This document shows positions 1-64,000 of a DNA stretch of 64,000 nt, one piece after another. The DNA is from Candidatus Poriferisocius sp. (lineage in GTDB: Bacteria > Actinomycetota > Acidimicrobiia > Acidimicrobiales > Bin134): assembly GCA_965208545.1 (NCBI GenBank), contig OZ242341.1:2015380-2079379 (forward strand), read 5' to 3'. The notes beneath the pieces are model-generated. The model was not told the DNA's origin and ran no database searches. It worked only from the letters and a program-made list of their open reading frames with translations. The position numbers were made by a program, and so were the translations under genes. Each line of letters begins with the position of its first letter. Position 1 is the first letter of the stretch.

Positions 1-315
1 ATAGCCGAGGCTCAGCCCGGTGTCCACGATGTCCTCCACCAGCACCACTTGGCGTCCGCCCACATCGCAGTCCAGGTCTTTGACCAGCCGGACGCGTCCC
101 GAGTCGGGGGCGAATCGGGACAACGCCAAGAAGTCCACCTCCACCTCGATGTCCACCGCCCGGACCAGGTCGGCAAGAAAGGGCAGGCTCCCCTTCAACA
201 CCGACACCAGCACCACTCCATCGGAGCACTGCTGCGATATCTCAACGGCGACGCGCTCAACGGCCTGCTCTATGGCCTCCCGGCTGGCGAATAACTCGGG
301 GTCGGCGCGGTTCAC
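1..315 (-). CDS. hpt: hypoxanthine phosphoribosyltransferase (partial; C-terminus lies beyond the window start)
   Basis: Minus-strand translation from GTG at 315 gives VNRADPELFASREAIEQAVERVAVEISQQCSDGVVLVSVLKGSLPFLADLVRAVDIEVEVDFLALSRFAPDSGRVRLVKDLDCDVGGRQVVLVEDIVDTGLSLGY. It contains the PRPP-binding motif VVLVEDIVDTGLSL of type I PRTases/HPRT. It is absent from the ORF track because it runs off the window. Confidence 0.75.
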   Translation of the reverse strand, partial: MNRADPELFASREAIEQAVERVAVEISQQCSDGVVLVSVLKGSLPFLADLVRAVDIEVEVDFLALSRFAPDSGRVRLVKDLDCDVGGRQVVLVEDIVDTGLSLGY

Positions 316-319
316 GCCG

Positions 320-1048
320 CTAATTGCGATTCCCAGTGTGGTTGGCCAAGGCACCTCGGAGCAGCGAGAGCCTCAGCTCCGAGCCGAGGTTGATCAGCTC
401 CACCAGCACGTCTTGGGACTGCTTGCGGGACTTGGGCGTGCGCTGCATCACCAGCGGCATGATCCGCTGCTCCAGCAGGCCTGCCTCCCGCTCGGCGGCT
501 GACTTGTAGGCCCGCAGGTGGCGGGGCTCCAGCCCGTGGGCCAAGAACCCGGCGGCCACCTTGGCCACGATGACCGCTTCGGCGCCGTAGTGCGAGAGCG
601 CTCCGTCGTCTAGGGGCTCAATGAGGCCGAATTTCTCGAGCTCGACAATCTTGGACTGGTTCAGCCCGCTGGCCGACGCCAGCTCGTCGAGAGTCAGCGA
701 CACCGACACCGCCCCGGTGTCCAACGGGTTGGGACGCCGGGAACTACGGGAGCGAGGGGCGGCCTCGTCCTCGCCGGACTCCCCGCGTCCGTCCGCCTCT
801 TCGAAGTCCTCGCCGTCGATGCGCTCTTTGATGACCTTGAGGGGCAGGAAGTGATCTCGCTGCTGCTCCAGAATCCACCGCAGCCGGTTGATGTCGGCCT
901 CAGTGAATTTCCGGTACCCAGACTGGTTGCGCTCGGGATCGATGAGGCCCTGGCTCTCGAGAAAGCGGATCTTGGAGATGCTTATGTCGGAAAACTCGTC
1001 TTTCAGCAGGTCCAATACCTGGCCGATCGACCGGTGCTGGCCGTTCAT
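320..1048 (-). CDS. MerR-family transcriptional regulator
   Basis: 242-aa ORF with an N-terminal MerR helix-turn-helix (SIGQVLDLLKDEFSDISISKIRFLESQGLIDPERNQSGYRKFTEADINRLRWIL). Its ATG overlaps the stop of the upstream FHA gene (1045-1048). Its position after the FHA protein and gcvH matches actinobacterial synteny. Confidence 0.85.
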   Translation of the reverse strand: MNGQHRSIGQVLDLLKDEFSDISISKIRFLESQGLIDPERNQSGYRKFTEADINRLRWILEQQRDHFLPLKVIKERIDGEDFEEADGRGESGEDEAAPRSRSSRRPNPLDTGAVSVSLTLDELASASGLNQSKIVELEKFGLIEPLDDGALSHYGAEAVIVAKVAAGFLAHGLEPRHLRAYKSAAEREAGLLEQRIMPLVMQRTPKSRKQSQDVLVELINLGSELRLSLLRGALANHTGNRN

Positions 1049-1533
1049 TCGCTGGTCCCGTCGTAGAACACCAGCTTGAATCGGCCGATCTGGAGCTCGT
1101 CGCCGTTCTTCAAACCGGCATCCTCAACTCGCCGACTGTTCAGATAGGTGCCGTTCAGCGAACCCATGTCCTTGACGTGTTGAACCAGGCCGTCCCGATA
1201 GACCTCGGCGTGCCGCCGAGACACCGTGATGTCGTCCAAGAAGATGCCGGAGTCGGGATGGCGACCCACGGTCACCCGGGCTTCGGACAGCTCGAATCGG
1301 CTGCCCGCGGTCGGTCCCTGGGTTACCACCAATACCGCCGGATGCCTCACCAGATCGGCCTCGAGTTCCAACTCGGTGGTGGGCTCGTCGACAGATACAG
1401 CCCCCTCAACCATGCCGTCGGAGCTGAGGTGGTGTCCGCACGAGGCGCAGAAGTTGGCCCCAGCCTCGCTGACAAAGCCGCATTGCGGGCAGACGACCCC
1501 TTGGGTCTCTCCATCATCAGGTCGGGAGGTCAA
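1045..1533 (-). CDS. FHA-domain protein with N-terminal zinc ribbon (GarA/OdhI-like)
   Basis: Zinc ribbon CPQCG...CASCG followed by an FHA core (VTVGRHPDSGIFLDDITVSRRHAEV...GSLNGTYLN). The ORF is open up to GTG 1623, but that start would overlap gcvH by 94 nt. TTG at 1533 overlaps the gcvH stop and is the only other in-frame start before the zinc ribbon. The start is uncertain. Confidence 0.75.
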   Translation of the reverse strand: MTSRPDDGETQGVVCPQCGFVSEAGANFCASCGHHLSSDGMVEGAVSVDEPTTELELEADLVRHPAVLVVTQGPTAGSRFELSEARVTVGRHPDSGIFLDDITVSRRHAEVYRDGLVQHVKDMGSLNGTYLNSRRVEDAGLKNGDELQIGRFKLVFYDGTSE

Positions 1534-1916
1534 TCGACGGTCTCCGTTAGCTCGGTGTAGGCCGCCGCGTCCAGGAGGCTGTCCAGCTCCGACAGATCGG
1601 AGGCCTCGATCACGCAGATCCACCCTTCTCCGTAGGGGTCTTCGTTGAGCCGCTCGGGGTGGTCGATCAGATCGGTGTTCACCTCGACGATGGTTCCGCT
1701 CAGCGGAGCGTAGATCTCTGACACCGACTTGGTGGACTCAACCTCGCTGAACGGATCGCCGCTGGTCACGTCAGTCCCCACCGGAGGAAGGTCGATGAAC
1801 ACGACGTCGCCCAGGGCATCCTGGGCGTAATCGGTGATGCCCAAGCAAACCCGGTTGCCCTCAACCCTGGTCCATTCGTGGTCTTCGGAATAGCGGAGTT
1901 CAGCCGGTACGTTCAT
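1530..1916 (-). CDS. gcvH: glycine cleavage system protein H
   Basis: MNVPAELRYSEDHEWTRVEG... with the lipoyl-lysine motif EVESTKSVSEIYAPLSG. The start is placed at the second Met (1916) rather than the ORF start at 1952. Confidence 0.9.
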   Translation of the reverse strand: MNVPAELRYSEDHEWTRVEGNRVCLGITDYAQDALGDVVFIDLPPVGTDVTSGDPFSEVESTKSVSEIYAPLSGTIVEVNTDLIDHPERLNEDPYGEGWICVIEASDLSELDSLLDAAAYTELTETVD

Positions 1917-1954
1917 TGCGGACACCGTACCGGCTGGAGGGAAAACTCTCAACC

Positions 1955-2542
1955 TCAGCTTGAGGCTGCGGTTCGGCCCGCCCTTCCCTCGGCAAGGGCC
2001 TGGCGGGCCCGGGGGATGTACTCCACCGCGGCGTAGTAGCTGAGTGCCAGCGACGGGATGCCCAGGCCCCAGCCCACGCCCCGCAGCGCGGCACCTCCTC
2101 CCACGCTCGAGTCGCCGAGCAACAAGAACGGCAGAGCGAACATGAGGCCGAACGTGGACGTCTTGCCGGTCCAGGTCACATCGATCCTGCGGGCTCCCAT
2201 TGCCGCCAGAACCACTGTGGCCAGCGACACCGCGGCCTCCCTCGCCAGCATGGTCACCCCGAATGCCGCATGGAGGGAGCCGTCCACCATCATCACCACC
2301 ACCGCGGCCAAAAACATCAGGCGGTCGGCCGAGGGGTCCAGGATCTTCCCCAGCTCGGAGCCCTGGTCGAATCGCCGGGCAATGTAGCCGTCAACCCAGT
2401 CGGTGGCCCCCAGCACCCCCAGCAAGATGGCCGCCCCGGCCCGGTTTCCCATGCCCAGAAGCAGCACGCAGAACACCGGCACGCACGCCAGCCGCCCCAC
2501 CGATATGAAGTTAGGAACCGTCAGCACCTGCCGCCCCGACAT
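1955..2542 (-). CDS. CDP-alcohol phosphatidyltransferase (PgsA-type)
   Basis: 195-aa multi-TM ORF with DGYIARRFDQGSELGKILDPSADR, which matches the D-G-x2-A-R-x8-G-x3-D-x3-D signature. Confidence 0.85.
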   Translation of the reverse strand: MSGRQVLTVPNFISVGRLACVPVFCVLLLGMGNRAGAAILLGVLGATDWVDGYIARRFDQGSELGKILDPSADRLMFLAAVVVMMVDGSLHAAFGVTMLAREAAVSLATVVLAAMGARRIDVTWTGKTSTFGLMFALPFLLLGDSSVGGGAALRGVGWGLGIPSLALSYYAAVEYIPRARQALAEGRAGRTAASS

Positions 2543-2564
2543 AGCCAGGTCATACTATGAGCAG

Positions 2565-2966
2565 ATGCCCAGCGTGTTCACGATGATCATCAACGGCGAC
2601 CTACCCGGACACTTTGTATGGGAAGACGACGACTGCGTGGCCATCTTGTCCATCAACCCCATTCAGACCGGCCATGCGCTCATCGTGCCCCGAGCCGAGA
2701 TCGACCACTGGCTGGATGTGCCTCCCGAGTTGGCCGCCCATCTGATGGTCGTGGCCCAAGAGGTGGGGGCCGCCCAAATGGCCGCATTCGGGCCGCCCCG
2801 AGTCGGCCTCATCATCGCCGGCCACGAGGTGCCCCACACCCACTTACACGTCATCCCGATGTTCGACATCGGCGATCTGAGCTTCGCCAACGCCAAAGCC
2901 TCGGTTCCCCCCGAAGAGCTGGCCGAGGCCGCTGAGGCCCTGCGCTCCCACATTTCCGAGAGCTAG
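2565..2966 (+). CDS. HIT (histidine triad) family protein
   Basis: MPSVFTMIINGDLPGHFVWEDDDCVAILSINPIQTGHALIVPR... with the histidine triad HTHLHVIP. The ATG at 2565 was chosen because the upstream part of ORF 2403.. is antisense to the phosphatidyltransferase gene. Confidence 0.85.
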   Translation: MPSVFTMIINGDLPGHFVWEDDDCVAILSINPIQTGHALIVPRAEIDHWLDVPPELAAHLMVVAQEVGAAQMAAFGPPRVGLIIAGHEVPHTHLHVIPMFDIGDLSFANAKASVPPEELAEAAEALRSHISES

Positions 2967-2975
2967 CGCCGCGCG

Positions 2976-4505
2976 CTAACTCTGGATCACATTGCGGAGC
3001 CGGTAGACACGCAGGCCCGCAGCTCCCTCTTCCAGCTCTAGGCGCTCGAAACCGGTCCTCCGGATGTCCAAATCGAAGCTCTCGACATCCAGAGGACTCC
3101 ATTCGGGGGCGGACTCGGCGTCGAACACGATCCACTCCACCTTGGGGGTGGCCGCCACCGCGGCGCTGTCGGGGTCGTCTCCAGCATGCAGCACATACAG
3201 CCGGGTGCGGTCCGACAGCAGGGGAAGAACCTGCTCTGAAGCCCGCACCGACGCATCAGGCGGAATCAGGTCGGCGGCCTCCTGGCGGGCAATGTCCATC
3301 GTGTCGCGCTGGCCCCAGTTCCACGGCCTCTCGTACAGAGAGCTCGGGGCGTCTCGCAAGAAGAAGAGGCTGGCCGTCAGAACCAATGCGGTGAGCAGGC
3401 GGCGGTCCACATTGACTCGCTCCACCAGCACTCGACCCGATCGGGCCAGGGCAAACACTGTGGCCGCAAAGACGAAAGGGATCATCGGCACCGTCTGGGA
3501 GGCCTCCGCCAGCGGGCCAGAGGGTACGTCGGCCACCAGGTACACCGCGAACAGGGGAAGCACCGGCAGCACGTAGCGGGGCGCCACCAGCGGCAGCAGC
3601 ATGACCGGAGCCAACAGGAAGACGATCATCTGGAAATTGGCCTGTGACACCGCGTCGGCCACTACTTGGTGAGGGGCGGAAATGAAGCCCCACAGCACCG
3701 AACCCGGATGGCTGCTGCCGAAGTCGGAGAACGCCTCGATGTGGGGGAAGCGCCCGCCGTTGAATCGTGGCTGGATGGCCGTCATCGCCACCAGCCCATA
3801 GGCCAGGCCGCCGAGAGAAATGGCGGTTCCGGGGCGGCGGCGACCCTCCAGCAGCACCAGCAGCCCCAGCCCGGAAAGGGCGAAGGCCAGGTCCGACCGG
3901 CAGGTCACCACCACCAGCGCGAACACCGCGAACCAGTTCCATCGCCCCTTGAGGGCAGTGAGCACCGCGGCGAACAGTGCAGGCACGGCCAGGGCCTCAG
4001 GGTGGAAGTCGGAGAGGTTGATCGAGTGGACCGCTGGATAGGCGCAGTAGGCGAAGACCACCGCAAACGCCGCACCCGACTTGAGGCCTCCCACGTCGCG
4101 GGCGATGCGCCACAGCGGCACCACGGCCAGTCCCAACGCCGCGGCTTGCAGGCACAAGAGGGTGGGCTGGTCGGGGAACAGGGCGATCAGCCCGGCCACC
4201 GGGTAGAGGATGAACGCGGCCTGCTCCCACAGCAGGTTGTGGCCGGCCACGCTGGAGCGCGGCTCGTATCCCTCACCGATGAGCCACAGCCCTTGAAGGT
4301 GGGCCGACAAGTCGGCCCCGGCATCCAACTGATGGGCCCGAGTCAAAGCCAGACCCGAGAGGGCCGCGCCCAGCATCACCGCGATGATCCACGGGACAGC
4401 TTGGTCGAACCTCTGGGTGTCGAGGCGGGCCTGCCAGCGCAGCGAGAAGATCTCCAGCCGGCGCCGCGACTGGGCCAGCGTGACCTTGGCCTGCTCTAAA
4501 TCCAC
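2976..4505 (-). CDS. polytopic membrane protein, DUF2079-like
   Basis: The C-terminal 510 codons of ORF 2976..4937 contain many TM helices plus a soluble tail. The pattern resembles DUF2079 from memory. GTG at 4505 overlaps the upstream stop by 1 nt (TAGTG). The upstream ~144 codons of the ORF overlap the amidohydrolase gene. Confidence 0.6.
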   Translation of the reverse strand: MDLEQAKVTLAQSRRRLEIFSLRWQARLDTQRFDQAVPWIIAVMLGAALSGLALTRAHQLDAGADLSAHLQGLWLIGEGYEPRSSVAGHNLLWEQAAFILYPVAGLIALFPDQPTLLCLQAAALGLAVVPLWRIARDVGGLKSGAAFAVVFAYCAYPAVHSINLSDFHPEALAVPALFAAVLTALKGRWNWFAVFALVVVTCRSDLAFALSGLGLLVLLEGRRRPGTAISLGGLAYGLVAMTAIQPRFNGGRFPHIEAFSDFGSSHPGSVLWGFISAPHQVVADAVSQANFQMIVFLLAPVMLLPLVAPRYVLPVLPLFAVYLVADVPSGPLAEASQTVPMIPFVFAATVFALARSGRVLVERVNVDRRLLTALVLTASLFFLRDAPSSLYERPWNWGQRDTMDIARQEAADLIPPDASVRASEQVLPLLSDRTRLYVLHAGDDPDSAAVAATPKVEWIVFDAESAPEWSPLDVESFDLDIRRTGFERLELEEGAAGLRVYRLRNVIQS

Positions 4506-6250
4506 TACCCGACCAGCACGGTCTCGGTGTCGCGCCCCGACCGCAGCAGGATGCCGGGCCGAGCATCGGTCGCCTGCCCGTCGCTCACGATCAGCTCCCC
4601 GTTCACCAGCACATGGTCGACGCCGACTGAGTCGGCGAACAATCGAGGCGAGCCGCCCGGCAAATCGTCCACCATGCGCATGGCGCCGGAGTCGATTGTG
4701 TCGGGGTCGAATACCACGAGATCGGCGCGCCATCCCTGCTCGATGCGGCCTCGCTCCCGCAGGCCGAACAGCCGGGCCGGGGCGTCGGTCAGCATGTGTA
4801 TGGCCGTCTCCAGCGAAGCCAGCCGCCGGCCCCGCAGGCAGTCGCCCAAGAACGCGGTGGTGTAGGGGGCGCCGCACATTCGGTCGAGGTGGGCGCCGGC
4901 ATCGGAGCCTCCCAAGAGCGTGTGCTCGCTCTGCCATGCTTCGGCCCGCAGCCGCCAGCTCTCGTCATCGTCGTCGGTGGGCGCCGGCCACAGCACGGTG
5001 CGCAGCTCGTCGGCCAGAACGATGTCTACCAGGGTGTCGAAGGGCTCGGTTCCCCGCTCCGCACCGATTTCCGCCACGGTGCGCCCGGAAAGTCCATCAT
5101 TGGCCGAGCTGAAGGTGTCGCCGATCCGATAGCCGCCCCACCCGGTGAGCCGGCTGAACACCCCGGCGTCGGGCGAGGCAGCCCGCTCGGCCAAGTGGGC
5201 TCTGGTTTGGGGATCGGCGAGGCGAGCCATCCGCTCGGCCACCGGCAGGCCCAGAACCTCCCCCCAGTCGGGCAGCATGTTGAGGGCGCAGTAGTTGAGG
5301 AAGCTCATGTTCATGCCCACCAGCACCGGCATGGTCAGCGCCACCACCCGGGCTCCGTGTTCGGCGGCCCGCACCGAGGCGCCTAGCTGCTCCCGGTAGC
5401 GGTCGGGGTCGGCCGAGTCGATGGTGAGCACGTTCCAGTTGAGCGGCCGCCGGGCCGCTCGACTCATGTCCACCATCAAGTCGAGCTCCTCTTCGGTGAA
5501 GCCCTGCATGCAGCCGTCGGTGACGTACTCCAGGGTGGTGCCCTCGTGCTCAGAAACCACCGAGCACAGCGCTACTACCTCGTCGTTGCTGGCGAATCGA
5601 GAGGCCACCGGAGCGCCGTCGCCGTCGTTGTGGGTATAGGACAGCGAAGTGGAAAAACCCAGGCCGCCCGCGGCGATGCCCTCGGCTAACAGCGTCTTCA
5701 TCGCCTCAAGCTGGTCGGGGGCGGCCTCGCTGCCGGTGGCGTCGGCGCCCATGACCGCCCGGCGGATGGCGCAGTGGCCCACCAGGAACCCGGCGTTTAC
5801 GCCGAGATTGCCGTCCAAGCGGGCCAAGTAGTCGGAAAAAGTACGCCACGACCAGTCCAGCCCGGTCTCCAGGGCGGTGAGCGGCATGCCCTCCACTTTG
5901 GCCATCATCCGCTGGAGGTAGGGAGCGTCGCCGGGGTTGAGGGGCGCCAGGGTGAATCCGCAGTTGCCGCCGATCACGGTGGTAACCCCGTGCAGGTTGG
6001 AAGGAGAGGCGGCCGGATCCCAAAAAAGCTGGGCATCGTAGTGGGTGTGGGGGTCCACAAAGCCGGGGCAAACCACCCGGCCAGTGGCATCAATCTCGCG
6101 GCGCCCCGAGTCGTCCACTTCGCCGACGACCGCGATGCGCCCGCCCTCGATGCCGACGTCGCCCGAAAAGCCCGGACTCCCCGAGCCGTCAACAATCGTG
6201 CCGCCGCGGATAACCAGGTCCAACACGACCCCAATCCTACTTATCCGCAT
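4505..6250 (-). CDS. N-acyl-D-amino-acid deacylase (D-aminoacylase) family amidohydrolase
   Basis: 581 aa with DLVIRGGTIVDGSG...GRVVCPGFVDPHTHYD (HxH metal site), typical of the D-aminoacylase subfamily of amidohydrolases. Confidence 0.8.
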   Translation of the reverse strand: MRISRIGVVLDLVIRGGTIVDGSGSPGFSGDVGIEGGRIAVVGEVDDSGRREIDATGRVVCPGFVDPHTHYDAQLFWDPAASPSNLHGVTTVIGGNCGFTLAPLNPGDAPYLQRMMAKVEGMPLTALETGLDWSWRTFSDYLARLDGNLGVNAGFLVGHCAIRRAVMGADATGSEAAPDQLEAMKTLLAEGIAAGGLGFSTSLSYTHNDGDGAPVASRFASNDEVVALCSVVSEHEGTTLEYVTDGCMQGFTEEELDLMVDMSRAARRPLNWNVLTIDSADPDRYREQLGASVRAAEHGARVVALTMPVLVGMNMSFLNYCALNMLPDWGEVLGLPVAERMARLADPQTRAHLAERAASPDAGVFSRLTGWGGYRIGDTFSSANDGLSGRTVAEIGAERGTEPFDTLVDIVLADELRTVLWPAPTDDDDESWRLRAEAWQSEHTLLGGSDAGAHLDRMCGAPYTTAFLGDCLRGRRLASLETAIHMLTDAPARLFGLRERGRIEQGWRADLVVFDPDTIDSGAMRMVDDLPGGSPRLFADSVGVDHVLVNGELIVSDGQATDARPGILLRSGRDTETVLVG

Positions 6251-6289
6251 GGGGCTCCCCCACGCAGCCGCACTATGCTCACCCCGTTA

Positions 6290-6367
6290 CGGGCTGTGGC
6301 GCAGCTTGGTTAGCGCGTCGGTCTGGGGGACCGAAGGTCCCGGGTTCAAATCCCGGCAGCCCGACCA
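6290..6367 (+). tRNA. tRNA-Pro (anticodon GGG), CCA encoded
   Basis: Hand-folded cloverleaf: acceptor CGGGCUG/CAGCCCG, D arm GCGC-AGCUUGGUUA-GCGC, anticodon arm UCGGU-CUGGGGG-ACCGA (GGG with G37), variable AGGUC, T arm CCGGG-UUCAAAU-CCCGG, discriminator A, then CCA at 6365-6367. Confidence 0.9.
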
Positions 6368-6421
6368 GCGATTGGAGCGAATCACCAGTGCAGAGCGATG
6401 CCAATTGGCAGCCGCATCCGC

Positions 6422-6634
6422 TCAGAACAGCAGGGCGATGCCGTCGATGGCGCGCCAGGCGAGGTAGACGCCGGCGGCGGTGATGGCCAGCCAGAAGTGC
6501 CAGGGGACTTTCTGAGGGGGCGGGGCATCTGCCTCCGACGGGGCATCGACCGCCGCACCGCAGGTGGGGCACTCCCCCGCTTCTGTGACCGAGGAGGGGT
6601 TCCAGAACCGCTCACAGGGCTCGCACCACGGCAT
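6422..6634 (-). CDS. small zinc-ribbon membrane protein (hypothetical)
   Basis: 70 aa with CEPC...CPTC cysteine pairs and a C-terminal TM helix (WHFWLAITAAGVYLAWRAIDGIALLF). Third-position GC is high, like neighbouring genes. It is divergent from the ABC operon. Confidence 0.55.
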   Translation of the reverse strand: MPWCEPCERFWNPSSVTEAGECPTCGAAVDAPSEADAPPPQKVPWHFWLAITAAGVYLAWRAIDGIALLF

Positions 6635-6765
6635 CCATTTAGCTTGCCATTGTCAGCCCGTCTTTCCGCATACGGCCAACAGGAGCGTTGTCTTGTCCTT
6701 GTCGAAAGCCAAGCGATAGCGTGCTTTTCCGGCAATTGCTTGTTTATCCGGAGGGAATCCCTGAA

Positions 6766-8160
6766 ATGAGAATGAAATCCAAGTTGCTCGCGCTCGTCGC
6801 CCTGCTGTTTGCCTTCGCCCTCGTGGCCGGAGCCTGCGGCAACGACGACGATGACGCGCCGGCTGCGTCCACACCAGCTCCTACCGCTGTGCCGGCAGAG
6901 GAGATGCCTGAGGAAGAGCCCGAAGAAGAGCCGATGGCTGAGGAAGAGCCCGAAGAAGAGATGAGCCTGGCCGGGACCGTGGTCAACATTCTCGGCCCGG
7001 AGACCGGCCCGGAGGCCGAGGGATTCTTGGCTGGCTTCGAGCCGTTCGAAGCTCGCACCGGCATCGACGTGCAGTACTCCGGCACCCGGGACGCCACCAC
7101 TGAGCTGAACTTGGCTTTGGAAGGCGGCAACCCGCCCGACATCGTGATCATCCCCCAGCCGGGCCGGATTATCCAGTTCGGCGAGTCCGGTGACGCCGTG
7201 GCCCTGCCGCAGTCGCTGCTCGACAGCATCTCTGGCGCCTACGACCCGTTCTGGTTCGACCTGGCCACCACCGGCGGACAGGTCTACGGCGTGCCCAACA
7301 AGGGCGACGTGAAGAGCCTCGTGTGGTACAGCCCGACGCTGTTCGCCGAGAACGGCTACGCGATCCCCAACACCTGGGCCGAGCTCGAGGCGCTGACCGA
7401 CCAGATCAAGGCTGACGGCCTCACCCCCTGGTGCATCGGCATCGGGTCGGGCGACGCCACCGGCTGGGTGTTCACCGACTGGATGGAAGACATGATGCTC
7501 CGCCTCCAGGGTCCCGACGTCTATGACCAGTGGGTGTCCCACGAGATCCCGTTCAACGACCCGCGAGTGGTCGAAGTGGCCGAGTTTGTCGGCGACATCT
7601 GGTTCGAGGAGGGCAACGTCCTCGGCGGTCGCGACCTGATCGCCGCCACCGGCTTCAAAGAGGCCTCCTTGCCGATCGCCGACGGCGACTGCGTGCTGCA
7701 CCGTCAGGCCAGCTTCGCCGGCGCCTTCTACACCGAAATCGGCGCATCGCTCGGTCCCAACGGCGACGTCAACGTGTTCTACCTGCCGACCGTCAGCGAC
7801 GAGTTCGGCACCGTTGTGCTCGGTGCAGGAACCCACGCGGTGGCCTTCACCGACAAGCCCGAGACCCTGGCCGTGATGGAGTACATCGGCACCGCCGAAT
7901 ACGCCAACGCCCGGATCATGGCTGACAAGGGCGGATTCCTCTCGCCCAACCGCGAGCACGACACCTCGCTGTACAGCTCGGACTTCGACCGCGGCTTGGC
8001 CGACATCCTGGTGAGCGCCGATCCGTTCCGGTTCGACGCTTCCGACCTGATGCCCGGCGAGGTCGGCGCTGGCGAGTTCTGGCGCTCCGGAACCGACTAC
8101 GTGTCGGGCTCCAAGACAGCCCAGGAATTTGCCGACGACACCGAGAACGCGTGGCCGTAG
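6766..8160 (+). CDS. ABC transporter substrate-binding lipoprotein (carbohydrate type)
   Basis: MRMKSKLLALVALLFAFALVAGAC carries a lipobox, followed by an acidic linker and a family-1 sugar SBP-like body. GGAGGG sits just upstream of ATG 6766. Confidence 0.85.
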   Translation: MRMKSKLLALVALLFAFALVAGACGNDDDDAPAASTPAPTAVPAEEMPEEEPEEEPMAEEEPEEEMSLAGTVVNILGPETGPEAEGFLAGFEPFEARTGIDVQYSGTRDATTELNLALEGGNPPDIVIIPQPGRIIQFGESGDAVALPQSLLDSISGAYDPFWFDLATTGGQVYGVPNKGDVKSLVWYSPTLFAENGYAIPNTWAELEALTDQIKADGLTPWCIGIGSGDATGWVFTDWMEDMMLRLQGPDVYDQWVSHEIPFNDPRVVEVAEFVGDIWFEEGNVLGGRDLIAATGFKEASLPIADGDCVLHRQASFAGAFYTEIGASLGPNGDVNVFYLPTVSDEFGTVVLGAGTHAVAFTDKPETLAVMEYIGTAEYANARIMADKGGFLSPNREHDTSLYSSDFDRGLADILVSADPFRFDASDLMPGEVGAGEFWRSGTDYVSGSKTAQEFADDTENAWP

Positions 8161-8204
8161 GCAAACGCCAAAAGCTCAGTCGCTAGCGGCTGAACAACTC
8201 TGAA

Positions 8205-8239
8205 CGGAGCCGGGGGCGGCATTTTCGCCCCCGGCTCCG
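8205..8239 (+). terminator. perfect 14-bp stem / 7-nt loop hairpin between the SBP and permease genes
   Basis: CGGAGCCGGGGGCG-GCATTTT-CGCCCCCGGCTCCG with no U-tail. It is a likely intra-operon attenuator or mRNA-stabilising hairpin after the SBP gene. Confidence 0.4.
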
Positions 8240-8286
8240 TCGCGTTCACGCGCCAGCCAGCGAACAACGCCTAGGGTAAGAGCGCC

Positions 8287-9909
8287 ATGGGCCAGATCGT
8301 CACCATGCTCATCAGCGTTGTCGGCGCGCTGGCCGTCACCGCGGTGCTGTTCATCGGGGCCGATCGAACCGTTGACTCCGCCCTGAACCGGTGGTCGGCG
8401 TTCACGGCCAGCGTCGGGGCGGTATTGGGCCTGATTATCGGGGCCGTGCTCCAGCACAACGGATGGGTACCCCAGGGACCGTCTATCGGCGGGCCGTTCG
8501 CCGAGGGATGGCTGGCCATCGTCATCAGCGGATTGATCTGCGGGGCCTTGGGCATGGTTGTGGGACGAGGGCTGGTCCCGACCCTGGAGCGGCGTATCCG
8601 CTTGGAAGGCGGACTCAGGCCGTGGGTGTTCGTGGGCCCGGCTCTTCTCTTCGTCGTCGGGGGCTTGGTCATCCCCGGCTTTCGCACCATGTGGCTGTCG
8701 CTCAAGAACGGTCCGAGAGGCCGGGAGCCTGGTTTCACCATCCAGCACTACGAGGAGATCTTCACCGACCGCACCTTCTTCTCCGTCGAAGGTTGGACCT
8801 CGATCTTCACCAGCCGCCTCTTCATCGTGGGCCTGGCCGCCGCCGCGGTGGCCGTCATCGCGGCGTGGGCCAGCGCATCTCGAATCGTCGGCGGTCCGCA
8901 GAGAGTCAAGGCGGCCCGAGGAACCATGAGAGTGCTGGGCGGTTTTGCTGCCCTCTTTGGAATCGCCGCTCTGGCCGGTTTCGTTGAATCGCTGGTCCGC
9001 GAGCCAAACCGATCAGCGATCGTGGACGTGCTCACCGTGGTGGTGTCGAGCCGAATCACGCTGGTCATAGTGGCTGCGGTGACAGCCGTCCTCGTGGTGG
9101 CGTGGCTGCTGGCCCGGCTGCGCAGGGGTGATCTGGAGATGGACTGGGGGTCGCCAACCTCCTCCATGATGCTGGTGCTCGCCATCGGCCTGGGCATCTT
9201 CGGCGCGCTGTCCACCCTGCGAGGCGTGGTGTGGAACAACATCTGGTGGGTGGTCACCGTGGCCGGGCTGTCCACCGTGTTGGGGCTGCTGCTGGCCATC
9301 TTGGCCGAGCGGGCCCGGGGCGAGCGGGTGGCCAAGACCCTGATCTTCATGCCCATGGCCATCTCCATGGTGGGCGCCGCGGTGATCTGGGACTTCATCT
9401 ACGAGGTCCAGCCCACCGGCAATCAGACCGGACTGCTCAACGCCATCCTCCAGGGCATCGGATTCCAACCCCGCGGCTTCTTCATCAACTCGTCGATGAT
9501 CCCGTGGAACAACTTCTGGATCATGTTCATCATGGTGTGGATCCAGACCGGATTCGCCATGGTCGTGTTGTCGGCCGCCATCCGGGCCGTTCCCGAGGAG
9601 CTCACCGAGGCGGCCCGGGTAGACGGGGCCAATGAGATCCAGGTCTTCTGGCGGGTGGTCGTCCCCCAGATCCGCCCCACCATCATCGTCGTGGTAACCA
9701 CGCTGATGGTGATCGTCACCAAGGTATTCGACCTGGTGAAGGCCACCACCAACGGCGCCAACCGCACCAACGTGCTGGCCAACGAGATGTTCGACCAGCT
9801 GCGCGACCGCAACTTCACCTCCAGCAGCGCGTTCGCGGTGGTGCTGCTGGCTCTGGTGCTGCCGGTGATGATCTACAACATCCGCAGACTCCAATCGGAG
9901 CTGAGATGA
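8287..9909 (+). CDS. ABC transporter permease (MalF-like, long N-terminal membrane extension)
   Basis: 540 aa, multi-TM, with the EAA loop EAARVDGANEIQVFWRVVVPQIRP. Confidence 0.85.
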   Translation: MGQIVTMLISVVGALAVTAVLFIGADRTVDSALNRWSAFTASVGAVLGLIIGAVLQHNGWVPQGPSIGGPFAEGWLAIVISGLICGALGMVVGRGLVPTLERRIRLEGGLRPWVFVGPALLFVVGGLVIPGFRTMWLSLKNGPRGREPGFTIQHYEEIFTDRTFFSVEGWTSIFTSRLFIVGLAAAAVAVIAAWASASRIVGGPQRVKAARGTMRVLGGFAALFGIAALAGFVESLVREPNRSAIVDVLTVVVSSRITLVIVAAVTAVLVVAWLLARLRRGDLEMDWGSPTSSMMLVLAIGLGIFGALSTLRGVVWNNIWWVVTVAGLSTVLGLLLAILAERARGERVAKTLIFMPMAISMVGAAVIWDFIYEVQPTGNQTGLLNAILQGIGFQPRGFFINSSMIPWNNFWIMFIMVWIQTGFAMVVLSAAIRAVPEELTEAARVDGANEIQVFWRVVVPQIRPTIIVVVTTLMVIVTKVFDLVKATTNGANRTNVLANEMFDQLRDRNFTSSSAFAVVLLALVLPVMIYNIRRLQSELR

Positions 9910-10841
9910 GTCCGGTAGACAAGGCGCTCATGCCCACCGGCCAGCGGATCCGCCGACTGGCGGCCACCACCCCCAGCTGGGTGATGTGGCTAATCGTGGT
10001 GGTTTGGACCGTGCCCACATTCGGGCTGTTCATCTCATCGTTCCGCAAGGTGCCCGACATCAACAGCTCCGGTTGGTGGACGTCGTGGAACGACATCAAC
10101 AACCTGACCCTCCAGAACTACCGCGACATCTTCCGGGAGAGTGCCGCTCAGCCGTCCATGTGGGAGTTTGCCCTCAACTCCCTCGCCATCGTGGTGCCGG
10201 CCACCATCATCCCCATCGCCATAGCCGCCTTCGCCGCCTACGGATTTGCGTGGATCGAATTCCGGGGCCGCAACTGGCTCTTCATCGCCCTGGTCTCCAT
10301 GATCGCCCTGCCCAACCAGATGGCTTTCGTGCCGCTGCTCCAGCTGTTCAACAACGGGGCCCGTCTCACCATCCCGGGGGTGGACTGGACTTTCGTTTTG
10401 ATCCCCGACGTCGGCGTGGCCAACACCGCGGCGGCGGTTTGGCTGACCCACACCGCGTTCGGGCTGCCGCTGGCCGTGCTGTTGCTGCACAACTTCATCA
10501 GCCAGCTTCCCCGCGAGGTGTTCGAAGCGGCCCGAATCGACGGCGCCACCCACTTCACCATCTTCTGGCGTTTGGTGGTGCCCCTGGCCCGACCGGCGTT
10601 GGCCGCATTCGCCGTCTTCCAGTTCCTGTGGACCTGGAACGACTACCTGATCGCCGCGGTGTTCCTCACCGACAACGAGCCCATGACGGTGGCGCTGGTC
10701 AATCTGGTGGGCGAGCGAGGCTCCAACTTCCAGCTCCGCTTCGCCTCCGCATTCGTGATCATGATCGTGCCGCTGATCGTGTTCTTCAGCCTTCAGCGCC
10801 ACTTTGTGCGGGGGCTCCTGGCCGGCTCCGTCAAGGGCTGA
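9906..10841 (+). CDS. ABC transporter permease (MalG-like)
   Basis: 311 aa with EAARIDGATHFTIFWRLVVPLARPALA. Its start overlaps the upstream stop (ATGA). Confidence 0.9.
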   Translation: MSPVDKALMPTGQRIRRLAATTPSWVMWLIVVVWTVPTFGLFISSFRKVPDINSSGWWTSWNDINNLTLQNYRDIFRESAAQPSMWEFALNSLAIVVPATIIPIAIAAFAAYGFAWIEFRGRNWLFIALVSMIALPNQMAFVPLLQLFNNGARLTIPGVDWTFVLIPDVGVANTAAAVWLTHTAFGLPLAVLLLHNFISQLPREVFEAARIDGATHFTIFWRLVVPLARPALAAFAVFQFLWTWNDYLIAAVFLTDNEPMTVALVNLVGERGSNFQLRFASAFVIMIVPLIVFFSLQRHFVRGLLAGSVKG

Positions 10842-10862
10842 GCGCGCCCTTCCCCGCCCCCA

Positions 10863-11939
10863 TCAGAGGACGTCGGCCACCGCTACCGGCAAGCCAGTCG
10901 CCATCGACCGTTGGCCGGCAACCCCCATGGCCACGCACACCATGGCGCCTTCGAGAGCCTTTATCGACTGGGCCTGGGCCTCGGCGCTGTTGCCTTCACC
11001 GATGGCCTCCAGGAATCGCTGGTGCTCCACAAAGCTCGAACCATGGTGGAACCCCTCGAATGGCGCTTCGACCGGCGCGGGCACAACCTCCACATTGCCG
11101 ATGGAGTGCTCGCCTCGGCGCCCGATTCGCACGATGTGCTCCGGCACCAGCGCCTCCGCCTTTCCGGCGTCGCCCATCACCGCGAATTCCTGCTGGTTGT
11201 GGGTGGCCTCGGCGAACATGCACAAATCGAGCATGGCCCGGGCGCCGTCGTCGTAGTCCACCACCACATAGGCGTTGTCGTCGATGTCGGGAGAAAGGCC
11301 CTCATAGCGCTCGTCGCGATGGTTCACGGCCTGGCTTCCCGAGGCGAACACCCGATCGGGCCGCCCGGGCATCACCAAGTTCATCAAGTCGAAGAAGTGG
11401 CAGCACTTCTCCACCAGGGTGCCCCCGGTGTTCTCAGAAAACCGGTTCCAGTCGCCCACCTTCGACAGAAACGGGAAGCGGTGCTCGCGCATCGAAACCA
11501 TCCGCACCCGGCCCACCACCCCTGCCTCCACCTCTTGGATGAGCCGGGCGAACGGCGCCATGTACCGGTACTCCAATCCCACCCGAATCACCCCGCGGTG
11601 GCTTGCAGCCGCGTCGATCACCCGGCGGCAATCGGCCACCGTGGTACACAGCGGCTTCTCCACCAGCACATGCAGATCGGACCCCAAAACGTCGCCCAAA
11701 ACGTCGGCATGGGTCATGTTGGGGGTGGCGATCACCACCGCATCGCAGACCTCGGATTCCAACAGGTCTCGATAGTCAGAGAAGCGCTCTGCCTGCGGGG
11801 CCAGGGCTCCGGCCGCCTCAAGAGACTGCGGGTGGGGATCGGCCAGCGCGGCCACCTCGGCACCGGGGAGGTGGGAGACGTTGGCGATGTGCTCTCGGCC
11901 CATCATGCCGGTCCCAATCACTCCGTAACGGATCACCAT
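10863..11939 (-). CDS. Gfo/Idh/MocA family oxidoreductase
   Basis: MVIRYGVIGTGMMGREH (Rossmann fold) ...LVEKPL... The ATG at 11939 was chosen because the upstream 85 codons of the ORF have no family features. Confidence 0.85.
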   Translation of the reverse strand: MVIRYGVIGTGMMGREHIANVSHLPGAEVAALADPHPQSLEAAGALAPQAERFSDYRDLLESEVCDAVVIATPNMTHADVLGDVLGSDLHVLVEKPLCTTVADCRRVIDAAASHRGVIRVGLEYRYMAPFARLIQEVEAGVVGRVRMVSMREHRFPFLSKVGDWNRFSENTGGTLVEKCCHFFDLMNLVMPGRPDRVFASGSQAVNHRDERYEGLSPDIDDNAYVVVDYDDGARAMLDLCMFAEATHNQQEFAVMGDAGKAEALVPEHIVRIGRRGEHSIGNVEVVPAPVEAPFEGFHHGSSFVEHQRFLEAIGEGNSAEAQAQSIKALEGAMVCVAMGVAGQRSMATGLPVAVADVL

Positions 11940-11987
11940 TTCCCCTCGAACGACGCTGGCGGAGGCTCGACACGATACCTTGATCCG

Positions 11988-12893
11988 GTGCCAGAACGCC
12001 TTGTCAACCCTGATCCCATCCCCCTCGGTAGCGACTTTCACATCGGACGACTGGGATTCGGCTGCTGGCGACTCGTCGGGCGCTCCGATTCCCACTACCA
12101 AGAGCTCTTGGAAGCGGCCCTGGGGCTCGGCATGAACCTGGTGGATACCGCCGATGTGTACGGACTCGACTGGGGCGGGACCGCCTTCGGCCAAGCCGAG
12201 GCCAATCTCGGGCGGGTGCTGGCGGCAGCGCCCGAGCTGCGGGACCGCATGGTTTTGGCCACCAAAGGGGGAATCACTCCGCCCACCCCCTACAACTCCG
12301 GCGCTTCGGCCATAACCGCGGCCTGCGAGGCGTCACTCGCCCGCCTCGGCACCGATGTGATCGATCTCTACCAAATCCATCGGCCCGACCTGTTCACCCA
12401 TCCCGGAGAGTTGGCCGAGGCGCTGGCCGCACTGCGGGACCAGGGCAAAATCCGCGAGGTAGGCGTCTCCAACTTCACCCCCCAACAGCACGAAGCCCTA
12501 GCGGCCCATCTGCCGTTCCCGCTGGCCTCCACCCAGCCCGAGTACTCGGCCGCGGAATTGGGCGCCCTGCGCGACGGCACCTTGGATCTCTGCATGCGCG
12601 ACGGGGTTGTCCCCCTGGCCTGGAGCCCGCTGGCCGGAGGCAGCCTCGCCACCGGGACCGACGTGCGGCCCGAGCTGATCGCCACCCTCGACCAGCTGGC
12701 CAAGCGCCACGACACCAGTCGAACCGCGGTGGCCCTGGCCTTCGTCTTGGCCCATCCGTCCCGCCCGGTGGCCCTGCTGGGAACGCAGAACCCCGAGCGG
12801 CTGGCCGAAGCGGCCCCGGCCGCCGCCGTCCCCCTCGAACGGGCCGACGTGTACGCCATCATCGAGGCCTCAGAGGGCGTGCCGTTGCCGTGA
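11988..12893 (+). CDS. aldo/keto reductase
   Basis: This is the C-terminal part of ORF 10911..12893: GRLGFGCWRL...LVDTADVYG...DLYQIHRPD...IREVGVSNF. The GTG at 11988 is in frame. Upstream codons are antisense to the Gfo/Idh/MocA gene. Confidence 0.85.
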   Translation: MPERLVNPDPIPLGSDFHIGRLGFGCWRLVGRSDSHYQELLEAALGLGMNLVDTADVYGLDWGGTAFGQAEANLGRVLAAAPELRDRMVLATKGGITPPTPYNSGASAITAACEASLARLGTDVIDLYQIHRPDLFTHPGELAEALAALRDQGKIREVGVSNFTPQQHEALAAHLPFPLASTQPEYSAAELGALRDGTLDLCMRDGVVPLAWSPLAGGSLATGTDVRPELIATLDQLAKRHDTSRTAVALAFVLAHPSRPVALLGTQNPERLAEAAPAAAVPLERADVYAIIEASEGVPLP

Positions 12894-13963
12894 GCAATTC
12901 GACTCCGGTGGAGGTGGCCTGGTTCGCCGCCTTGTGCGACGACGACTACGAATACCTGGGCGTAGCCGACCCCGAGCTGGCCAGCAGTTGGGAGCACTGC
13001 CGAGACATCACCTTGGCCGCCGACCGGCTCGGCTTCGACAACATCCTCTTGCCCTCGGGCTACACCCTGGGCATCGACTCCACCGCGTTCGCCGCCGCGG
13101 TGGCTCCGCACACCAGCAAGATCCAACTCCTCCTCGCGGTGAGGATGGGCGAGATGTGGCTCCCCCAACTCGCCCGCCAACTGGCCACCATCGACCGGAT
13201 GCTGGATGGCCGCCTCACCATCAACATCATCTCCAGCGACATCCCGGGCGAAGCGCTGGAATCCGAGCCCCGCTACCGCCGAACGCTGGAGTGGATGCAG
13301 GTGCTGCGAACGCTGCTCAACGGCAATCCGGTGGATTTCCACGGCGAATTTGTCGACCTGGCCCTCGATCCTCCTCGGGCCACCACCGTGTCGGGCCGCT
13401 GTCCCCCCTTCTACTTTGGCGGTTTCTCCGAAGCGGCCAAAGAAACCGCCGCAGCCGCAGCCGACGTCTTCCTCACCTGGCCGGACACGGTTGCCGGTGT
13501 CGCGTCCACCGTTGACGACATGAGGGCCCGAGCCCAACGCCAAGGCCGCACCCTGCGCTTCGGGCTGCGCAGTCACGTCATCGTGCGCCCCACCGCCGAA
13601 GAAGCCCGAGAAGCGGCCGCTCGACTGATCAGCCAGCTCGACGATGACACGGGCGAAGCAATCAGGCGGCGATCGCTGGACGCCACCTCGGCTGGGGTCC
13701 ACCGCCAATCCGAGCTACGTGATCTCAGCGACACTGACGGCTTCGTGGAGGACAACCTCTGGACCGGAATCGGCCGGGCCCGGTCAGGGGCAGGGGCGGC
13801 CATCGTGGGCTCGCCCGACGAAGTGCTGGCCAAGCTGAACGCCTACCGGCAGGCAGGCATCGACGCCTTCATCCTCTCGGGCTACCCGCATCTCCCGGAA
13901 TGCGACCGATTCGGCAGCATGGTCCTGCCCCAAATCGATCACGGCCCGCTCATCTGGAACTGA
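12890..13963 (+). CDS. LLM-class flavin-dependent monooxygenase, SsuD (alkanesulfonate monooxygenase)-like
   Basis: 357 aa, collinear with my recollection of E. coli SsuD (FGLRSHVIVRPTAEEAREAAARLISQLDDDT; NLWTGIGRARSGAGAAIVGSPDEVLAKLNAYRQAGIDAFILSGYPHL). Its start overlaps the AKR stop. Confidence 0.85.
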   Translation: MSNSTPVEVAWFAALCDDDYEYLGVADPELASSWEHCRDITLAADRLGFDNILLPSGYTLGIDSTAFAAAVAPHTSKIQLLLAVRMGEMWLPQLARQLATIDRMLDGRLTINIISSDIPGEALESEPRYRRTLEWMQVLRTLLNGNPVDFHGEFVDLALDPPRATTVSGRCPPFYFGGFSEAAKETAAAAADVFLTWPDTVAGVASTVDDMRARAQRQGRTLRFGLRSHVIVRPTAEEAREAAARLISQLDDDTGEAIRRRSLDATSAGVHRQSELRDLSDTDGFVEDNLWTGIGRARSGAGAAIVGSPDEVLAKLNAYRQAGIDAFILSGYPHLPECDRFGSMVLPQIDHGPLIWN

Positions 13964-13980
13964 GCTCAGCCGCTCTCTGG

Positions 13981-15165
13981 TCAACCCCGGATGGCCAGAC
14001 CGGTTTCCAGATCGAAGAAATGGGCATTCTCCATGGTGACCGCGGCCTCGATCACGTCTCCGGGCTGCACCGCAGTGGTGGGGTGGAACCGGGCGTGGAC
14101 TCGGGTGGAGTCCTGAGCGGCATCGGCCATCTGATCCTCGGTCAACTCCAGCGCCTCTTGTGAGATAACCGGCTTGGCGTCCAGTTCGAAGTATGCGATC
14201 ACCTCATAGCCCAGGGCCTCAGTGTGAGAGACATGCGCCCTCACCCTCTGATCGGCCGGGTGGTCAGAGGCGATGGCGGCATCCTCCAAGTCCTTGGGCC
14301 GCAGGCCAACCGCCACCGTCGAGCCCAGATAGCGCTCCAGAGCGGGTCGTTGTCCGAGCACCGAGTCGGGCACGGCCAGCGTCTGGCCTCCCAACTGCAT
14401 CTGCAAGCCTGATTCCTGACGGTGAACCACCGCCTCCATCAGGTTCATCGACGGGGAGCCGATGAACGCGGCAACGAAGATGTTGTCGGGCTCGTTGAAC
14501 AGCTTCATCGGACTGTCCACCTGCTGCAAGATCCCCCCGCTGATCACTGCCACCCGGTCGGCCATGGTCATGGCCTCCACCTGGTCGTGGGTCACATAGA
14601 AGGTGGTAACCCCCACCTCGCGCTGCAACTCGGTGATCTCGGCTCGCATCTGCACCCGGAGTTTGGCGTCGAGATTCGACAAGGGCTCGTCGAGGAGAAA
14701 CACCCGGGGGCGCCGCACGATGGCCCGTCCCATGGCCACCCGCTGGCGCTGGCCGCCCGACAACTGGGCCGGCCGTTTGTCGAGCTGGTTTTCCAACTCC
14801 AAGATGCGAGCCGCCTCGCCAACCCTTTCTCTGATCTCCGCTTTGGGGCGCTGTGAGAGCTTCAGCGAAAAGGCGATGTTGTCGAACACGTTCATGTGGG
14901 GATAGAGCGCGTAGTTCTGGAACACCATGGCGATGTCCCGGTCTTTGGGGGCAAGGGTGTTCACCACCCGGCCCCCGATTTGCAGTGTTCCCGAGGTGAT
15001 GTCTTCTAGGCCGGCGATCATCCGCAGGGTGGTCGACTTGCCGCACCCCGACGGGCCGACCATCACCAAGAATTCGCCCTCGTTGATCTCCAGGTTCAGG
15101 TCGGAGACCGCCACAAAGCCGTTGCTGTACTCCTTGTTGACATCCTCAAGTACGACATCGGCCAT
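13981..15165 (-). CDS. sugar ABC transporter ATP-binding protein (MsiK/UgpC/MalK-like)
   Basis: Walker A GPSGCGKST, signature LSGGQRQR, Walker B VFLLDEPLS, and a C-terminal MalK-type regulatory domain. Confidence 0.9.
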   Translation of the reverse strand: MADVVLEDVNKEYSNGFVAVSDLNLEINEGEFLVMVGPSGCGKSTTLRMIAGLEDITSGTLQIGGRVVNTLAPKDRDIAMVFQNYALYPHMNVFDNIAFSLKLSQRPKAEIRERVGEAARILELENQLDKRPAQLSGGQRQRVAMGRAIVRRPRVFLLDEPLSNLDAKLRVQMRAEITELQREVGVTTFYVTHDQVEAMTMADRVAVISGGILQQVDSPMKLFNEPDNIFVAAFIGSPSMNLMEAVVHRQESGLQMQLGGQTLAVPDSVLGQRPALERYLGSTVAVGLRPKDLEDAAIASDHPADQRVRAHVSHTEALGYEVIAYFELDAKPVISQEALELTEDQMADAAQDSTRVHARFHPTTAVQPGDVIEAAVTMENAHFFDLETGLAIRG

Positions 15166-15229
15166 CTGGCCCCCCTATTGGATCTTCAGCGCTCCGGGCT
15201 CGACGAAGCGCAATCCTAACTGGTGGGGA

Positions 15230-16339
15230 TCAGGCCCGGCGGACGGCGAGGATGGCCACGTCGTCGGTGATGGTGCCGTCGGCGAAGTCCCGAGCGGCCT
15301 CCAGCAGCGACTTGCACAGCACATCGGGGGAAACGGTGGGATCGCGGCGCAGATGCTGGGAGATGCGGTCCTCGCCGAATTGGGCGTCGCCGTAGCGCAC
15401 CTCGGCCAAGCCGTCGGTGTACATGAGCACCATGTCGCCTGAATCCAGGGGGATCTCCCGGCTGAAATAGGTGCTGTCGGTGTCGAGCATCAACAGGGCG
15501 CCGGTGGCCCGCAGCGGCTGCACCTCGCGCTCGTGCCACAGCCAGGCGGCCGGGTGGCCAGCGGAGGCGTAGCGCATGGACTGGGCCTCGGTGTCGAACA
15601 CCACGATCACCACCGAGATGAACTCCTCGGCCCGTTCGATGGACGACATTTGGGCGTTCAGCTCCTCAAGAGCCTGGGCCGGGTCGCGGAACTGGCGCAG
15701 GAACACCCGGAGCAGGTACTTGGCCTGGAATGCAGTGATGGACGACTCGATGCCCCGTCCGGCCACATCGCCGATGACGGCGGCCACCCGGGTGGGACCC
15801 ACCCGGAACACGTCGAAGAAGTCCCCGGCCATGACCCCCTCGCCGGCCTGGTACACCCGGCCCATCTCGTAGCCGACGAAGTCGGGCAGATCGTCGGGGG
15901 CCAGCCGCCCCGCCCATGCCTGGGGGGCGAGGTCGCCTTGGCTCAGGGTTTCCTCGGCCCGGCGCTCCATCTCGAACCGCTCCTGGGTGAGGCGGGCCTC
16001 GGCCACCGAGCGGCGCCCCCACCACAGCGGGAAGAGAGCGGGCACCACCACCAGGGCCAAAACGGCAGCCACCGCCCGGGACTCCAGCACCGCGGTCAGA
16101 GCAGCCACCACGGTCAGAGCCGCATACAACAGAGCCGAGTGGGCATCCCGGCGGAAGCTCGACTGGGCCAAGGTGTGGGCCGCCTCGTAGGCGGTCTCGC
16201 CCTCTTCGTCGTATCCCTCCCCGGCGTGGGTGTGCTGAACTCGGATCAGGAACCGTTGTCGGTGTCGGGCTGCTCGGGTGAAGACGCCGGCGGCAAATGC
16301 GCACACACCCGCGGTCAGCACGAGCAGGAGGGTTTCCAT
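15230..16339 (-). CDS. membrane-anchored PP2C/SpoIIE-family protein phosphatase
   Basis: N-terminal TM helices followed by a SpoIIE/PP2C core (GDFFDVF...AAVIGDVAGRGIESS...MYTDGLAE...DDVAILAVRR). Confidence 0.8.
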   Translation of the reverse strand: METLLLVLTAGVCAFAAGVFTRAARHRQRFLIRVQHTHAGEGYDEEGETAYEAAHTLAQSSFRRDAHSALLYAALTVVAALTAVLESRAVAAVLALVVVPALFPLWWGRRSVAEARLTQERFEMERRAEETLSQGDLAPQAWAGRLAPDDLPDFVGYEMGRVYQAGEGVMAGDFFDVFRVGPTRVAAVIGDVAGRGIESSITAFQAKYLLRVFLRQFRDPAQALEELNAQMSSIERAEEFISVVIVVFDTEAQSMRYASAGHPAAWLWHEREVQPLRATGALLMLDTDSTYFSREIPLDSGDMVLMYTDGLAEVRYGDAQFGEDRISQHLRRDPTVSPDVLCKSLLEAARDFADGTITDDVAILAVRRA

Positions 16340-16400
16340 CGCAGAAGATTACCCCGCAAAATGGCGGAATTCTTGCCGCTTTTGAGGCAATTGCCGGGGA

Positions 16401-17783
16401 TTACTCGCCCGAACGGCGGCGAACCCGCAGCTTGACCGGCACTGATCCCAAATCGAATGCCTCCCGAAAGCGGCGCTCCAGATAGCGCAGATAGGTGCGG
16501 GGAAGGGTCCGGTTGGCGAACAGCGTGAAAGTGGGGGGATCGGCCGCCCCTTGGGTGGCATACAGCACCCGGGCCCCGTCGGGAGCGGGATGGGCGGCCT
16601 GGGCGTCGCGCAGCACCCGGTTCACCGCCTGGGTGGGGATTCGCCGCCGGTACTCGGCGATCACCCCCCGAAGCTCGGGCAGGAGCCGGTTCAGCCCCTT
16701 GCCCGACTGGGCGCTCACCCTCAAAACCGCGGCGTCGCCCAAAAAGTGCAGGCGATGATCGATGTCGAGGGCTATCGCCTCCCGGGCCTCGGTGTCGAGC
16801 AGGTCCCACTTGTTAAGCAGCACCACGATGGGACATCCCGCCCCGTCGATGCGCTCGGCCAGGCGCTGGTCTTGGTGGGTGACCCCCACCGTGGCGTCTA
16901 CCACCAACAGGGCGATGTCGGATCGGTCGACCGCGGCCAGCGCCCGCAGCAGCGAGTAGTACTCGGTGGCCTGGTCGATGCGGGCCCGGCGGCGCATGCC
17001 CGCGGTGTCCACAAACCGGATCGGGCCCAACTCGGTTTCCACCACGGTGTCGATGGCGTCGCGGGTGGTGCCCGGCTGGTCGTGGACCACCGACCGGTCG
17101 TCGCCGATCAGCCGATTGAACAGGGTGGACTTGCCCGCGTTGGGCCGGCCCACGATGGAAACAGAAACGGTGGCGTCATCGGATCGCGCGGTGCGGTCAG
17201 AAACCATGTGGGCGTCGGACTCGGTAGCGCCCTCAGCCTCCGCGCCAGGCTCAGCTCCCTCCGCCGACTCATCGGGAAGCTCAGCCATCACCGCGTCCAG
17301 CAGGTCGCCCACTCCCCGTCCGTGCAGCGCGCTCACCGGGAACGGATCGCCCAGCCCCAGGCCGATGAATTCCCAGATGAGGTTCTCGTGAACCTCGTCG
17401 TCCACCTTGTTCACCGCCACCAACACCGGCCCGGCCCGGCCCCGCAGCCGCCCTGCCACTCCCTCGTCATCGCCGGTGATGCCCGCCTGGGAGTCCACCA
17501 CCAACACCACCACGTCGGCGTCGGCCATCGACCTCTCGCTCTGGGCGGAGACCTTGGCGTCCATCGAGGCGTTGTCGCCCGCGCCCTGGGGTAGCCAGCC
17601 GCCGGTGTCCACCACCGTGAACTCCCGCCCCTGCCAACTGGCGGGCATCTCCTTGCGGTCGCGGGTTACTCCGGGCTGTTCGGCCACGATGGCCTCTCGG
17701 CGGCCCAGAATCCGGTTCATGAGCGTGGACTTGCCCACGTTGGGCCGTCCCACGATCGCCACCGAGGGCAATGAGCTAGCCAT
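16401..17783 (-). CDS. der: ribosome-associated GTPase Der (EngA)
   Basis: Two tandem GTPase domains (VAIVGRPNVGKSTL and VSIVGRPNAGKSTL) plus a KH-like C-terminus. Confidence 0.95.
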   Translation of the reverse strand: MASSLPSVAIVGRPNVGKSTLMNRILGRREAIVAEQPGVTRDRKEMPASWQGREFTVVDTGGWLPQGAGDNASMDAKVSAQSERSMADADVVVLVVDSQAGITGDDEGVAGRLRGRAGPVLVAVNKVDDEVHENLIWEFIGLGLGDPFPVSALHGRGVGDLLDAVMAELPDESAEGAEPGAEAEGATESDAHMVSDRTARSDDATVSVSIVGRPNAGKSTLFNRLIGDDRSVVHDQPGTTRDAIDTVVETELGPIRFVDTAGMRRRARIDQATEYYSLLRALAAVDRSDIALLVVDATVGVTHQDQRLAERIDGAGCPIVVLLNKWDLLDTEAREAIALDIDHRLHFLGDAAVLRVSAQSGKGLNRLLPELRGVIAEYRRRIPTQAVNRVLRDAQAAHPAPDGARVLYATQGAADPPTFTLFANRTLPRTYLRYLERRFREAFDLGSVPVKLRVRRRSGE

Positions 17784-19137
17784 CGAGGGCTCGTCTCAGC
17801 GCGGTCCCGTCGGTGGGAACCACCTCCACGGGGCGGGGCAGATCGCCGGGCCGAGTTCCGTCCAAGAACACGCCCTGCGACAGGCACACGTCGGGCAGCA
17901 GGTAGCGGTGGCCCTCGGGCTGTTCGGCCAGCGTGCGGGCGATGTCGGCGCCCACCAGCAGCCCGGCCACCGCGGTGGTGCCGCCGAAGAATTGGTTCTC
18001 CACCGGCACCACTCGCACATCGTCGCGGCCCAGCGAGGCCACCAGCGGCTCCAGCACCGCGGCCCCGTACTCCCCGGTGACCACCCCCACCGGCGAGCCC
18101 TTGCGGGGCCGCAGGCCAATGGGCGTGGAGCCATCGGTCCTCGGCGCCCGGTAGCCCTCGGCGGGCGCCCCCTCCACCCAGGCGAAGAAGCCGGGCCGGG
18201 TTCCGGTCACCTCCTCGGTTTGGCCCCAGAACTCCATCTCCAGCGTGGCCGCCATGCCCACGCCGTCTTCGTGCATGGGAAACCCCTCGTAGGCCTCCGG
18301 GTCGGGAAACTCGACCCCGGCCAGCAGGTAGTACTCGTCGGCGCAGAACACCAGCCGGCGGCCCAGAATCTGCCGGTTGATCACCTGCCACTGGTGCACT
18401 GCCTCCACCACCGCAGCCGCCTCGGCCCGGGTGTGGGGCCTCAGCCGGGGCTCAGAGGTATGGCGCGACACCCCCAGGGGCACCACGCAAACGCTGGCCA
18501 GCTCCGGGTACTCGTCGGCCACCCCGGCCAGGGTGTCCTCCAGCACATCGCCGTCGTTCACGTCGGGGCACACCACCACCTGGCCGTGTACCTCGATGCC
18601 GTGGTCCAACAGCGCCCGCAGCCAGCGCAGGCTGGTGGCCCCCCGTCGATTCCGCAGCATGTCGGCCCTCACGTCGGGGTCGGTGGCGTGGATGCTCACG
18701 TTCAGCGGCGAGAGTCGCTCGGTGACCACCCGCTCTAGGTCGGCCTCAGTGAAGCGGGTCAGGGTGGTGAAGTTGCCGTACAGAAACGAGAGCCGGTAGT
18801 CGTCGTCTTTCAGATACAGGCTGGGACGCAGCCCTGGCGGAAGCTGGTAGATGAAGCAGAATTCGCAATGGTTGTCGCAGGTCCGCACCCGGTCGAACAG
18901 CGCCGAGTCGACCTGGGCCCCCAGCGGCTCGCCGGCCCGCTTGAGCACCTCGAGCTCCAGCACCACCCCGTCGCGGCGCACGTCGAGGCTCAGCTCGGGC
19001 TCGTCCACCAGCTGCTGGTACTCGATGACGTCTTTGGGAACGCTGCCGTTCACGGAAAGAAGCTCGTCACCGGCCCTCAGGCCGAATTGCTGAGCCACCG
19101 ACCCATCGGCGACCGCTGTCACCCGAGGCGCGGACAT
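17776..19137 (-). CDS. PDZ + radical-SAM-like + DUF512 protein
   Basis: N-terminal PDZ-like domain (GLRAGDELLSVNG) and a CDNHCEFCF (CX3CX2C) cluster motif. The DUF512-type architecture commonly precedes der. It overlaps the der start by 8 nt. Confidence 0.75.
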   Translation of the reverse strand: MSAPRVTAVADGSVAQQFGLRAGDELLSVNGSVPKDVIEYQQLVDEPELSLDVRRDGVVLELEVLKRAGEPLGAQVDSALFDRVRTCDNHCEFCFIYQLPPGLRPSLYLKDDDYRLSFLYGNFTTLTRFTEADLERVVTERLSPLNVSIHATDPDVRADMLRNRRGATSLRWLRALLDHGIEVHGQVVVCPDVNDGDVLEDTLAGVADEYPELASVCVVPLGVSRHTSEPRLRPHTRAEAAAVVEAVHQWQVINRQILGRRLVFCADEYYLLAGVEFPDPEAYEGFPMHEDGVGMAATLEMEFWGQTEEVTGTRPGFFAWVEGAPAEGYRAPRTDGSTPIGLRPRKGSPVGVVTGEYGAAVLEPLVASLGRDDVRVVPVENQFFGGTTAVAGLLVGADIARTLAEQPEGHRYLLPDVCLSQGVFLDGTRPGDLPRPVEVVPTDGTALRRALDG

Positions 19138-19272
19138 GGCAAGAATGATACGAGGCCCACCGCCGGCTGGAAGGGCGTTTAGCTGGGGTGGCGGTGGTGA
19201 CGGTGGTGACGGTCACGTTCAGTGGCAGCCCGGGCTCGGTGGGGTGGCGTGGCACAGGGTGGCCGCGTGGGG

Positions 19273-22200
19273 TTAGCTGGGGCTGGCGGTGCCGATGTCG
19301 GTCCAGGTGCTGCTGTCGGTGGTGTTGGGGTTCTCTGCGCGGATCTGGACTTTGTAGGTGACGGTGTCGTCGAGGCCGCTGATGGTGTGGGTGGTGGCTT
19401 TGGACCACACGCGGTGGGTGATGTAGGTGTCGTCGCCGGCGGTGTTGTCCTTGTAGCGGATCGCGTAGGCGTGCACGGCGGGGCCGGTGAAGCTGGCCGG
19501 CGCGGTCCAGGTGACGGTGAGCGCGTCGGCGGCGGCGGCGACGGATTTGGTGGCGGGCGCGCCGGGGGTGCCGGTGCTCGCGGCGGCGGGGGTGGTGCGG
19601 CACCAGCCTCGGTGGAACAGGGCGTCGTCGCAGTTGTTGCTCTCGAGGCCGCGCAGGGCGTTGTTGGTGGTGATGGTGCCGCCGTTGCTGCGGCCCTGCA
19701 CGGTGATCTCATAGACGGCGTCGTTGTTGAGCGCTGACAGGGTGTGCCCGCGGGTGTCCGCGTCCAGCCACGCAGAGTCGGTCCATGCTGTGGTGCCGGC
19801 TTTGCGGTGCCGCACCCGGTAGCCGTTGACGCTCGCGCCGGGGATGCGCACCGACGGCTGGCCCCAGCCCACCCCGATGGTGCCGTTGCCCGCGGAGATC
19901 ACCATCTCGGCCATATTCGGGGCGCCCATGAAGTACCGGTCACGCCCGGTGAGGGTGAAGTTCACGTCGCCCGCGGTGGCCACCGCACGCAGGTCCTTGG
20001 GGCCGCCCCACGTGAGCTGGTTGTTGGTCGTGTGACGGCGCGCGATCGAGATAAAGGTGCCCGGCGGGCAGGGGACGCTCTGCGTCGACGCCAGATGGCA
20101 CGTCGCTGACGCAGTCCGGTTCGTCGAGACGTTGAAAAAGAACCGCCATCCCGGCCCGGTCGAGCCTCCCCACTCAACCATCGGGTCGAGAGTGGCAGAC
20201 AGGCCGTTGCGAGCCCACCAGGCCGTCAGCGGCGCCGCCAACGTGCCCGCCGACGCCCACGCACTGTCGCCCGCGGCGTTGCGGGCACTCACCTCGACGT
20301 CGTAGCCGGTATCGGGATCCAGGCCCGAGATCGTGTACGCGGTGGTGTGCGCCGACACGCCGTCGGACACCCAGTCGGCAACGTTGCTGCTGGTGCTGTC
20401 GCGCCAGCGGATCTCATAGGCGTGCAGCGTGGTGCCGCCGGTGCTCACGGGGGCAGTCCAGGTGACCGTGGCGGCGGTCTTGTCGGCGCTGCGCACCACC
20501 GCACCGGTAGCGGCGAACGTGGGCGCTCCCGGGGCGGTGATCGCGGTGCTGGGGGAGGTGGGGGTGGCCGAGCAGAGGAGTCGTTTGTTGATGGCGCCGG
20601 CGGTGTCGAGGGTGCACGGCCCGCTGGTCATGCCGGCGTAGTGAGTGGCGTCGACGGTGTCGCCGGCGTCGTTGCGGGCCCGCACCCTGATCTCATAGGT
20701 GGTGTTGTTCGACAGGCCCGAGTCGATCGTGTAGGTGCGCGTCGCGGCGGTCTGCCAGGCGCTCTTGGTCCACGTCGCCTCGTCGTCAGCGGCGGTGTCG
20801 TTGGCCCGCGACGCAGCACGGTGCCAGACCTGCCAGCCCGAGATCTCGGCGCCTTCGGGCTCGTAGCCGGTGTGGCTGCTGGGGTTCCAGCCGACCGCGA
20901 TCTTCTCGTCGCCCGCCGACACGGCGGCGTCGGGATTGGGGGGGCCGCCGACGTCGAAGTAGTAGGTGGCGGTGCGCTCGCTGCGGTCCCCCGCGGTGAA
21001 CGTGATCCAGGTCGAGATCGGCCGTCCCCAGGCGGGTTCCCATTTGGCGATGTTCGTGCTGCCGACGGGGCAGTCCGTTTCGGTGTTGTCCTTGCACGCC
21101 TGCATGATGTCGCCGCCGTCGGCCAGCGAGGTCACCGTCTCGGGTGGGCAGTTGATCGTCGTGCTGGTCTTGTGCGCGTCTGTCTGGGAGGTCTTGACGG
21201 TGCACACCCCGCCGGCGCGCGCAAGCGAATGCTCCGGCCGGAAGAACAGCCGCGGGTAGCCCGCCACGCCGTTGATAGTGGACGACGTGACAAAGGGCAC
21301 CTCGCCGCCCATCACAGAACCCGAGTCCAACCACGCGCCCGCCCCCGCAGCCAGCGACGCCGTCGACCACGCCCCGCCGCCGGCGGAGTTGAGGGCGCGC
21401 ACCTGCACGGTGTAGGCGACCGACGCGGCGAGGCCGCCGATGGTGTGAGAGCGGCGGTGGCCCGACACCCCGGTCGACACCCAGTCCGAGTCGCTGGCCG
21501 ACGAAGCGGGCCGCCAGCGGACCTCATAGGCGTGGACGGCGGCGCCGCCGGTGGCGGCGGGCGGGCTCCAGGTCAGCTTGGCCTCGCCTTCGAAACGCGG
21601 CCCCAGCGGCGACGCCCCCAAGATGGGCGCGTCAGGCGCGGTCACCGCTGCGGTGCTGGGGGTGGCCAGGCACAGTCCGCCGTACTCGGCGGGCTTTTTT
21701 TCGGCGGGGTTGGCGAAGATGCACGGCCCCGAGGTCTTGCCCAGGATGTGGGTGGTGTTGTCCGTGTCGGCGTTGTCGTTGCGGGCTCGCACTCTCACCC
21801 ACACCGCGGTGCCGTTGGCGATGCCGTCGGTGGAGTCCAGCGTGTGGGTTCGCGCTGCGGGGTCGGTGAGGGTGGTCTCGGTCCACGCGGGCCAGGTGCT
21901 GTCGGTGTTCTGGACGCGGTGCCAGATCACCCAGCCGTTGCGGGCCGACCCGGGCCGCTCAGGGGACCGGTCCTCGTCGTTGTAGACATACAGCTCGGAG
22001 GGCTCGGTCCAGCCGATCGCTATCTTGGCGTTGCCTGCGGACAGCGCGACCTGGGGCTGGTTGGGGCCGCCGACCTGATAGTGGTAGTCGTAGTTCTGGC
22101 TTGCGGTCTCGGCGTCGCCGGTGGTGGCCGCGGCGATGGTGAACCTCATGGCGTTGCCCCACCGGGGCTGGGAGGGGATCGGCTGGGGATTGCTGCCGGT

Positions 22201-24453
22201 GGTGTAGGCCACCTGGCCTGAGAAGTTGAACATGGAGGTCAGCGTGCTCGGCGGGCAGTTGAGCTGGCTTTCCGCGGTTTTGCACTTCGCGCCCGACTTC
22301 TTGTTGGTTGCGACACGCGTGAACGTCCGGAAGCCCAACGCGTTGCCCTCCTCGTCGAACTGAAGCAGCGAGCGGGGCGTGCCCGCGGTGTACCACACCG
22401 CCAACGGCGCCGCGCCCGTGGTGGCGTTCACCGCGGTGGCGGCGGCGTCGCCGGCGGCGTTTCGGGTCTTGACGGTGAAGGCGTATTCGGTGGTTTGCGA
22501 CAGGCCGGTGACGGTGCGGGTGGTGGCTCCTGCGGCGAGCACCAGGGTGGTGACGTCATTGGGGTGGGAGGTGGGGTTGTAGGCGATGACGACTGCGGTG
22601 CGGGGTTGGGCGGTGGTGGCTGTTGGCAAGGTCCACGACACGGTGACTGTGCTCGAGGTGATCGCCGATGTGGACACGCCGGTGGGCGCGGCGGGGGTGT
22701 TGATGGCGGTGGCCGTCGCCGCGGTGCTTGTCACCGGGTTCGTGTTCGACGCGGTCAGGTTCGCTGTTACCCGCACCTGATAGGTCGTGCCAGCGGTCAG
22801 GGTGCTCAGCGTCGCCGAGGTGGAGGTGGCCGCCACGTCCTGCGACGAGTGCGACCCACAGTTGCTGTCCCAGGTTGTGCACGTCGAGGCGCGATGCTCC
22901 ACCGTGAACCCGCTGACCCCGCACCCCGATGCTGTGGCGTCGTAGGTCCAGGACACATCGATCTCGCTCACCGCGTCCACCGTTAGGGTCACCGCCGGCG
23001 CGGTGCAGCCCGACGCCGCGGACACCGTGACGGTCGCCACGTTCGACCACCCAGAGGGCACCTCGTCGCCGCTGCTGGCGCTGAACCGCACCGCTTTGAC
23101 GCGCACTTTGTAGGCGCCCGCCGCCACCTCGGTGACGGCATGGTTGAGCAGGCTCGCCCCGACCTTCACCGACGTCGCCGATGTCCACGACGTGTCGCTG
23201 GTCAGGGTGTACTGGATCGTGTACCAATGGCTGCCCTTGGTGGTGCAGCCCGGCACCGACCCCAGCCCGATATGGCCCCACGACACGCTCAGCCTGCCCG
23301 CCGACGACGACCCCGCCTTCACCTGGCTCGGCGCAGCCGGCGCCGTGCACACCGCAGGCTGTTGCGGCTGCTGCGGCTGCTGCGGTTGTTGGGGTTGCTG
23401 CGGCCGTTGCGGTTGTTGGGGTTGCTGCGGCTGGAACCCGCCACCACCGCCACCACCGCCGCCACCGCCGCCACCGCCGCCGAACGAGCCGCCGCGATTC
23501 GGCTCGGGCGTCGGGGTGGGCGTTGGTGTGGGTGTTGGCGTTGGTGTTGGCGTTGGTGTGGGTGTTGGCGTTGGTGTCGGCGTGGGCTCGGGGGTTGTGG
23601 CGGGCTCGGTGCCGACACAGCCGCCGGGCACCGCGTGGGTGTCCACGCTGAACAAACAGCGGTGCCGGTTCAACAGCGCCTCTTGGGCGGCAATCAACTC
23701 CTCGCGGACAGCGAGGTCGGCGTCAGTCGGCGATTTAGTGAACGGGTCGGGCTCAGCGGGCGTTTGGAGTGGCTTGCCGGCGGCGCAACCGCCGGGCACT
23801 GCACCGACGTCGATCCCGAACATGCACCGATACGCGTTCAGCAGCGCCTCCTGATCGGCGATCAGCCGATCCAACGCCCCCACACCAGAAGGATCGGGGC
23901 TGGGAGTCGGATCGGAGCTAGGGGAAGGACCAGAGGTGGGCGTGGGCTCGGGGGTCGGCGTGGGCTCGGGCGTGGGCTCGGGGGTGGGGGTGGGCGTGGG
24001 CTCGGGGGTGGGGACCGGATGGGGGCTAGGGGTTGGAGTGGTGCCAGATTCGGCGGGCTCGGTGCCGCCGCAGCCGTCGGGAACAGCGTGGGTGTCGATG
24101 TCGAATTGGCAGCGGAGTGCGTTAAGCAGCGACTCCTGGGCGTTGATCAGTTTGCGACGGGCCGTGAGGTCCGAGGCCACAGGGCGCCCATAGCGCTTGG
24201 CGAACGCACTGGCTGGAGCAGGGGGCAGGGCGGGCTCAGTCCCGTTGCAGCCGCCAGGTACCGCGTGAGTGTCTACGCTGAATAAGCAGCGGTATGCGTT
24301 TAGCAGCGCCTCTTGGGCCGCGATGGTCTGCTCAAGCCGCTCGATGGGCGAAGACGCCGACTGCTCTGAAGCCTCCCCGACCGGCACCAACAGACCGAAC
24401 AGCACTGCCGCGACAGCCGCCACCCTCACAGCCAAACGGCCGCGGCTCACCAC
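19273..24453 (-). CDS. giant secreted repeat protein (1726 aa): signal peptide, four Cys-pair repeats, PT/Gly/QP low-complexity spacers, about nine FN3-like domains
   Basis: A single uninterrupted ORF. Signal peptide MVSRGRLAVRVAAVAAVLFGLLVPVGEA. It has repeated FN3 hallmarks (TVSWT, YxVxVxA, HAYEVRWR) and no LPXTG motif or C-terminal TM helix. Confidence 0.85.
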   Translation of the reverse strand: MVSRGRLAVRVAAVAAVLFGLLVPVGEASEQSASSPIERLEQTIAAQEALLNAYRCLFSVDTHAVPGGCNGTEPALPPAPASAFAKRYGRPVASDLTARRKLINAQESLLNALRCQFDIDTHAVPDGCGGTEPAESGTTPTPSPHPVPTPEPTPTPTPEPTPEPTPTPEPTPTSGPSPSSDPTPSPDPSGVGALDRLIADQEALLNAYRCMFGIDVGAVPGGCAAGKPLQTPAEPDPFTKSPTDADLAVREELIAAQEALLNRHRCLFSVDTHAVPGGCVGTEPATTPEPTPTPTPTPTPTPTPTPTPTPTPTPTPEPNRGGSFGGGGGGGGGGGGGGGFQPQQPQQPQRPQQPQQPQQPQQPQQPAVCTAPAAPSQVKAGSSSAGRLSVSWGHIGLGSVPGCTTKGSHWYTIQYTLTSDTSWTSATSVKVGASLLNHAVTEVAAGAYKVRVKAVRFSASSGDEVPSGWSNVATVTVSAASGCTAPAVTLTVDAVSEIDVSWTYDATASGCGVSGFTVEHRASTCTTWDSNCGSHSSQDVAATSTSATLSTLTAGTTYQVRVTANLTASNTNPVTSTAATATAINTPAAPTGVSTSAITSSTVTVSWTLPTATTAQPRTAVVIAYNPTSHPNDVTTLVLAAGATTRTVTGLSQTTEYAFTVKTRNAAGDAAATAVNATTGAAPLAVWYTAGTPRSLLQFDEEGNALGFRTFTRVATNKKSGAKCKTAESQLNCPPSTLTSMFNFSGQVAYTTGSNPQPIPSQPRWGNAMRFTIAAATTGDAETASQNYDYHYQVGGPNQPQVALSAGNAKIAIGWTEPSELYVYNDEDRSPERPGSARNGWVIWHRVQNTDSTWPAWTETTLTDPAARTHTLDSTDGIANGTAVWVRVRARNDNADTDNTTHILGKTSGPCIFANPAEKKPAEYGGLCLATPSTAAVTAPDAPILGASPLGPRFEGEAKLTWSPPAATGGAAVHAYEVRWRPASSASDSDWVSTGVSGHRRSHTIGGLAASVAYTVQVRALNSAGGGAWSTASLAAGAGAWLDSGSVMGGEVPFVTSSTINGVAGYPRLFFRPEHSLARAGGVCTVKTSQTDAHKTSTTINCPPETVTSLADGGDIMQACKDNTETDCPVGSTNIAKWEPAWGRPISTWITFTAGDRSERTATYYFDVGGPPNPDAAVSAGDEKIAVGWNPSSHTGYEPEGAEISGWQVWHRAASRANDTAADDEATWTKSAWQTAATRTYTIDSGLSNNTTYEIRVRARNDAGDTVDATHYAGMTSGPCTLDTAGAINKRLLCSATPTSPSTAITAPGAPTFAATGAVVRSADKTAATVTWTAPVSTGGTTLHAYEIRWRDSTSSNVADWVSDGVSAHTTAYTISGLDPDTGYDVEVSARNAAGDSAWASAGTLAAPLTAWWARNGLSATLDPMVEWGGSTGPGWRFFFNVSTNRTASATCHLASTQSVPCPPGTFISIARRHTTNNQLTWGGPKDLRAVATAGDVNFTLTGRDRYFMGAPNMAEMVISAGNGTIGVGWGQPSVRIPGASVNGYRVRHRKAGTTAWTDSAWLDADTRGHTLSALNNDAVYEITVQGRSNGGTITTNNALRGLESNNCDDALFHRGWCRTTPAAASTGTPGAPATKSVAAAADALTVTWTAPASFTGPAVHAYAIRYKDNTAGDDTYITHRVWSKATTHTISGLDDTVTYKVQIRAENPNTTDSSTWTDIGTASPS
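23357..23600 (-). repeat. in-frame low-complexity DNA repeats inside the giant gene: (TP)n, Gly15, (QPQQP)n
   Basis: Plus-strand reads GCTGTTGCGGCTGCTGCGG... (15-bp periodic), then 15 consecutive GCC/ACC triplets (Gly15), then GGTGTGGGTGTTGGCGTTGG... (6-bp periodic, TP repeats). Confidence 0.9.
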
Positions 24454-24479
24454 TCACCCCCAGACCAGCCCCCGAAGTT

Positions 24480-24494
24480 GGGGGGGGGGGGGGG
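24480..24494. repeat. homopolymeric G15 (C15 on the giant-gene coding strand), 27-41 nt upstream of its start codon
   Basis: Counted directly: g at 24480 plus 14 g at 24481-24494. Confidence 0.95.
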
Positions 24495-24708
24495 TCCGCG
24501 CAGGATCAGTCAACCGATCACAGGAAGGGGAGGTCAACCAAGTGCTGCGCCGCATTAACTCCATAGTGTGACATATCAATTACTGTTGAACAAGAGATTG
24601 GACTATCACAGACTATGTATAAGCAAATATAACTTTTCGCACAAGCAGCCAAGGCCCCACACCGACCAAGGCATGGCTACTCACCGGCCCGCCCTCTAGA
24701 TTGGGGTT

Positions 24709-25746
24709 GTGAACGTGGACAAGGTGATCTTGGCCGCTCCCCGGGGGTTCTGCGCCGGAGTGGAGATGGCCATCAAGGCGCTGGCCTGGCTGGTTCGCAC
24801 CTTCGACGCGCCGGTGTACTGCTACCACGAAATTGTGCACAACAAGCTGGTGGTCCGGCGCTTCGAGAAGCTCGGCGTGGTGTTTGTGGACGACATCTCC
24901 GAGGTTCCCGCGGGCCACCCCATCATGTTGTCGGCCCACGGCTCGGCCCCCGAGGTGGTGGAGGCGGCCACCGAACAGGCCAGCTACATGGTGGATGCGG
25001 TGTGCCCGCTGGTGACCAAGGTCCACCATGAGGTCAAGGTGCGGGCCGGCAAGGGGTACCGCATCGTGTACGTGGGCCACGAAGACCACGAGGAGGCGGT
25101 GGGCACCATGGCGGTGGCCCCCGAGGCCATCCACCCGGTGGAGAGCATCGAAGACGTGGAGGCGCTCCCCGATTTCGACGATCCGGTAGCCCTGCTGGCC
25201 CAGACCACGCTGTCGCACCGCGATTGGGAGGGGGTGCTGCATGCGGCCCGCGACCGGTTCCCCGACATGTGGACACCGGGGCGCAGCGATCTGTGCTTTG
25301 CCACCACCAACCGGCAGGCGGCGCTGACCGGCATTGCCGAGCAGTGCGGCACCGTGGTGATCGTGGGCTCGGCCAACTCCTCCAACACCATGGCCCTGGA
25401 GAAGCTCGCCCGAGAGCTGGGCTGCGAACGGGTGTTCCGGGTGAACCGGGCCTCAGAGCTGCCCGACGACATCTCTGGGGTGGTGGGCCTCACGGCCGGG
25501 GCCTCGGCCCCCGAGGAGCTGATCAACGAGGTGCTCGACCGGCTCGCCCCGGCCAATGGCATCGAAGAGGTGTCCATCACCGATGAGGACGAGTACTTCC
25601 CCCCGCCCCGCAACCTGCGCGATCTGATTGAGGCCTCTGGTTCGCTGGCCTCCTTCAGCCTGGGAGGACCCCCCTCGCCCGTGCCGATGGTGGACCGCAA
25701 AGTGGCGGCCAGCGACGTGCTCGACGGGCTTATTGCCAGCCGCTAG
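24709..25746 (+). CDS. ispH: 4-hydroxy-3-methylbut-2-enyl diphosphate reductase
   Basis: GTG start. VILAAPRGFCAGVEMAI..., AVCPLVTKVH, DLCFATTNRQ (the three cluster cysteines), plus a C-terminal extension. Confidence 0.95.
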   Translation: MNVDKVILAAPRGFCAGVEMAIKALAWLVRTFDAPVYCYHEIVHNKLVVRRFEKLGVVFVDDISEVPAGHPIMLSAHGSAPEVVEAATEQASYMVDAVCPLVTKVHHEVKVRAGKGYRIVYVGHEDHEEAVGTMAVAPEAIHPVESIEDVEALPDFDDPVALLAQTTLSHRDWEGVLHAARDRFPDMWTPGRSDLCFATTNRQAALTGIAEQCGTVVIVGSANSSNTMALEKLARELGCERVFRVNRASELPDDISGVVGLTAGASAPEELINEVLDRLAPANGIEEVSITDEDEYFPPPRNLRDLIEASGSLASFSLGGPPSPVPMVDRKVAASDVLDGLIASR

Positions 25747-25758
25747 AGGCCAGCAGGA

Positions 25759-26478
25759 CTACTCAGACTCGTCTCGATCCCAGACGGGGATGCCCAGCTC
25801 CTGTTGGACCCCGTCGAACATGTCTTGGAGGATCTCCCGCAGCTCGTTGGAATACTGGGCTAGGGCATCTCGGTTCACCCGCCCCCGGTGGTCGGTCTCG
25901 GGCGGGGCCAGCGGCTCGCCCCACACGATCCGCACGGTTCGAGGCCGGGGCATCCGAACGCCGATACCCATGGCCCGCTCGGTGCCCCCGATGGCCACCG
26001 GCACCACCGGCACCTGGGCTTTGGCCGCCAGCCAGGCCACCCCATCCAACAGCGGGTGGATGCGGGTGCCCGACTTGCGCTCCCCCTCGGGGAACACCAC
26101 CAGCGGCTGCCCGGCCTCCAGCACCACCAAAGCGGCTTTGAGGGCGCTGCGGTCGATGGTGTCGCGCCGCACGGGGAAGGCGCCCATGGTCACCAGCATC
26201 CATGTGGTGATCGGACCCTTGAACAAGCCGCTCTTGGCGAAGTAGCGCAGCGGGCGCCCGGCTGATGCCCCTACCAGCGGGGTGTCGAGGTTGGAACGGT
26301 GAGTGGGGGCGATGATCACGCCGCCGTCGCGGGGCATGTTGCGCCGACCTCGGGAGTAGCAGCGGAAATACGCCCCGAACACCGCTCGGGCCAACCGCTG
26401 CACGAAGAAGTGGAAAATCACCCCGGCTAGTCGCCCCCTGGCCTCCAGTTCCTCGGGGTGAAGCTCGACCTGGTTCAT
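25759..26478 (-). CDS. plsC: 1-acyl-sn-glycerol-3-phosphate acyltransferase
   Basis: Contains the HRSNLD (HX4D) and FPEGERKSG motifs. Its start overlaps the cmk stop (ATGA). Confidence 0.85.
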   Translation of the reverse strand: MNQVELHPEELEARGRLAGVIFHFFVQRLARAVFGAYFRCYSRGRRNMPRDGGVIIAPTHRSNLDTPLVGASAGRPLRYFAKSGLFKGPITTWMLVTMGAFPVRRDTIDRSALKAALVVLEAGQPLVVFPEGERKSGTRIHPLLDGVAWLAAKAQVPVVPVAIGGTERAMGIGVRMPRPRTVRIVWGEPLAPPETDHRGRVNRDALAQYSNELREILQDMFDGVQQELGIPVWDRDESE

Positions 26479-27140
26479 CCCAATCGGGCGATCAACTCGT
26501 CTACTACTTGGTCGACGGTGAGATCGGTGGTGTCGATGTGTACGGCGTCGGGGGCTTGGGTCAGCGGGTCGTGCTGGCGGCTGGAGTCGGCTGCATCTCG
26601 GGCAGCCAGGTCGGCGGCCACCGTCTCGTAGTCGAGGGCGCTCACCTCGCCGGCCCGCCGTTCGGCCCGCACTGCAACCGACGCGCTCAGATACACCTTG
26701 AGCTCGGCGTCGGGAAACACCACCGTGCCGATGTCACGGCCCTCCAAGACCCCTCCGCCCCGTTCCACCGCCCAGGCCCGTTGGCGCACCCGCAGCACCT
26801 CTCGCACCCCGGAGATGGCCGCCACCGTGCTCACCGAGCGGGTCACTTCCGGGCCTCTGATCTGGGTGGTGGCGTCCACCCCGTCGACGACCACCGTGGT
26901 GTCATTGATTCGGATGTCGCTGGTTCGGGCCAACTCGACGATGGCTTCGGCATCGGCCAAGTCCACTTCCCGGGCCATTGCCGCGAAGGCCACCGAGCGG
27001 TACATAGCCCCGGTGTCCAGATACTCCAGTCCCAGCCGCTCGGCCAGCCGCCGGGCCACGGTGGACTTTCCCGATCCGGCCGGACCGTCGATGGCGATCA
27101 CCCGCACGCCCTCGTCCATCGCCTCGGCGGGATCGCTCAC
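26475..27140 (-). CDS. cmk: cytidylate kinase
   Basis: IAIDGPAGSGKSTVARRLA...LDTGAMYR. GTG at 27140 overlaps the aroA stop (GTGA). The longer ORF to 27704 is rejected. Confidence 0.9.
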   Translation of the reverse strand: MSDPAEAMDEGVRVIAIDGPAGSGKSTVARRLAERLGLEYLDTGAMYRSVAFAAMAREVDLADAEAIVELARTSDIRINDTTVVVDGVDATTQIRGPEVTRSVSTVAAISGVREVLRVRQRAWAVERGGGVLEGRDIGTVVFPDAELKVYLSASVAVRAERRAGEVSALDYETVAADLAARDAADSSRQHDPLTQAPDAVHIDTTDLTVDQVVDELIARLG

Positions 27141-28411
27141 GGCGTCCCTCTCGTGCTGGCGTCCAGATCGCGGGCAAAGCTCGGATAGCTGGTGTGGGTG
27201 GCCTCGAAGCCCTCGACCGTCATCGAGCCGTTGCCCACTGCTCCAGCGATGGCCGCGGCCATGGCCATCCGGTGGTCTCCACGGGAATCCACAGTACCGC
27301 TGCCCAACGCATCGGCGCGACCGACTCCGGTGATGGCCAGGGTGTCGCCGTCGATCCGGCATCCTGCGCCTAAGACTTCGAGTAGTTCGGCGACGGCCGC
27401 CACCCGGTCGGTCTCTTTGACCCGCAGCTCGCCGACGTCCTCGAACACGGTTGTGCCATCGGCGGCCGCGGCGGCCACGGCCAAAATGGGCACCTCGTCT
27501 ATGCAGCCCGGCATCTCTTGGGCCGTCACCCGGGTTGCTTTGAGCTCGCTGGTTCGAGCCCGGATATCTCCCGTTTTCGAGTCGATGGAGATGTCGGCGC
27601 CCATGCGCTGCAATATCTCGACGAAGCCTCCCCGGGCTGGACCGAGGTAGACGTTTTGCACCGTTAGGTCGCTGTTGGGGGCCGTGCAGGCGCCCACCAC
27701 CCAAAATGCGGCCTGCGAGGGGTCGCCGGGCACATCGACGTCGGGGGGGTCCACCTCACCAGGCCACACCGTGACCGAGCAGTCCCCGCGCTCCAGCTGC
27801 ACTCCGGCCGCGGCCAGCATCTCCTCGGTGTGGGCCCGGGTGGGAACCGTCTCGTGAACCGTGGTCGGCCCCTCGGCCCTCAGCGCGGCCAGCAGCACTG
27901 CGCTCTTCACCTGAGCCGAGGCCACCGGCAAGGTGTATTCGATGCCCCGCAGCCGACGGCCCTCGATGGTCAGGGGCGCCAGCGAGCCGCTGTCACCGCG
28001 GCCGGTGATTGACGCTCCCATCTCGGTCAGCGGGGTGATGATCCGGTCCATGGGCCGCTGGCGGATGGATGCGTCTCCGTCCAGGATGGTGGTGAAATCG
28101 AAGCCGGCCACCAGCCCGGCCATCAGCCGGATGCCGGTGCCGGAGTTCCCCAGGTCGATGGGGCCGCGGGCGCCGCTCATTCCCCCGGTGACGGTCACCT
28201 CACCAGATTCGGCCACCTCCACTTGTGCGCCCAGCGCCTCGACGGCGAGGCGAGTACGGACCACGTCGTCGCCGTCGGAGAGGCCCCTTATGGTGCACGG
28301 CCGTTGGCCCAAACCAGCGATCATCAGCGCCCGGTGGGAGATCGACTTGTCGCCGGGCACCCGCAGGCCCCCGGTGAACCGTCGACTCCCGTCAACGGAG
28401 ATGGCGGTCAC
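27137..28411 (-). CDS. aroA: 3-phosphoshikimate 1-carboxyvinyltransferase (EPSP synthase)
   Basis: LRVPGDKSISHRALM...LGNSGTGIRLMAG...RVKETDR...DHRMAMA. GTG at 28411 overlaps the tyrA stop (GTGA). Confidence 0.9.
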   Translation of the reverse strand: MTAISVDGSRRFTGGLRVPGDKSISHRALMIAGLGQRPCTIRGLSDGDDVVRTRLAVEALGAQVEVAESGEVTVTGGMSGARGPIDLGNSGTGIRLMAGLVAGFDFTTILDGDASIRQRPMDRIITPLTEMGASITGRGDSGSLAPLTIEGRRLRGIEYTLPVASAQVKSAVLLAALRAEGPTTVHETVPTRAHTEEMLAAAGVQLERGDCSVTVWPGEVDPPDVDVPGDPSQAAFWVVGACTAPNSDLTVQNVYLGPARGGFVEILQRMGADISIDSKTGDIRARTSELKATRVTAQEMPGCIDEVPILAVAAAAADGTTVFEDVGELRVKETDRVAAVAELLEVLGAGCRIDGDTLAITGVGRADALGSGTVDSRGDHRMAMAAAIAGAVGNGSMTVEGFEATHTSYPSFARDLDASTRGTP

Positions 28412-29553
28412 GACAGAACTCGCGACGACGGGGCGTAGCCCTGCTCTCTGAGGGCCCCCAACAGGCCCTCGGACGCTTCGGTATTGACCACCAGGATGGC
28501 CACGCCTTGGCCGCCCTCCACCGAGTGGGCGATCTCCAAATCGAAGATGTTCACCCCGATGTCGGTGGTGAGGCTGGTGATGCGGGCCAGCTCGCCGGGG
28601 CGGTCGAACACCGGCACCCTCACCTCCGACAGCGAAACGTCTCGGTCTAGGCCATAGGGCAGATGGGATCGGGCGCTGCGAGCCTGTTCCAGCAGCTCCA
28701 ACAACCCGCCCCGGTTGCCGTCGGCCACCAGGGTACGCACGTCGGCCAGGGCCTCGATGAAGCGGTCGAGCACCGAGCAGATGGCCTCGGAGTTCTCGTC
28801 GCAGATGTCGGGCCAGATGCCGGGATGCCCCGAGGCGATGCGGGTCATGTCCCGGAAGCCGCCGGCGGCCAGCCGCAGCATCACCTGGTGCTCCTCTGAG
28901 CGCTCGTCGGCCAACGCCATGAGCGTGGCGGCGGTGAGATGGGGGACGTGCGACACCACCGCCACCAATGCGTCGTGGCGCTCGGGGGCCAGCGATACGA
29001 CGTCGGCCCCGAGAGAGGCCACCACCGAGCGGATCCGAACCAGGGATTCGTCGTCGGTTTCGTTGGTGGGGGTGAGCACCCACACCGCGTTTCGGAACAG
29101 GTCGGCCCGGGCCCCGGCCACCCCCTCCTGCTCGCTGCCGGCCATGGGGTGGCCGCCCACAAAATGGGGGCTGTCCACCGCCGACACGATCGGGGCCTTC
29201 ACGCTGCCCACGTCGGTGACCGGGCCGCGCCCTGCGGCCAGGGCCTTGCGGGCCTCGGGGGCGGTCGATCCCACCGGGGTGGCCACAAAGGTGATGTCGG
29301 CGTCGGTGGGCGGCCCTACCTCATCGAGGGCGCCCCGGCGCCGCGCCTCGGCGGCCACCGCCTCGTCTTGATCGGTTCCGGTGACCCACCAGCCCCGCTC
29401 TCGCAGGGCCAGCCCGATGGAGCCGCCGATCAGCCCGGTGCCGATGATGGCGGCCGAGCCCGAGACTCCCGGCTCCCCGGTGCCGATGATGGCGGCCGAG
29501 CCCGAGACTCCCGGCTCCCCGGTGCCGATGATGGCGGCCCGCTGTGCTGCCAT
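28408..29553 (-). CDS. tyrA: prephenate dehydrogenase (N-terminus carries a tandem repeat)
   Basis: Rossmann motif IIGTGLIGGSIG, then GGHPMAGSE, and a C-terminal ACT-like domain. ATG at 29553 shares one nucleotide with the aroH stop (TGATG). Confidence 0.85.
   Translation of the reverse strand: MAAQRAAIIGTGEPGVSGSAAIIGTGEPGVSGSAAIIGTGLIGGSIGLALRERGWWVTGTDQDEAVAAEARRRGALDEVGPPTDADITFVATPVGSTAPEARKALAAGRGPVTDVGSVKAPIVSAVDSPHFVGGHPMAGSEQEGVAGARADLFRNAVWVLTPTNETDDESLVRIRSVVASLGADVVSLAPERHDALVAVVSHVPHLTAATLMALADERSEEHQVMLRLAAGGFRDMTRIASGHPGIWPDICDENSEAICSVLDRFIEALADVRTLVADGNRGGLLELLEQARSARSHLPYGLDRDVSLSEVRVPVFDRPGELARITSLTTDIGVNIFDLEIAHSVEGGQGVAILVVNTEASEGLLGALREQGYAPSSRVLS
29437..29539 (-). repeat. 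perfect 42-bp tandem repeat, 2.45 copies, in frame within tyrA
   Basis: GGTGCCGATGATGGCGGCCGAGCCCGAGACTCCCGGCTCCCC occurs at 29437-29478 and 29479-29520. The first 19 nt recur at 29521-29539. Confidence 0.95.
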
Positions 29554-29921
29554 CACTCGGGAAGGTCGTCGCGCAGCCCTCGTGCGCCTTCCAGGTAGAT
29601 GTGGTGCAACTCGTCGCGCCCCCGCTCCGTGTTCAGATGGATCAGCACCCGCAGGCACAGCGGCGTTCCGTCTTCGATGTCCAGCTCCTGGGCGCAGAGC
29701 AGCGGCACGTCGCCAAGGCCGAATTTCCGGGCCGCGGCCGCGGGGAAGGCCGAGTTGATGTCGGAGGTGGCGGTGAAGACGACGCTGATCAGGTGGCTGT
29801 GATGGATGTCGTTTCGTTCGAACATCTCGGACAACAGCGCGACGATCCTCTCCTCCATATGCTCGGCGGTGTCGACATCGATGGTGGTGGCGCCCCGCAG
29901 GGCGCGCACGGCGCTGCTCAC
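29553..29921 (-). CDS. aroH: chorismate mutase, AroH class
   Basis: VRALRGATTIDVDTAEHMEERIVALLSEMFERN...VVFTATSDINSAFPAAAARKFGLGDVPLLCAQE...CLRVLIHL resembles B. subtilis AroH. The start is GTG 29921 or TTG 29927. The longer ORF to 30113 overlaps rluB. Confidence 0.8.
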   Translation of the reverse strand: MSSAVRALRGATTIDVDTAEHMEERIVALLSEMFERNDIHHSHLISVVFTATSDINSAFPAAAARKFGLGDVPLLCAQELDIEDGTPLCLRVLIHLNTERGRDELHHIYLEGARGLRDDLPE

Positions 29922-29959
29922 GGCCAAAATTGTACCGACCCCTGGATGCGGCCCTGAAC

Positions 29960-30682
29960 TCAGTTGCCGGTGAGTTCGGTCCCCTGGCGCTCGAGTTCCC
30001 GGACTTCGCTGGGTCTGAGCACTCGCCACTGGCCGGGCGGCAGCTTTCGATCGGCCAGTGAGCCGATGCGGGTGCGGACCAGTCGGATCACGGGATGGCC
30101 GACTGCCTCGCACATCCGCCGCACCAGACGGTTGCGGCCCTCGTGGACCACGATGCGGATCACCGACGGCTCGGGTAGCGACACCGCCACCGCTTGGGCG
30201 GCGCCGTCGTCCAGCTCTACTCCCTCGCGCAGCTTTCTCAGCGCCCCGCGGCTGGGTCGGCCCTCCACGTGGGCCAGGTACTCCTTGGGCACCCCGAAGG
30301 AGGGATGGGTCAGCCGGTGGGTCAGCCCCCCGTCGTTGGTGAGCAACAACAGCCCCTCGCTGTCGGCGTCCAGGCGGCCCACCGGGAACACCCGGGGCTC
30401 TTCGGGCACCATGTCCACCACAATGGGGCGGCCCTGGGGATCGGATGCGGTGGTTACCACTCCGGGCGGCTTGTTGAGCAGGTAGTACACCAGGTCGGTC
30501 CGCAGCCCCACGGGGACGCCGTCCACCTCCACGGCGTCGTGGTCGGGATCTACCCGCTGGCCGAGCCGGGCGGGCTGTCCATTGACCGTGATGCGGCCCT
30601 CGGCCACCATCTCCTCCACTGCCCGGCGACTGGCCACCCCGGCGGCGGCCAAGACCTTCTGGATCCGCTCAGGCTCGCTCAC
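29960..30682 (-). CDS. rluB: pseudouridine synthase (RluB/RsuA family)
   Basis: S4 domain (RIQKVLAAAGVASRRAVEEMVAEGRITVNG) and the catalytic motif VGRLDADSEGLLLLTNDG. Confidence 0.85.
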   Translation of the reverse strand: MSEPERIQKVLAAAGVASRRAVEEMVAEGRITVNGQPARLGQRVDPDHDAVEVDGVPVGLRTDLVYYLLNKPPGVVTTASDPQGRPIVVDMVPEEPRVFPVGRLDADSEGLLLLTNDGGLTHRLTHPSFGVPKEYLAHVEGRPSRGALRKLREGVELDDGAAQAVAVSLPEPSVIRIVVHEGRNRLVRRMCEAVGHPVIRLVRTRIGSLADRKLPPGQWRVLRPSEVRELERQGTELTGN

Positions 30683-31299
30683 ACTTCCAGCGCATCGCTG
30701 TTGCCGCTCTCGGGCAGCGGCGCGGGGCGGCTGTCGGCCATCAGACTGGTCTCCAGGGCCTCGATCACCTCGGCGCCGGGCACGAAGTCGACCAACGGGG
30801 GCAGCTCTTCGAGGGAGTCGAGCCCCAGCCGCTCCAAAAAGGCCGGGGTGGTGGCGAAGAGGCGGGCCTGGCCCGGGCCGGGGTCACGGCCCACTTCCTG
30901 CACCAGTCCCCGGTGCTGGAGGGTGCGCATGGCCCCCTCGGCGTTCACCCCCCGGATGGCCGACACCTGGGCCCGCGACAGGGGCTGCTTGTAGGCCACG
31001 ATGGCCAGGGTCTCCAGGGCGGCCGACGACAGGCGGGAGCTCTGGCCGCTGACCACGAACCGCTTCACGTACGACTCGGCATCGGGGTGGCTGCGGAACC
31101 GATAGCCGCCGGCCACCCGGACCAGTTCGAATCCCCGGCCCTCGGCCCGGTACTCCTCGGCCAACTGGTCGCAGATGGCCTCCACCTGCCCGGTGGGGAT
31201 TTCGATGAGCTGGGCCATCAGCCCCGGTGGGACCGGCTCCTCGGCGACCATCACGATGGCCTCCACCGCCCGGCGGGCCTCAAGGCTGTCATCGGTCAT
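30679..31299 (-). CDS. scpB: segregation and condensation protein B
   Basis: EAIVMVAEEPV...GGYRFRS...LSSAALETLAIVAYKQPLSRAQVSAIRGV. Confidence 0.9.
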   Translation of the reverse strand: MTDDSLEARRAVEAIVMVAEEPVPPGLMAQLIEIPTGQVEAICDQLAEEYRAEGRGFELVRVAGGYRFRSHPDAESYVKRFVVSGQSSRLSSAALETLAIVAYKQPLSRAQVSAIRGVNAEGAMRTLQHRGLVQEVGRDPGPGQARLFATTPAFLERLGLDSLEELPPLVDFVPGAEVIEALETSLMADSRPAPLPESGNSDALEV

Positions 31300-31329
31300 G
31301 GGCTTTTGCTTCCCCGCTCGGCTCGATGC

Positions 31330-32139
31330 TCATCCGTCATAGGAGTCCACCCCGACCAGCGGCTCGTCGAATTCGCCCTGGCCGGTCCAGGTGATGGCGA
31401 TGCGGCCGAACGTCGAGGCCTGCAACACGTCCACCATGCCCCGCTTGTAGAGCTCCAGCACGGCCAGGAAGTACACCACCACCTCGATGCCGGACTCCAG
31501 ATCCTCGGTCAGCTCCCGGAATCCCACCGTCCCGATCTCGGGCAGCCGCTCCATGAGGTCGGCGGCCACCTCGTCCACGCTGATGGGGATGTCGGTGATG
31601 TGCTGCACGTTCACCCGAGGGGTGGGCCGGGCCACGGTGGCCCGCAGGAATGCGGCCCGGAGATCGTCGGGGCCGATCCCCTCCAAGAAGTCGGGCACCA
31701 AATCTACGTAGCGCTCATCGGGTCCCGCCGTGCGGGGCAGGGCGCGCCCAGCCACTGCGGCCAATTGCTCCAGGGCTTGGGACACCCCTTTGAAGGTCTG
31801 GCACTCCAGCAGGCGGGCCAATAGCAGGTCGCGCTCTGACCACAGGGCCAGCTCCTCGTCGAGGTCGAGCGAATCGCCGTCGGGCAAAAGGCGGCTGCTC
31901 TTGAGCTGGACCAGCGTGGCCGCGATCAAGAGGAACTCGGTGGCCACGCCCAGGTTGAGATGCTCCATGCGGTTCAGCTCGGCCAGGTAGGCGTCCACGA
32001 TGTCGCCCACCCTCACTTCATAGAGGTCGACCTCGTCGCGCAAGATGAGGTGCAACAGCAGGTCGAAGGGGCCCTCGAAAACCTCGGTTCGCACTTCGAA
32101 CGGACCTTCGGACACCTCCGTTCTCACCTGTGCGACCAC
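31330..32139 (-). CDS. scpA: segregation and condensation protein A
   Basis: FEGPFDLLLHLILRDEVDLYEVRVGDIVDAYL...LLIAATLVQLKSSRLLP. The true start may be GTG 32094, after a diverged 33-bp duplication. Confidence 0.9.
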   Translation of the reverse strand: MVAQVRTEVSEGPFEVRTEVFEGPFDLLLHLILRDEVDLYEVRVGDIVDAYLAELNRMEHLNLGVATEFLLIAATLVQLKSSRLLPDGDSLDLDEELALWSERDLLLARLLECQTFKGVSQALEQLAAVAGRALPRTAGPDERYVDLVPDFLEGIGPDDLRAAFLRATVARPTPRVNVQHITDIPISVDEVAADLMERLPEIGTVGFRELTEDLESGIEVVVYFLAVLELYKRGMVDVLQASTFGRIAITWTGQGEFDEPLVGVDSYDG

Positions 32140-32207
32140 CCGCCAAGTGTAGAACTCGCCCTTTACCGCTTCGGGGTTTTCGGATCCAGGCGGGTAGTTT
32201 GACCGGC

Positions 32208-33194
32208 GTGGCTCGAGTGTTCTCAGGCATCCAACCGTCTGGCGGCATGCACCTGGGCAATCTGCTGGGCGCGCTGCGCAACTGGGTGGCCTACCAGCAC
32301 GAGCACGACGCGGTGTACTGCGTGGTTGATCTCCACGCGCTGACCACCGCCCCCGACCCGGCCGAGCTGCGGGACAACACCCTGGCTGCGGCGGCCATGC
32401 TTCTGTCGGTGGGCATCGACCCCGATCGGTCCACCCTGTTCGTGCAGAGCTCGGTGAGCGAACACGCCGAGCTGGCCTGGATGATGGAGTGCACCGTGGG
32501 CTTCGGAGAGCTGCGCCGCATGACCCAGTTCAAGGACAAGTCCGACCGGACTGAATTCGTGTCGGCCGGGCTGTTCACCTACCCCGCCCTCCAGGCGTCG
32601 GACATCTTGCTGTACGACACCGACCTGGTGCCGGTGGGCGACGACCAGCGCCAGCACATCGAGCTGTGCCGGGACATCGCCGAGCGCTTCAACCGGCGCT
32701 ACGGCGAGACTTTTGTGGTGCCCGCCCATGTGATCCCCGAGGCGGGGGCCCGGGTGATGGACCTCCAGAATCCCGCCGACAAGATGTCCAAGTCGCTGGA
32801 GTCGGCCGGGACCGTCGGAGTGCTGGAGGAGTCCAACAGCGTGACCCGCAAGTTCAAGCGGGCGGTGACCGACAGCGACAACGAGGTCCACTACGACCCC
32901 AGCGCCAAGCCGGGGGTGTCGAATTTGCTGGGCATCCTGGCATCGGCCACCGGGCGGACCCCAGAAGCGGTGGCCGACGACTACGCCCAGTACGGGCCGC
33001 TCAAGGCCGACACCGCCGAGGCGGTGAACGAGCTGCTCTCTCCTATCAGGGAGCGATACGCCGAGCTGTCGTCGGACCCCGGTGAGATCGCCCGGGTGCT
33101 GGCCGCCGGGGCCGACAAAGCCCGGACGGTGGCGGCGGCCACCCTGAACAGAGCCCGCGACAACGCGGGGCTCATCCCCCGCTCCCCCGCATAA
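32208..33194 (+). CDS. trpS: tryptophan--tRNA ligase
   Basis: FSGIQPSGGMHLGNLLG (HIGH-type motif) and KMSKS. GTG 32208 was chosen, with TTG 32199 as an alternative. Confidence 0.9.
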   Translation: MARVFSGIQPSGGMHLGNLLGALRNWVAYQHEHDAVYCVVDLHALTTAPDPAELRDNTLAAAAMLLSVGIDPDRSTLFVQSSVSEHAELAWMMECTVGFGELRRMTQFKDKSDRTEFVSAGLFTYPALQASDILLYDTDLVPVGDDQRQHIELCRDIAERFNRRYGETFVVPAHVIPEAGARVMDLQNPADKMSKSLESAGTVGVLEESNSVTRKFKRAVTDSDNEVHYDPSAKPGVSNLLGILASATGRTPEAVADDYAQYGPLKADTAEAVNELLSPIRERYAELSSDPGEIARVLAAGADKARTVAAATLNRARDNAGLIPRSPA

Positions 33195-33220
33195 CCACAA
33201 GCATCCACCTGAGGAGACCC

Positions 33221-34351
33221 GTGTCCGAGATCACCCCGTTCACCGTCGAAATCCCCGATGCCGCCCTGGAGGACCTTCGGCGCCGCCTGAGGGAGGCCCG
33301 CTGGCCCGACCAGATTCCCGGCGTCGGCTGGGACTACGGCGCGGATATGGCCTACATCCAAGAGCTGGCCCGGTATTGGGCCGACGAGTACGACTGGCGG
33401 GCGGCGGAGGCCGAGCTGAACGAGCTCGACCACTTCACCACCACCATCGACGGCCAGAACATCCACTTCATCCACCAGCGCTCCCCCCATCCCGATGCCT
33501 ATCCCCTGGTCATCAGCCACGGATGGCCGGGATCGGTGGTGGAGTTCCTCGACATGATCGGGTCGCTGACCAACCCCGACGACCCGGCCGACGCCTTCCA
33601 TGTGGTGGCTCCCTCGCTGCCCGGTTACGGCTTCTCAGGGCCGACCGCCGACCGGGGATGGGACACCGCCCGCACCGCCAAGGCGTTCGCCGAGCTGATG
33701 GCGCGGTTGGGATACGGGCGCTACGGAGCCCAGGGGGGTGACTGGGGCTCGATGATCTCCCAGAACATCGGACGATACGACCCCGACCACTGCGAAGCGG
33801 TACACGTGAACTTCCTGTTCGCCACCGCCCCCGAGGGAGGGCCCGGCGAGCTCACCGAGGCCGAGCAGGCCGGTCTGGCCCGGGCCAACCTCTACTTCAC
33901 CGAGGGCGCGGGCTACATGCAGATCCAGAGCACCAAGCCCCAGACCCTGTCCTACGGCCTGACCGACTCCGCCGTAGGCCAGCTGGCGTGGATCGCCGAG
34001 AAGTTCCTGGCCTGGACCGACAACGACGGCACCATCGAATCGGCGGTGAGCCGCGACCGTCTGCTCACCAACATCTCGCTGTACTGGTTCACCGCCACCG
34101 CGGGCTCTTCGGCCCGGATGTACTACGAGACGCTTCGGCCCGGCGGGGCCGGGCTGGGCGACCCTCTCGAAACCCCTCTGGGGATGGCCAGCTTTCCCAT
34201 GGAGATCATGCAAGCCCCCCGGCACTGGCTGGACGACAACTACAACATCGTCCACTGGTCCAACATGGATGAGGGAGGCCACTTCGCGGCCATGGAGGAG
34301 CCCGAGGCCCTGGCCACCGACATCCGCGAGTTCTTCCGCCGCTTTCGGTAG
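33221..34351 (+). CDS. epoxide hydrolase (alpha/beta hydrolase with EHN N-terminal domain)
   Basis: PFTVEIPDAALEDLRRRL...WPD..., HGWPGS oxyanion motif, PGYGFS. Confidence 0.85.
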   Translation: MSEITPFTVEIPDAALEDLRRRLREARWPDQIPGVGWDYGADMAYIQELARYWADEYDWRAAEAELNELDHFTTTIDGQNIHFIHQRSPHPDAYPLVISHGWPGSVVEFLDMIGSLTNPDDPADAFHVVAPSLPGYGFSGPTADRGWDTARTAKAFAELMARLGYGRYGAQGGDWGSMISQNIGRYDPDHCEAVHVNFLFATAPEGGPGELTEAEQAGLARANLYFTEGAGYMQIQSTKPQTLSYGLTDSAVGQLAWIAEKFLAWTDNDGTIESAVSRDRLLTNISLYWFTATAGSSARMYYETLRPGGAGLGDPLETPLGMASFPMEIMQAPRHWLDDNYNIVHWSNMDEGGHFAAMEEPEALATDIREFFRRFR

Positions 34352-34370
34352 TGCATAGTAAGAACTCACT

Positions 34371-35756
34371 ATGAGGATGCCGTCGCTGCCTCAGGGATTA
34401 GCCGCCAATGCGGCTCGGGGGGCAGGGCGGTTGTCGCAGCGGCTGGGGCGGGGCGGAGGCACCACGCTGCCCGGCCTGGTGCTCACCCGTTTGCGGCCCG
34501 AGGCCACCGCGGAGATGGCCCGCTCGGTTCCCGACGGCGTGATCATGCTTTCGGGGACCAACGGCAAGACCACCACCGCCCGGCTGGTTCGGGCCGCACT
34601 CGACGCCAGCGGCGCCCGGGTGGTGGCCAACACCGCTGGCTCCAACCTGGAGCGGGGGGTGGCCACCGCGCTGCTCAACGCCGATGGGGCCGAGGTAGCC
34701 CTGTTCGAGGCGGACGAAGCGGCCCTGCCGGGGCTAATGGCCCAGACCCAGCCGCGGGTGGTCACCCTGATGAACCTCTTCCGTGACCAGCTCGACCGCT
34801 ACGGGGAGTTGGAACACCTGGCGGATAGATGGCGGGACGCGGTGGACGAACTCGACCCGGCCACAACCGTGATCTACAACGCCGACGATCCCGCGGTGGC
34901 CGAGATCGCCGCCCGGCACCCCAACACCTTGTCTTACGGCATCGAAGACCCCCGCGTGGGCCGCGACCGCCTGCCCCACGCGGCCGACACCACCGAGTGC
35001 CGCCGCTGCGGGGCTTCGCTGCACTACGAGATGGTCACCATCGCCCACCTCGGCCGGTGGTCGTGTTCGAGGTGCGGTCTGGTCCGGCCCCAGCCCGACG
35101 TGGGGGCCACTCGGGTGGAGCTGCACGGGCTGGACGGCCAGCGGCTGGCCATCGACACCCCCCGGGGCCCGATCGAGCTGTCGCTGCGGCTGCCGGGAAT
35201 GCACAACTCCTACAACGCCCTGGCCGCCACCGCCACCTCTGTTGCCCTCAACCTCGGCCCGGAGGCCATCGGACCGGCGCTGGCCAAGCGGGAGGCGGCG
35301 TTCGGGCGGGCCGAGCGCACCCAGATCGGCTCGGTCAGGGTGACCACGCTGCTGGCCAAGAACCCCGCCGGGGCCAACGAGAACATCCGCACCATGCTGC
35401 TGGAGGACCACCCCCTGCACCTGTTGGTGCTGCTCAACGACCGCACCGCCGACGGCCAAGACGTGTCGTGGATCTGGGACGTGGACTACGAGCTGCTACT
35501 GGATAGCGGCCGGTTGGCATCGCTCACGGTGGGCGGCGACCGGGGCTACGACATGGCGCTGCGGTTCCGCTACGCCGGTTTCGACCCCGATCAGCTCTCG
35601 GTTGTCCCTTCGGTGTCGGCCGCGCTGGATGCCGCGCTGGGGGCCAGCGGGGCCGATGGCGATCTTTATGTGCTGCCCACCTACACCGCCCTGCTGGAGT
35701 TCCAGTCGGTGCTGGCCGCACGAGGCCTGGTGCCTGCCTTCTGGGAGGACCGATGA
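34371..35756 (+). CDS. murT: lipid II isoglutaminyl synthase, Mur-ligase subunit MurT
   Basis: Contains GTNGKTTT, the Cys4 ribbon CRRCG...CSRCG and a DUF1727-like C-terminus. It is followed by gatD with an overlapping stop and start. Confidence 0.8.
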   Translation: MRMPSLPQGLAANAARGAGRLSQRLGRGGGTTLPGLVLTRLRPEATAEMARSVPDGVIMLSGTNGKTTTARLVRAALDASGARVVANTAGSNLERGVATALLNADGAEVALFEADEAALPGLMAQTQPRVVTLMNLFRDQLDRYGELEHLADRWRDAVDELDPATTVIYNADDPAVAEIAARHPNTLSYGIEDPRVGRDRLPHAADTTECRRCGASLHYEMVTIAHLGRWSCSRCGLVRPQPDVGATRVELHGLDGQRLAIDTPRGPIELSLRLPGMHNSYNALAATATSVALNLGPEAIGPALAKREAAFGRAERTQIGSVRVTTLLAKNPAGANENIRTMLLEDHPLHLLVLLNDRTADGQDVSWIWDVDYELLLDSGRLASLTVGGDRGYDMALRFRYAGFDPDQLSVVPSVSAALDAALGASGADGDLYVLPTYTALLEFQSVLAARGLVPAFWEDR

Positions 35757-36499
35757 GCGTCGGGAGTCCCTCAGTCAGGCTGTGCCATCTGTATCCGGAT
35801 CACATGAACATCTACGCCGACCGGGGCAACATCGCAGTGTTCCGGCGGCGCCTGGAGTGGCGGGGGCTGTCTCTGGAGGTGGTGGAAGTCGGGCTCGGCG
35901 ACCCCATCGGTGGCGACTGCCACCTCTACTACCTGGGTGGTGGCCAAGACCGCGACCAGATGCTGGTGGCTGAGGACCTGGCCCAAAAGGCCGATCCGCT
36001 GCTTGATGCCGCCCGCGACGGCGCGGTGGTGCTCGGGGTGTGCGGCGGCTACCAGCTCTTGGGCCACAGCTATATGGCCGCTGACGGCCGACCGATGCCG
36101 GGAATCGGGCTATTGGATGTGGAGACCACCGCAGGAGCCAGCCGCCTCATCGGCGATGTGGTGCTGGAGGTGACCCTCAACGGCCTGACCCGCACGGTGG
36201 TCGGCTATGAGAACCACGCCGGGCGCACCCACCTGGGAGGGGGGTGTACTCCGCTGGGCCGCCTGCGCCGCGGACACGGCAACAACGGGGACGACCGTTG
36301 CGAGGGGGCGGTGGCCGGCCGCCGGGTGGGCACCTACCTGCACGGACCGCTTCTGCCCAAGAATCCCTGGCTGGCCGATATTCTGCTGGGCTGGGCCCTG
36401 GACCACGCCGGGCGCCCCGTGGAATTGGAACCGCTGGAAGACGACCTTGAGAAATCCGCCCACGCCGTTGCCGCCACCAGAGCAGGAAAGCGCAGATGA
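35753..36499 (+). CDS. gatD: lipid II isoglutaminyl synthase, glutaminase subunit GatD
   Basis: HLYPDHMNIYADRGN...VLGVCGGYQLLG (catalytic Cys). CobB/CobQ-type GATase. Confidence 0.8.
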   Translation: MSVGSPSVRLCHLYPDHMNIYADRGNIAVFRRRLEWRGLSLEVVEVGLGDPIGGDCHLYYLGGGQDRDQMLVAEDLAQKADPLLDAARDGAVVLGVCGGYQLLGHSYMAADGRPMPGIGLLDVETTAGASRLIGDVVLEVTLNGLTRTVVGYENHAGRTHLGGGCTPLGRLRRGHGNNGDDRCEGAVAGRRVGTYLHGPLLPKNPWLADILLGWALDHAGRPVELEPLEDDLEKSAHAVAATRAGKRR

Positions 36500-37452
36500 C
36501 CGAACAGACCACTAGCCGCCGGCCAATCATCATCGACACCGACCCCGGCCAGGACGACGCCATTGCCATCCTGGCCGCCCTGGCGTCAGATGAGCTGGAG
36601 GTGCTGGGCTTGACCGCAGTAGCCGGCAACGTGCCCCTGGAGCTGACCACCCGCAACGCCCTCATCCTCGTCGAGCTGGCCGGCCGCACCGACGTCCCCG
36701 TGTTCGCGGGCTGCGACCGTCCGCTGCGCCGGGATCTGGTCACCGCCGAGCACGTTCACGGCAAGACCGGTATCGACGGCGCCGACCTGCCCGATCCCAC
36801 AATTGCCCTGCAACCCCAGCCCGCAGTCGACTGGATGGCCGAGACGCTCTTGGCTGCCGGGGAGCGGGAGATAACCATCTGCCCGGTGGGGCCGATGACC
36901 AATGTGGCCACCGTTCTGGAGGCCGTCCCGGAGGCAGCCCGCAATATCCGGGAGATCGTCTGCATGGGGGGAGGGTTCTTCGACGGGGGCAATACCACTC
37001 CTACCGCGGAGTTCAACGTGTTCGTGGATCCCGAAGCGGCCCAGATCGTGCTTCACAGCGGCGCACCGGTCACCATGCTCCCCCTCGATGTGACCCACAA
37101 GGCGCTGATGACCGACGCCTGGATCAACCAGGTTCGGGATCTGGGAACCCGCACCGGGGCGGCCGCGGCGGGGATGCTGGACTTCTACGAGCGCTTCGAC
37201 GTGGACAAGTACGGCACCTTCGGCGGTCCTCTCCACGATCCCAACGTGATCGCCTATCTGCTGCGCCCCGACCTCTACAGCGGTCGCCATTGCAATGTGG
37301 AGGTGGAGACCGAATCCCCCCTCACCACGGGCATGACCGTGGTGGACTGGTGGGACGTCACCGACCGGCCGGCCAACTGCCAATACATCACCGAGGTGGA
37401 CTCCGACGGCTTCTACGAGTTGTTGTTGGAACTTCTGGCCCGCCTGCCCTGA
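36496..37452 (+). CDS. nucleoside hydrolase (IunH/Rih family)
   Basis: IIIDTDPGQDDAIAIL (DXDXXXDD). Confidence 0.85.
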   Translation: MTEQTTSRRPIIIDTDPGQDDAIAILAALASDELEVLGLTAVAGNVPLELTTRNALILVELAGRTDVPVFAGCDRPLRRDLVTAEHVHGKTGIDGADLPDPTIALQPQPAVDWMAETLLAAGEREITICPVGPMTNVATVLEAVPEAARNIREIVCMGGGFFDGGNTTPTAEFNVFVDPEAAQIVLHSGAPVTMLPLDVTHKALMTDAWINQVRDLGTRTGAAAAGMLDFYERFDVDKYGTFGGPLHDPNVIAYLLRPDLYSGRHCNVEVETESPLTTGMTVVDWWDVTDRPANCQYITEVDSDGFYELLLELLARLP

Positions 37453-37459
37453 TCCAGAG

Positions 37460-38632
37460 TCAGTCGGCGCTGGCCGCCAGCGCGTCGATCTCGGCGTCGT
37501 CGTAACCCAGCTCGGCCAGAATCTCCCGGGTGTGGTGGTTGGGTCGAACGGGGCCGGTTCCCACCGCGGCGGGGGTGTCGGAAAACGTGAGGGGCAGCCG
37601 CAGGACGGCGATCTCGCCGCCGTCGGGGTCGGGAACCGTTGAGTAGATGTTGAGGTGCTCCACCTGGGGATCGGCGAACGTCTCGTCCACCGCCAATACC
37701 GGCCCGCACGGGCATCCGGCCGCGTTTAGCCGCTCCACCCATTCGGCGGTGGTGGCGGTGGCCATGCGCTGTTCGATGATCTCGTCTAGTTCTCGGCGGT
37801 GGGCAGTGCGGGTATGGCGGTCGGCGAAACGGGGATCGTTTGCCAGCTCGGGGGCGCCCAGGGCTTCGGCAAAGGTCTCCCACCGCGACATCGGCGCCAC
37901 GTTGACGTGCCCGTCGGCGGTGGCGAACAAGCCCATCGGCACCACGGTGGGATGGTTGTTGCCCTCCTGGGGCGGAACTTCCCCGTCGGTCAACCAGCGC
38001 ACCGCCTGGAAGTCCATGAAGTTGATGGCCGCTTCCAGAAGCGAGGTGTGGACCCACTGACCCCGCCCGGTGCGCTCCCGGGCCACCAGCGCGGCCAACA
38101 CTCCCTGGGTGAGAAACGTGCCCGCCGCGGTGTCGGAGACGGCGATGCCCACCCGCCACGGCCCGCTCCCCGGCGGTCCGGTCACGCTCATCAGCCCGCT
38201 CAAACCCTGGGCGATCTGGTCCACCCCCGGACGGTTGGCGTAGGGCCCCTCCTGGCCGAAGCCCGAAATGCTGGCGTACACCAGCCGGGGGTTGCGGGCC
38301 GCCAACTCGTCGTAGCCGATGCCGAGGCGATCTTTTACGGCGGGCCGATAGTTCTCCACCACCACATCGGACCGATCGGCCAGCCGGTAGAAGGCCTCTC
38401 GTGCTCGGTCATCGGTCAGGTCGAGCTGCATCGACCGCTTGTTGCGCTGGAGGTTTTGATGGTCGGACCCGGTCAAAAGCTGGCGCTGGGGATCGACCAC
38501 ACAGATCACGTCGGCGCCCATATCGGCCAGTTGCCGGGTACAGGTAGGACCGGCCCGGGCCCGGGTTAGATCGATCACCCGCAGGCCGGCCAGCGGCCCG
38601 TTTCCCGGATCGGCGCGGTCGTACATCGACAT
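37460..38632 (-). CDS. CoA-transferase family III (CaiB/BaiF)
   Basis: PLAGLRVIDLTRARAGPTCTRQLADMGADVI... is a typical family III N-terminus. Confidence 0.85.
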   Translation of the reverse strand: MSMYDRADPGNGPLAGLRVIDLTRARAGPTCTRQLADMGADVICVVDPQRQLLTGSDHQNLQRNKRSMQLDLTDDRAREAFYRLADRSDVVVENYRPAVKDRLGIGYDELAARNPRLVYASISGFGQEGPYANRPGVDQIAQGLSGLMSVTGPPGSGPWRVGIAVSDTAAGTFLTQGVLAALVARERTGRGQWVHTSLLEAAINFMDFQAVRWLTDGEVPPQEGNNHPTVVPMGLFATADGHVNVAPMSRWETFAEALGAPELANDPRFADRHTRTAHRRELDEIIEQRMATATTAEWVERLNAAGCPCGPVLAVDETFADPQVEHLNIYSTVPDPDGGEIAVLRLPLTFSDTPAAVGTGPVRPNHHTREILAELGYDDAEIDALAASAD

Positions 38633-38649
38633 CGTGCTACTACTAACCG

Positions 38650-39447
38650 ATGGCCCAGACAGTGGAAACCGGCACCGACAAGCTGATCGCCGAGGTCGAG
38701 GGCGCGGTGGGCCGCATCGTGTTTAACAATCCCGAGCGGCACAACGCCATCACCACCGACATGTTCGCGGCGCTGGCCGCCGTTGTCGACGCCTACGAGC
38801 AAGACGCCGAGATCCGGGTGGTGGTTGTCTCCGGCGCCGGGGGCCGGGCCTTCGCCTCCGGCGCCGACATCGGAAACCTGGACTCGGCTCGAGGTCCGAG
38901 CCGCAACCCCTCCCCCGACGATGCCCGCACCAGCCGAGGACCGGCTGCTCTCGGCCGCCTTTCCAAGCCGCTGATCGCCGCGGTGGACGGGTATTGCCTG
39001 GGCGGTGGGCTGCTGGTGGCCCTGCACGGCGATCTGCTGGTGGCCACCGACCGCTCGCAGTTCGGCATCCCCGCCGCCCGCTTGGGGGTGGGCTATCCCA
39101 TCGAGGGGGTGGAGCAGCTGGTGGGCCGGGTGGGCGACGCCAACGCGGCGCTCATCTTGATGACCGGGAATCGGTTCGGTGCCGAGAAGGCGGCCAGCAT
39201 GGGCTTGGCCCACAAGGTTGTGCCTGCCGACGAACTCGACGACGAGGTCGAGCAGCTCTGCTCTCGCCTGGTGGCCAATGCCCCTCTAACTCTGCGGGCC
39301 GTCAAGCTATCTATCGCCACGGCCGCCGGCCGGGGGGATCGACAGGCGGCCCTGGACGCCATCGCCGATTGCTGGGCCAGCGAGGATTTCGCCGAGGGCC
39401 GGGCTGCCTTTTCTGAGCACCGCGAACCCCGTTTTCAGGGACGCTGA
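38650..39447 (+). CDS. enoyl-CoA hydratase/isomerase family protein
   Basis: VVVSGAGGRAFASGADI...PLIAAVDGYCLGGG. Confidence 0.85.
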   Translation: MAQTVETGTDKLIAEVEGAVGRIVFNNPERHNAITTDMFAALAAVVDAYEQDAEIRVVVVSGAGGRAFASGADIGNLDSARGPSRNPSPDDARTSRGPAALGRLSKPLIAAVDGYCLGGGLLVALHGDLLVATDRSQFGIPAARLGVGYPIEGVEQLVGRVGDANAALILMTGNRFGAEKAASMGLAHKVVPADELDDEVEQLCSRLVANAPLTLRAVKLSIATAAGRGDRQAALDAIADCWASEDFAEGRAAFSEHREPRFQGR

Positions 39448-39470
39448 TCATAGAATCAGCCTCTACAAGT

Positions 39471-40031
39471 ATGTCTTCGGTTGCCGTCTTCTTCGTCTTT
39501 CTGCTGATCATGCTGGCGCTGGCCACCCTGGCCATCATCTTGGACTGGATGGGCAAGCCGATCCGCCGCTCATTCCGCCCCCGCACCACCGGCACGCCTG
39601 CCTGGGTGATGGTGGACGCCCCTGCGCCGCCGGAGAGTCCCGAAACCGCCTCAGAGCCTCCCGTCGAACAGCCCGCCGAGTTCCCCGCCCTCAACCCCGC
39701 TCCCCTGCCCGAGGAGCCAATCCCGTCGGGGCCGTGGCAGGCGGGCGAGTCCATCTTCAAGCTCACCCCCCGGGGAACCCCTCCGTCGATCACCGCCGTG
39801 CGCCGCCGCTACTGGAAGAACTTGTCCGAGCGCCCCTCCTCTGCGGTGTTCGGCGAGGACAACCGGACGCTGATGGCTGTGGGCCAAGCACCCCAGCGTT
39901 TCAACCCCCGGACCGGCGCCATTGAGGAATTGAGCCTGCCCGAGTCCATGCTGCGCTACTGCTGGGCCGCCAAGCGAAGGCCCACCCCCACTTGGGAAGA
40001 CCAAGGCCTCGACCCCTTTGCCCGGCCATGA
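39471..40031 (+). CDS. hypothetical membrane-tethered protein
   Basis: One N-terminal TM helix (VAVFFVFLLIMLALATLAIILDW), a basic patch, a Pro/Glu-rich linker, and a ~90-aa C-terminal domain. I could recognise no family. Confidence 0.5.
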   Translation: MSSVAVFFVFLLIMLALATLAIILDWMGKPIRRSFRPRTTGTPAWVMVDAPAPPESPETASEPPVEQPAEFPALNPAPLPEEPIPSGPWQAGESIFKLTPRGTPPSITAVRRRYWKNLSERPSSAVFGEDNRTLMAVGQAPQRFNPRTGAIEELSLPESMLRYCWAAKRRPTPTWEDQGLDPFARP

Positions 40032-40041
40032 CGGAGGGACC

Positions 40042-40500
40042 GTGACCGCCAATCCCACCCTCAGCGACCTGTTTGCCGACGGGGCCGAGACCGTTGAACA
40101 CCGCGGGCGAGACGTCCGCCCGGTACTTCGCTTAGCAGCATCGGAGGGAACCAAGGTGCGGGTGACGCGCATCGCCGCCCGGCCTGATCGCCGCCAAGCC
40201 CTCAAGCTGGCCGCGGTGAACGGGCTCCTCGAGGTGAACGGGGCCACCTCCGAGGTCATCTCGCTCTGGTCCGACACCAGCCCCGACGACGTAGAGCTGA
40301 CCGTGATCGGCGCCAAATCCCGGCGATTGGAGGTGTGGAACGCCTGGGATCTGGGCGGCCTGGAGACGGCTTGGCTGGGCAACGCCGGGTTGGTCGTGGA
40401 GCAGGCAGAGCGCTACCTGACCCTGCATTGCAGCGACGGACTCGGTCCCCCCAGCTTCACCGACCTCCAAGTGCGCCTTTCGGTGGCCCAGCCGGGCTGA
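40042..40500 (+). CDS. hypothetical soluble protein (paired with 39471..40031)
   Basis: The ORF is open from TTG 40018. GTG 40042 avoids overlap with the upstream gene. I could recognise no family. Confidence 0.45.
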   Translation: MTANPTLSDLFADGAETVEHRGRDVRPVLRLAASEGTKVRVTRIAARPDRRQALKLAAVNGLLEVNGATSEVISLWSDTSPDDVELTVIGAKSRRLEVWNAWDLGGLETAWLGNAGLVVEQAERYLTLHCSDGLGPPSFTDLQVRLSVAQPG

Positions 40501-40512
40501 TTCGGGGCAAGC

Positions 40513-41775
40513 TTGAGCATGGCCATATCGCTGGACGATCTCACCGCTGACACCTCCTTCACCCAACACGTCAAGGGCCAGGTGACGTTCTTGCCAGAGC
40601 CCGAGCGAGCCGACCGGTGGACGCCGATGATCTCAGTGGACGACCACATCGTGGAGCCCCCCGGGGCCTTTGCCGACCGGTTCCCGGCCAAATACGCCGA
40701 TGACGCCCCCCGGGTGGCCACCCTCGACGACGGATCGGAGACGTGGCTGTATGCCGGGCACTCGCTGCCCAACGTGGGGTTCAACGCCGTGGTGGGCCGG
40801 CCAGTGAGCGAGTACAGCTTCGAGCCAACCCGCTTCGAGGACATGCGCCAGGGCTCATGGGACATCGACGCCCGGATTTCCGACATGGACCTCAACGGGG
40901 TCTACGCCTCGCTGTGCTTCCCGTCGTTTCTGCCCGGCTTCTGCGGACAGCGGTTCCAACAGCTGACCGACGACCCCGAACTGGCCCTGGCCGCGGTTCG
41001 GGCCTGGAACGACTGGAACATCGAGGAATGGTCCGGGGCCTATCCCGATCGCATGATCCCGTGCCAGATCACCTACTTCCTCGACCCCGAGGTGGGCGCA
41101 GCCGAGGTGTACCGCAACGCTGAGCGGGGCTACCGGGCCATCAGCTTCTCCGAGGCCCCCCATTCTCTGGGGTTCCCCTCGCTGCACTCCGGCCACTGGG
41201 ATCCGATCATGGCCGCCTGCGAGGAGACTGAGACGGTGGTGTGCCTGCATGTCGGCTCCTCGGGCACCTCGCCGGCCACCTCGCCCGATGCCCCCTCCGA
41301 CACCGTGGGGGTGCTGTTCTTCGGCTACGCCATGTTCGCCGCGGTGGATTGGCTGTACTCCAAGATCCCAGTGCGCTTTCCCAACATCAAGATCGCCCTC
41401 AGCGAGGGGGGCCTTGGCTGGGTGGCCGGGCTGTTGGACCGCCTGGAGCACGTCCGCAAGTACGACTCCATGTACGGCACCTGGAATGATGTGGAGCTCT
41501 CACCCGCCGACACCCTGCGCCGCAACTTCTGGTTCTGCGCCATCGACGACCCCTCGGCTTTCGACCAGCGCCACTACATGGGCCTGGAGAACCTGATGGT
41601 GGAGTCGGACTACCCCCACGCCGACTCCACCTGGCCCAACACCCAGGAACTGCTCCGCCAACAGCTCAGCGGCATCCCCGCCGACGAGGTGGCCCGCATC
41701 TGCTGGGCCAACGCCAGCGAGCTCTTCCGCCACCCCGTCCCCGACTCGGTTGTCAACGACCCCAACAGCTTTTAG
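40513..41775 (+). CDS. amidohydrolase-2 family protein (ACMSD-like metal-dependent hydrolase/decarboxylase)
   Basis: ISVDDHIVEP...ESDYPHADSTWP. Confidence 0.8.
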   Translation: MSMAISLDDLTADTSFTQHVKGQVTFLPEPERADRWTPMISVDDHIVEPPGAFADRFPAKYADDAPRVATLDDGSETWLYAGHSLPNVGFNAVVGRPVSEYSFEPTRFEDMRQGSWDIDARISDMDLNGVYASLCFPSFLPGFCGQRFQQLTDDPELALAAVRAWNDWNIEEWSGAYPDRMIPCQITYFLDPEVGAAEVYRNAERGYRAISFSEAPHSLGFPSLHSGHWDPIMAACEETETVVCLHVGSSGTSPATSPDAPSDTVGVLFFGYAMFAAVDWLYSKIPVRFPNIKIALSEGGLGWVAGLLDRLEHVRKYDSMYGTWNDVELSPADTLRRNFWFCAIDDPSAFDQRHYMGLENLMVESDYPHADSTWPNTQELLRQQLSGIPADEVARICWANASELFRHPVPDSVVNDPNSF

Positions 41776-41848
41776 GGCCCGCTTAGCCGCCGCCGGTTGC
41801 TGCTGGAATGTTGTTGTCGTGCGCAAGTGGATTGGTTAGGATGCTCCC

Positions 41849-41923
41849 GGTGGAGCTGGGGGGGATCGAACCCCCGCGGTCAGTTGTCAAATCTGGCACC
41901 GCCCCGACCAACCGGGCAGCCCC
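41849..41923 (-). ncRNA. tRNA-like element with Ala-type acceptor (G3:U70) and a canonical T arm but non-canonical D and anticodon arms. It may be a pseudo-tRNA or a tmRNA-TLD-like RNA.
   Basis: Minus strand reads GGGGCUGCCCGGUUGGUCGGGGCGGUGCCAGAUUUGACAACUGACCGCGGGGGUUCGAUCCCCCCCAGCUCCACC. Acceptor GGGGCUG/CAGCUCC, T arm GGGGG-UUCGAUC-CCCCC. I could fold no standard anticodon arm. Confidence 0.4.
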
Positions 41924-41950
41924 TTGAGGAGAGAGCATCGCTTTCTCCTA

Positions 41951-41989
41951 GGGCCGCACCGGGTCTGTGCACGAGACCCGGTGCGGCCC
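41951..41989. other. perfect 16-bp inverted repeat with a 7-nt loop
   Basis: GGGCCGCACCGGGTCT-GTGCACG-AGACCCGGTGCGGCCC. On the minus strand it would form the 5' end of the tRNA-like transcript. On the plus strand it could act as a terminator (followed by TTAGTATTGT). Confidence 0.6.
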
Positions 41990-41994
41990 TTAGT

Positions 41995-42023
41995 ATTGTA
42001 CGGACAAACACTGCATTACTCAA
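41995..42023 (-). promoter_or_regulatory. candidate sigma-70-type promoter TTGAGT-17 nt-TACAAT driving the tRNA-like element
   Basis: Minus strand reads atgaatgTTGAGTaatgcagtgtttgtccgTACAATactaaGGG. The predicted +1 is at the first G of the 16-bp hairpin. Confidence 0.45.
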
Positions 42024-42095
42024 CATTCATTCTTATAGATTGAAATATATTGATATGGAGACTCTGCCCTGAGCGACCTATCCGCTGATCCTGAG

Positions 42096-43748
42096 GTGGC
42101 TGCCGCGTATGTGGCGGCGGGGTGGTGGGGGCACGACACGCCCACCGACCTGATTCGGCGCAACGCGGCCGAGCGGCCTGATGACACTGCGTATGTCACG
42201 TGGAGTCGGCCGACCGGAGGGACAGGAGACAATCTGGGCAGCATCGATCGGACAACGTGGGCGGGCTATGACCGGTTGTCGGATCGGGTGGCGGCGGCGC
42301 TGTTGGCGGCGGGGCTGGATCGGGGCGACCGGGCGGCGGTGATCTTGCCCGATAGCGCCGCGGTCCACGCGGCGTTCACCGGGGCCGACAAGGCCGGAGT
42401 GGTGGTCATGGGGATCGGACACCGGGCCGGGCCGGCCGAAATCGCCCACCTGGTTGAGAAGTCCGGGGCCCGGGCTGTCATCACCGGGACCGCCCATAGA
42501 GGGCGTCCGGCCGGGGAATCGGTAACTGAGTTACGTCAAGGCCTGCCCGCCCTCGCCCACCACATCGCCATCGACGGCCTCGGCCAGGATGCCGCCCTGT
42601 TCTTGAATGGCGAGCCCGCCCCTGGGCCAGAAACGGTGCTCAAGTTTGGCGAAGCCGTGGAGGGCCGTCGTCTGGGGGCCTCGGAGCTGTGCTTGCTTAA
42701 CTCCACATCGGGCACCACCGGCCTGCCCAAGTGCGTGATGCAGACCCACAACCGCTGGTTCTACTTCCACCAGAAGGCAGTGGAGTACAGCGGGCTGGGG
42801 ACCGACGAGGTTTTCTGCGTGCCGGTGCCCGCGCCGTTCGGCTTCGGGCTGTGGACCGCCCACTACACCCCCACCATTTTGGGCGTGCCCACCGTGGTGA
42901 TGGCCGAATTCGACGCCGCGGCGCTGTTGCGGCTCATCGAGGCCGAGAGGGTGACCGTGCTGTGCGCCGTCACCACCCAGTTCATCATGATGCTCAACTC
43001 CCCTGCCTTCGACGACCACGACCTGTCGTCGCTGCGGCTGATGTTCACCGGGGGCGAGGCCATCCCCTATCAGCGGGCCGCCGAGTTCGAGGACCGCACC
43101 GGCTGCACGGTGCTGAACTTCTACGGCTCCAATGAGACCGGGATGCTGAGCGGGACCCGCTTGAGCGACCCGCGGTCGGCCCGGCTGCGCACTGGGGGCA
43201 AGTGCGAGCCCGAGATGGACTGCGCGTTGTACGACCCCGACGACGGGCAGCGGCTTCCCGAGCTGCGGGGCCGGGGCCAGCCCGCCTGCCGGGGGCCGGC
43301 CACCGCCTTGGGCTACTACGACGACGACAAGGCCAACACCGAGCTGATGACCGACGACGGCCGGATGCTGATGGGCGACATCGTGGAGATCGACGACAAT
43401 GGCTATTTGCGGGTGGTGGGCCGCACGTCGGACTTCATCATCCGAGGGGGTAAGAACATCAGCGCCCCCGCGGTGGAAGACGAGGTGATGACCCACGCGG
43501 CGGTGGCCATGGTGGCCGCGGTGGCCGCGCCCGACCCGGTGTTCGGCGAGCGGGTGGCCGCCTACGTGGAGCTGGTTCCCGGCACCAGCCTGGACTTGGA
43601 CGGGCTCCGGGAACATCTGGGCGAGCGAGGCGTGTCCCGGGAGTGGTGGCCCGAGCACCTCTTCGTGGTCGATGCCCTGCCCCGGTCATCGGGGGGCAAG
43701 GTGGCCAAGGGCCAGCTCAAGAAGGACGCCGCCGTCCGGCTGGCCTAG
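42096..43748 (+). CDS. acyl-CoA synthetase / AMP-binding enzyme
   Basis: LNSTSGTTGLPKCV (AMP-binding motif I), GEAIP, YGSNETG, and a C-terminal SSGGKVAKG. Confidence 0.85.
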   Translation: MAAAYVAAGWWGHDTPTDLIRRNAAERPDDTAYVTWSRPTGGTGDNLGSIDRTTWAGYDRLSDRVAAALLAAGLDRGDRAAVILPDSAAVHAAFTGADKAGVVVMGIGHRAGPAEIAHLVEKSGARAVITGTAHRGRPAGESVTELRQGLPALAHHIAIDGLGQDAALFLNGEPAPGPETVLKFGEAVEGRRLGASELCLLNSTSGTTGLPKCVMQTHNRWFYFHQKAVEYSGLGTDEVFCVPVPAPFGFGLWTAHYTPTILGVPTVVMAEFDAAALLRLIEAERVTVLCAVTTQFIMMLNSPAFDDHDLSSLRLMFTGGEAIPYQRAAEFEDRTGCTVLNFYGSNETGMLSGTRLSDPRSARLRTGGKCEPEMDCALYDPDDGQRLPELRGRGQPACRGPATALGYYDDDKANTELMTDDGRMLMGDIVEIDDNGYLRVVGRTSDFIIRGGKNISAPAVEDEVMTHAAVAMVAAVAAPDPVFGERVAAYVELVPGTSLDLDGLREHLGERGVSREWWPEHLFVVDALPRSSGGKVAKGQLKKDAAVRLA

Positions 43749-43772
43749 GGAGCCGACAGCTAGCGCACACCA

Positions 43773-44255
43773 CTAGCGCTGAGTCAAGACGATTGCCAGC
43801 CAGCGCCCGCTGAGGGGCAAGGCCGCGAGCTGAGACATGGCGTCCAGCAGGAACTCCACGGCCACTCTTGGGTCTTGGCCCTCGGGCAGCTCGTAGACCA
43901 GGCCCCGCTTGATGTGGTCTTGGCGCCGGTTCCACCCGTCGGGCTCGGTCACGCCCCGCTCCTCCAGCAGCTTCGCGGCGTGTCGGCCGCCAGCGTGCTG
44001 CAACCCCACCGAAGCGGGCTGCCACTTGTCCCTATGGTGGTGGCCCGGCACCCAAGTGCCCAGCGGGATGGGCGGCCCCTTGGCGGTGAACAGCTTGAAG
44101 ATGGGTGACTCGGGGGGCCGGTTTTCGTCGGCCACCAGCGGCTGCACGTTCATCCACCCCTTGCCGTCGCCCCGGGCGGCCAGGGTCAGCATCTCGTGGA
44201 CCACTTCCTCCATGTTCAACCGCTCGAACCGGATGTGGCGTTTATCGAGGGCCAC
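43773..44255 (-). CDS. hypothetical protein
   Basis: 160-aa ORF with high third-position GC. I could recognise no family. An alternative start is Met15 (44213). Confidence 0.5.
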   Translation of the reverse strand: MALDKRHIRFERLNMEEVVHEMLTLAARGDGKGWMNVQPLVADENRPPESPIFKLFTAKGPPIPLGTWVPGHHHRDKWQPASVGLQHAGGRHAAKLLEERGVTEPDGWNRRQDHIKRGLVYELPEGQDPRVAVEFLLDAMSQLAALPLSGRWLAIVLTQR

Positions 44256-44784
44256 CCAGCAGTCCCTTCCGGGTGTAGGTGATGTCGGATCGGTCCCGGT
44301 GGCCGATGGTGAAGTCGTCGTCGTAGGGGAACGAGTAATTCAGCGTGAGGGTGTAGCGCCACTCGAAAGCGCAGATGCGAGTAGCGATCAGCCAAGGGCC
44401 GCCGTCGCGGCGCTCGAACCGGTCCACATAGCGCAGGCCCATGCGCATGTCGGACCCCGGCCCGTCGGTGGTGGGGTGCACCACGTGGTGGGCATTGCAG
44501 TAGGTCTCCACGAATGCCACATCACCCTCGAGTTCGATGCGGGACTGGCCCAGCAGGTGCTGGGTGTAGTCGAAGTGGGCCAGCACCTCCAACACCCAGT
44601 CGGCGAACTCCACCGGGCTGCCCCGGAAGTTGTTGTGATCGTCGAAGCCGTCGGGGTGATAGCCGGAGACGATCAGCTCCTTGTCGAGCCGATCAGTGCC
44701 CCGGGCCACTCGGTGGATGGTGTCGGTGATCTCGTCCTTGTCGAGCAGCGCTTGGAGCCGAGGGTCGAGATCAGCCATCCCCAA
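44242..44784 (-). CDS. SnoaL-like / NTF2-fold protein
   Basis: LDKDEITDTIHRVARGTDRLDKELIVSGYHPDG...YVDRFERRDGGPWLIATR is a pattern typical of NTF2-like (SnoaL_4 type) proteins, from memory. Confidence 0.65.
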   Translation of the reverse strand: MGMADLDPRLQALLDKDEITDTIHRVARGTDRLDKELIVSGYHPDGFDDHNNFRGSPVEFADWVLEVLAHFDYTQHLLGQSRIELEGDVAFVETYCNAHHVVHPTTDGPGSDMRMGLRYVDRFERRDGGPWLIATRICAFEWRYTLTLNYSFPYDDDFTIGHRDRSDITYTRKGLLGGPR

Positions 44785-45724
44785 CCCCGATCATCACCGC
44801 CGAGAGGGTGAACGGGCCGTCGCCGGTATTGCGCCAGGCGTGCTCGGTGCCCCGCTGGATCACACAGTCGCCAGCGACAAGGTGCGTGGGGGGCTGGCCG
44901 GGCAGCTCCAGGTCCACCGTGCCCTGGGCGATCCGCACGAAGTCGATGGTGGGGGTTTTGTGCATCAACGCGGCCTGGTCGGCCATCGACGCCGGGATGG
45001 TCACCTGCTTCCAGGTCACTCCTCCGCCCGGCGGGTTGAGCTGCATCTCTGACACCGCGCCATCGCCGCCCTGAAGCTCGCTGGCCACCGGGGCGAAGGT
45101 GTGCCATAGCTCGGCGGTCACCACCCCTCCGTCGGACTGCGATGCGGTGGCCGGCGGACCGTCGGCGCACACCCCGTCGCCGTCGGTCACCACCCGGCGG
45201 GGCCCCAATGCGCCGGTTGACGCGCCGGCGAACCCGGGGTCATTGCCGTCGCCCACTCCCAGCATGGTGGCGCTGAAGGTGCAGGGCTCATCGCCCAGGA
45301 CGATCCACCGGTGCCAAGTGCCCCGCTGGATGACGCAGGATCCGGCGTCGAGCTCGACGGTATGGTCGTTCAGCTCCAGGCGAATACGGCCCGAGATGAC
45401 CTCGATGAAGTCGATGGTGGGAGTGGCGTGGAAGCCCACGCGCTTCTGGTCGAATCGGGGGTCGTCGGTAGGGCCGATCGCCTTGCCGCCCGAGGGCTTC
45501 AGGGTGAAGATCCGCCACGAGATCCCTCCGGGCGGGGGAACGAAATCCTTGCGGTCGGCCGGTTCGTCGCCTCCGTCGTCCACGGTGACCGGAGGCTGGC
45601 CGACGTACCACAGATTGGCCGTGGTCCTTCCCAGGAAACTCGGCTCCGCAGGCCCGTCGGAGATGATCACCGGTACTCCTGTGTCGTCGTGCCCGGTTAC
45701 GATTCGCCGCTTCGTGAATGCCAT
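44771..45724 (-). CDS. bicupin protein
   Basis: Two cupin-like halves (HATPTIDFIEVISGRIRLEL...GSCVIQRGTWHRW and HKTPTIDFVRIAQGTVDLEL...GDCVIQRGTEHAW). ATG at 45724. Confidence 0.7.
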   Translation of the reverse strand: MAFTKRRIVTGHDDTGVPVIISDGPAEPSFLGRTTANLWYVGQPPVTVDDGGDEPADRKDFVPPPGGISWRIFTLKPSGGKAIGPTDDPRFDQKRVGFHATPTIDFIEVISGRIRLELNDHTVELDAGSCVIQRGTWHRWIVLGDEPCTFSATMLGVGDGNDPGFAGASTGALGPRRVVTDGDGVCADGPPATASQSDGGVVTAELWHTFAPVASELQGGDGAVSEMQLNPPGGGVTWKQVTIPASMADQAALMHKTPTIDFVRIAQGTVDLELPGQPPTHLVAGDCVIQRGTEHAWRNTGDGPFTLSAVMIGVGDG

Positions 45725-45809
45725 CCGGCAACCGTAGCGGCCCACTACGGCCTCAGCGCACGTTGCCCAACCCGAAGAAGAACCATCCGGCTGGGTAGCC
45801 TCGGAGCAG

Positions 45810-47648
45810 ATGTTCGACCCCCCTGACGACGTGATCGCGCCGGATCGCCCCTTGCGAGTGGCCGTTTTGGTCAAGCAGATCCCGGTGTTCGAGGACATGG
45901 TGTTGGGACCCGACGGCCGCATGGTGCGAGACGGCATCGACATGCACATGAACGACTACTGCCGCCGGGCGGTGGCCAAAGGCACCGAGGTGGCTCGGGC
46001 CAGCGGGGGCACGGTAACGGTGTTCACCCTGGGGCCTCCGTCGGCTGAGAATGTGTGCCGGGAGGCCCTCTTGTTCGGGGTCGACGCCGGAGTTCACATC
46101 TGCGACCCGGAGTTTGCCGGGTCGGACACTTGGGCCACCGCCAAGGCCCTGGCCGCCGCCCTGGAGAAGCTGGGGCCATTCGATCTGGTGATGATGGGAC
46201 GCAACTCAGTGGACTCCGATACCGGCCAAGTGCCGCCGCAACTGGCCGAGCTGTTGGGACTGCCGTTTGCCACCGGAGTGCGCCATTTCTCCCTCCACGG
46301 CGACCGCCTCGAGCTGCGGCTGGAACACGACGACGAGTGGGTGGATGTGGCGGTGGGGCTTCCCGCGGTGGTGTCGTGTGCCGAGCGCTTGTGCGACCCG
46401 TGCAAGATCAAGGACCCCGAGGCCTGGGCCACCGCAGACGGCTCGCTGATCCAGACAGTGTCCGCCACCGATCTGGGTCCTGGTCCGTGGGGCCAGGAGG
46501 CCAGCCCTACCTCGGTCGGTCCGGTTCAGATGATCGACGTTGAGCGTCGCCGCCAGATGATGACCGGCACGCTCGACGAGCAGGTCGAACAGGCTGTGGC
46601 GATATTGGCCGAGAAGGGGGCGTTGGCCACCGGCTCGATGCCCGAGCCGGACTTAGTTGCCGGGCGCTCTGGAGGCGGGTCGGGAGCGTCCACCATCGCC
46701 GTGCTGGTGGAACCCGGCCGGGAGCGGGTGACCCGAGAGCTATTGGGAGCGGCTTCCGAGTTGGCCGCGGAGATCGGCGGGAAGGTGGCCGCCCTCGGTC
46801 CCGGCCTGGATGATCCCGATGATGACCTGGGCCCGTGGGGGGCCGATGAGCAGATCGATATCGGCGGCGGCGATGGCGCCACCCCGCTGGTCGAGGAAGA
46901 CCTGGCGTCGGCCATGTCGGCTTGGGCCGCCGAGACCCAGCCGTGGGCGGTACTGGCACCGGGCACCGCTTGGGGCCGTGAGGTGGCCTCCCGGATGGCA
47001 GCGGCGCTGGGCGCAGGCCTAACCGGCGATGCCGTGGGGCTGAAGGTGGACGACCACGGGAAGCTGATCGCCATGAAACCGGCCTTCGGGGGATGGCTGG
47101 TGGCCGAGATCCTCTGCTCGTCTCCGATCCAGATGGCCACGGTTCGCCCGGGGGTGCTGTCCTTCCCCCGGCCCAATCCCGAGCGCCCGCCGGCCCTCCG
47201 GTCATCGCTGGGCTCTATGGGCCACAGCCGCCTCGAAGTCATCCGGCGCTATCGGGACGACGACAGCGACGAGCTGGCCAACGCCTCGGTGGTGATCGGC
47301 GTGGGCCAGGGAGTGGATCCGACCGACTATCCCAAGCTGGAGAAGCACCAGGCCGCCATCGGCGCCGCCCTGTGCGCCACCCGCAAGGTGACCGACTACG
47401 GGTGGATGCCGCGGGCCCGCCAGGTGGGCATCACCGGCCACAGCATCAGCCCGCAGCTTTATTTCGCCATCGGTATGAGCGGGAAGTTCAACCACACCGT
47501 GGGGGTACGCAACGCCGGGACGGTGGTGGGCATCAACCCCGACCCCGAAGCTCCCTTGTGGGAGATTGTGGACATCGGCTTTGTGGGCGACTGGGCCGAG
47601 GTGTTGGACGCCCTGATCCCCCGTCTGGCCGAAGCTCAGGCGAGCTAG
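45810..47648 (+). CDS. fused electron transfer flavoprotein (EtfB-like N-half + EtfA-like C-half)
   Basis: The N-half is RVAVLVKQIP...DSDTGQVPPQLAELLGLPF (EtfB). The C-half is GITGHSISPQLYFAIGMSGKFNHTVGVRNAGTVVGINPDPEAPLWEIVDIGFVGDW (EtfA FAD-binding tail). Confidence 0.8.
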   Translation: MFDPPDDVIAPDRPLRVAVLVKQIPVFEDMVLGPDGRMVRDGIDMHMNDYCRRAVAKGTEVARASGGTVTVFTLGPPSAENVCREALLFGVDAGVHICDPEFAGSDTWATAKALAAALEKLGPFDLVMMGRNSVDSDTGQVPPQLAELLGLPFATGVRHFSLHGDRLELRLEHDDEWVDVAVGLPAVVSCAERLCDPCKIKDPEAWATADGSLIQTVSATDLGPGPWGQEASPTSVGPVQMIDVERRRQMMTGTLDEQVEQAVAILAEKGALATGSMPEPDLVAGRSGGGSGASTIAVLVEPGRERVTRELLGAASELAAEIGGKVAALGPGLDDPDDDLGPWGADEQIDIGGGDGATPLVEEDLASAMSAWAAETQPWAVLAPGTAWGREVASRMAAALGAGLTGDAVGLKVDDHGKLIAMKPAFGGWLVAEILCSSPIQMATVRPGVLSFPRPNPERPPALRSSLGSMGHSRLEVIRRYRDDDSDELANASVVIGVGQGVDPTDYPKLEKHQAAIGAALCATRKVTDYGWMPRARQVGITGHSISPQLYFAIGMSGKFNHTVGVRNAGTVVGINPDPEAPLWEIVDIGFVGDWAEVLDALIPRLAEAQAS

Positions 47649-47662
47649 CCATCGATTTTCCG

Positions 47663-48499
47663 ATGGGCGCTGACCAGACTACGCCCGCAAATTCGGATAG
47701 TTGGTTTTCCAAGATCGTCGCCCTCACCAGGCAGTCCGTGTCGTGTTGGCGGGAGGGAGAGGGCGGTACCGGGGCAGCAGAGATCGCCTTCTGGTCGGCG
47801 GTGTCGCTGTTTCCGGCCGCAGTGGCCGCGGCCGCCATCGCCTCGACGGTTCGGGCGGTGTCGGACCGGATCGCCGACCGATTCAACGAATGGCTGGCCA
47901 ACGCCGGACAAACCGCGCTCAGCGATGTGGACAGCACCATCGGCGAGGAGTTCGCCGATGTTGTCTCCGCGCCCCCGGCGGCCACGTCCATCGCCGCGGT
48001 GGTGGCGGTGTGGGGCACCATGCGAGCCGCCGCGGCGGCCTGCCGGGCGGTGCGCCGGGTGCGGGGCGCGCCCCGCCGTACTTGGTGGATGGAGCGATTC
48101 ACCGGGTTTTGGCTCTTGGTAGGCGCTCTTCCCCTCATCGCCGGGCCCACCGCCATTGCGGTCTGGGTCGATCCTCGGCTGGCCCCAGTGGTCGGCTTCG
48201 TGTCGGCAGTGGCCGTGTTCTCACTTGTGCAGAAGATGGCCTGCCCTCGGCGTCCCCTGCGCCACGACCTGATCGGCGGTCTGGTATCGGCCGTCTGGTT
48301 CTCCGTGGTTTCAGCCGCCGCCGCGGTAGCGGTGAACTGGACCTTGGGCGGCACTGCCATCACGGTGGCCACCGCCGGAACCCTGGCCGCCCTGAGCTGG
48401 CTATGGGCCGCCGCCTGCGGCGTCACCGCCGGCGCAGCCGTCGCCGGCGCCCTCGACCAGCGCAACGGGGCTACACCGGCTCCCCCAGTTGAGGCCTAG
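47663..48499 (+). CDS. YihY/BrkB-family membrane protein
   Basis: AAEIAFWSAVSLFPAAVAA plus several TM helices. ATG 47663 lies in frame within ORF 47093..48499. Confidence 0.7.
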   Translation: MGADQTTPANSDSWFSKIVALTRQSVSCWREGEGGTGAAEIAFWSAVSLFPAAVAAAAIASTVRAVSDRIADRFNEWLANAGQTALSDVDSTIGEEFADVVSAPPAATSIAAVVAVWGTMRAAAAACRAVRRVRGAPRRTWWMERFTGFWLLVGALPLIAGPTAIAVWVDPRLAPVVGFVSAVAVFSLVQKMACPRRPLRHDLIGGLVSAVWFSVVSAAAAVAVNWTLGGTAITVATAGTLAALSWLWAAACGVTAGAAVAGALDQRNGATPAPPVEA

Positions 48500-48600
48500 T
48501 CACCCAGTTTCTCTGCCGCGGCCCGAAACCACTCCAATCCACTGACCATGACTGAGAATCTACGTTGCCGCCCAGACGACGAGAGGCTTGTTTTCGCCGA

Positions 48601-49077
48601 TTAGAAGTCCAACCCCAACCCTGAACCAGGCCCCTCGCCCCGGCGGCCCTTGTCGCTCCGTTCGACTACCGGCTCTCTCGTCAGTGGGGCCAACTCAAGC
48701 CAAGCCCGAGAGAGTTCGGTTGCTGCCTGTCCGAGTACAAGGACGGCTTCACCAATCCGAGCGCTGTCACCCACCATGAGCACCAAATGTCCCCGTTCCA
48801 GCTCAATTCCCCGCCTCTTGCAGATCTTCTTTCCCATTCGCATCTGGTCCTGCGAGAGGTCGTCGCTGAAAGACTGCATTTGAATCTGTCCCCAAGTCTC
48901 TCCGTAGTCGGTGACCAGAAAGCAAGAGTCCCGCGGCTCCACAAACACATCAATGAGGTCACCATCGGGATACAGGAAGGGTGTTCTCACCTGTACTGCC
49001 CCCAATTGGGTCAACGAGCACTCGAAACTCTCCCCAAGCGTCCCTTGGAGACTCTCGTGCAAGCTCGCAGGTTTCAT
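48601..49077 (-). CDS. hypothetical protein, DUF1828-like (low-GC cassette, gene 2)
   Basis: VRTPFLYPDGDLIDVFVEPRDSCFLVTDYGETW...ICKRRGIELERGHLVL resembles the DUF1828 pattern from memory. It is translationally coupled to the upstream gene (ATGA at 49074-49077). Confidence 0.55.
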   Translation of the reverse strand: MKPASLHESLQGTLGESFECSLTQLGAVQVRTPFLYPDGDLIDVFVEPRDSCFLVTDYGETWGQIQMQSFSDDLSQDQMRMGKKICKRRGIELERGHLVLMVGDSARIGEAVLVLGQAATELSRAWLELAPLTREPVVERSDKGRRGEGPGSGLGLDF

Positions 49078-49526
49078 AGCCGCTCTTCCCCTATCCGAGA
49101 CGGTTCACCAAGCCTACCCAAGTGGACAATCCGAGCCTCTGCGCAAAATTGCCCCCATGCTCTCACCGGCTCATGCCACTGTGCGGTGATATCCGATGGC
49201 ATGTACGCCTGCCGGTCTCTGAAATCTGCGGACCACTTGTGCTTGTGCGGACTCCCGAGTAGCTCTCCATCGGGGTTGCGATGACCGTGGCCCACGTCGA
49301 GGCCGTAGATTCGTCCCACGCCGCTGTAAAGGAGCACATACGACAGCCTCCTCCCCGATTGGTTCCACCGGCCGAAGACCTCAATCGGATATCCCGGACC
49401 AGATGCCAGCGGCACTCGAAAGTAGTAGCTGGCTACTCGCCCCCTGTCTGCCCGCCATTCAATGTCAACCTCAACCCGCTTGCTCTCGTCCATGAGAATC
49501 GCTTCGAACTCCCTATCCGAGATCAC
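49074..49526 (-). CDS. hypothetical protein with a His-rich motif (low-GC cassette, gene 1)
   Basis: GTG start with GGGAGG 11 nt upstream. It contains the motif GLDVGHGHRNPDGELLGSPHKHKW. I could recognise no family. Confidence 0.5.
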   Translation of the reverse strand: MISDREFEAILMDESKRVEVDIEWRADRGRVASYYFRVPLASGPGYPIEVFGRWNQSGRRLSYVLLYSGVGRIYGLDVGHGHRNPDGELLGSPHKHKWSADFRDRQAYMPSDITAQWHEPVRAWGQFCAEARIVHLGRLGEPSRIGEERL

Positions 49527-49690
49527 AGTCCAGCCAACCTCCCAATCGAATCACTTTCGCTTCTTCCCGGTTCATACCCCTGCCTAATCCGAGGCAGTTG
49601 GGAGTGTAGTACATCCAAAATGAATTAGATATACTGATTTGTCGCTTGTTATGGACTTGTAAGCCCCTGAGTGTGGGGTACCGTCGGGCT

Positions 49691-50035
49691 ATGACCGAAC
49701 CTCGTCAACCCGATGTGCTCAGCCGGCTGCCCATTCCCGAGGAAGTCCGCGACGACGTGATGGAGATGCTGAGGGTCGGCCCGTCGGCGGTGTGGGGTCG
49801 TCCGGTGCTGAGCCGTCGGGAGCGCAGTCTGGCCACCATCGCCATGATGACCGCACTGGGCAACGAGTTCGCCATCCGCGAGCACGTCATCATGGGCTTG
49901 GACTCGTTCGGCCTGAGCCGGGAGGAGATCTGCGAGGTCATGATCCAGGCCGCTATCTACGCCGGCTTCCCGGCCGCCATGAAGGCCTTCGAGATCGCCA
50001 CCGACATCTTCGCCGAGCGAGACGCTGCTGATTGA
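49691..50035 (+). CDS. carboxymuconolactone decarboxylase (AhpD-like) family protein
   Basis: LSRRERSLATIAMMTALGNEFAIREHV...AAIYAGFPAAMKAF. Confidence 0.8.
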   Translation: MTEPRQPDVLSRLPIPEEVRDDVMEMLRVGPSAVWGRPVLSRRERSLATIAMMTALGNEFAIREHVIMGLDSFGLSREEICEVMIQAAIYAGFPAAMKAFEIATDIFAERDAAD

Positions 50036-50093
50036 TCGAGGGCCTATCGGCACTATGGGGAGTGTGCGCCGTCACCCAGTCGGGCCTCGAATC

Positions 50094-50951
50094 ATGAGCC
50101 GGCTGCCCGGGGGCTGGGTGCCATACAAGTTTGAGCGATTCGAGGTTTCGCCGGTGACCCCGACCATCGGCGCTGAGCTGAGCGGCCTCTCCCTGGAGAG
50201 TGTGGACGACGAGCTGTTCGCCGAGCTCGACCGGGCACTGCTGGAGTGGAAGGTGCTGATCGTTCGGGACCAGCCCATCGACGTGGCCTCACAAGGCGCT
50301 TTGGCTCTCCGCTGGGGGCCACTCACCGATGATCAGCTGATTCCCAATCCCGGCTCCGCCGCCCTAACCGATGCCATCACCTTTGAGCGCAACGACACCG
50401 TTATCGGCCTCGAGAACATGTGGCACACCGACGGTACGTTTCGGGAGTATCCTCCGGTCTGCACCATTCTGCGAGCGATCGAGGTCCCCCCGGTAGGGGG
50501 CGACACGCTATTCGCCGATATGGCCGCCGCCTGGGACAACCTCGACCTCGAGCTACAGGACCGACTCACCTCTCTTTCCGCCCGCCACGACTGGAGTATC
50601 GGGGCCTACGCCGACAAGTACGACGATCAACTCGAAGATCTGCGAGCCGAAGTCCCGCCCGCTGTCCACCCCGTGGCCCGACCCCATCCCCGCACTGGCC
50701 GGCTCACCCTATTCGTCAACGCCGGGTTCACGACAGAACTGGTCGACAACGGCGGCCATCCCATTGAAGACAGCGACGATCTGTTGACGCTGCTCTGCCG
50801 CCAAGCTGAGATCCCCGAATACCACTGCCGAGTCCGCTGGACTCCTGGCACTGTGGTCATCTGGGACAACCAGGCAGTGCAGCACTACGGCGCCAACGAC
50901 TACTACCCCGTCCGCCGACTCATGGCCCGCGCCTCGGTGGCGGGAGGCTGA
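50094..50951 (+). CDS. TauD/TfdA family Fe(II)/2-oxoglutarate dioxygenase
   Basis: WHTDGTF (HxD), GGDTLFADM. The start could be ATG 50094 or 50055. Confidence 0.85.
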   Translation: MSRLPGGWVPYKFERFEVSPVTPTIGAELSGLSLESVDDELFAELDRALLEWKVLIVRDQPIDVASQGALALRWGPLTDDQLIPNPGSAALTDAITFERNDTVIGLENMWHTDGTFREYPPVCTILRAIEVPPVGGDTLFADMAAAWDNLDLELQDRLTSLSARHDWSIGAYADKYDDQLEDLRAEVPPAVHPVARPHPRTGRLTLFVNAGFTTELVDNGGHPIEDSDDLLTLLCRQAEIPEYHCRVRWTPGTVVIWDNQAVQHYGANDYYPVRRLMARASVAGG

Positions 50952-50963
50952 TCTGCCTTCGAG

Positions 50964-51827
50964 CTAGTGGTGCGCCTTGGCGGTGAAGATCCAGCGGCCG
51001 TCGGTGTTTGATAGGTGGCCGCAGCTGGGGCCGGCAAAGTGGGTGCCGAAGATGAGGATGCCGGAGTCGGCGTAGCGGTCGCGGAACTCCATCCGGGTGG
51101 CTGAGGCCCGGGGCGGGTCGTCATCGGCTGTCATCACCCACTCAGGGGCGGTGAACTGCACGGGGTGATGGACCAGATCGCCGGTGATCACGGCTTCTTG
51201 GCCCGCCGAGGAGATCCTCACGCTGACGTGGCCGGGGGTGTGGCCCGGTGAGGGCTCCAGGTGGATCTCGTCGGTTACGGCGTGGTCGCTGTCCACCAGG
51301 TCGGCCAGACCAGCCTCGAGCACGGGGCGCACCGCGTCGCCGAAGGTGATGGCCGCTCCCTCAGCCCCGGAGTCCCAGTACTCGTACTCGGTGCGACCGA
51401 ACAGATAACGGGCGTTGGGGAATGTGGGCACCCACTCTCCGTTCACCAGGATGGTGTTCCAGCCCACGTGGTCGAAGTGCAGGTGGGTACACAGCACGAT
51501 ATCGATGTCTTCGGGCTCGTAGCCCGCCGCGGCCAGCTCGTCGAGGAACCCGTTGCCCAGGTGGCCCATCTCGGGAATCATGTCAATGGGCCGGTTGCCG
51601 ATGCAGGTGTCCACCATGATGGTCTGGCCCTGTGACTCCAGCACCAGGGCGTGAATGGACAGGGCCAGATCGCCAGAGTCATCCAAGAAGTGGGGCACCA
51701 GCCAGTCGGCGTTGGCCTCAAACACCGCCATGTCGGGCTCCACATACATGCCTTCGGGCGAAACTGGTTGCAGGATCTCCCGCACCAGCATGACCTTTAC
51801 GTTGCCGATATGGGTGGTCAGTGCCAT
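50964..51827 (-). CDS. MBL-fold metallo-hydrolase
   Basis: CTHLHFDHVGWN (HxHxDH). Confidence 0.85.
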   Translation of the reverse strand: MALTTHIGNVKVMLVREILQPVSPEGMYVEPDMAVFEANADWLVPHFLDDSGDLALSIHALVLESQGQTIMVDTCIGNRPIDMIPEMGHLGNGFLDELAAAGYEPEDIDIVLCTHLHFDHVGWNTILVNGEWVPTFPNARYLFGRTEYEYWDSGAEGAAITFGDAVRPVLEAGLADLVDSDHAVTDEIHLEPSPGHTPGHVSVRISSAGQEAVITGDLVHHPVQFTAPEWVMTADDDPPRASATRMEFRDRYADSGILIFGTHFAGPSCGHLSNTDGRWIFTAKAHH

Positions 51828-51829
51828 GG

Positions 51830-52732
51830 CTATCCTCCGATCTTGTCCAAGACTTCGGTGTGGTAGCGCCCGACGAAGCGGCGGATGTCGTCGATATCAG
51901 CGCTGCCCGATTCTGCGGCCGAGACGATCAACCGATCAAGACCCGTCTCGGCGTACTTCTCGATGAGTCCCAGGTCGAATGAACCGCCCCGCTGGTAGCT
52001 GCCCGGCCACACCGTCATCTCGATGGCGTCGGGATCCCGGCCGTGCTCGACGGCGGTGGCCCGGATGACGGCCACCCGGTCGGCGTAGTCCTCGGGCGAG
52101 ATCACATAGGGGTAGAACCCATCGCCCAACCGCCCGGCCCGCCGAGCGGCCCGTCCGGTGCTACCTCCGATAACGATGGGAGGACCACCGGGCTGGGCCG
52201 GGTTGGGCAAGCTCTCGCACTCGTAGAAGCTGGCCGCGTTGCTCTCGTATGTGCGATAGCCCGGCGCCCACAGCTCCCGCAGGGCGCCGATGCATTCATC
52301 CAGCCGCTCGCCCCGACCCTCATAAGGCACCCCGCAGGCGGCGTACTCCTCGACCTGCCAACCGCTGCCCACTCCGAGGATCACCCGCCCGCCGCTGAGG
52401 GCATCCAGGGTGGCCACCCGCTTGGCCATCACCGCCGGCGGGTGCAGGGGAAGCACCACCACCCCGGTACCCAACCGCACCCGCTCGGTCACTGACGCCA
52501 TGAACGCCAGCATCTCCAGAGGATCGGGCATCACCACGCCCGGAGCGCCGGGCATGCGTCCCGACTCCGAGTAGGAATAGCGGGGCTCGTAGTTGTTGGC
52601 CACCACCACGTGCTCCACCGTCCAGATCGACTCCACTCCCTCTTCGTCCATCGCCTGGGCGAACTGGGTGACCCAGCGGGGATCGGTGATCACCGACTCG
52701 TGCATGTGGGGAAGGACTCCAAGGCTGACCAT
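51830..52732 (-). CDS. LLM-class (likely F420-dependent) oxidoreductase
   Basis: ESIWTVEHVV...RLGTGVVVLPLHPP...GRVILGVGSGW. ATG at 52732. Confidence 0.8.
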   Translation of the reverse strand: MVSLGVLPHMHESVITDPRWVTQFAQAMDEEGVESIWTVEHVVVANNYEPRYSYSESGRMPGAPGVVMPDPLEMLAFMASVTERVRLGTGVVVLPLHPPAVMAKRVATLDALSGGRVILGVGSGWQVEEYAACGVPYEGRGERLDECIGALRELWAPGYRTYESNAASFYECESLPNPAQPGGPPIVIGGSTGRAARRAGRLGDGFYPYVISPEDYADRVAVIRATAVEHGRDPDAIEMTVWPGSYQRGGSFDLGLIEKYAETGLDRLIVSAAESGSADIDDIRRFVGRYHTEVLDKIGG

Positions 52733-52799
52733 GGGCAGAACATTACGCACTGGCCGCCCGGCACGGGTCACTGTCTGACTGACGGGTTAGCTTCATGGC

Positions 52800-53876
52800 A
52801 TGCCGGAGCATCTGGTGATCGACGTGGACGGCCATGTGTTTGAGCCCGACGAGCTGTGGGAGCAGTATCTGCCGGCCCGATTCCACGAGCGGCGGCCCCG
52901 GCTGATCACCGACGACCGGGGCACCACTCGCTATGTGATCGAGGGCAGGGCAATCCCCCCGGGCACTGGTGTCGGCGCCTGGGCTCCCGAGGGCATCCGG
53001 GAGTCCACCACCCACCGGGAAGGCGGGGTGGACTCCGGGCTGCGACTGGCCGACATGGACACCGAGGGCATCGACACCGCGGTGCTGTACGGGGCGATGT
53101 CGCTGGGCCTTTACGCCGGTTCGGACCAAGATCTGACCGTGGCCTGCTGTCGGGCCTACAACAACTGGCTGGCCGACTGGTGCTCGGCCGACCCCAAGCG
53201 GCTGCGGGGCACCCCGGCGCTGCCATTGAAATGGATGGACGAAGCGGTGGCCGAGGCCGAGCGGTGCGTGGCCGAATTGGGGTTCGTGTCGCTGACCGTG
53301 CCCTGTGCGGTGGGCGACCGCAACCCCGACCACCCCGACAACGACCCGCTCTACGACCTGGCCGAGCAGTTGGACGTGCCCCTGGGATTCCACGCCGGCG
53401 GCTGCCGATTTGCCAACAGCCGGTTCACCGACGCTTACGCCCAACTCCATGTGATCGAGTTCCCGTTCAACCTGATGTTCGCCGCCACCACCTTGATCTG
53501 CGGTGGGGTGTTCGAGCGGTTCCAGCGGCTCCGGGTGGCGCTATTGGAAGGCGGAGTGGGCTGGGTTCCCCACACCATGGAACGACTTGACGAGCACTAC
53601 GAGTACCGGGCCCACGAATTCGACGCCATCACCAAGCCGCCCGGCGAATACCTGGCCGAAGGGCGGCTGTTCGTGTCCACCGAAGGCGAGCACGGTTTGC
53701 CCCAGGTGATCGAGCAGATCGGCTGCGCCATCATCGTGTGGGCATCTGACTACCCCCACTGGGACAGCGATTTTCCCACCAGCGTGACCGGGGTGACCGA
53801 TCGCTCTGATCTGGACGACCACCACAAGCAGGCGATATTCGAAGCCAACCCCAAGCGGCTCTTCGGATGGGATTGA
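52800..53876 (+). CDS. amidohydrolase-2 family protein
   Basis: VIDVDGHVFEP...WASDYPHWDSDFP. Confidence 0.85.
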   Translation: MPEHLVIDVDGHVFEPDELWEQYLPARFHERRPRLITDDRGTTRYVIEGRAIPPGTGVGAWAPEGIRESTTHREGGVDSGLRLADMDTEGIDTAVLYGAMSLGLYAGSDQDLTVACCRAYNNWLADWCSADPKRLRGTPALPLKWMDEAVAEAERCVAELGFVSLTVPCAVGDRNPDHPDNDPLYDLAEQLDVPLGFHAGGCRFANSRFTDAYAQLHVIEFPFNLMFAATTLICGGVFERFQRLRVALLEGGVGWVPHTMERLDEHYEYRAHEFDAITKPPGEYLAEGRLFVSTEGEHGLPQVIEQIGCAIIVWASDYPHWDSDFPTSVTGVTDRSDLDDHHKQAIFEANPKRLFGWD

Positions 53877-53880
53877 GCCC

Positions 53881-54921
53881 ATGAGCGCGATCACCACCGC
53901 CAACACCATCGAAGAGTGGGTGGAGTTGGCCCACACCGAAGGGCTGACCGACGGACTGCCGGTGTATCCCCCCACCCGAGCCGCGGTGGACGCCCTGGTG
54001 GAGGCGTCGGGCCGAGACCCCGGCCTGCTGCTGGGGGCCATACCGCCGAGGGGCGGCGCGGCCACTGTCGAGGTGGTGGCCGCCAATGCGGCAATGGCCG
54101 GCTGCAAGCCGGAGCACTTCGAGGTGGTACTGGTGGCCGTGGAGGCCATGTTGGAAGATCGCTTCAACCTGCGGGGGGTGGTCACCACCACCCATCCGTG
54201 CTGGCCCCTGGTCATTGTGTCGGGAACGGTGGTTGAGCAGCTCGAAATGGCCCACACCGAGTCGGTGTTCAGCGGCGGCGGCGCCCACGCCAACGCGGCC
54301 ATCGGCCGGGCCATCAAGCTGTTGCTGTGGAACGCGGGCGGGGCCACGCCCGGAGAACCGGTCAAAGAGGTGTTCGGCCATCCCGGCCGCTACGCCTTTT
54401 GTGTAGCCGAGTCGCCCGCCAGCCCCTGGCCCCCGCTGCATCTAGCCCGAGGAGTCGACACAGCCAGCGGGATCACGGTGTTCGCCTGCGAATCCCCCAC
54501 CAGCGTGGCCATGTGGGGGGCCGACGACACCCCAGTGAATCGACTGGCCCAGTTGGCCGACGCCATGGCCATCAAGGGGTGCAACAACACCCACACCATG
54601 GGCGAGACCCTGGTGGTTCTAACCCCGAACGAGGCCCGGCACATGGCCGAGAACGGCTACGACCGGGCCGCAGTGCAACAACAACTCTGGCAGCAGGCTC
54701 GGCGGCGGATCGGCGACCTCCTCTCCCCCGGCGTTCCCCCCTATGCCTGGTGGCCCGACTGGGTGGACGCTGAGAATCCCGATGAGTTGGTGCCGGTGAC
54801 CGAGCGACCCGAGGACATCCACGTGATGGTCACCGGCGCCGAGTCCATTCCCTGGATGGCGGTGTGCGCCGGCTGGGGCAACCTGGGCGGCTACGCCGTG
54901 AGCCGAGCGTTAGTTGGCTAG
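53881..54921 (+). CDS. conserved-looking hypothetical protein, upstream partner of the UGSC selenoprotein
   Basis: 346-aa ORF with high third-position GC. Contains TDGLPVYPPT and NAAMAGCKPEHF motifs. I can name no family. Confidence 0.6.
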   Translation: MSAITTANTIEEWVELAHTEGLTDGLPVYPPTRAAVDALVEASGRDPGLLLGAIPPRGGAATVEVVAANAAMAGCKPEHFEVVLVAVEAMLEDRFNLRGVVTTTHPCWPLVIVSGTVVEQLEMAHTESVFSGGGAHANAAIGRAIKLLLWNAGGATPGEPVKEVFGHPGRYAFCVAESPASPWPPLHLARGVDTASGITVFACESPTSVAMWGADDTPVNRLAQLADAMAIKGCNNTHTMGETLVVLTPNEARHMAENGYDRAAVQQQLWQQARRRIGDLLSPGVPPYAWWPDWVDAENPDELVPVTERPEDIHVMVTGAESIPWMAVCAGWGNLGGYAVSRALVG

Positions 54922-54939
54922 AACTGACAGGATTAGGGC

Positions 54940-55488
54940 GTGAATCTGACTGGCGAATTGGTTGATCCCCGGGGCGAGGTTGTGGTCAGCGACGAGGCGC
55001 TGGCTCCTCGGCGGGGCCACACCCAGGGGCCGCTGACCATCGGTTTTCTAGTCAACGAGTACAACCCCTCGTCGGGTCCCGACTTCACCCGCTACACCGA
55101 GGTGCTGGAGCAGGAGTTCAACCACCGCCTGGATGTGACCGCGGTGGTCCGCCAGCACAAGCCGGTGCTCAGCCGCCCGGCGGGCGACGAGATGCTGGCC
55201 TCGTTCCGGGCCTGCGCCGGGGTGGTCAACGGCCTGGCCAAATGAGGCTCATGTACGTCGGGCAGTGTGCTCGACGCCGTGAACCTGGAGAGGCTGGGCA
55301 TCCCCACCGTCACCGTGGTGACTGAGCCCTTCACCGTGGCCGCCGACACCGTGGCTCGCTCTCTGGGCATGCCCGACGTCCCTAGAGTGGTTATCCCCCA
55401 CGACTACCTCAGCGAAGACACCGACGCCATCGCCAAGAAACTCGAGCCCCTGCTGGAAGAGATCCTCGACCGGCTGTTGATTCGCTGA
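54940..55488 (+). CDS. UGSC-motif selenoprotein (in-frame TGA at 55243-55245 read as selenocysteine)
   Basis: Track ORFs 54940..55245 and 55267..55488 share a frame. Read-through gives ...NGLAK-U-GSCTSGSVLDAVNLERLGIPTVTVV... A SECIS-like hairpin starts 4 nt after the TGA. Confidence 0.7.
55249..55282 (+). promoter_or_regulatory. candidate bacterial SECIS hairpin
   Basis: UCAUG-UA-CGUCGGG-[CAGUGUG]-CUCGACG-C-CGUGA. It has helices of 5 and 7 bp, one G.U pair in each, and an apical loop containing GU. Confidence 0.5.
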
Positions 55489-55512
55489 GCAGGCTGGCCT
55501 CCAGCCTGCTGG

Positions 55513-56721
55513 CTAGCTGCTCTGCTCTTGGAATTCCTCGGGGCTGAGGATGCGGCCGCCGTCTTTGAACAAGATGTCGTTGTAGCCCTGACCAGGGGGA
55601 ATGAACTCGGCCCAGATGGGCTTGTGGTAGCCCACATAGATGGTGCGGCGGCCGCCGGAGACAGGGGCCCCAGTGGGGGGCGGAGCGCCGTGCATGGTGT
55701 GGCCGTAGTGGACGGTGACGTCGCCGGGCGAGGCGCTGATAGCCACTGTGGGCCAGCCATCGCGCACCTCGCGTGCCCGGTTGGAAGACTTATTCGAACC
55801 GGCCAGGTAATGGAGCTGGCCGTTGGCCTCGGTGCACTCGTCGAGCTGAATGCCGATGCTCACCGTGGGACAGGTGATGGAGTGGCCGCCAGTACCGCAG
55901 TCCCGGTGCCAAGGAAGATCAGCCAAACCCTCCACGATGCTGGGCAGCTTGATGACCACCGAGACGCCGTCTCCCCGCTCGGGATAGGCGGCGAAGTCGT
56001 CCCCGCCCAGCGCGCCGATGGCGTCCAGCCGGCGGTCACCGATCAATCCGAGCATCAGCTCGCTGCGGTCGTCCATGTGGGTCACCCGGCAGCACACCTC
56101 ATCACCGTCGGAGTTGGTGGCCCACCACGAGCGGTGATCGTCGGGGGTGGCCTCACTGCGCTGGCGCTCCACCTCAGCCCGTAGAGCCTCGATCTCTTCG
56201 GCGCTGAACACGCCTCTGATGTGGAGGAACCCAGCCTCGTCGAGGAACCGGCTCATCTCCTCATGGTCGTCGTCGAGAGTGAAGCTGCGGGACAGGTCCA
56301 CCGTGGGCTCCCACCCCTCGTACAAAGGTCGGCCGTGGTACATGGCCAACAACACCGGCTCGAAGTCCTCGAACAGCCCGAAGTCGCCCCGAACCATCTC
56401 GGCGGCCTCGGCGTACATCAAGCCGACCCAGGTCCACAGCTCGGCCACGTAGTTGAACCAGTTCTGCTCGCTGACCTCCACCACCAACTCGGCGTCATCG
56501 CCGGGCCGGATAACGATGCCGTTGTCATCGACCACGTAGGTCACCGACCGGCCGTCGGTCAGCCGCCAGGCGAAGCTCTTGATCAGGGCGCCGGCCGCGA
56601 TGTCAGCAGCCAACTCTCCATTGCCCGCCGCCAGCCGCCGGGGCAGTTCCTCAGCATGGAAATCGTCGAAGTCCAGGTTGTCGAACTGGGGAAGACGGGG
56701 AGCATGGTCCACTACAGCCAT
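55513..56721 (-). CDS. phytanoyl-CoA dioxygenase (PhyH) family protein with an extra N-terminal domain
   Basis: The C-terminal half has PhyH-like features (FLHIRGVFSAEEI..., PWHRDCG..., HYGHTMHGAP). Confidence 0.75.
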   Translation of the reverse strand: MAVVDHAPRLPQFDNLDFDDFHAEELPRRLAAGNGELAADIAAGALIKSFAWRLTDGRSVTYVVDDNGIVIRPGDDAELVVEVSEQNWFNYVAELWTWVGLMYAEAAEMVRGDFGLFEDFEPVLLAMYHGRPLYEGWEPTVDLSRSFTLDDDHEEMSRFLDEAGFLHIRGVFSAEEIEALRAEVERQRSEATPDDHRSWWATNSDGDEVCCRVTHMDDRSELMLGLIGDRRLDAIGALGGDDFAAYPERGDGVSVVIKLPSIVEGLADLPWHRDCGTGGHSITCPTVSIGIQLDECTEANGQLHYLAGSNKSSNRAREVRDGWPTVAISASPGDVTVHYGHTMHGAPPPTGAPVSGGRRTIYVGYHKPIWAEFIPPGQGYNDILFKDGGRILSPEEFQEQSS

Positions 56722-56778
56722 GACGAGAATTTAGTCCACTGGTACCGAGAGACCCCGAAGCGGCAGGCAGAGGCCGCT

Positions 56779-57612
56779 CTAGAACTCCATCCCCTCATAG
56801 GGGTCGGTCGGGTTGCGGCGAGCATCGATGTCGGTAAAACGAACGGCGGCCGCCTCGGGGGTGATGTCGTGGGTGAACACCCAGAACCGGTCCTCAACAA
56901 TGGCGCTCACCACGTTGTCGGCTACCACTGAAGGCGCTATTCCCTGGGCGCTGAGTGTCTCCCGCAGCGGGGTCATGATGGCGTTCTGGGTAGCAGTCAG
57001 CTCGGCGCCGTAGGGGCGGTTGCGCTCGGAGTTGAAAATCTGGGTGTTCACCAGGTTGGGGCACAAACACGACACCCCCACACCCTGGGGATGCACCTCT
57101 CTCCACAGTGACTCGCTCAATCCCACCACCGCGTGCTTGGTGGCGCAGTACATGCCCAGCACGCTGTTGGTGACCAATCCAGCCTCCGACGCGGTGTTCA
57201 CGATATGGCCCTCGCCGGCTTCCACCATGAGCGGGGCAAACGTGATCACACCGTGGGCCACGCCCATGACGTTTACCCCCACGATCCAATCCCATTCCTC
57301 GGGCGTGGTCTCCAGCATCAGCCCGGCAGGTCCCACCCCGGCGTTGTTGCACACCACATGTACGCCGCCGTAGGCCGACAGCGTCTGCTCGGCCAGATCC
57401 CTCACCGCCGCGGCATCGCTCACATCGCACAGCACACCCAGCACATCGGCGCCATCGGCCTCAAGCTGGGTGGCCGACCGGGCCAGCGCTTCTTCCTCCA
57501 CGTCGGCCATCACCACCTGCATCCCCTCGGCGACGAACCGCTTGCTCAAGCCGTATCCGATCCCGCTGGCCGCCCCGGTCACCACCGCAACCCTGCCGTT
57601 GAGCTCCTTCAT
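56779..57612 (-). CDS. SDR family oxidoreductase
   Basis: VAVVTGAASGIG...NNAG...YCATKHAV. Confidence 0.9.
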   Translation of the reverse strand: MKELNGRVAVVTGAASGIGYGLSKRFVAEGMQVVMADVEEEALARSATQLEADGADVLGVLCDVSDAAAVRDLAEQTLSAYGGVHVVCNNAGVGPAGLMLETTPEEWDWIVGVNVMGVAHGVITFAPLMVEAGEGHIVNTASEAGLVTNSVLGMYCATKHAVVGLSESLWREVHPQGVGVSCLCPNLVNTQIFNSERNRPYGAELTATQNAIMTPLRETLSAQGIAPSVVADNVVSAIVEDRFWVFTHDITPEAAAVRFTDIDARRNPTDPYEGMEF

Positions 57613-57727
57613 GGCCCGAACTCCTCTGTCCGACGATCCGACGCCTCATCTTGCCAGGGATAATTCCCAGCCGATGATTTCTGGAGTGCCGAGTGACTAA
57701 GCAGGAAGGGTGACACCCCGTAGGGTG

Positions 57728-58573
57728 ATGGGAATGGTTGCGCCAGTTGCCGATCTCAACGGGGCCATCGTGGTCGTGGCCGGGGCCGGAGGAGGAGGAA
57801 TCGGCACCTGTTCTTGTGAAGCCGCGCTGGCAGCCGGGGCCGAGGTCGTGGCGGTGGAACGGTCTCCAGAGGAGCTGGACAAGCTCGACACGCTTCCCCG
57901 CCCGGTGGTCAAAGTTCAGGCCGACCTCACCGCACCCGATGCACCGGCGGCCGTCGTTCAAGCCGCACTCGACGCCCATGGCCGCATCGACGGGCTGATC
58001 AACGTGGCCGGTGGAACCAGCATCGACGATTTCGGTCCCCTGGTGGACATCGACAGCCAGGGCTGGGACCGGGTAATGGCCAACAACCTCCGCTATGTGG
58101 CCTTCCTCAACCGCGCGGTGGCGCGAGCCATGATCGACGCTGGCACCGGCGGGGCCATGGTCAACGTCTCTTCGGTGAGCAGCCTGGCCTCCCAGCCGTT
58201 CCTGGCCGCCTACGGTGCGGCCAAGGCCGGGATCAACTCGCTAACCCGCACCATGGCCGTTGAATGGGGCGGCCACGGAATCAGGGTCAACGCCATCGCT
58301 CCCGGCACCATCACCACCCCTCGGGCCGGCGACGAAGAGTCTCCCGAGGCGGCCAAACGCGCCATCCCCCTGGGCCGCCGAGGCCATGCTGCGGAGATTG
58401 CCGCCGCCGCGGTGTTCCTGCTCAGCCCCCAGGCCAGCTACGTCACCGGACAAGTGTTGGCGGTGGATGGCGGCATGTCGGTAAAGCTGGCCATGCTGGG
58501 CGACGACAACGCTCCGGTGTTCGTAACCAAGCCCGAAGTTCGAGCCCGGATGCTCGGGACCGAATCACCATGA
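57728..58573 (+). CDS. SDR family oxidoreductase
   Basis: VVVAGAGGGGIG...YGAAKAG...PGTITTP. Possible starts are 57710, 57728 or 57734. Confidence 0.85.
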   Translation: MGMVAPVADLNGAIVVVAGAGGGGIGTCSCEAALAAGAEVVAVERSPEELDKLDTLPRPVVKVQADLTAPDAPAAVVQAALDAHGRIDGLINVAGGTSIDDFGPLVDIDSQGWDRVMANNLRYVAFLNRAVARAMIDAGTGGAMVNVSSVSSLASQPFLAAYGAAKAGINSLTRTMAVEWGGHGIRVNAIAPGTITTPRAGDEESPEAAKRAIPLGRRGHAAEIAAAAVFLLSPQASYVTGQVLAVDGGMSVKLAMLGDDNAPVFVTKPEVRARMLGTESP

Positions 58574-59307
58574 GCGAATCGCCGAGCGACGGCAAGCGCC
58601 ATCGGTTCGCCGATTGGGCTGGGGAGGACGAAGAAGCGCCGGAACTCGTGGCCGCGGCCACCGTGGTGCTCTTGCGCGACACCCCCGAAGGGCTGGAAAC
58701 CCTGATGATGCGGCGGAGCTCCAAGCTCAGCTTCGTCGGAGGAATGTGGGTGTTCCCCGGCGGACGGGTGGACGACGACGACTACCCCACCGGGCGGCCC
58801 GGCGACATATTCGCCGCCAGCCGGGTTGCCGCGGTGCGGGAGGCCGCGGAGGAGGCCGACCTAGACATTGCAGTTGATGATCTGGTGCCCTACTCCCACT
58901 GGGTGCCCCCCACCACCATCAACAAGCGCTTCGCCACTTGGTTCTTTCTGGCCCCTGCGCCCGCCGGCACCGTCACCGTGGATGGCGGCGAGATCAAGGA
59001 GCACGCCTGGTGGCGCCCGGCCGAAACCATGGCCCGACATGCCGCCGGCGAGATAGAGATGGTCCCACCCACCTTCATCACGCTGATGGAGCTGGGCGAA
59101 CACCAAACTGTCGACGACGCCTTGGCCGCAGCCCGAGGCCGGGCCGACGACATCCCCCACTATGAGACCCATATCGCCCTCGACGGCAAGGTCCCGGTGT
59201 CGCTGTGGCACGGCGACGCCGGGTACGACACCCATGACGCCAGCGCGCCCGGCCCCCGGCACCGCCTCACCCTGAAGGAGGGCGGCTGGCGGTTCGAGCG
59301 GACATGA
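58570..59307 (+). CDS. NUDIX hydrolase
   Basis: FPGGRVD...REAAEEADL (Nudix box-like). The ATG overlaps the SDR stop (ATGA). Confidence 0.75.
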   Translation: MSESPSDGKRHRFADWAGEDEEAPELVAAATVVLLRDTPEGLETLMMRRSSKLSFVGGMWVFPGGRVDDDDYPTGRPGDIFAASRVAAVREAAEEADLDIAVDDLVPYSHWVPPTTINKRFATWFFLAPAPAGTVTVDGGEIKEHAWWRPAETMARHAAGEIEMVPPTFITLMELGEHQTVDDALAAARGRADDIPHYETHIALDGKVPVSLWHGDAGYDTHDASAPGPRHRLTLKEGGWRFERT

Positions 59308-60671
59308 CCCACAGCGCCTCCCGCCCATCGGCGGCTTCACATAGGGCTCTGGCGGTGATGACCGCTCTCATCGTGGTTGCCATCAGCGCCTGCGGTACGG
59401 ATTCGGCTACCCAGACCACCCCCACCGCCACCCCCGCGGCCACTCAGCCACCGGCCACCGCCACTTCGCCCCCAGACCGCGGCCCGGTGACCTACGTGGA
59501 TCCCGTCTTTCAACCCAATGGCAACCGATTGGCCATCGGCTCGGGGCTGGGCACCGGGTTCATCCAGCAAATCACAACCAAGGACATCAACCTGGGCGAC
59601 ACCCCCACCTGGGTCACCGGCACCAGCACTACTGATGGGGATGTCTGGGTGGTGACCTTGGCCGACGGAACGGTGTACGGCTACCAGATTCCCATTGGGG
59701 GCCAGCCATTTCCTGTCGAGATACCCGGTGGACGGCTGGCTCCGGGGCAGCCTCCGGTGCTCGCGGTGCAGGGCAACTCGGTGCGTCTGGCCACCACCCC
59801 GGCCAACGCTTCGCCCAACAGCGTGCCGGTGTATCTGACCGGCAATCGAGCCGCTTACGTGGACAATCTTCAGAGGCTCACCGTGCTGGAGCCCGATGGC
59901 ACGCTGTGGCGACCCAATCTCAAGGTGCTTCCCGACACCCGGGTCGTTCAGGTCAGCCCTGAGAAGGTGCTGGTTTTGGCTGAGCCCACCGATCGCTTCC
60001 CCCATTCAGCCCTAGGCGACAACCTGGAGGCCACCTCGGTTGTGGTGGTCACCGTCGGTGTCAACGAAGTGGAGACGATCTATCGGTCTGGGGACGACGT
60101 GATCGAGTCCATCGCTCCCCTATTGGCCGATGTCGACGGCGACGGGGTCGACGACGTGGTGCTCATCGTCAGCAATGACAGCGAAGCCTGGTTGGTGGTG
60201 GTGTCCAGCACCGGGGGCGGGGTGGTGGCGATCAGCGATCCGGTGGACCGATTGCTGGGCTGGCGCCACTTGATAGCGGTGGGGCCGCTAGGTCCCACCG
60301 GACAGACCGAGATCGCTGAAGTGCTGTACCCCGACGCTCAGGGGTCGGTCAGGTTCTTGAGCTTGAGTGGTGGCAAATTGGGGGTTGTGGCGACCCGGAC
60401 GGGATACCGGTCACACGAATTCGGTGCTCGAAACCTCGAGCAAGCCGTGGCCGCCGACATCGACCGAGACAACTATGTCGAGCTGATCGTCCCCACGCTG
60501 GACCGCCAGCACATCGCCGGCGTGCGCCATGGCCCCGATGGGGCGGTGGACATGTGGAGCCGCCCGCTCGGGGGCACGCTGGCCTCGAACATCGCGCTGC
60601 TCACCCGACCTGATGGCACCATGTCGGTGGCCGTCGCCACGCTCGAGGGCTCGCTGCGCATTTGGCAGTGA
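59304..60671 (+). CDS. secreted lipoprotein with FG-GAP/Ca-binding-like repeats (hypothetical)
   Basis: Lipobox VAISAC, a TP-rich linker, and the motifs DVDGDGVDDVV and DIDRDNYVELIV. Confidence 0.6.
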   Translation: MTHSASRPSAASHRALAVMTALIVVAISACGTDSATQTTPTATPAATQPPATATSPPDRGPVTYVDPVFQPNGNRLAIGSGLGTGFIQQITTKDINLGDTPTWVTGTSTTDGDVWVVTLADGTVYGYQIPIGGQPFPVEIPGGRLAPGQPPVLAVQGNSVRLATTPANASPNSVPVYLTGNRAAYVDNLQRLTVLEPDGTLWRPNLKVLPDTRVVQVSPEKVLVLAEPTDRFPHSALGDNLEATSVVVVTVGVNEVETIYRSGDDVIESIAPLLADVDGDGVDDVVLIVSNDSEAWLVVVSSTGGGVVAISDPVDRLLGWRHLIAVGPLGPTGQTEIAEVLYPDAQGSVRFLSLSGGKLGVVATRTGYRSHEFGARNLEQAVAADIDRDNYVELIVPTLDRQHIAGVRHGPDGAVDMWSRPLGGTLASNIALLTRPDGTMSVAVATLEGSLRIWQ

Positions 60672-60677
60672 AGAGGT

Positions 60678-60741
60678 GGCGAGTTGCCAGCCCGACGGCG
60701 AGTTACCAGTGCGACGACGAGTTGCCAGTCTGCAAACGAGT
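60678..60741. repeat. three and a half tandem copies of a 19-bp unit upstream of the P-type ATPase gene
   Basis: GGCGAGTTGCCAGCCCGAC / GGCGAGTTACCAGTGCGAC / GACGAGTTGCCAGTCTGCA / AACGAGT... Confidence 0.85.
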
Positions 60742-60780
60742 CCTCCCGTGTTCATGTCGAGCCGGTAACTTCAAAGCCTG

Positions 60781-63156
60781 ATGGATTCTGACTCCGCGCC
60801 CAACCAGGCCACCGAGGTTGAACCGGCGCGGGGGCTCACCAGCGAGCAAGTGGCCGAACGGGTGGCTGCCGGACGCACCAACCGGGTGCCCGACGCCCCG
60901 GTGCGCACGCTGCCCCAGATTTTGCGGGCCAATGTGTTCTCTCCCGTCAACGGGATCATGCTGGCCCTGTTCGCCGCCATTCTGGTGGCCGGGTTCCCCC
61001 GCGACGGGCTGTTCGTGGGAGTGGTGGTGTCCAACGCAGTCATCGGCGTGGCCCAGGAGATCAGGGCCAAAAGAGAACTAGACAGGCTGGCGGTGCTCAG
61101 TGCGCCCAAGGCCCGAGTAGTGCGCGACGGCGTGGTGTCCGAAGTCGGCGTCAGCGAAGTTGTGGCCGACGAGGTGCTTGAGCTGACCCCCGGCGACCAA
61201 GTGGTGGTGGATGGAGCGGTGCTCACCTCCTCGGGCTTGGAAGCCGACGAGTCGCTGCTCACCGGCGAGGCCGACCCGATTGAGAAAGAATCTGGTGACG
61301 AGCTGCTGTCAGGCAGCTTTGTGGCCGCGGGCAGCGGCCGCTACCAGGCCACCCGCATCGGCGCCGAGTCCTACGCCAGCTCCCTTTCGGAGGAGGCCCG
61401 GCGATTCACCCTGGTCAACAGCGAGCTGCGCCGGGGCATCGACACCGTGCTGCGCTGGCTCATCGTGATCATCCCCCCGGCCTCAGCCCTGCTCATCTTG
61501 GTGCTGCTCGACACCGAGGACCGCTGGCAGAACGCCTTGCAGGGCACGGTGGCTGCCGCAGTGGCCATGGTCCCCGACGGTCTGGTGCTGCTCACCAGTC
61601 TCTCTTTCGTGGCCGGGGTGATCGCCCTGGCCCGCCGGAGAGCGCTGGCCAAGGAACTGGCCACCGTAGAGCTGTTGGCCCGCACCGATGTGCTGTGCTT
61701 GGACAAGACCGGCACCATCACCACCGGCCACATCAGCTTCGGCGAAGTGGAAAGCCTGCCCGGCGTTGATCCCGCGCTGGTGTCCACCGCCCTGGGCGCC
61801 ATGGCCCACGCTGACGAGGCCCCCAACGCCACCATGCTGGCGGTGCGCGACGCTTATCCTGCCCCCGCAGGCGATGACGGCGGCGGTTGGGGCCCGGTGG
61901 GCGCCACCCCGTTCTCCAGCGCCCGCAAGTGGTCGGCCATGGAGTTCCGCAGCCACGGCGCCTTCTACTTCGGGGCTCCCGACGTGATCGCTGGAGACCT
62001 GCCCGACGTGATGAACCGGGTGGCAGGCCACGCTGAAGCGGGCCGGCGCACCCTGTTGCTGGCCCGAAGCCCCGAGCCTCTGGCCGACGAGACGCTGCCT
62101 GAGAGCCGGACCCCGCTGGCCCTGATCCTGCTGGAGGACACCATCCGCCCTGACGCCCCCGAGATCCTGGCCTTCTTCCGAGAGCAGGGGGTGAATCTCA
62201 AGGTGATCTCCGGCGACCACACCGCCACGGTGGCCGCGGTGGCCCAGCGGGCCGGCATCCCCAACGCCCACCACCACATGGATGCCCGGGATCTGCCCGA
62301 AGACACCGAAGAGATGGCTGCTGTGCTGGCTGAGAACGCAGTGTTCGGGCGGGTGACCCCCCAGCAGAAGCGGACCATGGTGGACGCCCTTCAGTCCAGG
62401 GGCCACACCGTGGCCATGACCGGCGACGGTGTGAACGATGTGCTGGCCCTCAAGAACGCCGACATGGGGATAGCCATGGGCAGCGGCTCAGCCTCCACTC
62501 GGGCCGTGGCCCAGTTGGTGTTGCTGGACAACTCATTTGCCACCCTGCCCGAAGTGCTGGCCCAGGGGCGCAAGGTGATCAACAACGTGGAGCGGGTGGC
62601 CAATCTGTTCGTGACCAAGGCGGCCTACGCCGTGCTGCTCACCGTGCTCGTAGGGATTTTCACCGTGGAATACCCGTTCCTGCCTCGTCATCTCACTCTG
62701 GTAGGCACCTTTTCCATCGGCGTGCCCGGCATATTCCTGGCTCTAGCCCCCAGCACCGAGCTGATCCGACCCGGCTTTCTGTCCCGAGTGCTGCGATTCT
62801 CGATTCCCGCCGGGGCACTGGCCGCAGTTGCGTCGTTCTTCGTCTATGAGATCGCCCGACGCCACGAAGAGGTCACCCTGCCCGAGGCCCGCACGGTGGC
62901 CACGTTCACCCTGCTTGGCGTTGGGCTGGTGATATTGGTGGTGATCAGCCGCCCGCTGCGTCCGTGGAAGATCGGCCTGGCCGCGGCCATGGGCGGGTCG
63001 TACCTGATCGTGATGGTATGGCCGTGGGGCCGGAAATTCTTCGAGTTGGACATTCCCCCGGGCTGGATGTGGATTCCCACCATCGCCGCCGTGGTCATCG
63101 CCGGGGCCGGCGTGTTCACCATCCCCCGAGCGTTGAGGAGATACCAGGACCAGTGA
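60781..63156 (+). CDS. cation-translocating P-type ATPase (HAD-IC, CtpE-like size)
   Basis: Contains TGEADP, DKTGTITTG, and MTGDGVNDVLALKNADMGIAMGSGS, with about 10 TM helices. Confidence 0.9.
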   Translation: MDSDSAPNQATEVEPARGLTSEQVAERVAAGRTNRVPDAPVRTLPQILRANVFSPVNGIMLALFAAILVAGFPRDGLFVGVVVSNAVIGVAQEIRAKRELDRLAVLSAPKARVVRDGVVSEVGVSEVVADEVLELTPGDQVVVDGAVLTSSGLEADESLLTGEADPIEKESGDELLSGSFVAAGSGRYQATRIGAESYASSLSEEARRFTLVNSELRRGIDTVLRWLIVIIPPASALLILVLLDTEDRWQNALQGTVAAAVAMVPDGLVLLTSLSFVAGVIALARRRALAKELATVELLARTDVLCLDKTGTITTGHISFGEVESLPGVDPALVSTALGAMAHADEAPNATMLAVRDAYPAPAGDDGGGWGPVGATPFSSARKWSAMEFRSHGAFYFGAPDVIAGDLPDVMNRVAGHAEAGRRTLLLARSPEPLADETLPESRTPLALILLEDTIRPDAPEILAFFREQGVNLKVISGDHTATVAAVAQRAGIPNAHHHMDARDLPEDTEEMAAVLAENAVFGRVTPQQKRTMVDALQSRGHTVAMTGDGVNDVLALKNADMGIAMGSGSASTRAVAQLVLLDNSFATLPEVLAQGRKVINNVERVANLFVTKAAYAVLLTVLVGIFTVEYPFLPRHLTLVGTFSIGVPGIFLALAPSTELIRPGFLSRVLRFSIPAGALAAVASFFVYEIARRHEEVTLPEARTVATFTLLGVGLVILVVISRPLRPWKIGLAAAMGGSYLIVMVWPWGRKFFELDIPPGWMWIPTIAAVVIAGAGVFTIPRALRRYQDQ

Positions 63157-64000
63157 CTGACGACCCAGACGGCCACGATCCCAACAGCTTCCAGGACATC
63201 GCCTATTCGGTTGACGAACGGGTGGCGGTCATCACGTTGAACCGACCCGAGAAGCTCAACGCCTTCAGCACCCTGATGGGCACTGAGCTGTCAGAGGCCC
63301 TGCGCCGCAGCGATGCCGATGAGGACGTGCGGGCGGTGGTGATCACCGGCGCGGGACGGGCCTTTTGCGCCGGGGCCGACTTCTCCGGTGGGCCGGGCGT
63401 TTTCGGCCCGCCCAAGGCCGACGGCTTCCGCTCTGATCCCCTCGAGTTCCACCCCTAGGACGTCCGCAAGCCGGTGATTGCCGCCATCAACGGCCACGCC
63501 GTGGGCCTGGGCATGACCATGGCCCTGCAATGCGACATCCGCTATATCGCCGCTGACGCCCGTTGGGGCATCGTGCAGAATCGCCGGGGCGTGCTTCCCG
63601 ACCTGCGATCCCACTGGACCCTGCCCCGCACAGTGGGCCACGCCAAGGCAATCGAGATCCTCCTCACCGGCAAGATGTACTCCGGCCAGGAGGCCGCGGA
63701 GATGGGTTTGGCCACTGCCGCCCTGCCCGCCGACGAAGTTCTGCCTGCCGCCATGGAAACGGCCCAAGACATTGCCCTGAATGTCGCTCCGGTGTCGGTG
63801 GCGCTCTGCAAGCGCCTGCTGTGGACCACTTCGCCCGGCGACCAAGGGGTCATCAATGAACTGGAACGCCGCATTCACCTCCACGTCATGGGCCAGCCCG
63901 ACGCTACCGAGGGGGTCATGGCCTTTTTGGAGAAGCGCCCCCCGGAATGGTCCCTCACCCTGGCCGACCATTGGCCCGATTGGATGCCCCCGGCCACCCA
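63153..64000 (+). pseudogene. enoyl-CoA hydratase/isomerase gene interrupted by an in-frame TAG (63456-63458); 3' end lies beyond the window
   Basis: GTG 63153 overlaps the ATPase stop (GTGA). The frame reads ...VVITGAGRAFCAGADF...LEFHP-TAG-DVRKPVIAAINGHAVGLGMTMALQCD... and continues in the same frame to the window end. Confidence 0.75.

Follow-up and report, generated by a model that had tools for sequence, protein, structure and literature searches.

The G3:U70 wobble pair is the classic determinant that lets alanyl-tRNA synthetase (AlaRS) charge any acceptor helix and, to our knowledge, the only bacterial RNA families that use this signal are tRNA-Ala, tmRNA and a few allo-tRNAs. Some mitochondria have reduced tmRNAs that lack the mRNA-like part. 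The mascRNA and MEN-beta elements, nuclear RNAs of vertebrates, lack alanine identity and do not become aminoacylated; MALAT1 is matured by the mascRNA element, and the RNA upstream of that element may be the stable product. In YrlA, a bacterial Y RNA, a tRNA-like module is closed on the Ro-binding stem, and its ends do not form an acceptor stem. Allo-tRNAs with G3:U70 have an 8/4 or 9/3 acceptor/T branch (12 bp) and insert alanine (Mukai et al. 2017, PMC5389517); their variable arm is long, their anticodon arms are normal, and in E. coli they function in decoding (PMC5389517). The tRNA-Other of Bacillus cereus is a single-copy pseudo-tRNA charged by LysRS (PMC3399842).

Here we describe a multi-copy family of tRNA-like small RNAs from a sponge-associated genus, Candidatus Poriferisocius; the family is previously undescribed, and a literature search found no description of this RNA. 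One member lies in the window, that is, the whole stretch of 64,000 nucleotides that was analysed (contig OZ242341.1, positions 2,015,380 to 2,079,379), where the minus strand from 41923 to 41849 encodes a 75-nt tRNA-like unit, with a promoter and a hairpin upstream. The ORFs on either side (40513-41775 and 42096-43748) are both on the plus strand and leave 320 bp between them, in which the following features can be recognized (window coordinates):

41776-42095, no strand: whole cassette, the 320-bp spacer between an amidohydrolase and an acyl-CoA synthetase gene, from comparison with congeners
42041-42052, minus strand: upstream AT-rich motif CAATATATTTCA, family consensus (T)TTCAGTATATTTCA, present upstream of all subtypes
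42018-42023, minus strand: -35 hexamer TTGAGT, from a promoter scan; TTGAGA, TTGATA, TTGGCA or TTGGGA at the same spacing in orthologues
41995-42000, minus strand: -10 hexamer TACAAT, from a promoter scan, 4-5 nt upstream of hairpin 1
41950-41990, minus strand: leader hairpin 1, 17 bp including a closing A-U, 7-nt loop, arms 41990-41974 and 41966-41950, from folding
41927-41949, minus strand: leader hairpin 2, AGGAGA.AGC/GCU.UCUCCU with loop GAU, from folding; compensatory changes at 8 of 10 pairs
41924-41926, minus strand: linker CAA between hairpin 2 and G1, 3-7 nt long across all copies
41923-41917 with 41858-41852, minus strand: 7-bp acceptor stem GGGGCUG/CAGCUCC, from the sequence; G3:U70 is 41921:41854
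41916-41903, minus strand: D-like mini-hairpin CCCG-GUUGGU-CGGG, from the sequence, directly abutting the acceptor stem
41902-41876, minus strand: central arm, from the sequence and covariation
41891-41885, minus strand: central loop UUUGACA; AUUUGACAA (41892-41884) includes the two flanking unpaired A's
41875-41859, minus strand: T arm GGGGG-UUCGAUC-CCCCC, from the sequence
41851-41849, minus strand: A73, C74 and C75, the discriminator A followed by an encoded CC
41776-41848, minus strand: C-rich, G-poor conserved trailer, including CAUCCUA (41843-41837) and CGACAACAACAUUCC (41819-41805)
41783-41938, minus strand: ORF of 51 codons overlapping the RNA, judged non-coding

Much of this anatomy had been proposed in an earlier note on the same DNA, and the minus-strand sequence from 41923 to 41849, the acceptor stem, G3:U70, A73 with the following CC, the T arm and the abutting D-like hairpin were all confirmed. 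The 16-bp hairpin that the note placed at 41989-41951 is real, but its extent had to be corrected to 41990-41950, the closing A-U pair bringing it to 17 bp. Likewise, the gap does measure 320 bp, but it is AT-rich only in the promoter stretch, at about 42000-42060, and not throughout as claimed.

In the window, ARAGORN called a tRNA-Pro only and none of the units, and with Rfam 15 at gathering threshold neither the element nor any other copy was matched; in the loci of the other copies, Rfam recognized nothing beyond a TPP riboswitch nearby and an ALIL pseudoknot. The unit was absent from the list of matches to the Rfam tRNA model (RF00005) even at E <= 10. The best-scoring Rfam model was that of tmRNA (RF00023; 32-40 bits), with which the window unit reached 40.1 bits (E = 1.9e-14 in the genome) and the other subtypes 14-39 bits, all below the curated cut-off of 47 bits, while the genuine ssrA (C1:2440083-2440471) scored 64.4 bits; the single tmRNA that ARAGORN reports in the genome lies elsewhere and carries the tag GNDRELLAA. 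The mascRNA-menRNA model (RF01684) gave 20.8-33.4 bits on the units, under its curated cut-off of 42.5. These runs agree with the earlier note in portraying the RNA as non-canonical, and place it closest to tmRNA. Because of the E-value with the tmRNA model and because the architecture recurs 52 times with covariation in relatives, as a covariation analysis of related genomes showed, we take it to be more than a chance arrangement. The unit has the 7-bp acceptor stem, the discriminator base and the 5-bp T stem with UUCRANY loop of a canonical tRNA, and misses connectors 8, 9 and 26, the variable region, the 5-bp anticodon stem and a purine at position 37 (C here); its helices follow one another without unpaired nucleotides in between.

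A model built from the window genome's own units found 52 units, 41 of them distinct, in 22 of the 37 sampled genomes of Candidatus Poriferisocius (Acidimicrobiia), a sample that includes the window's own genome; the RNA is missing from 15, one of which has a type-2 unit only. With the family model R1, the window unit scored 90.1 bits. The window genome carries four units at three loci, one next to the amidohydrolase and acyl-CoA synthetase genes, one next to thiC with its TPP riboswitch and pgi, and one next to thrS and a pgsA-like operon, where one leader is followed by two tRNA-like units. Neighbours thus differ at each of the three loci, and no functional link to neighbour genes emerged. 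Besides these paralogues there are orthologues in 21 other species, and one genome has an array of four copies inside 1.4 kb; paralogues within a genome are only 72-77% identical. No units were found in 24 other families of the order, and two covariance models run over about 400 genomes of the class returned a single orphan unit (L112), which is missing from 30 relatives of its genome, the remaining weak matches being real tRNAs. A pattern scan of metagenome contigs and a looser pattern scan of viral contigs yielded 0 matches each. The family is confined to part of the genus Candidatus Poriferisocius.

The unit is 71-75 nt long in type 1 and 70 nt in type-2 relatives. In an alignment of 41 distinct sequences fitted to the model, a procedure that favours structure, 99.1% of cells pair in a cloverleaf-like fold, compared to 88.7% in shuffles and at most 63% with partners slid, and compensatory changes occur at 10 of the 22 pairs of the tRNA-like unit, with all five helices represented. 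We take the bias from model fitting to be small, because the slid-partner controls score far lower, and comparative evidence strongly supports the cloverleaf-like fold of the family. A rod formed by nucleotides 10-17 with 40-47, put forward previously as an alternative, was rejected, as 71.5% of its cells pair and 70.4% do so in shuffles. The G:U pairs of the unit and of the leader are compatible with the minus strand alone.

The acceptor/T branch is 7/5 in all distinct sequences. G1-C72, G2-C71, G3:U70 (41/41) and A73 are invariant, and pairs near G3:U70 vary (GC, CG, AU or UA at 4:69; AU, GC or UA at 7:66). The D-like hairpin has 4 bp and a loop of 4-6 nt in which GG is kept. A variable region of 2 nt, as assigned in the earlier note, does not exist: G22-C48 and C23-G47 pair and covary, with C-G at 22:48 in 20 sequences and G-C in 20, and the central arm therefore abuts the T stem with zero variable nucleotides. 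This arm consists of about 9 bp and a bulge (5 bp, bulge, 2-3 bp), making it 3-4 bp longer than an anticodon arm, and ends in a conserved 7-nt loop, (C)UUGACA, with U at the position of U33. The loop occurs as CUUGACA, CUUAGCA, CUUCGCA or CUUAACA, variation being concentrated at the positions of nucleotides 35-36, and the type-2 loop, CUCCAAA, equals that of tRNA-Trp. TTGACA in the loop was rejected as a -35 box, as inspection by eye revealed no -10 hexamer 16-18 nt downstream.

All members share a gene layout of promoter, two covarying 5' hairpins, tRNA-like unit and C-rich trailer. The promoter TTGAGT-17-TACAAT (42023-41995), as named in the earlier note, is the sole sigma-70-like site in 41500-42400, matching at 9 of 12 positions; shuffles yield 0.2 sites. 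The -10 hexamer reads TACAAT, TAAAAT or TATAAT in orthologues and TATGCT in other groups, at equal distance from hairpin 1, the spacing between promoter and 5' hairpin being fixed in all copies, and transcription is predicted to start at about 41990-41989. Further upstream, the AT-rich motif CAATATATTTCA marks the left edge of similarity among paralogous copies and overlaps the -35 region in groups B and C and in type 2. Hairpin 1 is found in every single-unit gene, with compensatory changes in 11 of 15 counted pairs. Its palindrome is confined in the genome to the three RNA loci, bar one chance match within a recF-like ORF, which argues against a generic repeat or terminator; a DNA operator is unlikely, given U-G wobbles on the RNA strand and arm sequences that differ between subtypes of one genome. 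In distant members, the stem of hairpin 2 is kept with a changed sequence (UAACAGA/UCUGUUA or GAGAUC/GAUCUC). In the trailer, different paralogue groups share CAYCCUA (+5 to +12) as well as a block rich in C and A (+30 to +45), and a search by eye for leader-trailer pairing found no consistent partner for CAYCCUA. The trailer probably represents a 3' processing or termination region. As sequence conservation runs about 45 nt beyond the 3' end of the unit, the primary transcript is probably longer than the ~140 nt estimated in the earlier note. Judged by these comparisons, the minus strand of 41776-42060 is a stand-alone small-RNA gene and not an att fragment; as previously proposed, it specifies a non-canonical tRNA-like RNA with alanine identity, with paralogues, orthologues in 21 species, compensatory changes in every helix and invariant G3:U70 and A73.

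We consider it most likely, with a probability of roughly 0.6, that this is a non-decoding tRNA-like RNA that would be processed by RNase P and charged by AlaRS. From the tRNA-like geometry, RNase P is predicted to cleave 5' of G1 (41923) and to release the two-hairpin leader; the 3' end would be trimmed and then completed to CCA, and the cell's single AlaRS would attach alanine via G3:U70 and A73, as it does with tRNA-Ala and tmRNA. The constancy of G3:U70 in 41 distinct sequences, next to variable neighbours, would be hard to explain unless the RNA meets AlaRS. Codon decoding is probably not to be expected, because nucleotides 8, 9 and 26 and the variable region are lacking, the central arm is 3-4 bp too long and position 37 is C; we therefore picture an alanine-accepting tRNA mimic of the type of the tmRNA tRNA-like domain. 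It might act as a template-independent partner of the ribosome or SmpB, as a donor for a transferase, or as a regulator or decoy. Each genome has one AlaRS gene (alaS) and one SmpB gene (smpB), the latter adjoining the true ssrA, and no dedicated AlaRS or SmpB paralogue was found in the genomes examined. Neither of the two best-known families of Ala-tRNA-dependent transferases, FemAB and aminoacyl-phosphatidylglycerol synthase, occurs in the genus, and use of the RNA by transferases of either type was therefore rejected. Charging with alanine by itself explains neither the conservation of leader hairpins and central loop nor the trailer.

The tRNA-like unit might instead be a cis-acting RNase P signal that defines the 3' end of the leader, the functional RNA being the ~65-nt two-hairpin leader itself, in analogy to mascRNA and MALAT1. 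Indeed, the leader hairpins covary and in every gene are separated from G1 by 3-7 nt, the mascRNA-menRNA model yields sub-threshold scores of 20-33 bits, and a leader with 5'-terminal and 3'-proximal hairpins would be expected to be a stable RNA. We regard this reading as unlikely, if worth keeping in view, since RNase P needs neither G3:U70 nor A73, both of which are invariant, the central loop is conserved, the thrS locus has two tRNA-like units behind one leader, and the leader sequence is wholly replaced in distant members, where the stems alone are kept. Alternatively, the RNA could be a tmRNA paralogue consisting of the tRNA-like domain only, which would bind SmpB and EF-Tu and mediate tag-less rescue of stalled ribosomes or tune trans-translation by competition. 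Reduced mitochondrial tmRNAs without an mRNA-like part offer a precedent, no model comes closer than that of tmRNA, 27 of 28 nt in the T arm and 3' end agree with ssrA, and, as in tmRNA, the T stem follows immediately, without variable nucleotides, on the helix that comes after the D region. We nevertheless think this quite unlikely, because the entire RNA is 71-75 nt long and has no mRNA-like domain, resume codon or pseudoknot, its closed D hairpin and conserved central-arm loop are both foreign to tmRNA, the one smpB per genome adjoins the true ssrA, and close relatives manage without the family. An unusual decoding tRNA, inserting alanine at sense codons in regulated mistranslation, would have the 7-nt central loop as its anticodon loop; its anticodon would then read UGA for the majority of type-1 units (for a small number, UAG, UCG or UAA) and CCA for type 2, which is 70 nt long. 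The loop length, the U at the U33 position, the variation at positions 35-36, the type-2 loop CUCCAAA and the alanine insertion found experimentally for G3:U70 allo-tRNAs (PMC5389517) would all suit such a tRNA; yet neither ARAGORN nor the Rfam tRNA model recognizes the unit, type 1 has C at position 37, connectors 8, 9 and 26 and the variable region are missing, the central arm has about 9 bp and a bulge instead of 5 bp plus position 26, and the genome has a complete set of tRNAs, a normal tRNA-Ser(UGA) included, which leaves a very slender chance for decoding.

The distribution of the RNA bears on a further alternative. In five congeners without the RNA, the same spacer measures 13-130 bp, compared to 320 bp here, and in close relatives without the RNA an intact empty site lies between the two conserved genes; the roughly 290-bp gene is therefore an inserted accessory cassette. 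The family is accessory and dispensable for close relatives, whole genomes of which are without it. One copy sits at a rearrangement junction beside thrS. A mobile or duplicated, att-like segment of ~290 bp, derived from tRNA or tmRNA and serving no cell function, would account for such discrete presence and absence, for the copy at the junction and for the four-copy array within 1.4 kb. However, at 72-77% identity between paralogues every helix is preserved by compensatory changes, which implies long-term selection on the RNA fold; moreover, both acceptor halves are present, the cassette ends show no convincing inverted repeats or target duplication, and no terminal inverted repeats, integrase or transposase were found with the cassettes. 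We thus see a slim chance for a functionless element; a partly selfish, cassette-like nature is conceivable. The coding alternative, that ORF 41938-41783 specifies a small protein and the RNA folds as it does by coincidence, draws on an ATG 7 nt after AGGAGA and on 51 codons that are open in this genome. We give it practically no credence: the stretch AGGAGAAAGCGAUG, taken in the earlier note for a Shine-Dalgarno sequence with start codon, is the 5' strand and loop of the conserved, covarying hairpin 41949-41927, and the ATG, located in the loop, is CTG, TCG or GTG in orthologues. In addition, orthologous units of 72, 73, 74 and 75 nt break the frame through 1- and 2-nt differences, stops appear, residues are not conserved and the ORF has no Pfam match; the small-protein gene was accordingly rejected, and protein-level conservation, which the earlier note had named as the finding that would speak against the RNA, is not seen.

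A bolder reading, which we hold to be decidedly doubtful, would see in the family a new class of tRNA mimics, charged with alanine and equipped with anticodon-like loops (CUUGACA in type 1, CUCCAAA in type 2), spreading among sponge symbionts as a ~290-bp cassette. Such RNAs might be active on the ribosome, delivering alanine at UCA/UGG codons or untemplated, or might, as decoys, present mimics of the anticodon loops of tRNA-Ser and tRNA-Trp to enzymes or toxins that target tRNA. If the favoured reading holds, a message-free, compact, multi-copy RNA of the type of the tmRNA tRNA-like domain raises the question of what use a cell has for an alanyl-RNA unable to decode; it might serve to rescue ribosomes without tagging, to control trans-translation, to donate alanine outside the ribosome or to act as a decoy. 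In the window locus, moreover, a small-RNA gene has been acquired as a cassette between two genes of an operon, a clean example of such gain. Standard annotation with ARAGORN and Rfam misses the family entirely, and for a group of sponge symbionts that is abundant but uncultured the RNA offers a candidate marker and a candidate regulator.

Among the described systems, tRNA-Other and YrlA are, like the present family, chromosomal tRNA-like small RNAs outside decoding, with regulatory or unknown roles, but neither has G3:U70 or leader hairpins, and no match of either was found here. The mascRNA and MEN-beta elements share a compact tRNA-like fold, reduced D and anticodon arms and, as presumed for the present RNA, excision by RNase P from a longer transcript; they differ in being vertebrate nuclear RNAs without alanine identity, and the match of their model here is sub-threshold. 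The allo-tRNAs are likewise non-canonical bacterial tRNA-like genes that combine the alanine identity pair with non-alanine loops (PMC5389517), and some lie in polycistrons and are possibly regulatory (PMC5389517); in contrast to them, the family has a 7/5 branch, no variable arm and an over-long central arm. With tRNA-Ala, the unit shares the acceptor stem, which is the same as in all three tRNA-Ala genes of the genome, G3:U70, A73 and G2-C71 as the alanine identity set, a canonical T loop and GG in the D-type loop, whereas it lacks nucleotides 8, 9 and 26, the variable region and an alanine anticodon, has a D loop of 4-6 nt and a bulged central arm of about 9 bp, and goes undetected by ARAGORN and RF00005. 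Compared to tmRNA, the unit is much shorter (71-75 nt versus 389 nt) and does without an mRNA-like domain, a tag reading frame and pseudoknots, its D region is a closed 4-bp hairpin and its central helix is capped by a conserved loop, and it is multi-copy, does not adjoin smpB and has a two-hairpin 5' leader. With tmRNA it nevertheless has in common the acceptor stem GGGGCUG/CAGCUCC, G3:U70, A73 and CC, a helix after the D region that abuts the T stem with no variable nucleotides, and the T arm GGGGG-UUCGAU(C/U)-CCCCC, 27 of 28 nt agreeing with the 3' end of ssrA from the same genome.

The 75-nt tRNA-like unit lies in a gap of 320 bp, as the earlier note had stated; the genes on either side encode an amidohydrolase and an acyl-CoA synthetase. 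The sequence quoted there matches the window exactly, and the acceptor stem with G3:U70 (tRNA-style numbering), A73-CC, the T arm and the abutting D-like hairpin were all found within it. A promoter scan recovered the proposed promoter as the single sigma-70-like site within 41500-42400, compared with 0.2 sites in shuffled sequence. The hairpin said to follow it is present, with 17 bp rather than the 16 bp (41989-41951) originally assigned.

Features of the element and its neighbours (window positions)
41923-41849, minus strand: tRNA-like unit
within 41923-41849, minus strand: acceptor stem GGGGCUG/CAGCUCC with G3:U70
3' end of 41923-41849, minus strand: A73 followed by CC
within 41923-41849, minus strand: T arm GGGGG-UUCGAUC-CCCCC
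within 41923-41849, minus strand: D-like hairpin CCCG-GUUGGU-CGGG, abutting the acceptor stem
42023-41995, minus strand: sigma-70-like promoter TTGAGT-17-TACAAT (promoter scan)
41990-41950, minus strand: hairpin 1, 17 bp, beginning 4-5 nt 3' of the promoter
40513-41775, plus strand: amidohydrolase gene (ORF)
42096-43748, plus strand: acyl-CoA synthetase gene (ORF)

A search of the same genome (G000, contig C1) revealed three further units, one at C1:828733-828804 and two in tandem at C1:2566620-2566772. At all of these loci the tRNA-like unit is preceded, in constant order, by an AT-rich promoter, a long GC hairpin and another hairpin; the gene neighbours differ at each RNA locus. Conserved sequence upstream of the second copy is explained by the TPP riboswitch of thiC (L002:1352-1462, minus strand; G000:C1 ~828.5 kb), back to back with that copy. 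R1, a covariance model built on the four units of G000, matched 22 of the 37 genus genomes sampled strongly, at 53-100 bits and with 1-6 units per genome; across 24 further families of the order, nothing rose above the level of real tRNAs. Those 31-41-bit matches outside the genus that were checked with ARAGORN turned out to be tRNA-Met, tRNA-Lys and tRNA-Ala genes. Pattern scans hit only Acidimicrobiia/Acidimicrobiales MAGs in a named genome collection, several of them named Candidatus Poriferisocius, with zero matches in metagenome-contig and viral-contig collections.

When R1 and a second covariance model (R2) were run over 177 genera of the class (~400 genomes), one extra unit emerged, in genome G376 of another family (L112:1501-1571, minus strand; GGGGAUG...CAUCUCCACU; 74 bits with R2). 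This orphan keeps G3:U70 and a long upstream hairpin, and was not found in 30 relatives of its host, an absence that points to horizontal transfer or to mis-binning of the contig. Within the genus, G007 carries four complete genes in 1.4 kb (L036/L062, G007:C1:2897191-2898588), as two pairs ~280 bp apart, one gene with a T-loop deletion; this cluster is a local tandem amplification. In G014, the orthologue of the window copy (L080:301-388, plus strand) carries ~20 consecutive C's in the T stem, on its 3' strand (GGGGGTTCGATCCCCCCCCCCCCCCCCCCCCAGCTCC); the run could reflect homopolymer expansion or, in a long-read MAG, an artefact of assembly.

Pairing was counted in a model-fitted alignment of 52 units (41 distinct), in which the cloverleaf-like structure pairs in 99.1% of cells, versus 88.7% for column shuffles and at most 63% for slid partners. 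Both sides have changed at 10 of the 22 pairs, across all five helices, so that the covariation analysis suggested in the earlier note upholds the fold. In the acceptor stem, G1-C72, G2-C71, G3:U70 and C5-G68 are invariant among the 41 distinct sequences, and 4:69 (GC/CG/AU/UA), 6:67 (UA/AU) and 7:66 (AU/GC/UA) vary. The persistence of the G3:U70 wobble in 41/41 sequences although neighbouring pairs covary points to selection on G3:U70 itself. The nucleotides taken earlier for a variable region of 2 nt belong instead to two base pairs, 22:48 and 23:47, the former switching between C-G and G-C (20:20), so that the four helices meet without an unpaired nucleotide; the alternative rod pairing (nt 10-17 with 40-47) found no comparative support. 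The D-like loop contains GG in every unit, and the T loop reads UUCRANN. The central arm consists of 5 bp, a bulge or internal loop, 2-3 bp and a terminal loop, which is CUUGACA in 28/41 (variants UUUGACA, GUUGACA, CUUAGCA, CUUCGCA and CUUAACA). The 3' tails of the distinct sequences are ACC (28), ACU (7), ACA (4) and AUC (2).

Upstream, each gene starts with two hairpins, hairpin 1 of 13-17 bp and hairpin 2 of 8-10 bp. When 39 genes were aligned with plain MAFFT, 84.4% of cells in these two helices paired, versus at most 48% for slid partners, with changes on both sides at 19 of 25 pairs; distant members keep the stems and differ in sequence. Elsewhere in G000, the hairpin-1 palindrome has only one chance match, within an ORF. 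The apparent AGGAGA...AUG of the overlapping 51-codon ORF (41938-41783, minus strand) belongs to hairpin 2, where it makes up the 5' strand and the loop. Because orthologues have CTG, TCG or GTG in place of ATG and unit lengths of 72-75 nt shift the frame, we reject the ORF as a coding gene, a reading that retains virtually no probability; its lack of conservation removes the protein-level objection to the RNA raised earlier.

Downstream, two sequence features recur in different paralogue groups: CAYCCUA at +5 to +12 and, at +30 to +45, a block rich in C/A and poor in G. We infer that this trailer is a processing or termination region. Opposite CAYCCUA (window 41837-41843 and equivalent sites in all copies), the other strand reads TAGGAT, TAGGGT or TATAGT, resembling a -10 hexamer. 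An antisense promoter directed back into the unit is possible; the promoter scan reported no plus-strand promoter.

Thirteen congeners carry 70-nt relatives (type 2; L092-L106 and L037, e.g. L093:301-370, plus strand), most with one copy, G018 and G027 with two, and G000 with none. They read GGGGCUG-GCAUGGUGC-ACGGA[CNGC-CUCCAAA-GNNG]AY-UCCGU-GGGGGUUCGAGUCCCCC-CAGCUCCACC and share the promoter-hairpin-hairpin layout, acceptor arm, T arm and G3:U70 of the main family, with a 3-bp D-like hairpin and a central arm of 5+4 bp. Their 7-nt loop, CUCCAAA, is identical to the tRNA-Trp anticodon loop, and the loop region includes an anti-SD-like CCUCC. The variant L095 and the L112 orphan follow the family plan.

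Five RNA-less congeners (L122, L124, L125, L126 and L127) have just 13-130 bp between the amidohydrolase and acyl-CoA synthetase genes, and their synthetase keeps an ATG with ~10-15 extra N-terminal codons. In the window (41776-42095 was the stretch compared), the corresponding sequence can still be recognised as homologous but lacks the ATG, and the start must be a CTG (with GGAGA at the cassette edge) or GTG 42096. As the empty spacer cgttcgagcgATG is conserved across distant empty genomes, the filled state is derived, and the comparison identifies a ~290-bp cassette that was inserted between two operon genes and lies on the opposite strand. The flanks of the empty genome G028 are 94% and 86% identical to those of G000, versus 92-94% and 79-83% in RNA-bearing genomes, which makes that empty genome at least as close to G000 here. 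Gain or loss of the family must therefore have occurred between close relatives, and on this genomic evidence it is accessory. At the thrS locus (L003, G000:C1:2565203-2568365), the tandem units lie between thrS and a 164-aa ORF with a pgsA-like gene. Here thrS and the 164-aa ORF are divergent, whereas in seven RNA-less genomes (among L130-L137) they are co-oriented and ~2 kb apart, indicating a rearrangement with the RNA gene at its junction. Inverted repeats, a clear target duplication or a recombinase were not seen. A selfish cassette is, overall, a very improbable reading.

Paralogues, copies in congeners, covariation and the invariant G3:U70 all uphold the proposed promoter-equipped, non-canonical, alanine-type tRNA-like RNA; what the comparisons show is an RNA gene that is conserved, strand-specific and structured, and that has acceptor and T arms of tRNA type together with the alanine identity set. 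Since RNase P recognises the acceptor/T stack and AlaRS requires little more than G3:U70 and A73, RNase P would be predicted to cut at G1, the 3' end would be completed to CCA and AlaRS would alanylate the RNA. The genomes examined yielded no extra AlaRS or SmpB, and the genus no FemAB or aminoacyl-phosphatidylglycerol synthase genes. Decoding is unlikely, because core connectors are missing, the central arm exceeds an anticodon arm by 3-4 bp and C occupies position 37; a true decoding tRNA is about as improbable as a selfish cassette, if slightly more so. That the unit acts as an RNase P module which processes a small RNA in the leader is unlikely, and that it is a tmRNA paralogue reduced to its tRNA-like domain is less likely still. 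We conclude from the sequence comparisons that the finding is real and that the RNA is most likely a tRNA mimic of the tmRNA tRNA-like-domain/tRNA-Ala type.

This family escapes current annotation and has good comparative support. ARAGORN and Rfam at gathering threshold, run as the earlier note proposed, made no call at the element, in line with a non-canonical RNA, and the Rfam tRNA model was absent there even at relaxed thresholds, which yielded mascRNA (22 bits) and local tmRNA 3'-end matches (10.4 bits standard, 18.8 bits permuted). Over the genome, the full tmRNA model scored the window unit at 40.1 bits (cut-off 47) and the genuine ssrA (C1:2440083-2440471) at 64.4 bits. That gene, whose tag ARAGORN reads as GNDRELLAA, lies 80 bp beyond smpB (both within G000:C1:2439578-2440471); in four congeners, the tRNA-like genes of one subgroup (L079 type) are situated ~10 kb from smpB. 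Four ARAGORN "tRNAs" of 83-97 nt in G000 (C1:1113441-1113537, Gly-acc; 643509-643599, Gln-ctg; 2914563-2914654, Pro-ggg; 3265352-3265434, Ser-tga) lack normal tRNA features and therefore look like false positives in GC-rich DNA.

The papers searched contain no description of the family. Among published RNAs, allo-tRNAs with G3:U70 come nearest; their branches are 8/4 or 9/3, and they do decode (PMC5389517). The acceptor stem is identical to that of the three tRNA-Ala genes of G000, and the T arm and 3' end match 27/28 nt of its own ssrA. For other subtypes, too, the best-scoring models are tmRNA (32-39 bits) and mascRNA (20-33 bits), always under the cut-offs. Given the ssrA match and tmRNA as the best-scoring model, the family is, by these measures, closest to the tRNA-like domain of tmRNA. 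It differs from tmRNA in having no message and no pseudoknots, and in adding a closed D-like hairpin, a capped central arm and a structured leader.
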